Shown piece after piece: positions 1-10,880 of a stretch of DNA of 10,880 nucleotides. Numbering within the stretch: the stretch's first letter is position 1; the number at the start of each line of letters is the position of its first letter. Below the pieces are notes generated by a model that did no database searches, was not told the DNA's origin, and saw only the letters and a program-made list of their open reading frames with translations. This DNA is from an uncultured Bdellovibrio sp. (lineage in GTDB: Bacteria > Bdellovibrionota > Bdellovibrionia > Bdellovibrionales > Bdellovibrionaceae). Location: positions 1 through 10,880 of the forward strand of contig CAZMVK010000095.1 in the NCBI GenBank assembly GCA_964569545.1, given 5' to 3'. The position numbers and the translations under genes were made by a program.

Positions 1-1849
1 TTACTTTGTCTTCGTTTTGCTTTTTCTCTTTGTTAATTTGGTCTTTAATTTTTTGCAATTGTGAATCTACTTGCGATTTAAGATTATTGAGTTGTTTTTC
101 AATTTCGGCTCTGTTTTTGCCGACTTCATCGTTTATGCTTTTTTGTAGTTTTGCTCGAGCTTCGTCAATTTTCTTTTGTATTTGCTTTCCAAAACCTTTC
201 TGAAGTTCTGGTCCGAAGTTAGAGCTTAGGTCAAGTTTAACATTTTGTGGAAGTTCGCCGGCGGCATTGGCTTCGATATTTAAATTTGGAAGTCCGTTGA
301 ATACGGATATTAAAATTTCTTTAAGAATAGGTTCTTTTGCGGAAATTTCATATTTTGCATTTTGTATAATATTTTTGCTTTGTAAATTAAGCTGCTTTAG
401 TCCAATCAGATTTCCTTGTGAATTGATTGAGGCATTAGCGTTTGTGAAGGAAATGCTGGCATCCTCGCTCTGAAGTAGGTCTTTTGAATCAATAGCGTAG
501 CTGCCAATTTTGAAGTCGTAATGAATTTTGCTTTCATTTTGAGTGTTGTCGAGTGAAAACATTGTTTCTAGATTGGAAATTTTCTGAGCCGGGAAGTCTC
601 CTTGGATATTCATTACTGTAGGTTTTTTTGTTAGCTTTTGATTAGATGTAATATCTGTAATTCCACCTTTGATGTTTCCGTAATTAGAGTTGTTTGTTGT
701 TGATTTTGAGCTAATCAAAATCTTTTTTAGCCAGAACATTGGTAAACTGTTGTTATGTCCAAACTCGTATGAGATCCCTTTGGAGCGTGGGTGTGGTTTA
801 ATGGTCTCGTCATCTGTTGACGTGTTATCTTTTTTAAGAAGTTTTGGTGGTAAATATTTTTCAGCTAGTCCGCGATAGTAATTGGCTTTGTTGATATAAG
901 GATTGAGATATGAGCGCAAAATGCTTTCTGTTATGCTTTTGGCATCAAGCTTTGGTAAATGTAGACGTTGCTCTAAGTTTTTAATGTCACTTTTGATGGA
1001 TTGATCAATTTCTTTTAGTTGAGTGTCTAGAAATTTAATATCTTCGTTGAATTCGCCATCTGCCCCTTGAACTTTTTTAAATTTCTCATCTATTTCTTTT
1101 ACGATTTTGTCGGCTTCGCTAAGTGTTTGTTGTAATTCTTGCGGTGATTTAAAATCTTTTGTTTTTAGTTTGGATATGCGATCGTTGATGCCTTGTATTT
1201 CTTGTTGGTTGGGAAGTGATTTTAATTTGTCGTCCCATTTTTTTTGTTTATCTTTGATCGTTATGTTTAAGGCATCAATTTTTTTCTTTGATTCTAGATT
1301 GTCTTGAATTTTTCCCAACTGATCTTGATTGTTTGATTGTGATAAAAATGCGGCAATATCGCCAATTGCATTTTCTTTGTTTTTATTTTCAATAGTTTGT
1401 AGCGCCTTGTCTTTAGCTTCGTTAATTACTTTTGATGTTTGTCCATCGTCTGCTTTGGGCGGCTCTGGTGGTTTGACTTTTCCTTTGGTTTTTCTCAAAG
1501 TATTGATGCCGATTTGTTCAACTGCAATTTCATCAATGATCAGGCGTGCTCGTAATAGACCATTCCATGGGATTGAAAATCGAATTTCTCCAATTTCGAC
1601 AGCGTTGTGCTGAGGATTTTCAGAGTCTGTGAGTTCGAGTTTTTTAAGTTGAAAAGAGCCGTCGAAAAAACTGGTTTTTATTTGCTCGATATTGAGTTCG
1701 ACACCAAGAGCTTGGTAGCCGCCGAATTCTATTGCTTTTTTAAGGTGAAGGTCGAAAAGGAAGTGGAAATAGCAGTAAGTAATAACCATGATGATGAAGA
1801 ATGGTACGACTGCTTCTGTGCGAATTGGACCTTTAATTTTTTTACTCAT
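1..1849 (-). CDS. Large membrane-anchored protein: one N-terminal TM helix, an AsmA/TamB-like beta-rich region, then a long Lys/Glu/Gln-rich coiled coil. Possibly a TIGR03545-family member. Start codon is in the window; the 3' end runs off the left edge (at least 616 codons).
   Basis: Hand translation of the minus strand from ATG (revcomp of 1847-1849) gives MSKKIKGPIRTEAVVPFFIIMVITYCYFHFLFDLHLKKAIEFGGYQALGVELNIEQ... with no stop through position 2. A GGAG Shine-Dalgarno sits 5 nt upstream (revcomp ctctGGAGttcacATG). All plus-strand ORFs in 1-1867 are short, F/L/S/C-rich antisense artefacts. The six-frame track omits this ORF, presumably because it is edge-truncated. Confidence 0.75.
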   Translation of the reverse strand, partial: MSKKIKGPIRTEAVVPFFIIMVITYCYFHFLFDLHLKKAIEFGGYQALGVELNIEQIKTSFFDGSFQLKKLELTDSENPQHNAVEIGEIRFSIPWNGLLRARLIIDEIAVEQIGINTLRKTKGKVKPPEPPKADDGQTSKVINEAKDKALQTIENKNKENAIGDIAAFLSQSNNQDQLGKIQDNLESKKKIDALNITIKDKQKKWDDKLKSLPNQQEIQGINDRISKLKTKDFKSPQELQQTLSEADKIVKEIDEKFKKVQGADGEFNEDIKFLDTQLKEIDQSIKSDIKNLEQRLHLPKLDAKSITESILRSYLNPYINKANYYRGLAEKYLPPKLLKKDNTSTDDETIKPHPRSKGISYEFGHNNSLPMFWLKKILISSKSTTNNSNYGNIKGGITDITSNQKLTKKPTVMNIQGDFPAQKISNLETMFSLDNTQNESKIHYDFKIGSYAIDSKDLLQSEDASISFTNANASINSQGNLIGLKQLNLQSKNIIQNAKYEISAKEPILKEILISVFNGLPNLNIEANAAGELPQNVKLDLSSNFGPELQKGFGKQIQKKIDEARAKLQKSINDEVGKNRAEIEKQLNNLKSQVDSQLQKIKDQINKEKKQNEDKV

Positions 1850-2109
1850 GTGAACTCCAGAGTTTGATCTTTCTCAAGTGACTGAATTGGTTAACAGTAT
1901 GGATATCAAAATGTTTATTAATATGGTTATTCTATATTGAGTGGAAATATTTTTTCAACGTATGAAAGTCGAAAATAAATTATGTAAGTACTAGGTCGAT
2001 TGATTTTTATTCTGGAGAATCTTTGTAAGACTTTTTGATTAAACATTTTTTGGTCTCTTTATTAAAGTGTTAGTTCTGTTAAGTTCGACAAAGTTAGGTC
2101 AGATAAAGG

Positions 2110-2637
2110 CTATGCGCCATAAAGGCTGTTGTATTTGCTATACCATTGGTAGAATGAAGTGCTCATCCACATTTTCCAAATTTTTGTAGATTGGTAGCGA
2201 GCGACGACAACTTCGCGATATTTAATGATAAGTGATTTGAAAACGAAAAATAAGATTGGTGCTAATGCAAATGAAATGACCGCTGAACCCATAAATATAG
2301 AATTGTTAAAGCGTGTGAGTGGAAGCAGGGGTACATTGTACATTTTAATGAAAATTTCGCGAAGAGCCGTGCTTTCGAGTATCGCTCTGCCTAGTTGATC
2401 TGAGACTGGGTCGAAAAGATAAGCTACGAATTTGAAAAAGAATGCAGATAAGGTTGCAGCCCCTAGTTGAACTCGGAAAAAAAAGCATATGAAAATAATT
2501 AGTATTGTTTGAAGAGACAGGGCTGGGGCGAAGCCAAGAACGACTCCGAAAGCTAAGCCTGAGGCAAGTTGATATGTTCCAGTGTCGGAATTTAGTAGTT
2601 TGAAAAACGAAAAAATTTCTTTTAATAAGAGTGTCAT
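2110..2637 (-). CDS. Small polytopic membrane protein, DUF2062-like (TIGR03546-like partner of the upstream large protein)
   Basis: 175-aa ORF with a hydrophobic core GLAFGVVLGFAPALSLQTILIIFICFFFRVQLGAATLSAFFFKFVAYLFDPVSDQLG that matches my recollection of the DUF2062 pattern (GxxxGxxxGxxP...Q...). AGGAG RBS 5 nt before the ATG (revcomp caggagattttATG). Same strand as, and immediately upstream of, the large gene, consistent with the reported TIGR03545/TIGR03546 adjacency (recalled from memory, not verified). Confidence 0.7.
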   Translation of the reverse strand: MTLLLKEIFSFFKLLNSDTGTYQLASGLAFGVVLGFAPALSLQTILIIFICFFFRVQLGAATLSAFFFKFVAYLFDPVSDQLGRAILESTALREIFIKMYNVPLLPLTRFNNSIFMGSAVISFALAPILFFVFKSLIIKYREVVVARYQSTKIWKMWMSTSFYQWYSKYNSLYGA

Positions 2638-2799
2638 AAAATCTCCTGATTCTGCTCGATCTGTTTTTATTATTTACCATTGATGATATAAAAGTGTCTA
2701 ATAAAACTGATGATTCGTTGTCTTTTTGGGATGATCACCTGTAGAAGTTAGGATTTGATCTGACAGTTGCCCTTTTGCTTTGCAAAATTATTTGTACTG

Positions 2800-3737
2800 T
2801 CAGTTCAAGTTCAGATTAAGATTAAGATTCTTTTCTTCCCATTTTTTTATTCCGTCAATAAAAGTTTCCATCGGCGTTCTTCCGTTGCACATTTTTCCTT
2901 GATGAGTCCTCCTTTCATTATACTCCTGCATCCAGATATCTAAATCTGCTTGTAATTCTTCGATGGATTTGAATATCTTTTTTCTAAATGCAATTTGATA
3001 AAACTCATTTAAAATTGTTTTATGGAAACGTTCGCAGATTCCATTCGTTTGTGGATGACGTACTTTTGTTTTTGTATGTTCAATATCATTTACGCCAATA
3101 AATAATTGATATTCATGTTGATCGACCTTGCCGCAGTAATCGGTGTTTTTTGATTGTATAATTTTGCAAATGCAACTTTTGAATAAGTGTCCACAAATGT
3201 CTGCTGATAAATACGGCCAACACTCTTTAATGTGCCCACATAAAACGTATCTTGTGAGCCCAGATAGCCTGGGTGGGCTGTTTCTGTTTTTCCGTGAGCT
3301 ACGTCATCATCTTGCTTGCGCTCAAGTGCTGACAGCTGTGCTTCGGTAAATACGAGGCCAAGTTCGGCACTACGCTTTTCTAAAACTGTTAATCTTTTTT
3401 GAAATGACTCAAGATCATGACGTTGCCAAATACAATGAACTCCTGCGGGTGATACAAAAATACCAATTTTGCACAGTTCATTTGATGCTCTTTTCTGACC
3501 GAATGCTGGATTGTCATGAGACATCTTAACAACTTCATTTTCAATCTTTTCATCAATACGATTTTTTAGATTTAGTTTCCGCCGTGACACTTCGTAGAGT
3601 GCATCGACGCCACCCTCATCTGTTAATTCTTTGTAACGATAAAATGTATCCCTTGAATAACCCATGATTTTACAGGCTTTAGATACATTTTGAATCTCAG
3701 CGGCTAAACTTAATAGTCCAACCTTGTTTGATATGAT
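2800..3737 (-). pseudogene. IS481-family DDE transposase, disrupted: no canonical start, -1 frameshift at an A6 run, probable internal deletion between catalytic D1 and D2
   Basis: Frame A (3665->3090) reads MGYSRDTFYRYKELTDEGGVDAL...HPGYLGSQDTFYVGTLKSVGRIYQQTFVDTYSKVAFAKLYNQKTPITAARS... Its in-frame upstream extension, KIISNKVGLLSLAAEIQNVSKACKI (HTH-like), has no ATG before a TAA at 3741-3743. The -1 frame continues ...NTDYCGKVDQHEYQLFIGVNDIEHTKTKVRHPQTNGICERFHKTILNEFYQ...RTHQGK...EEKNLNLNLNLN, with the stop at 2800-2802. The frames switch at the coding-strand A6 run (plus-strand T6 at 3146-3151). The D1 (SQDTF) to D2 (NTDY) spacing is only about 37 aa, suggesting about 20 aa deleted. The rve-type DDE core (D...D...35...E, PQTNGxxER) is recognisable. 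Confidence 0.65.
2803..2830 (-). repeat. Hexanucleotide microsatellite (gttcaa/gttcag x2, attaag x2.5) encoding the (LN)4 tail of the transposase
   Basis: Plus strand 2803-2830 gttcaagttcagattaagattaagattc. On the minus strand this is ...aatcttaatcttaatctgaacttgaac = NLNLNLNLN followed by a stop. Confidence 0.6.
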
Positions 3738-3876
3738 TTTTTAATTTACTTTTGTTTACATAATTCAGTTACCTTTTCTTGATCGTGGTGATCATGTTTG
3801 TTTATTGCTAAACAAAAGGGTAACTGGGTTATCCACATTTTTTAATTCCAGATGTGTTGACGCAAACAACATGTCA

Positions 3877-3889
3877 TTTTTTTTTTTTT
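3877..3889 (+). repeat. T13 homopolymer (A13 on minus) in the flotillin-gene upstream region, 14 bp downstream of a TTGACG -35-like hexamer (3857-3862)
   Basis: The sequence ...gtgTTGACGcaaacaacatgtcaTTTTTTTTTTTTTgcgaacc... is read directly. It lies between the IS remnant (ends about 3795) and the flotillin start (3947). Confidence 0.8.
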
Positions 3890-3946
3890 GCGAACCTCTA
3901 GGTTTTAGTTTACGATTTGACCTTATGCGAAAAAGGAGAATCTGCA

Positions 3947-6013
3947 GTGGATATTATATCGTCGCTTTTGCCATTATTGTTGATTGCCGCAGCTGGCGGT
4001 CTTTGTTTCTTCATCTTCACTCGCTTTTTAGTCAATGTGGGGTCTGATGAAATCGCTATTACAGAAAGACAATTTGTTGGAAGTGAATTGGCACCTGGCA
4101 GGGTTTTCGCTTTAGATAATGAGGTTGGGCTGCGAGCGAGTTTTTTAGCTCCAGGGCTGCACTTTATACCTTGGCCAGTTGTAAAGTTATCGAATAAGCC
4201 AAAGTTTTTGAATATTGATGCCGACGAACTTGGAATTATCGAAGCTACCGATGGAGTTTCTCTTCCGTCAGGACGAATTTTTGCCGATGATCCAGCTGGC
4301 GGAAAGCATGATAACTTTCAAAATCCTGTTGAGTTTTTAAGAAGTGGTGGAATTCGAGGAAAGCAGCTTCGCTTTTTAACGAATGGAACTTTTAAAATTC
4401 ATCCTGATCTGTTTCGGGTTACGAAAATTAAAAAAACAACAATTCCTGAGGGAAAAATAGGAGTAGTTACCGCAGCTGATGGAGCCCCACTTGGTGGTCA
4501 TTTGCTTTCTAAAAGCATCGAAGGTCATGACAACTTTCAAAAAGCTGAAATATTCCTGCAAAATGGTGGTGAAAAAGGCCCTCAAATAGATTTTTTACGA
4601 CCTGGTGTTTATAACATCAACACTGAGGTCTTTAATGTAGCGATACATAATGCTATTCAAATCAGTGAAAATGAAATTGGTGTTGTCGATGCTCGCGATG
4701 GTTTGCCAATGAATCGTGATGAAGTTGTCGTCCATACTCCAGACAACCATCAGTATTTTCAAAATGGTCAGCTGTTTTTAGATAGTGGTGGCAAGCGAGG
4801 TCCTCAGGAGAGCATTTTAACACCAGGAACCTACTATATTAATCCCTATTTATTTTCAGTTTCAAAACGAAAGCAAACTATTGTTGCTCAAGGTGAAGTT
4901 GCCGTATTGATCTCGAATGTTGGCAAGGGTCCTGAGGAGTTTATTCCAAACGAAGCTGAAACAGCTGCAGAGCAAGATAAACATAAAGCAAGACATGTTG
5001 TCCCTAAGGGATACAGAGGAATTCAGCGAGAAGTTTTAGGTCCAGGAGCTTACAATATCAATCCCTTAGCTTACACTGTTATCATTATGCCAACGATTAC
5101 TCGTTCTGTCGATTGGAGTGCTGAGGCGGTGAGAAGCAATCCCGAGGGAAGCTTCGACCCGTTTCAAGTTGTTTCTTATGATGGTTTTCCTATGCAAGTT
5201 GAAGTTCGTTGCCAGTATCGGGTGCTTCCAGAAAATGCTCCCTATGTTGTGCAGAAAATTGGATCGATTGATGAACTAGAGAGTAATGCAATTCATCCAC
5301 AAATTGATGGTATATTTAGGGCCCAGGTGTCTCGTTCTCCTGCAATTTCCTACCAACAAAATCGTGCCGAAGAACAAAAAGCTGCTGAGGAAGCTGTTCG
5401 CATGGATCTAGCGAAATATCGAGTTGAAGTCGTGTCGGTTATGATTACCAACATCCATTTGCCCGAAGCTCTTATGAAGACGACACAACAAAAGAATTTA
5501 GCTGAACAAGAAAAGTCTATGTACGATGCTAAAAAAGATGCCGAGCAACGACGGATTGAGTTTGAAAAAACTCGGGCAGAAGCTGACATGCAAGTCGATA
5601 TTATTAAAGCTGAATCAGGAATCAAAGTGGCTCAACATGAGGCTAGGCAAATGGAAGAGCGAGCTAGAGGAGATGCTTCTCGTGTTCGCATGAGTGCAGA
5701 AGCTGAAGCCACACGAACAAAACAAATAGGTGATGCTGAAGCTGGTGTTGTTCAATCCAAAGGGGAAGCACAAGCCAAAGCATACCGTGACCAAGTTGCT
5801 GCTTTAACTGCACAAGGGGTCACTACTGTTGAAGTTGTTAAAGCAATTTCGGCGGCAGGATTAAAAATCACTCCTGATATTCAGATTTCTGGATCTGGCT
5901 CTCAGTCAGGAGATAGTTCGAACGGTTTAGTCCAAGTTCTACTTGCGCAATTTATTCAACAGCAAAAAAATAGACCTGACGAATCCAACAAGCAAGTTCT
6001 ACCTACTTCGTAA
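3947..6013 (+). CDS. Flotillin-like SPFH (band 7) family membrane protein (YqiK/FloT-type) with an expanded, internally repeated N-terminal region
   Basis: AAGGAG (3933-3938) lies 8 nt before GTG 3947. The six-frame track begins at TTG 3917, but the GTG start yields M-DIISSLLPLLLIAAAGGLCFFIF, a typical flotillin N-terminal TM. The SPFH core includes ...PGLHFIPWPVV... and ...VEVRCQYRVLPENAPYVVQKIGSIDELESNAIHPQIDGIFRAQVS... The C-terminal Ala/Glu/Gln-rich flotillin coiled coil includes EQRRIEFEKTRAEADMQVDIIKAESGIKVAQHEARQMEERARGDAS...AEAGVVQSKGEAQAKAYRDQVAALTAQGVTTVEVVKAISAAG. About 330 aa are inserted between SPFH strand 1 and the rest of the domain. Confidence 0.85.
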   Translation: MDIISSLLPLLLIAAAGGLCFFIFTRFLVNVGSDEIAITERQFVGSELAPGRVFALDNEVGLRASFLAPGLHFIPWPVVKLSNKPKFLNIDADELGIIEATDGVSLPSGRIFADDPAGGKHDNFQNPVEFLRSGGIRGKQLRFLTNGTFKIHPDLFRVTKIKKTTIPEGKIGVVTAADGAPLGGHLLSKSIEGHDNFQKAEIFLQNGGEKGPQIDFLRPGVYNINTEVFNVAIHNAIQISENEIGVVDARDGLPMNRDEVVVHTPDNHQYFQNGQLFLDSGGKRGPQESILTPGTYYINPYLFSVSKRKQTIVAQGEVAVLISNVGKGPEEFIPNEAETAAEQDKHKARHVVPKGYRGIQREVLGPGAYNINPLAYTVIIMPTITRSVDWSAEAVRSNPEGSFDPFQVVSYDGFPMQVEVRCQYRVLPENAPYVVQKIGSIDELESNAIHPQIDGIFRAQVSRSPAISYQQNRAEEQKAAEEAVRMDLAKYRVEVVSVMITNIHLPEALMKTTQQKNLAEQEKSMYDAKKDAEQRRIEFEKTRAEADMQVDIIKAESGIKVAQHEARQMEERARGDASRVRMSAEAEATRTKQIGDAEAGVVQSKGEAQAKAYRDQVAALTAQGVTTVEVVKAISAAGLKITPDIQISGSGSQSGDSSNGLVQVLLAQFIQQQKNRPDESNKQVLPTS
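4217..5117 (+). repeat. Four tandem degenerate protein-level repeats (about 73-80 aa, about 220 bp each) inside the flotillin CDS; a fifth, shorter founder copy lies at about 4049-4216
   Basis: Aligned units: ELGIIEATDGVSLP...GKHDNFQNPVEFLRSGGIRGKQLRFLTNGTFKIHPDLF; IPEGKIGVVTAADGAPL...GHDNFQKAEIFLQNGGEKGPQIDFLRPGVYNINTEVF; ISENEIGVVDARDGLPM...DNHQYFQNGQLFLDSGGKRGPQESILTPGTYYINPYLF; IVAQGEVAVLISNVGKGP...GYRGIQREVLGPGAYNINPLAY. Each resembles the canonical SPFH N-terminal hairpin (EIAITERQFVG...LAPGLHFIPWPVV). Confidence 0.6.
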
Positions 6014-6282
6014 AAAATCAGCTATTAGGCAGCAATTTATTGTGAAATCTCAAAACCCGCGGAGATCGATATCGCCACGGAAAGATAAATCATCGCTGGG
6101 GTTCACAAATGGGCTCCGTCATCTTGAGGAAGCAAAATGTTGTGCGGAATTTCTGCGATATCGAAGTAAAGAACCCAGGGAGTTATCAGGGAGATATGAA
6201 GGAAGAAATAAAGTTTATACCCGCGTTAAACCTTCGATGAAAAATTGCAAAGAAGCTCCAGTTAAATTTAGACTCATGTGAT
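6014..6282 (+). other. 269-bp spacer with no ORF of 60 aa or more (only a 43-aa candidate sORF), relatively GC-rich and carrying palindromes; candidate leader/regulatory RNA, internal promoter or sORF between flotillin and the M48 operon
   Basis: No minus-strand ORF of 60 aa or more. The only plus-strand ORF is the tail of a frame overlapping the flotillin 3' end. It contains the CCGCGG and CGATATCG palindromes and the inverted 10-mers tcgatatcgc (6066-6075) / gcgatatcga (6155-6164). Candidate 43-aa sORF at 6109-6240 (MGSVILRKQNVVRNFCDIEVKNPGSYQGDMKEEIKFIPALNLR) with GGGG 9-12 nt upstream. Confidence 0.35.
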
Positions 6283-7413
6283 ATGAAATCATTGACTGGA
6301 ATTTTAGTATCGTCTGGTGAAAATCAAAACAGACAACAGGTTGATCTTGCATTTCACGGTTGCAACCTAAATATCTCAGCTGATATTTCGAATCTTTTGT
6401 TGTTGAGTTTGCCTATTTCAAGTCTTGATTTCCATCTAGGTGGTAGTAATTTGTTGTTTATTACCTCAAATAGCTTGGGGGAAAATACGCTTTATGTCGA
6501 AGCCTCTGCTGAAAACTTTAGACAACTTGAGGCGGCTGCTGAAATTGGTAAAAAACTGGCTGCGATAAAAAAACAGAGAAAAATATCAGCCTTGCAAACG
6601 ACAGTTTGGTTATCACTTGCAATTGGGATATTTGCAGGCTTGGTCCTATTCAGAGGGCCCATATTTGGTGGGCTTGGAACTCTTTTTCCGTTTTCATGGG
6701 AAAAGAAAATTGCCGATGAAGTATTCAACCCCAAATTGACCCGCGAACAAATGGAACTGACGCAGAAACTTGCAGAGCTAGTTGCTTATTTAAAAATGGA
6801 TGAAAAAAGTTGGCCAGAAAAATTTGTTGTGCATATTTCTTCTGACAAAGAACTCAATGCCTATGCCACTCTTGGCGGGCATTTATTTATCACTCGAGGC
6901 CTCATCGAAGAGCTTGATCGACCAGAGCAATTGTTGGGTGTTTTAGCCCATGAAATGGTTCATGTGCAAAAACGACATGTTGTTCGTTTGGTCTTTCAAG
7001 GTCTGGGTTTATTTACCGTCTTCCAGCTGATTCTTGGTGATGTCTCGGGCCTGGTCGCAATTGCGGTTGACCAAGGCGGTCCTTTGTTTAATTTGCAATA
7101 TTCTAGGACTTTAGAAGCTGAAGCTGATCAACTGGGGATCCGGCTATTGATACAAAATCAAATCGACCCCCGTGGCCTTCCGGAAAGTCTGAAACTAATG
7201 TCTGATCACCAAAAGACTATTTTAAAACAAACCCCAGGTGGTGAGACGCTTGAAAAAATTGGGGACATTGAGTTTATTAGCTCTCATCCCGAGTTGGAAA
7301 AGCGAATTCACAGTTTACAACAAATCACTGAAATCGGCGCGGCAGAGATGAAGATTAAAAAGATAGAATTTGATTATGTGAATTTTAAACAAAGGGTAAA
7401 GGAGGTTTTTTAA
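6283..7413 (+). CDS. M48-family zinc metallopeptidase (HtpX/Oma1-like membrane protease) with an N-terminal extension of about 100 aa and one TM segment
   Basis: HExxH zinc motif LAHEMVHVQKRH (nt about 6949-6963) and a downstream EAEAD motif (LEAEADQLGIRLL), typical of peptidase M48. Hydrophobic segment ALQTTVWLSLAIGIFAGLVLFRGPIFGGLGTLFPF. Weak RBS at ATG 6283. The stop (7411-7413) lies 2 nt before the next gene. Confidence 0.8.
   Translation: MKSLTGILVSSGENQNRQQVDLAFHGCNLNISADISNLLLLSLPISSLDFHLGGSNLLFITSNSLGENTLYVEASAENFRQLEAAAEIGKKLAAIKKQRKISALQTTVWLSLAIGIFAGLVLFRGPIFGGLGTLFPFSWEKKIADEVFNPKLTREQMELTQKLAELVAYLKMDEKSWPEKFVVHISSDKELNAYATLGGHLFITRGLIEELDRPEQLLGVLAHEMVHVQKRHVVRLVFQGLGLFTVFQLILGDVSGLVAIAVDQGGPLFNLQYSRTLEAEADQLGIRLLIQNQIDPRGLPESLKLMSDHQKTILKQTPGGETLEKIGDIEFISSHPELEKRIHSLQQITEIGAAEMKIKKIEFDYVNFKQRVKEVF
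7399..7405 (+). promoter_or_regulatory. Strong Shine-Dalgarno (AAGGAGG) for the first AIM24 paralog, embedded in the 3' end of the M48 gene (translational coupling)
   Basis: The sequence gggtaAAGGAGGttttttaattATGg places the SD 10 nt upstream of ATG 7416. Confidence 0.7.
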
Positions 7414-7415
7414 TT

Positions 7416-8096
7416 ATGGAAAAACCAATTTCAAAGGTCGAATGCATTGGATCCTCATCATTTGGGATGCTGAAAGCTTCTATTGCTCCAAATCACGTTT
7501 TAGTGGTGGAACCCGGAGCGATGGCCAGCCAAGACGTCGGGATTGAATGTGTGATTGATGTGAACGGAGGAATTTTATCCGCTATTATGGCAAAATTTTT
7601 TGGCAAAGAGAGCTTCTTTATCAGTTACTATAAAAACAACTCTCAAGCCCCTCAAGAAATTTATTTTACACAGGCAACCCCTGGGCAAATTGTTGAGAAA
7701 GAATTAAAAAATGAACGAATTTATCTTGAGCCCGGGTCATTTATTGCTCGCGTCCCGCAAGTTCAAAGCAAAGTCGTTTGGGCTGGTTTTGCTAGTTTCT
7801 TTGCCGGCGAGGGTTTGTTTCGTTTGTGTTTTCAAGGTTCTGGTAAAATTTGGTATGGGGCTTATGGTGCCGTTATTGAAAAGGAAATCGTCGGAGACTA
7901 TATCGTTGACTCGGGCCATTTGCTATCCTACCCGCCTACCATCCATTTATCAATCCGACTGTCAGGCGGTATTTTTTCCAGTATTTTTTCCGGTGAAGGA
8001 TTTGTTCTGAAACTATCTGGCTCGGGTAAAATTCAATTGCAAACGCGCAACGTAAAGGGGTTAGCTCAATGGCTAAACCCAAGGTTTTGGGGGTAA
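7416..8096 (+). CDS. AIM24/TIGR00266 (DUF124) family protein, paralog 1
   Basis: 226-aa ORF with the family's characteristic glycine-rich repeats ...FFAGEGLFRLCFQGSGKIWYGAYGAVIEKEIVGDYIVDSGHLLSY...FSGEGFVLKLSGSGKIQLQTRN. Confidence 0.85.
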   Translation: MEKPISKVECIGSSSFGMLKASIAPNHVLVVEPGAMASQDVGIECVIDVNGGILSAIMAKFFGKESFFISYYKNNSQAPQEIYFTQATPGQIVEKELKNERIYLEPGSFIARVPQVQSKVVWAGFASFFAGEGLFRLCFQGSGKIWYGAYGAVIEKEIVGDYIVDSGHLLSYPPTIHLSIRLSGGIFSSIFSGEGFVLKLSGSGKIQLQTRNVKGLAQWLNPRFWG

Positions 8097-8098
8097 TC

Positions 8099-8776
8099 AT
8101 GGACATTGAAATTAAATATGCACCTTCTGGGACCGCGGCCATTTGCAAGCTTAATCCTGGCGAAGTTTTGGTTGCCGAGAGCGGTGCTTTGATGGCGCTA
8201 AAAGGAAAAGTTCAATTTGAAACCACCACTCGTCAGCGAACAGGTGGCGGAGTCATAGCGGGGGTAAAGCGACTAGTCAGTGGCGAATCTTTTTTCATCA
8301 ATAAATTCACTGCCAAAGAAGACTGCCAAGTATGGCTTGGCACAGCTCTGCCAGGCGATATCTCTGTTCATGAGTTGAGAGGAGAAAAATTCATTATTCA
8401 AGGCGGCAGTTATATTGCCTGTGAAGAAACGGTTCACATAGATTTAGAGTGGCAAGGATTGAAAACTTTATTTTCAGGTGAAAGCCTTTTCTGGGTAAAA
8501 GCTAAAGGCCACGGCAAAGTGTTGATTGGAAGTTTTGGATTTATCTATCCTATCCAAGTCAAGGGCGAATACCTGGTCGACACTAGTCACATCGTTGCCT
8601 TTGAGGAAACTCTTGATTTTGAAATTTCAAAAAACAATCGATCTTGGCTCGGAGCTTTGCTTGGTGGTGAAGGTTTTGTTTGCCGCTTTCGCGGCAATGG
8701 AACAGTTTGGTGTCAAAGCCACAATCCAAAGGCCTTTGGCTATACCTTGCGACCTTATTTGAAGAAAAAAACTTAG
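8099..8776 (+). CDS. AIM24/TIGR00266 (DUF124) family protein, paralog 2
   Basis: Start chosen at ATG 8099 (MDIEIKYAPSG...), 2 nt after the upstream stop, because its N-terminus aligns with paralog 3 (MMSFKIEHKPEF...). The track's alternative ATG at 8069 would overlap paralog 1. Motifs ...FSGESLFWVKAKGHGKVLIGSFG...YLVDTSHIVAFEE...LLGGEGFVCRFRGNGTVWCQS. Confidence 0.8.
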   Translation: MDIEIKYAPSGTAAICKLNPGEVLVAESGALMALKGKVQFETTTRQRTGGGVIAGVKRLVSGESFFINKFTAKEDCQVWLGTALPGDISVHELRGEKFIIQGGSYIACEETVHIDLEWQGLKTLFSGESLFWVKAKGHGKVLIGSFGFIYPIQVKGEYLVDTSHIVAFEETLDFEISKNNRSWLGALLGGEGFVCRFRGNGTVWCQSHNPKAFGYTLRPYLKKKT

Positions 8777-8792
8777 CAACCCGGAGCTTAAA

Positions 8793-9461
8793 ATGATGTC
8801 ATTTAAAATTGAACATAAACCAGAATTTGCTTGGTTGTCAGTTGTCGTGCCTGCCAAAAAAAAGCTTTTTGTCGAGGCCTCCGCGATGGCCGCAATGTCG
8901 ACAAATATGTCCATGCGGGCCTTATTTAAAGGAGGCCTAAAGCGTTTTTTATCCAAAGAAAATTTATTTATTTCAGAATTTACCGCTGATCGAATTGATG
9001 GCGAAGTTTGTATTGCCCCCGGTCCGAATGGAGATATCGGACATTTTTTATTAAACGGAGAAGTAGTTTATTTGGCTTCTACCAGTTTTGTCGCCCACAC
9101 CGAAGGCGTCTCTTATGAAACAAAATTTCAAAAATTGTCCCAAGGTCTTCTGGGGGGAGCTGGATGGTTTTTAATTAAAATGACTGGAACCGGAGATGTT
9201 TGGTTTAATTCATACGGAGCTCTGGTTGAGCTGGATGTCACCGATGACTTAGTCGTCGACAACGGACACATCGTGGCCTTTACCGAAGGGGTTCAGTATG
9301 ACATTACACGTATTGGTGGGTACAAATCTCTGCTCTTTTCTGGCGAAGGCTTTGTCTGTCGGTTTCGTGGTAACGGTAAGGTCTATATCCAAACCAAAAA
9401 ACCAGCGGCACTCATTTCCTGGGCCTCTCGATTCCGAATTGTCAAAAGATCAAGTAACTAA
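8793..9461 (+). CDS. AIM24/TIGR00266 (DUF124) family protein, paralog 3
   Basis: 222-aa ORF with GGAG 6 nt upstream of the ATG. Motifs ...LLGGAGWFLIKMTGTGDVWFNSYG...LVVDNGHIVAFTEG...LFSGEGFVCRFRGNGKVYIQT. GEGFVCRFRGNG is identical to paralog 2. Confidence 0.85.
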   Translation: MMSFKIEHKPEFAWLSVVVPAKKKLFVEASAMAAMSTNMSMRALFKGGLKRFLSKENLFISEFTADRIDGEVCIAPGPNGDIGHFLLNGEVVYLASTSFVAHTEGVSYETKFQKLSQGLLGGAGWFLIKMTGTGDVWFNSYGALVELDVTDDLVVDNGHIVAFTEGVQYDITRIGGYKSLLFSGEGFVCRFRGNGKVYIQTKKPAALISWASRFRIVKRSSN

Positions 9462-9468
9462 AGAAATT

Positions 9469-9480
9469 TTTTGTACAAAA
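9469..9480. repeat. Perfect 12-bp AT palindrome TTTTGTACAAAA in the convergent intergenic region
   Basis: Sequence ...aagaaattTTTTGTACAAAActagag..., 8 bp after the AIM24-3 stop and 64 bp before the stop of the convergent minus-strand gene. Confidence 0.6.
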
Positions 9481-9544
9481 CTAGAGCTTGGTGCTGATTG
9501 TTTTTAATGAGCAGTAAATGACACTCTTTGAGAGCACGCCCAGG

Positions 9545-10531
9545 TTATTGGATATTTTGTTTTTCTTGGTGGTGTTTGTATTGAACATATAAAAATGCTC
9601 CCCAAATGCCCATGCCAAATTGTCCAATTTGTAGTGCTGTCATAGCTGATGGGCCGATGGCGCCAGAGTTGGGTGCTACGAGGTTAAATAAAAAGAAAGA
9701 GGCAGCTTGCCCGACACCAATTCCTGCTGGAGAGATTGGAATTGCTTGTACGATAAAAGCAATAGGAACGACAAAAAGATAGGTTGCGTAACTGACGTCT
9801 GAGGCTTGCAACAGGTGGCCTGCGTAAATGAAAAAACCAATAGTACATATCTGTGCAAAGAAACTTAGTAATAAAGTAATCCAAAAAATTTTTTTATTGT
9901 TTTTATATGCGGCAAGGCAATGGATGGTCTGTAAAAGATGTTGGCCTTTGGGTAGTTTTTCAATTGCTCTGTGTATTATTTTATTTGTGGATAGGTTGGT
10001 GTGTAAAAGACAAAAAATGCCAATAATAAAAAGTATAGTAATGCTAAAAAGCGCGACGGCAATGTGTTTTGTTGTAGGATTGGCCAACATAAGATTCAGC
10101 TGGCTTAGTATTGAAATGCTTGCCATTAAAATCAGGGCAAAGAGGCCGATGAGTCGGTCGATCAATACTGTTATTGCAGCGCCAATTTTATATTGATGTG
10201 ATTTCCTGGTGATATAATAGCCTTTGATAAGGTCGCCTCCGACGCCGCCAGGCATGGCAAAATTAAAGAATGTACCAATCAATGTGAGGTCCCAAACCTG
10301 TCTGTAGGGAATTTGAATTTGTTGGGACCTAAGCAATAAGTGCCAGCGCTTACTTGTGAGGGCAAAATTGAAAAGAATAAGAATAGTGCCGATGATCAAA
10401 AATTCTGGAGTGAGTAGTTTGTTGAGAGAGCTGAATTCGAGACGGCCACTTTGAATAAGCCAAAAAATCAAGCCCACCGCAAAAATAATTTTGGCGCTGA
10501 GTGTGGCAACTTTTTTAATCTTGCGACGCAT
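9545..10531 (-). CDS. Polytopic membrane protein with a lysylphosphatidylglycerol-synthase-TM-like (UPF0104 / flippase-like) domain
   Basis: 328-aa ORF with at least 8 hydrophobic segments. Conserved AMPGGVGGDLIKGYY motif (PGGxGxxE/D), as in LPG_synthase_TM-domain proteins. AAGGA RBS 7 nt before the ATG (revcomp gaAAGGAttatcccATG). Lies next to a dTDP-sugar pathway gene. Confidence 0.8.
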   Translation of the reverse strand: MRRKIKKVATLSAKIIFAVGLIFWLIQSGRLEFSSLNKLLTPEFLIIGTILILFNFALTSKRWHLLLRSQQIQIPYRQVWDLTLIGTFFNFAMPGGVGGDLIKGYYITRKSHQYKIGAAITVLIDRLIGLFALILMASISILSQLNLMLANPTTKHIAVALFSITILFIIGIFCLLHTNLSTNKIIHRAIEKLPKGQHLLQTIHCLAAYKNNKKIFWITLLLSFFAQICTIGFFIYAGHLLQASDVSYATYLFVVPIAFIVQAIPISPAGIGVGQAASFFLFNLVAPNSGAIGPSAMTALQIGQFGMGIWGAFLYVQYKHHQEKQNIQ

Positions 10532-10644
10532 GGGATAATCCTTTCGGCTGGTTTCGGATATTACTGAGGCTTGTGCTTGATGACAATGAGTTTTAGGTAG
10601 TAGTTTGGGGCTTTGAGCTAATGTGAAATGGACTGAGGGTTAAA

Positions 10645-10880
10645 ATGAAAAAACATTTGCTGGTCACCGGTGGTGCAGGTTTTATTGGTAGTAATTTTGT
10701 ACATTTGGCGGTGGCTCATGGCTATCAGGTAACTATTTTGGATGCCTTGACCTATGCAGGTCATGAGGCGAATATTCGGGATTGTATTGCTTCTGGAAAA
10801 TGTCAGTTGATTCGCGGGCGTATTGAAGATGCTGAGTTTGTGAATAGTTTGTTTGCTCAGAATAAATTTAGTTCAATAGT
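10645..10880 (+). CDS. rfbB: dTDP-glucose 4,6-dehydratase, N-terminal 78 codons; the 3' end runs off the window
   Basis: MKKHLLVTGGAGFIGSNFVHLAVAHGYQVTILDALTYAGHEANI... gives a Rossmann TGGAGFIGS motif and the LDxLTYAG signature typical of RmlB/RfbB. GAGGG lies 5 nt before the ATG. Omitted from the ORF track, presumably because it is edge-truncated. Confidence 0.85.
   Translation, partial: MKKHLLVTGGAGFIGSNFVHLAVAHGYQVTILDALTYAGHEANIRDCIASGKCQLIRGRIEDAEFVNSLFAQNKFSSI

Follow-up and report, generated by a model that had tools for sequence, protein, structure and literature searches.

A predicted four-gene operon of an M48 metalloprotease and three AIM24 paralogues, found in an uncultured Bdellovibrio sp. 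and conserved in other bacterial phyla

Gene content and organization of the locus

The stretch of DNA that we analysed, hereafter the window, comprises 10,880 nucleotides of a contig from an uncultured Bdellovibrio sp. The original prediction described five co-directional genes lying beside an insertion sequence remnant, and this description was borne out: all five ORFs were confirmed on the + strand with unchanged coordinates, and the remnant is a fragment of an IS481-family transposase (Table 1). No match to Rfam was found within the window.

Table 1. Position and properties of the genes and of the transposase remnant in the window
Feature	Position	Strand	Properties
IS481-family transposase remnant	3090-3665	-	191-aa N-terminal fragment
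SPFH gene	3947..6013	+	GTG start at 3947, AAAGGAG 8 nt upstream; 688 aa; identical to database protein P0089
M48 zinc metalloprotease	6283..7413	+	376 aa; Pfam PF01435, E = 5e-27
AIM24-A	7416..8096	+	226 aa; PF01987 E = 2e-46; TIGR00266 161 bits
AIM24-B	8099..8776	+	225 aa from ATG 8099; PF01987 E = 7e-61; TIGR00266 188 bits
AIM24-C	8793..9461	+	222 aa; PF01987 E = 3e-58; TIGR00266 185 bits

The last four genes are very closely spaced, and direct reading of the junctions agrees with the stop-to-start gaps of 2, 2 and 16 nt noted previously. The M48 gene meets AIM24-A at TAA-tt-ATG, with AAGGAGG inside the 3' end of the M48 gene, and AIM24-A meets AIM24-B at TAA-tc-ATG, with GGGGG inside the 3' end of AIM24-A, while AIM24-B and AIM24-C are joined by TAG, 16 nt and ATG. 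The Shine-Dalgarno sequences had been placed within the upstream genes, which is true of the two 2-nt junctions but not of AIM24-C, whose GGAG is located in the spacer. AIM24-B has an alternative ATG at 8069, and use of this codon would make the gene overlap with AIM24-A.

The gap between the SPFH and M48 genes is 269 nt, as opposed to 2-16 nt inside the cassette formed by the M48 and AIM24 genes. A scan of this gap revealed no consensus terminator or promoter, and its RNA folding is not unusual (z = +1.2); in the absence of a consensus terminator, read-through transcription from the SPFH gene is possible. An ORF of 112 aa at 5943-6281 was treated as spurious, as it overlaps the 3' end of the SPFH gene and its product is K/R-rich. 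This ORF stops 2 nt before the M48 start.

Conservation of the M48-AIM24 cassette

A conserved and undescribed bacterial module had been proposed at this locus, and gene-neighbourhood co-occurrence was named beforehand as the means of checking it. The comparison upheld the link between the M48 gene and the AIM24 triplet, but not that with the SPFH gene. The order M48, AIM24-A, AIM24-B and AIM24-C, tightly packed, was found in 22 non-redundant loci, a sample built up from M48 or AIM24-C relatives used as seeds rather than from an unbiased genome census. Named hosts include members of the Bdellovibrionota, the Bacteroidota (Flammeovirga, Aureibacter and Lishizhenia) and Cellvibrio. Spacing ranges mostly from a few nucleotides to approximately 25 nt, with a maximum of approximately 50 nt (larger gaps or overlaps are longest-ORF artefacts), and in many loci the stop-start gaps are as short as 0-4 nt. 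The flanking genes differ from locus to locus, and none is common beyond close relatives. The content, order and tight spacing of the cassette are therefore kept across at least three phyla while its surroundings change, and the functional unit is the predicted four-gene operon M48-AIM24A-AIM24B-AIM24C. In the searchable literature, no description of an M48-AIM24 triplet module was found. The regions upstream of M48 in the 22 loci contain neither a common motif nor an alternative-sigma promoter, with the exception of one sigma-32-like match, at locus L018. In the case of database protein P0029, the contig ends at the gene itself.

This distribution could also be that of a horizontally moving accessory module for stress response or phage resistance, with a logic akin to that of TerD-associated AIM24 genes. 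The cassette is patchy across phyla, its flanks are unrelated, and in two Cytophagales it is carried on large secondary replicons. Mobile-element genes lie close to several loci (a RES-Xre pair, a group II intron reverse transcriptase, a Y1 transposase and Transposase_mut), as does the IS481 remnant in the window, and a bacterial AIM24/TIGR00266 gene is found inside conserved stress-related ter clusters (PMC5822837). However, ter clusters contain one AIM24 gene and no M48 gene, whereas the cassette contains three AIM24 genes and no Ter genes: Ter families were absent from the window proteins, from the cassette loci with family annotation and, in two further loci, from the RefSeq product names. 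The 2012 Ter paper of Anantharaman, Iyer and Aravind reportedly discusses AIM24. Further against such a role, PADLOC gave no defence-system match among the seven window proteins, the cassette was not found in phage records, and most of the genes around it have housekeeping or metabolic functions. The G+C content of the loci varies from 35 to 57%, which in our view points to a long stay in different hosts and not to recent transfer. We consider a mobile accessory module an improbable explanation of the cassette.

The M48 protease

The zinc metalloprotease clearly belongs to the M48 family, with a PF01435 score of 95.5 bits (cut-off 20.3), an HExxH motif (HEMVH, residues 223-227) and a third Glu ligand. 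E278, E280 and D282 lie within an SRxLExEAD motif, and H223, E224, H227 and E278 do not vary among 30 homologues. HtpX models gave only 16-33 bits against cut-offs of 245-422, and the single transmembrane helix before the catalytic domain does not agree with the four-helix topology of HtpX, so this identity was rejected. BepA proper was rejected as well (65 bits, cut-off 570; no TPR region in the 376 aa), and the NCBIfam score for LoiP was 38 against a cut-off of 365. The best matches in both sequence and structure are BepA/LoiP/YcaL-type proteins (PDB 6AIT and 6SAR) and Geobacter Q74D82 (3C37), which have the same catalytic fold, the HExxH motif and the Glu of SRxxExEAD. Judged against the HtpX, BepA and LoiP models and solved structures, the protease is BepA/LoiP/3C37-like rather than HtpX-like, its best solved relatives being 3C37 and BepA, and the HtpX/Oma1-type label that it first received was abandoned.

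The protein begins with a PH/PTB-like domain (aa ~4-83) followed by a K/R-rich juxtamembrane stretch and a single predicted transmembrane helix (aa ~106-128), which precedes the BepA/3C37-type catalytic domain. The AF2 model has a pLDDT of 85, and Foldseek matched the catalytic part to 3C37 and BepA and the N-terminal part to PH/PTB domains. By itself the N-terminal domain scores below the threshold of Pfam DUF7092, which is reached by 7 of the 30 aligned family members. A further hydrophobic stretch corresponds in the alignments to the hydrophobic segment that BepA-type matches carry between their zinc-ligand motifs. Unlike BepA and LoiP, the cassette protease has no TPR domain, signal peptide or lipobox, and has the PH/PTB-like domain and transmembrane helix; we know of no AIM24 partner of either BepA or LoiP. 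M48 proteins of the BepA/3C37 type are periplasmic. In six family members, 4-7 K/R residues precede the helix and 1-3 follow it, and by the positive-inside rule the N-terminus is predicted to be cytoplasmic in all six. On this basis the PH/PTB-like domain would be cytoplasmic and the catalytic domain periplasmic.

Three diverged AIM24 paralogues

All three AIM24 proteins score well above threshold with both PF01987 (159-206 bits, cut-off 25.7) and TIGR00266 (161-188 bits, cut-off 96.6). None has a hydrophobic segment, signal peptide or transmembrane segment, suggesting that they are cytoplasmic. Across the loci, identity is 57-76% within a position as compared with 26-36% between positions. 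AIM24-A shares 60-72% identity with its position-A counterparts elsewhere and 26-36% with the B and C proteins, while identity is 57-69% within position B and 65-76% within position C. These proteins are better conserved than the cassette M48 (34-50% identical). Their C-terminal tails are also conserved and position-specific, namely ...KGLAQWLNPRFWG in AIM24-A (kept across 20 loci), ...CQSHNPxSFGxxLTPYLKPK in AIM24-B and ...QTKKPAALIxWAxxFRxVxxSN in AIM24-C. The three proteins are thus anciently diverged paralogues, each with its own conserved tail. AIM24-C is homologous to PDB entries 1PG6 and 1YOX. Three TRAP-like beta-sandwich repeats make up the AIM24 fold, for which a homotrimer with a flat bottom has been modelled (PMC6677890). 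The ancient, position-specific divergence of the three paralogues is consistent with the earlier suggestion that they may associate in a heteromeric partner complex.

The M48-AIM24 link beyond the cassette

A metagenome scan with the M48 alignment gave, among the matches listed, only distant M48 proteins (at most 35% identity), and 80 of these loci were used as a control sample. An adjacent AIM24 gene was present in 5 of the 27 loci whose M48 has the N-terminal domain and helix, in the form of two downstream AIM24 triplets and three single upstream AIM24 genes, versus none of the 53 loci with signal-peptide or soluble-type M48 (one-sided Fisher p = 0.003). At least ten proteins with the N-terminal domain and helix had sufficient flanking DNA and no AIM24 gene nearby. 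Conversely, AIM24 triplets without any M48 gene occur at loci of Myxococcota, Bradymonadales and Sandaracinus. These retain AIM24-B-like and AIM24-C-like members, and their neighbours encode unrelated enzymes (a PLP-dependent enzyme, SufB and a short-chain dehydrogenase). The existence of such loci indicates that the triplet can function without the protease.

Since both the triplet and an M48 of the same type are found apart, the four genes might merely be co-regulated, for example as a unit of an envelope-stress regulon, with products that do not physically interact. The fixed order, the gaps of 0-4 nt and the recurrent pairing, seen even with a single upstream AIM24 gene, are however typical of interacting products, and we regard co-regulation alone as unlikely.

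A possible role for the cassette

The reading that we favour, and hold to be reasonably probable, is that the M48-AIM24A-B-C operon produces a cytoplasmic A:B:C hetero-oligomer docked on a protease whose catalytic domain is periplasmic. Translational coupling would yield equal amounts of AIM24-A, -B and -C, which could assemble as an A:B:C hetero-oligomer, by comparison with the homotrimer modelled for other AIM24 proteins. This assembly may be held at the inner membrane face by its Trp/Phe/Arg-rich tails and may bind the cytoplasmic PH/PTB-like domain of the protease. Together they would link the state of the cytoplasm or membrane to the proteolysis of envelope proteins, or act in the reverse direction, and the AIM24 complex would be a regulator or scaffold rather than a substrate.

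Alternatively, the M48 enzyme might act on the AIM24 proteins as its substrates or pro-proteins, or trim their tails, in which case its catalytic domain and AIM24 would share one side of the membrane. The conserved, position-specific tails on all three proteins, the intact catalytic residues and the tight co-encoding would suit this explanation, and if the topology of the protease were reversed it could act directly on the AIM24 proteins. Against it stand the predicted cytoplasmic N-termini, the similarity of the catalytic domain to periplasmic enzymes and the lack of export signals on the AIM24 proteins, and triplets without M48 still keep their AIM24-B-like and AIM24-C-like members. Processing of AIM24 by the protease is in our opinion doubtful.

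The docked hetero-oligomer has a counterpart in the plant proteins PAWH1 and PAWH2 of the Hrd1 ERAD complex, where AIM24 proteins at a membrane partner a protein-degradation machine (PMC6677890), as is proposed here. A trimer whose flat surface faces the membrane has been modelled (PMC6677890). The PAWH proteins, however, carry a transmembrane helix at the C-terminus and bind the EBS7/Hrd1 ubiquitin ligase and not a metalloprotease, while the cassette has three distinct AIM24 paralogues with short tails and an M48 protease as partner. Yeast Aim24, described in the available text of PMC3975624 as a partner of MICOS and respiratory supercomplexes at the energy-transducing inner membrane, has the same AIM24 domain but is encoded by a single gene and not by a triplet. 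No protease partner of yeast Aim24 was found in the literature, and the ten papers naming both Aim24 and Oma1 do so only in passing: none mentions Aim24 more than twice or has either name in its title or abstract. In gene arrangement the cassette also resembles SPFH-protease or SPFH-NfeD operons, in which the gene for a membrane protease or partner lies beside that of an oligomeric accessory protein. The accessory proteins are AIM24 in the cassette and SPFH in pairs such as HflKC-FtsH and QmcA-YbbJ.

It is tempting to see in the cassette a trans-membrane device, made of the A:B:C hetero-oligomer and the PH-domain M48 protease, that links the state of the cytoplasmic membrane face to periplasmic proteolysis, and with it an ancestral bacterial role of AIM24 as a membrane-surface adaptor in quality control reused in eukaryotes, but we offer this only tentatively and think it rather unlikely. 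If true, the adaptor role would later have been reused by plant Hrd1-ERAD and by mitochondrial inner-membrane complexes. For bacterial AIM24 proteins the cassette provides a first setting that can be put to the test, and the operon gives a concrete hypothesis, that of a hetero-oligomeric AIM24 partner of a bitopic M48 protease. Culturable strains with the cassette are Flammeovirga kamogawensis YS10, Aureibacter tunicatorum NBRC 107587 and Cellvibrio sp. OA-2007.

The neighbouring SPFH gene

The SPFH gene adjoins the cassette in only one of the 22 loci, that of the window itself. Three orthologues, 91%, 80% and 77% identical to it, each stand alone, and none has M48 or AIM24 in the surrounding 10 kb. 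It therefore lies outside the conserved module, contrary to its original inclusion, and is a chance neighbour of the cassette. A five-gene module for membrane microdomains or proteostasis, with an SPFH scaffold, M48 and AIM24 resembling mitochondrial prohibitin, OMA1 and Aim24, is highly improbable: the genes are adjacent and co-directional, no consensus terminator separates SPFH from M48, and SPFH proteins are known to pair with membrane proteases, but the SPFH gene is solitary elsewhere, its distance from M48 far exceeds the spacing within the cassette, and the protease is not HtpX-like, its best solved relatives being 3C37 and BepA. The tempting mitochondrial analogy required both an SPFH link and an HtpX/Oma1-type protease; as neither is supported, we have removed it.

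The SPFH protein had been called a flotillin. Its Band_7 domain (PF01145, E = 7e-24, aa 363-544) is the only Pfam match, neither Pfam nor NCBIfam gave a flotillin-specific match, and the C-terminal 170 aa match no Pfam family. In this membrane-anchored protein an SPFH core is combined with five beta-repeat units in tandem and a long EA-rich helix, and the best structural matches of the protein are to the major vault protein (MVP) and not to flotillin. The supposed flotillin is thus predicted to fold like the eukaryotic MVP, with the same succession of tandem small beta-repeat domains, SPFH-like shoulder and long helix, the last forming the cap in MVP. It differs from MVP in having an N-terminal transmembrane helix, five repeats and not nine, and no match to the Pfam Vault repeat. 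An MVP-like fold has been reported for bacterial band-7 proteins (PMC3762200; bioRxiv 10.1101/872010).

Conservation of the M48-AIM24 cassette

The linkage of an M48 metalloprotease gene with AIM24 genes is kept well beyond this contig, and a four-gene core of M48 followed by the AIM24 paralogues A, B and C (the cassette) was found in 22 non-redundant loci in total. The M48-seeded set consisted of four diverged homologues (35-49% identity) on long contigs, and all four have three AIM24 genes downstream. Seeding with AIM24-C, one genome per species, gave the complete cassette in nine Bdellovibrionota loci, plus one truncated, and in two Bacteroidota loci, and the same four genes make up the loci of three further AIM24-C relatives at 53-55% identity, including that of Cellvibrio sp. 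OA-2007. The cassette is also present on large secondary replicons of two cultured Cytophagales, Aureibacter tunicatorum NBRC 107587 and Flammeovirga kamogawensis YS10, where RefSeq labels the products merely "M48 family metallopeptidase" and "TIGR00266 family protein", and two extra copies (loci L032 and L046) were met among distant M48 loci. Across the 22 loci the intergenic gaps are mostly from a few nt to ~25 nt with a maximum of ~50 nt, values above ~50 nt and overlaps being longest-ORF artefacts. The G+C content of the cassette loci ranges from 35 to 57%, and no flanking gene shared beyond close relatives was found around them. Mobile-element or toxin-antitoxin genes occur at most a few kb from the cassette in several unrelated loci (Table).

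The five co-directional ORFs of the original prediction, including an SPFH gene upstream of the cassette, are present in the window with family matches in Pfam or NCBIfam that far exceed the curated cut-offs, and the adjoining IS remnant belongs to a truncated transposase gene of the IS481 family. The junctions, TAA-tt-ATG (M48/AIM24-A), TAA-tc-ATG (AIM24-A/AIM24-B) and TAG plus 16 nt plus ATG (AIM24-B/AIM24-C), agree with the reported spacings of 2, 2 and 16 nt. Shine-Dalgarno sequences were said to be embedded in the upstream genes, which holds for AAGGAGG and GGGGG at the first two junctions and not for the GGAG of the third, which sits in the 16-nt spacer. The M48 start has no obvious Shine-Dalgarno sequence; the stop of a 112-aa ORF, treated as spurious, lies 2 nt ahead of the M48 start codon.

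Features of the window and of compared loci (L-numbers, DNA loci; P-numbers, database proteins)
Feature	Location	Strand	Remarks
TIGR03545 gene	1-1849	-	616 aa, 401 bits; pairs with TIGR03546 (DUF2062) gene
TIGR03546 (DUF2062) gene	2110-2637	-	partner of TIGR03545 gene
IS481-family transposase, truncated	3090-3665	-	IS remnant
SPFH/Band_7 protein	3947-6013	+	Pfam
K/R-rich ORF, 112 aa	5943-6281	+	overlaps SPFH 3' end
M48 peptidase	6283-7413	+	Pfam
AIM24/TIGR00266 protein A	7416-8096	+	Pfam, NCBIfam
AIM24/TIGR00266 protein B	8099-8776	+	Pfam, NCBIfam
AIM24/TIGR00266 protein C	8793-9461	+	Pfam, NCBIfam
Flippase-like protein	9545-10531	-	LPG_synthase_TM domain, TIGR00374 family; convergent to cassette
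M48-less AIM24 triplets	L027 1532-3650; L028 8345-10675; L029 9932-12111; L030 7923-10687
Single AIM24 upstream of N-domain + helix M48	L039 4768-6702; L044 638-2445; L051 897-2805
Extended AIM24-C	L112 8001-8936; L113 5815-6813; L032 5021-6010; P0281, P0287, P0298, P0305, P0318
Mobile-element/toxin-antitoxin neighbours	L112 4087-5227; L113 1376-2176, 6944-7642; L115 1889-3133; window 3090-3665		RES-Xre pair, group II intron reverse transcriptase, Y1 transposase, Transposase_mut, IS481 remnant

The SPFH gene

Among the 22 cassette loci, the SPFH gene adjoins the cassette in the window only. No Band_7 gene lies within 10 kb of any of the four M48-seeded loci, and the absence of SPFH beside every cassette but that of the window is based on precomputed Pfam annotation (seven loci), RefSeq annotation (two) and a Pfam scan of upstream neighbours (eight more), further backed by a family HMM and tblastn over ~119 loci. 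In reverse seeding, SPFH orthologues at 91%, 80% and 77% identity proved solitary, in unrelated contexts. In the window the gene is separated from M48 by 269 nt, a gap in which a scan found no consensus terminator, consensus promoter or unusual fold. Because SPFH is unlinked elsewhere and M48 and AIM24 are linked, the five-gene model, judged by co-occurrence in other genomes as had been proposed, falls as highly improbable and the four-gene core stands. The original prediction is therefore partly supported, the conserved module being M48 and three AIM24 genes without SPFH.

The label "flotillin" was also not upheld. The Band_7 match is confined to aa 363-544, and the first ~360 aa include five tandem beta units. 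The AF2 model is reliable over aa 1-330 but predicts the SPFH core poorly; the best 13 Foldseek matches in the PDB are all major vault protein (MVP), with prohibitin, stomatin and flotillin behind them, only at E >= 1e-3. An MVP-like fold of bacterial band-7 proteins has already been reported (PMC3762200; bioRxiv 10.1101/872010), and by its model the window protein is a further member of this known group rather than a flotillin in the strict sense. With more than 3000 matches and 70-91% identity over Bdellovibrionota, Planctomycetes and Micavibrio, the family is large and unusually conserved. The repeat region alone retrieved 873 cluster representatives, the best 150 of which span ~110 to 1802 aa with up to seven matched stretches, implying a variable repeat number.

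The M48 protease and its link to AIM24

In the protease, neither HExxH (223-227) nor E278 varies across 30 homologues. It had been described as HtpX/Oma1-type; the HtpX part of this label is contradicted by its relatives, among which Geobacter 3C37 and E. coli BepA are the closest solved ones, and its NCBIfam scores are far under the BepA, LoiP and HtpX cut-offs. The AF2 model (pLDDT 85) has an N-terminal domain of seven strands and a helix (aa 4-83), then a long helix with the sole transmembrane segment, then the catalytic domain. The N-terminal part gives PH and PTB domain matches in Foldseek; the region matches Pfam DUF7092 in 7 of 30 aligned family members, with the window protein below threshold. 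Lys/Arg residues number 4-7 ahead of the helix and 1-3 behind it in six family members, an excess that predicts a cytoplasmic location for the PH/PTB-like domain and a periplasmic one for the catalytic domain, as in BepA and LoiP.

As a control, 80 distant M48 loci (identity <=35%) were grouped by architecture. AIM24 is adjacent in 5 of the 27 proteins with N-domain and helix versus none of the 53 of signal-peptide or soluble type (one-sided Fisher p = 0.003). In L032 and L046 a triplet lies downstream of M48, and in L039, L044 and L051, all high-GC metagenome contigs (56-59% G+C), a single AIM24 gene lies directly upstream. That the four genes are only co-regulated is improbable; the recurrence of the pairing in another arrangement argues for a functional link specific to the N-domain and helix architecture. 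This link is not obligatory, since at least ten M48 proteins of the N-domain kind lack AIM24 although their flanks are long enough to show it.

The AIM24 triplet

Between five loci, AIM24 identity is 57-76% within a position and 26-36% between positions, and therefore the triplication is old and the A-B-C order fixed; M48 is less conserved (34-50% identical). The C-terminal tails are conserved, distinct for each position and rich in Trp, Phe, Arg and Lys (KGLAQWLNPRFWG in AIM24-A, HNPxSFGxxLTPYLKPK in AIM24-B and KKPAALIxWAxxFRxVxxSN in AIM24-C). Neither a hydrophobic segment nor a signal peptide was found in the three proteins. Homologues include 1PG6 and 1YOX; the fold comprises three TRAP-like beta-sandwich repeats, and plant AIM24 proteins have been modelled as a flat-bottomed homotrimer (PMC6677890). 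The same gene order is also seen in triplets that lack M48 and have unrelated enzymes as neighbours, in loci of Myxococcota, Bradymonadales and Sandaracinus. The triplet is thus the more ancient unit, and the protease is a partner that is confined to certain lineages yet recurs. In M48-less L028 and L030 the first paralogue is N-terminally extended (316 and 425 aa). AIM24-C of Cellvibrio-type and high-GC cassettes carries an extra ~75-aa N-terminal domain and then a Pro/Ala-rich linker; three examples gave weak sub-threshold matches to the ribosomal L7/L12 C-terminal domain (E = 0.008-0.085).

Possible role and comparison with known systems

In the mechanism that is most probable, the three paralogues would be produced equally and assemble into an A:B:C hetero-oligomer on the cytoplasmic side of the inner membrane. 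PTB domains are classical binders of peptide tails, and the AIM24 tails may anchor such a complex to the membrane, insert into the PH/PTB-like domain of M48, or both, so that the complex would regulate or scaffold a protease working on the periplasmic side. That the AIM24 proteins are substrates of M48 seems unlikely.

As the original prediction supposed, the module appears undescribed: our literature search found neither an account of M48-AIM24 association or of the cassette nor any functional description of an AIM24 protein from bacteria. It is a conserved association of known families, and it gives the AIM24 proteins of bacteria their first testable context. AIM24 genes have been linked to TerD (PMC5822837), and yeast Aim24 is associated with MICOS (PMC3975624). 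The plant AIM24 proteins PAWH1/2 belong to the Hrd1 ERAD complex (PMC6677890), a system that, by our inference, would share with the cassette a membrane AIM24 oligomer partnering a protein-degradation machine. The cassette belongs neither to the HflKC-FtsH or SPFH-NfeD type nor to the Ter clusters. A mobile stress or defence module has little probability, and PADLOC assigns the cassette to none of its defence systems.

Other genes of the window

The TIGR03545 ORF, starting at 1849, runs off the window edge without an in-window stop codon, and the flippase-like gene does not keep its place beside the cassette in other loci. DNA identical to the window is confined to short metagenome contigs. 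Bdellovibrionota is the probable phylum of the source, since several window proteins have their nearest named relatives there.

What the first reader, a model, noticed from the sequence alone, without database searches (positions are those of the whole stretch)
4049..5117. Flotillin with a 4-5x tandemly amplified SPFH N-terminal hairpin module (about 330-aa insertion)
In canonical flotillins the SPFH domain follows the TM helix directly. Here strand 1 of the domain (ITERQFVG...LAPGLHFIPWPVV) is followed by four further copies of the same motif (xIGVVxAxDGxPL ... DNFQxxxxFLxxGGxxGxQxxxLxPGxYxINPxLF), each about 75 aa, before the domain resumes (FQVVSYDGFPMQVEVRCQYRV...). The repeat units are diverged (about 30-40% identity), so this is an old, maintained architecture rather than a recent duplication or assembly artefact. 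It would create a greatly extended membrane-proximal region of unknown role: oligomer spacing, cargo binding, or a ruler.
Basis: seen in the sequence. Interest (0 to 1): 0.62.

Follow-up and report, generated by a model that had tools for sequence, protein, structure and literature searches.

The report
Membrane-anchored vault-like SPFH protein
This bacterial membrane protein belongs to the stomatin/flotillin (SPFH) family but carries five tandem copies of the small beta-sheet module that normally occurs once, which gives it the same layout as the major vault protein of eukaryotes while it stays tethered to the membrane.

Summary
The gene (window 3947-6013, +, 688 aa) encodes an N-terminal transmembrane helix, five tandem beta modules (R0-R4, about 74 aa each), an SPFH alpha/beta core, a 130-residue helix and a conserved C-terminal tail. 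R1-R3 are clearly related to each other (35-42% identity, z above 20). R4 is at once a repeat unit and the start of the Pfam Band_7 match. R0 is supported mainly by predicted structure. There is no repeat at DNA level, so this is not an assembly artefact.

The architecture is old and common. More than 3,000 close homologues exist. A profile of one unit finds 1,296 protein clusters with 2-15 copies, always N-terminal to the SPFH core.

It is not an MVP orthologue: no Pfam Vault match, and it has a membrane anchor. It is not a FloT/YqiK-type flotillin either.

The likely function is a tall oligomeric cage on the cytoplasmic face of the inner membrane. That part is inferred.

The parts
3933..3938 (+). 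Shine-Dalgarno-like AAGGAG, 8 nt upstream of the GTG start
   Evidence: Read from the sequence. The 688-aa product from GTG 3947 is identical in length and sequence to database protein P0001.
3947..6013 (+). Gene for the 688-aa repeat-bearing SPFH protein. The mechanical ORF starts at TTG 3917. The end coordinate includes the stop codon.
   Evidence: Pfam Band_7 E 7e-24.
3950..4027 (+). N-terminal transmembrane helix (residues 2-27 of the 688-aa protein). It has a very short uncharged N tail and a basic residue just after the helix.
   Evidence: Helix 2-27 in both AlphaFold models. Positive-inside count over 109 homologues: 0.13 K/R before the helix and 2.65 K/R in the 18 residues after it.
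4028..4210 (+). R0: first SPFH1-like beta module. It carries the canonical PGLHFIPWP motif and lacks the DNFQ/GG insertion. It is probably the module that contacts the membrane.
   Evidence: Strands 28-31, 37-41, 61-67, 70-73, 79-83 and 88-90 at pLDDT above 90. Weak sequence similarity to R1 (z 5.1). P69, G70, H72, W76 and P77 are invariant in the family.
4211..4438 (+). R1 repeat unit (76 aa). The most conserved unit in the family (GIRGKQLRFLTNGTFKIHP).
   Evidence: HMM E 2.5e-36; z 21-23 against R2 and R3; alignment.
4439..4657 (+). R2 repeat unit (73 aa)
   Evidence: HMM E 1.3e-35.
4658..4879 (+). R3 repeat unit (74 aa)
   Evidence: HMM E 8.6e-40.
4880..5098 (+). R4: the last unit, with a variable acidic loop in place of the DNFQ segment. 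Its second half is also the start of the Pfam Band_7 match, so it is the SPFH1 module that abuts the core.
   Evidence: Repeat HMM i-E 2.7e-7 at residues 362-389 of the 698-aa ORF. Band_7 match at 363-544. Same strand pattern as R1-R3.
5099..5461 (+). SPFH alpha/beta core (the SPFH2 subdomain; equivalent to the 'shoulder' of MVP)
5465..5854 (+). Single long helix of about 130 residues (the coiled-coil or 'cap-helix' region), EA-rich
   Evidence: Helix 507-636. Weak profile match to the C-terminal region of flotillin-2 (E 5e-3). hhalign to the MVP cap helix E 1e-4.
5855..6010 (+). C-terminal tail with the conserved GLKITPDIQV motif and a final short helix. Low model confidence in the monomer.
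   Evidence: L639, I641, T642 and P643 are invariant. pLDDT is below 50 at 650-657 and 675-688.

Best explanation
[quoted passage not shown] The small N-terminal beta subdomain (SPFH1), which normally occurs once, is present five times in tandem (R0-R4). It is followed by the usual SPFH2 core, a 130-residue helix and a conserved C-terminal tail. This is the domain plan of the major vault protein (SPFH1-like repeats, shoulder, cap helix), but with a transmembrane anchor at the end where two vault halves would meet.

Shown:
- The repeats and their homology to the start of the SPFH domain.
- The MVP-like predicted fold of the repeat array.
- The wide distribution and variable copy number of the unit.

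Inferred:
- The bulk of the protein lies in the cytoplasm (positive-inside rule).
- Like every structurally characterised SPFH protein, it assembles side by side into a closed ring. The helices form a tapering roof and the C-terminal tails form a central plug.
- The stacked repeats act as extra wall storeys that raise the SPFH ring well above the membrane. The result is a tall 'half-vault' that encloses a patch of inner membrane and a large cytoplasmic lumen.
- The number of repeats (2-15 in relatives) sets the wall height.
- R0, which keeps the hydrophobic PGLHFIPWP loop, is the module that sits on the membrane.
- The invariant H/F/Q/GG/R-K/Q residues of R1-R3 probably make lateral contacts between subunits or line the lumen.

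What is enclosed or organised is not known. No partner gene is conserved.
For: Repeats:
- establish the repeats statistically.
- R4 is shared by the repeat HMM and Band_7.
- There is no DNA-level repeat.

Distribution:
- More than 3,132 homologues at E <= 1e-5, and the best 120 are 62-100% identical.
- The single-unit profile finds 1,296 clusters at 50% identity, 701 of them at E <= 1e-10, with 2-15 matched stretches per protein.
- In 91 of 91 proteins with a detectable SPFH core, all units lie N-terminal to it.
- Orthologues of about 750 aa carry one extra unit that is 58-68% identical to its neighbour. In relatives of 1,284-1,802 aa (P0121-P0124) most adjacent units are 40-70% identical (range 30-70%). 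Both show continuing tandem duplication.

Structure:
- AlphaFold model with a diverse alignment: mean pLDDT 85.5, pTM 0.65, and nearly all 10-residue blocks from 11 to 500 at pLDDT above 90.
- Foldseek against the PDB: the top 11 hits are all MVP (E 1.1e-16 to 4.7e-12), ahead of prohibitin, HflK/C, erlin, stomatin and flotillin. MVP R1-R7 alone gives E 1.9e-7 and TM 0.51. The first, weaker model gave the same ranking.

Topology.

Literature:
- MVP R1-R9 are described as homologous to SPFH1 domains, the shoulder as SPFH2 and the cap helix as the coiled-coil domain (PMC12915596).
- The SPFH proteins with solved complex structures named in the papers read (HflK/C, flotillin, erlin, prohibitin, stomatin, MVP) form ring or cage assemblies (PMC12624060, PMC12915596).
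Against: - No oligomer was modelled or observed. The cage, its height and its symmetry are extrapolated from other SPFH proteins.
- Sequence-level homology to MVP is not established. No Pfam Vault or MVP_shoulder match appears in 50 members. The repeat profile against MVP finds nothing. The full-length hhalign reaches only 57% probability and is driven largely by the coiled coil.
- Topology rests on the positive-inside rule alone.
- R0 is supported mainly by predicted structure.
- Without a conserved neighbour or a known ligand, the biological role remains open.
Confidence: 0.6

Rival explanations
1. It is an ordinary bacterial flotillin (FloT/YqiK type), and the repeats are a flexible spacer or cargo-binding arm with no part in building a cage wall.
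For: Sources name homologues YqiK or HflC. There is a weak profile match to the C-terminal region of flotillin-2 (E 5e-3). It has an N-terminal anchor with a cytoplasmic bulk, as in bacterial flotillins.
Against: NCBIfam FloT scores 12.6 bits against a cut-off of 700. Pfam Flot matches only 2 of 50 members at E 0.076. No NfeD-type or other conserved neighbour was found. The units are predicted as rigid, stacked domains with pLDDT above 90, and they superpose as a block on MVP R1-R7 (253 residues, 3.6 A); this does not look like a flexible linker. Conservation of the units is very high (63% mean column identity across phyla).
Confidence: 0.15
2. The bulk of the protein is periplasmic, as in HflK/C. 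The repeats form a stalk that scaffolds a membrane protease such as the adjacent M48 peptidase.
For: An M48 peptidase gene lies 270 bp downstream on the same strand, also on the window's own contig in another assembly. HflK/C-FtsH is a precedent for SPFH-protease pairs (PMC12624060).
Against: The M48 and AIM24 neighbours are absent next to the gene in the 57 related genome loci, where the stored flank allows it to be seen. They are also absent from the closest relative, which is 95% identical. The positive-inside rule points to a cytoplasmic bulk in 109 homologues. The 1,802-aa relative P0121 has a signal-like segment plus a second hydrophobic segment, which again puts the repeats inside (read from the sequence).
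Confidence: 0.12
3. It is a true orthologue of the major vault protein and forms free, closed, two-halved vault particles in bacteria.
For: MVP is the best structural match over the whole length. A few bacterial MVP homologues have been reported (PMC3762200; bioRxiv 10.1101/872010).
Against: No Pfam Vault or MVP_shoulder match in any of 50 members. No profile similarity between its units and MVP repeats. The N terminus, which in vaults forms the waist contact between the halves, is here a transmembrane helix. Unit length is 74 aa with an extra helix; by my recollection MVP repeats are about 55 aa.
Confidence: 0.05
4. The repeats are an assembly or annotation artefact (collapsed or duplicated reads, or a fused ORF).
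For: None found.
Against: No DNA-level repeat. The identical 688-aa protein occurs in independent assemblies. Thousands of homologues have the same layout.
Confidence: 0.01

Closest known systems
Major vault protein (MVP), the shell protein of the eukaryotic vault particle
   Different: - No detectable sequence similarity of the units to MVP repeats.
- Five modules of about 74 aa with an inserted helix and a DNFQ...GGxRGxQ signature, against nine of about 55 aa in MVP.
- An N-terminal transmembrane helix where MVP has the free N terminus that joins two half-vaults. The vault is noted as the exception among SPFH complexes for having no membrane association (PMC12624060).
- Bacterial rather than eukaryotic.
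Membrane SPFH cage proteins: HflK/C, QmcA, flotillin-1/2, prohibitin, erlin, stomatin
   Different: These proteins have one SPFH1 module; this one has five. It does not meet the family-specific models for FloT or HflC. It has no NfeD or protease partner in a conserved operon.
Reported prokaryotic MVP homologues (Myxococcales, Cytophagales, Oscillatoriales; Asgard and other archaea)
   Same: They are prokaryotic proteins with MVP-type repeat(s) followed by an SPFH/Band 7 domain (PMC3762200, 10.1101/872010, PMC12962969, PMC13607799). One of them, from Herpetosiphon, is annotated simply as a band 7 protein.
   Different: Those were found by sequence similarity to MVP or by reciprocal structural hits. 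The archaeal ones are described with a single repeat (or five in one Asgard case), and no transmembrane anchor is mentioned for them in the passages I read. The present family has no Vault-domain match. It is far larger (1,296 clusters at 50% identity) and has its own unit signature and 2-15 copies. Whether any reported homologue belongs to this superfamily was not tested.

Membership tests
SPFH / Band 7 superfamily | Band_7 (PF01145) domain above the Pfam gathering score | tested here: met
   85.3 bits against a cut-off of 23.6, E 7e-24, residues 363-544 of the 698-aa ORF. All 50 of 50 diverse relatives match.
SPFH / Band 7 superfamily | SPFH alpha/beta fold followed by a long coiled-coil helix | tested here: met
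SPFH / Band 7 superfamily | Assembly into a membrane-attached ring or cage | not testable with these tools
   No multimer prediction or experimental data were available.
Bacterial flotillin (FloT/YqiK, SPFH2 subfamily) | Match to the FloT equivalog model or to the Pfam Flot (PF15975) domain | tested here: not met
   NF058507 FloT scores 12.6 bits against a cut-off of 700. Pfam Flot matches 2 of 50 members at best E 0.076. There is only a weak profile match to the flotillin-2 C terminus (E 5e-3).
Bacterial flotillin (FloT/YqiK, SPFH2 subfamily) | NfeD-family partner gene in the same operon (Hinderhofer et al. 2009, PMC2636767) | tested here: not met
   Clustering of all ORFs within 5 kb in 57 genome loci gave no neighbour family shared by more than 13 loci, and none adjacent to the gene. 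The window has a transposase fragment upstream and M48 downstream. NfeD was not searched for with its own profile.
Major vault protein family | Sequence match to the Pfam Vault repeat models (PF01505, PF17794-6) and to MVP_shoulder (PF11978) | tested here: not met
   No such hits for the window protein at E <= 1. None for seven relatives with 6-15 units (837-1,802 aa) at E <= 0.01. None for 50 diverse members at E <= 1. Vertebrate MVPs carry all five models.
Major vault protein family | Profile-level homology of the repeat units or of the whole protein to MVP | tested here: inconclusive
   The unit profile (427 units) against human MVP and against a 17-sequence MVP alignment gives nothing (E 0.14-0.26). 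The whole-family profile against the MVP alignment is collinear but reaches only 57% probability, E 1e-4. The MVP alignment was shallow (vertebrates only).
Major vault protein family | Fold and domain order: tandem beta repeat domains, then an SPFH-like shoulder, then the cap helix | tested here: met
Major vault protein family | Soluble protein with a free N terminus that pairs two half-shells; no membrane anchor | tested here: not met
   A hydrophobic helix at residues 2-27 directly precedes the first module. It is conserved in the family alignment.

The most novel reading that the evidence does not exclude
This family and its 2-15-repeat relatives are membrane-tethered bacterial 'half-vaults'. 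They would be homo-oligomeric SPFH cages whose wall height is set by the number of SPFH1 modules. They would represent the kind of ancestor from which the free eukaryotic vault arose, by loss of the membrane anchor and pairing of two halves at the freed N termini. This would give the vault, whose origin and function are both unresolved, a large, genetically tractable prokaryotic counterpart in cultured Geomonas and cyanobacteria.
Probability: 0.3. Interest if true: 0.85.

Novelty: new variant of a known kind. Interest (0 to 1): 0.64.

Why it matters
SPFH proteins build cages on membranes in all domains of life. The vault has been treated as the odd one out: it is soluble, it has nine SPFH1-like repeats, and its origin is unclear. 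In the papers I read, prokaryotic relatives of MVP are described as few.

This analysis points to a large and strongly conserved bacterial superfamily (1,296 clusters at 50% identity). It combines the membrane anchor of classical SPFH proteins with the multiplied SPFH1 array of the vault, and its copy number varies naturally from 2 to 15.

If the proteins assemble as predicted, three things follow:
- They are a natural series of cages of graded height, useful for testing how SPFH assemblies set their dimensions.
- They are candidates for the missing link between membrane SPFH cages and the vault.
- They offer an experimentally accessible system, because members occur in cultured Geomonas and in filamentous cyanobacteria.

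The repeat unit itself has no Pfam or NCBIfam model and could be defined as a new domain family.

Tried and rejected
- Conserved operon partner: tblastn of the window's neighbours (M48, three AIM24, LPG_synthase_TM, DUF2062) against 57 related genome loci found none next to the gene. Clustering of all flanking ORFs gave no widespread neighbour. I therefore drew no functional inference from the M48 and AIM24 genes.
- Synteny with the closest relative (L001, 95% aa, 87% nt): homology is confined to window 3930-5979.
- Sequence link to MVP: BLAST/phmmer-level, HMM and hhalign tests were negative or inconclusive. A database search with human MVP returned only vertebrate MVPs among the 120 listed, so the MVP profile stayed shallow.
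- Pfam on the single units at E <= 10: nothing. The weak CshA_repeat, ATP-synt_ab_Xtn and SHIPPO-rpt hits fall mostly below their gathering scores or have no single stretch that passes on its own. I treated them as noise from beta-rich, PG-rich repeats.
- Defence-system models (PADLOC): no hits.
- Viral contigs: no relatives.
- The first AlphaFold model, made from close homologues only, was poor (pLDDT 62). It was replaced by a model from a diverse alignment.
- The promoter/terminator scan gave nothing beyond chance.
- Literature searches for a description of this family found none. The library lacks most subscription journals, so absence is not proof.
Full report
**The gene**

The finding lies inside one ORF, window 3917-6013 on the + strand. 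A GTG at 3947 is preceded by AAGGAG at 3933-3938. It gives a 688-aa product identical to a database protein (P0001), so I take 3947 as the start. Residue numbers below are for the 688-aa protein unless the 698-aa ORF is named. Pfam finds only Band_7 (SPFH), at residues 363-544 of the 698-aa ORF (E 7e-24). NCBIfam models for FloT and HflC are far below their cut-offs.

**Checking the observation**

I cut the region into R0 (44-102), R1 (103-178), R2 (179-251), R3 (252-325) and R4 (326-395), in 698-aa numbering. I compared the pieces by Smith-Waterman against 300 shuffles each.
- R1, R2 and R3 are related beyond doubt (z 21-23; 35-42% identity).
- R4 is related to R2 and R3 through its second half (z 7.4 and 9.8).
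- R0 is only weakly similar (z 1.1-5.1).

An HMM built from R1-R3 units of the window protein and eight homologues scores R1-R3 at E 1e-35 to 1e-40. It also detects R4 at residues 362-389 (i-E 2.7e-7), although no R4 was used to build it. Band_7 starts at residue 363. The same residues are therefore both the end of a repeat unit and the first strands of the SPFH domain.

At DNA level there is no tandem repeat. The only in-register match is a 22-nt stretch encoding HDNFQ. The duplication is therefore old, and an assembly artefact is excluded.

**How widespread it is**

- A search of 5.8 billion proteins gave more than 3,132 hits. The best 120 are 620-756 aa long, and most are 69-91% identical to the query over more than 90% of its length (extremes 62% and 100%). 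Sources label them only 'SPFH domain-containing', 'YqiK' or 'HflC'.
- An alignment of 49 of them has 63% mean column identity.
- Members of about 750 aa carry one additional unit between R0 and R1. It is 58-68% identical to its neighbour, so it is a more recent duplication.
- A profile of the single unit, run against 1.84 billion cluster representatives, found 1,296 proteins at E <= 1e-3, 701 at <= 1e-10 and 163 at <= 1e-30. They have 2-15 matched stretches and lengths up to 1,802 aa.
- Among the best 150 plus the window protein, all 91 with a detectable SPFH core have every unit N-terminal to it.
- Seven relatives with 6-15 units (837-1,802 aa) all carry Band_7 after the units. Four of them also have a C-terminal VWA domain.
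- In the proteins of 1,284-1,802 aa (P0121-P0124) most adjacent units are 40-70% identical (range 30-70%), which indicates lineage-specific expansions.
- Named relatives come from Geomonas, Microseira wollei and Symploca sp..
- The close family occurs in MAGs labelled Bdellovibrionota/Bacteriovoracaceae, Micavibrio and other Alphaproteobacteria, Planctomycetaceae/Pirellulales, Polyangiales and Obscuribacterales.

**Structure**

A first AlphaFold model from close homologues was poor overall (pLDDT 62), though good in the repeats. A second model used an alignment with 25-58% identical relatives. It is confident: mean pLDDT 85.5, pTM 0.65, and nearly all 10-residue blocks from 11 to 500 above 90.

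The model shows:
- a helix at 2-27;
- a beta module R0;
- four modules with the same pattern (strand, short helix, three to four strands) starting at 94, 170, 243 and 317;
- an alpha/beta core at 386-504;
- one helix from 507 to 636;
- a less confident tail.

**What it is**

Recent structural papers describe MVP R1-R9 as homologous to SPFH1 domains. They describe the shoulder as SPFH2 and the cap helix as the SPFH coiled-coil domain (PMC12915596). ECOD-based work finds an 'MVP repeat' in front of SPFH/Band 7 in archaeal proteins (PMC13607799).

The window protein is therefore best described as TM helix + 5 x SPFH1-like module + SPFH2 + coiled-coil helix + C-terminal tail.

It is not an MVP orthologue by sequence:
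- No Pfam Vault or MVP_shoulder match in 50 members, nor in the seven relatives with 6-15 units that were scanned.
- The unit profile finds nothing in MVP.
- A whole-length profile comparison is collinear but reaches only 57% probability.
- I recalled the human MVP sequence from memory for these tests. It proved 100% identical to PDB chain 11dr_A.

It also differs in having a membrane anchor. The vault is singled out in the literature as the SPFH complex without membrane association (PMC12624060).

**Topology and mechanism**

In 109 homologues the N tail before the hydrophobic helix is a few residues long and has almost no K/R (mean 0.13). The 18 residues after the helix carry 2.65 K/R on average, with an almost invariant R/K at the helix end. 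By the positive-inside rule the repeats, core and helix are cytoplasmic. This is an inference.

The SPFH proteins with solved complex structures named in the papers I read (HflK/C, flotillin, erlin, prohibitin, stomatin, MVP) form closed rings with helical roofs and C-terminal beta barrels (PMC12624060, PMC12915596). I therefore expect this protein to form a homo-oligomeric cage on the inner face of the cytoplasmic membrane. The stacked modules would add wall height between membrane and SPFH ring, and copy number would set that height.

R0 keeps the hydrophobic PGLHFIPWP loop, with H72, W76 and P77 invariant. That loop resembles the membrane-contacting SPFH1 loops described for erlin and prohibitin (PMC12624060), so R0 probably sits on the membrane. 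The invariant H, F, Q, F, L, GG, R/K and Q positions shared by R1-R3 are candidates for lateral contacts or a lumenal binding surface. None of this assembly picture was tested here.

**Context**

Downstream lie an M48 peptidase (6283-7413), three tandem AIM24 paralogues (7416-9461) and, on the other strand, an LPG_synthase_TM protein. Upstream lie a truncated transposase (HTH only, 3090-3665, - strand) and a DUF2062 protein.

None of these neighbours is found beside the gene in the 57 related genome loci, and no other neighbour is widely shared. Even the closest relative (95% aa, 87% nt) aligns with the window only across 3930-5979. The gene thus behaves as a stand-alone unit, and the M48 and AIM24 genes give no functional clue. 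There are no relatives in viral contigs and no defence-system match.

**Novelty**

The kind of protein (SPFH with a multiplied SPFH1 array) is known from MVP. A handful of prokaryotic MVP homologues have been reported (PMC3762200, 10.1101/872010, PMC12962969, PMC13607799).

I found no description of the following:
- a large bacterial superfamily with an N-terminal membrane anchor;
- its own 74-aa unit signature (xIGVVxAxDG...HxNFQ...FLxxGGxRGxQ...LxPGxYxINxxLFxV);
- a copy number of 2-15.

The unit is not covered by Pfam or NCBIfam. The searched library is incomplete, so prior description elsewhere cannot be excluded. I rate the finding a new variant of a known kind. A specialist in SPFH or vault biology would find it surprising and directly testable. 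The functional part remains inference.

Noticed in passing
window 7416-9461 (+): Three tandem paralogous AIM24/TIGR00266-type genes (226, 235 and 222 aa; Pfam AIM24 E 2e-46 to 7e-61). The first two overlap by 28 nt. They follow an M48 peptidase gene on the same strand. The function of bacterial AIM24 proteins is unknown.
   Followed up: partly
window 6283-7413 (+): M48 metallopeptidase (HEMVH motif) with an N-terminal extension of about 150 aa and a hydrophobic segment. It lies 270 bp downstream of the SPFH gene, but it is not a conserved neighbour of that gene in 57 related loci.
   Followed up: yes
window 3090-3665 (-), and window 3930-5979 versus L001 8985-11030: A truncated transposase-like ORF (HTH_29/HTH_32 only, no catalytic domain) sits just upstream of the gene. 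DNA similarity to the closest relative (87%) stops exactly at the gene borders. The locus has therefore been rearranged, or the gene has moved as a unit.
   Followed up: partly
loci L001-L057; GC values: The protein stays 70-77% identical between MAGs whose loci range from 34% to 70% GC and are labelled as different phyla (Bdellovibrionota, Alphaproteobacteria including Micavibrio, Planctomycetota, Polyangiales, Obscuribacterales). Many of these labels are predatory lineages, as were the bacteria in which MVP homologues were first reported. It is unclear whether this reflects strong purifying selection, old lateral transfer or a link to predation.
   Followed up: no
L001 (contig CALQIT020000005.1): The closest genome locus is labelled 'MAG: Streptomyces griseus' but has 45% GC. 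That does not fit Streptomyces (about 72% GC, from my own knowledge). The bin label is probably wrong.
   Followed up: partly
P0121, P0122, P0123, P0126 (relatives, not in the window): Relatives with 8-15 units (1,331-1,802 aa) end in a von Willebrand factor A domain. One is Symploca sp. NET58509.1, annotated only as a 'VWA domain-containing protein'. A vWA domain also occurs in the vault-associated PARP4 (from my own knowledge). This may be a coincidence.
   Followed up: no
window 2-1849 (-): A long ORF runs off the left end of the window (at least 616 aa). It has an N-terminal hydrophobic segment and a K/E/Q-rich, coiled-coil-like C-terminal part, and no significant Pfam match.
   Followed up: partly
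L004 8529-8822 (-) and 8 other loci: A small ORF of about 97 aa lies about 200 bp upstream of the SPFH gene and is divergently oriented, in 9 of the related loci. From the look of its N-terminal sequence (not tested) it could be a ribbon-helix-helix protein. It is absent from the window and could be a local regulator in some lineages.
   Followed up: no
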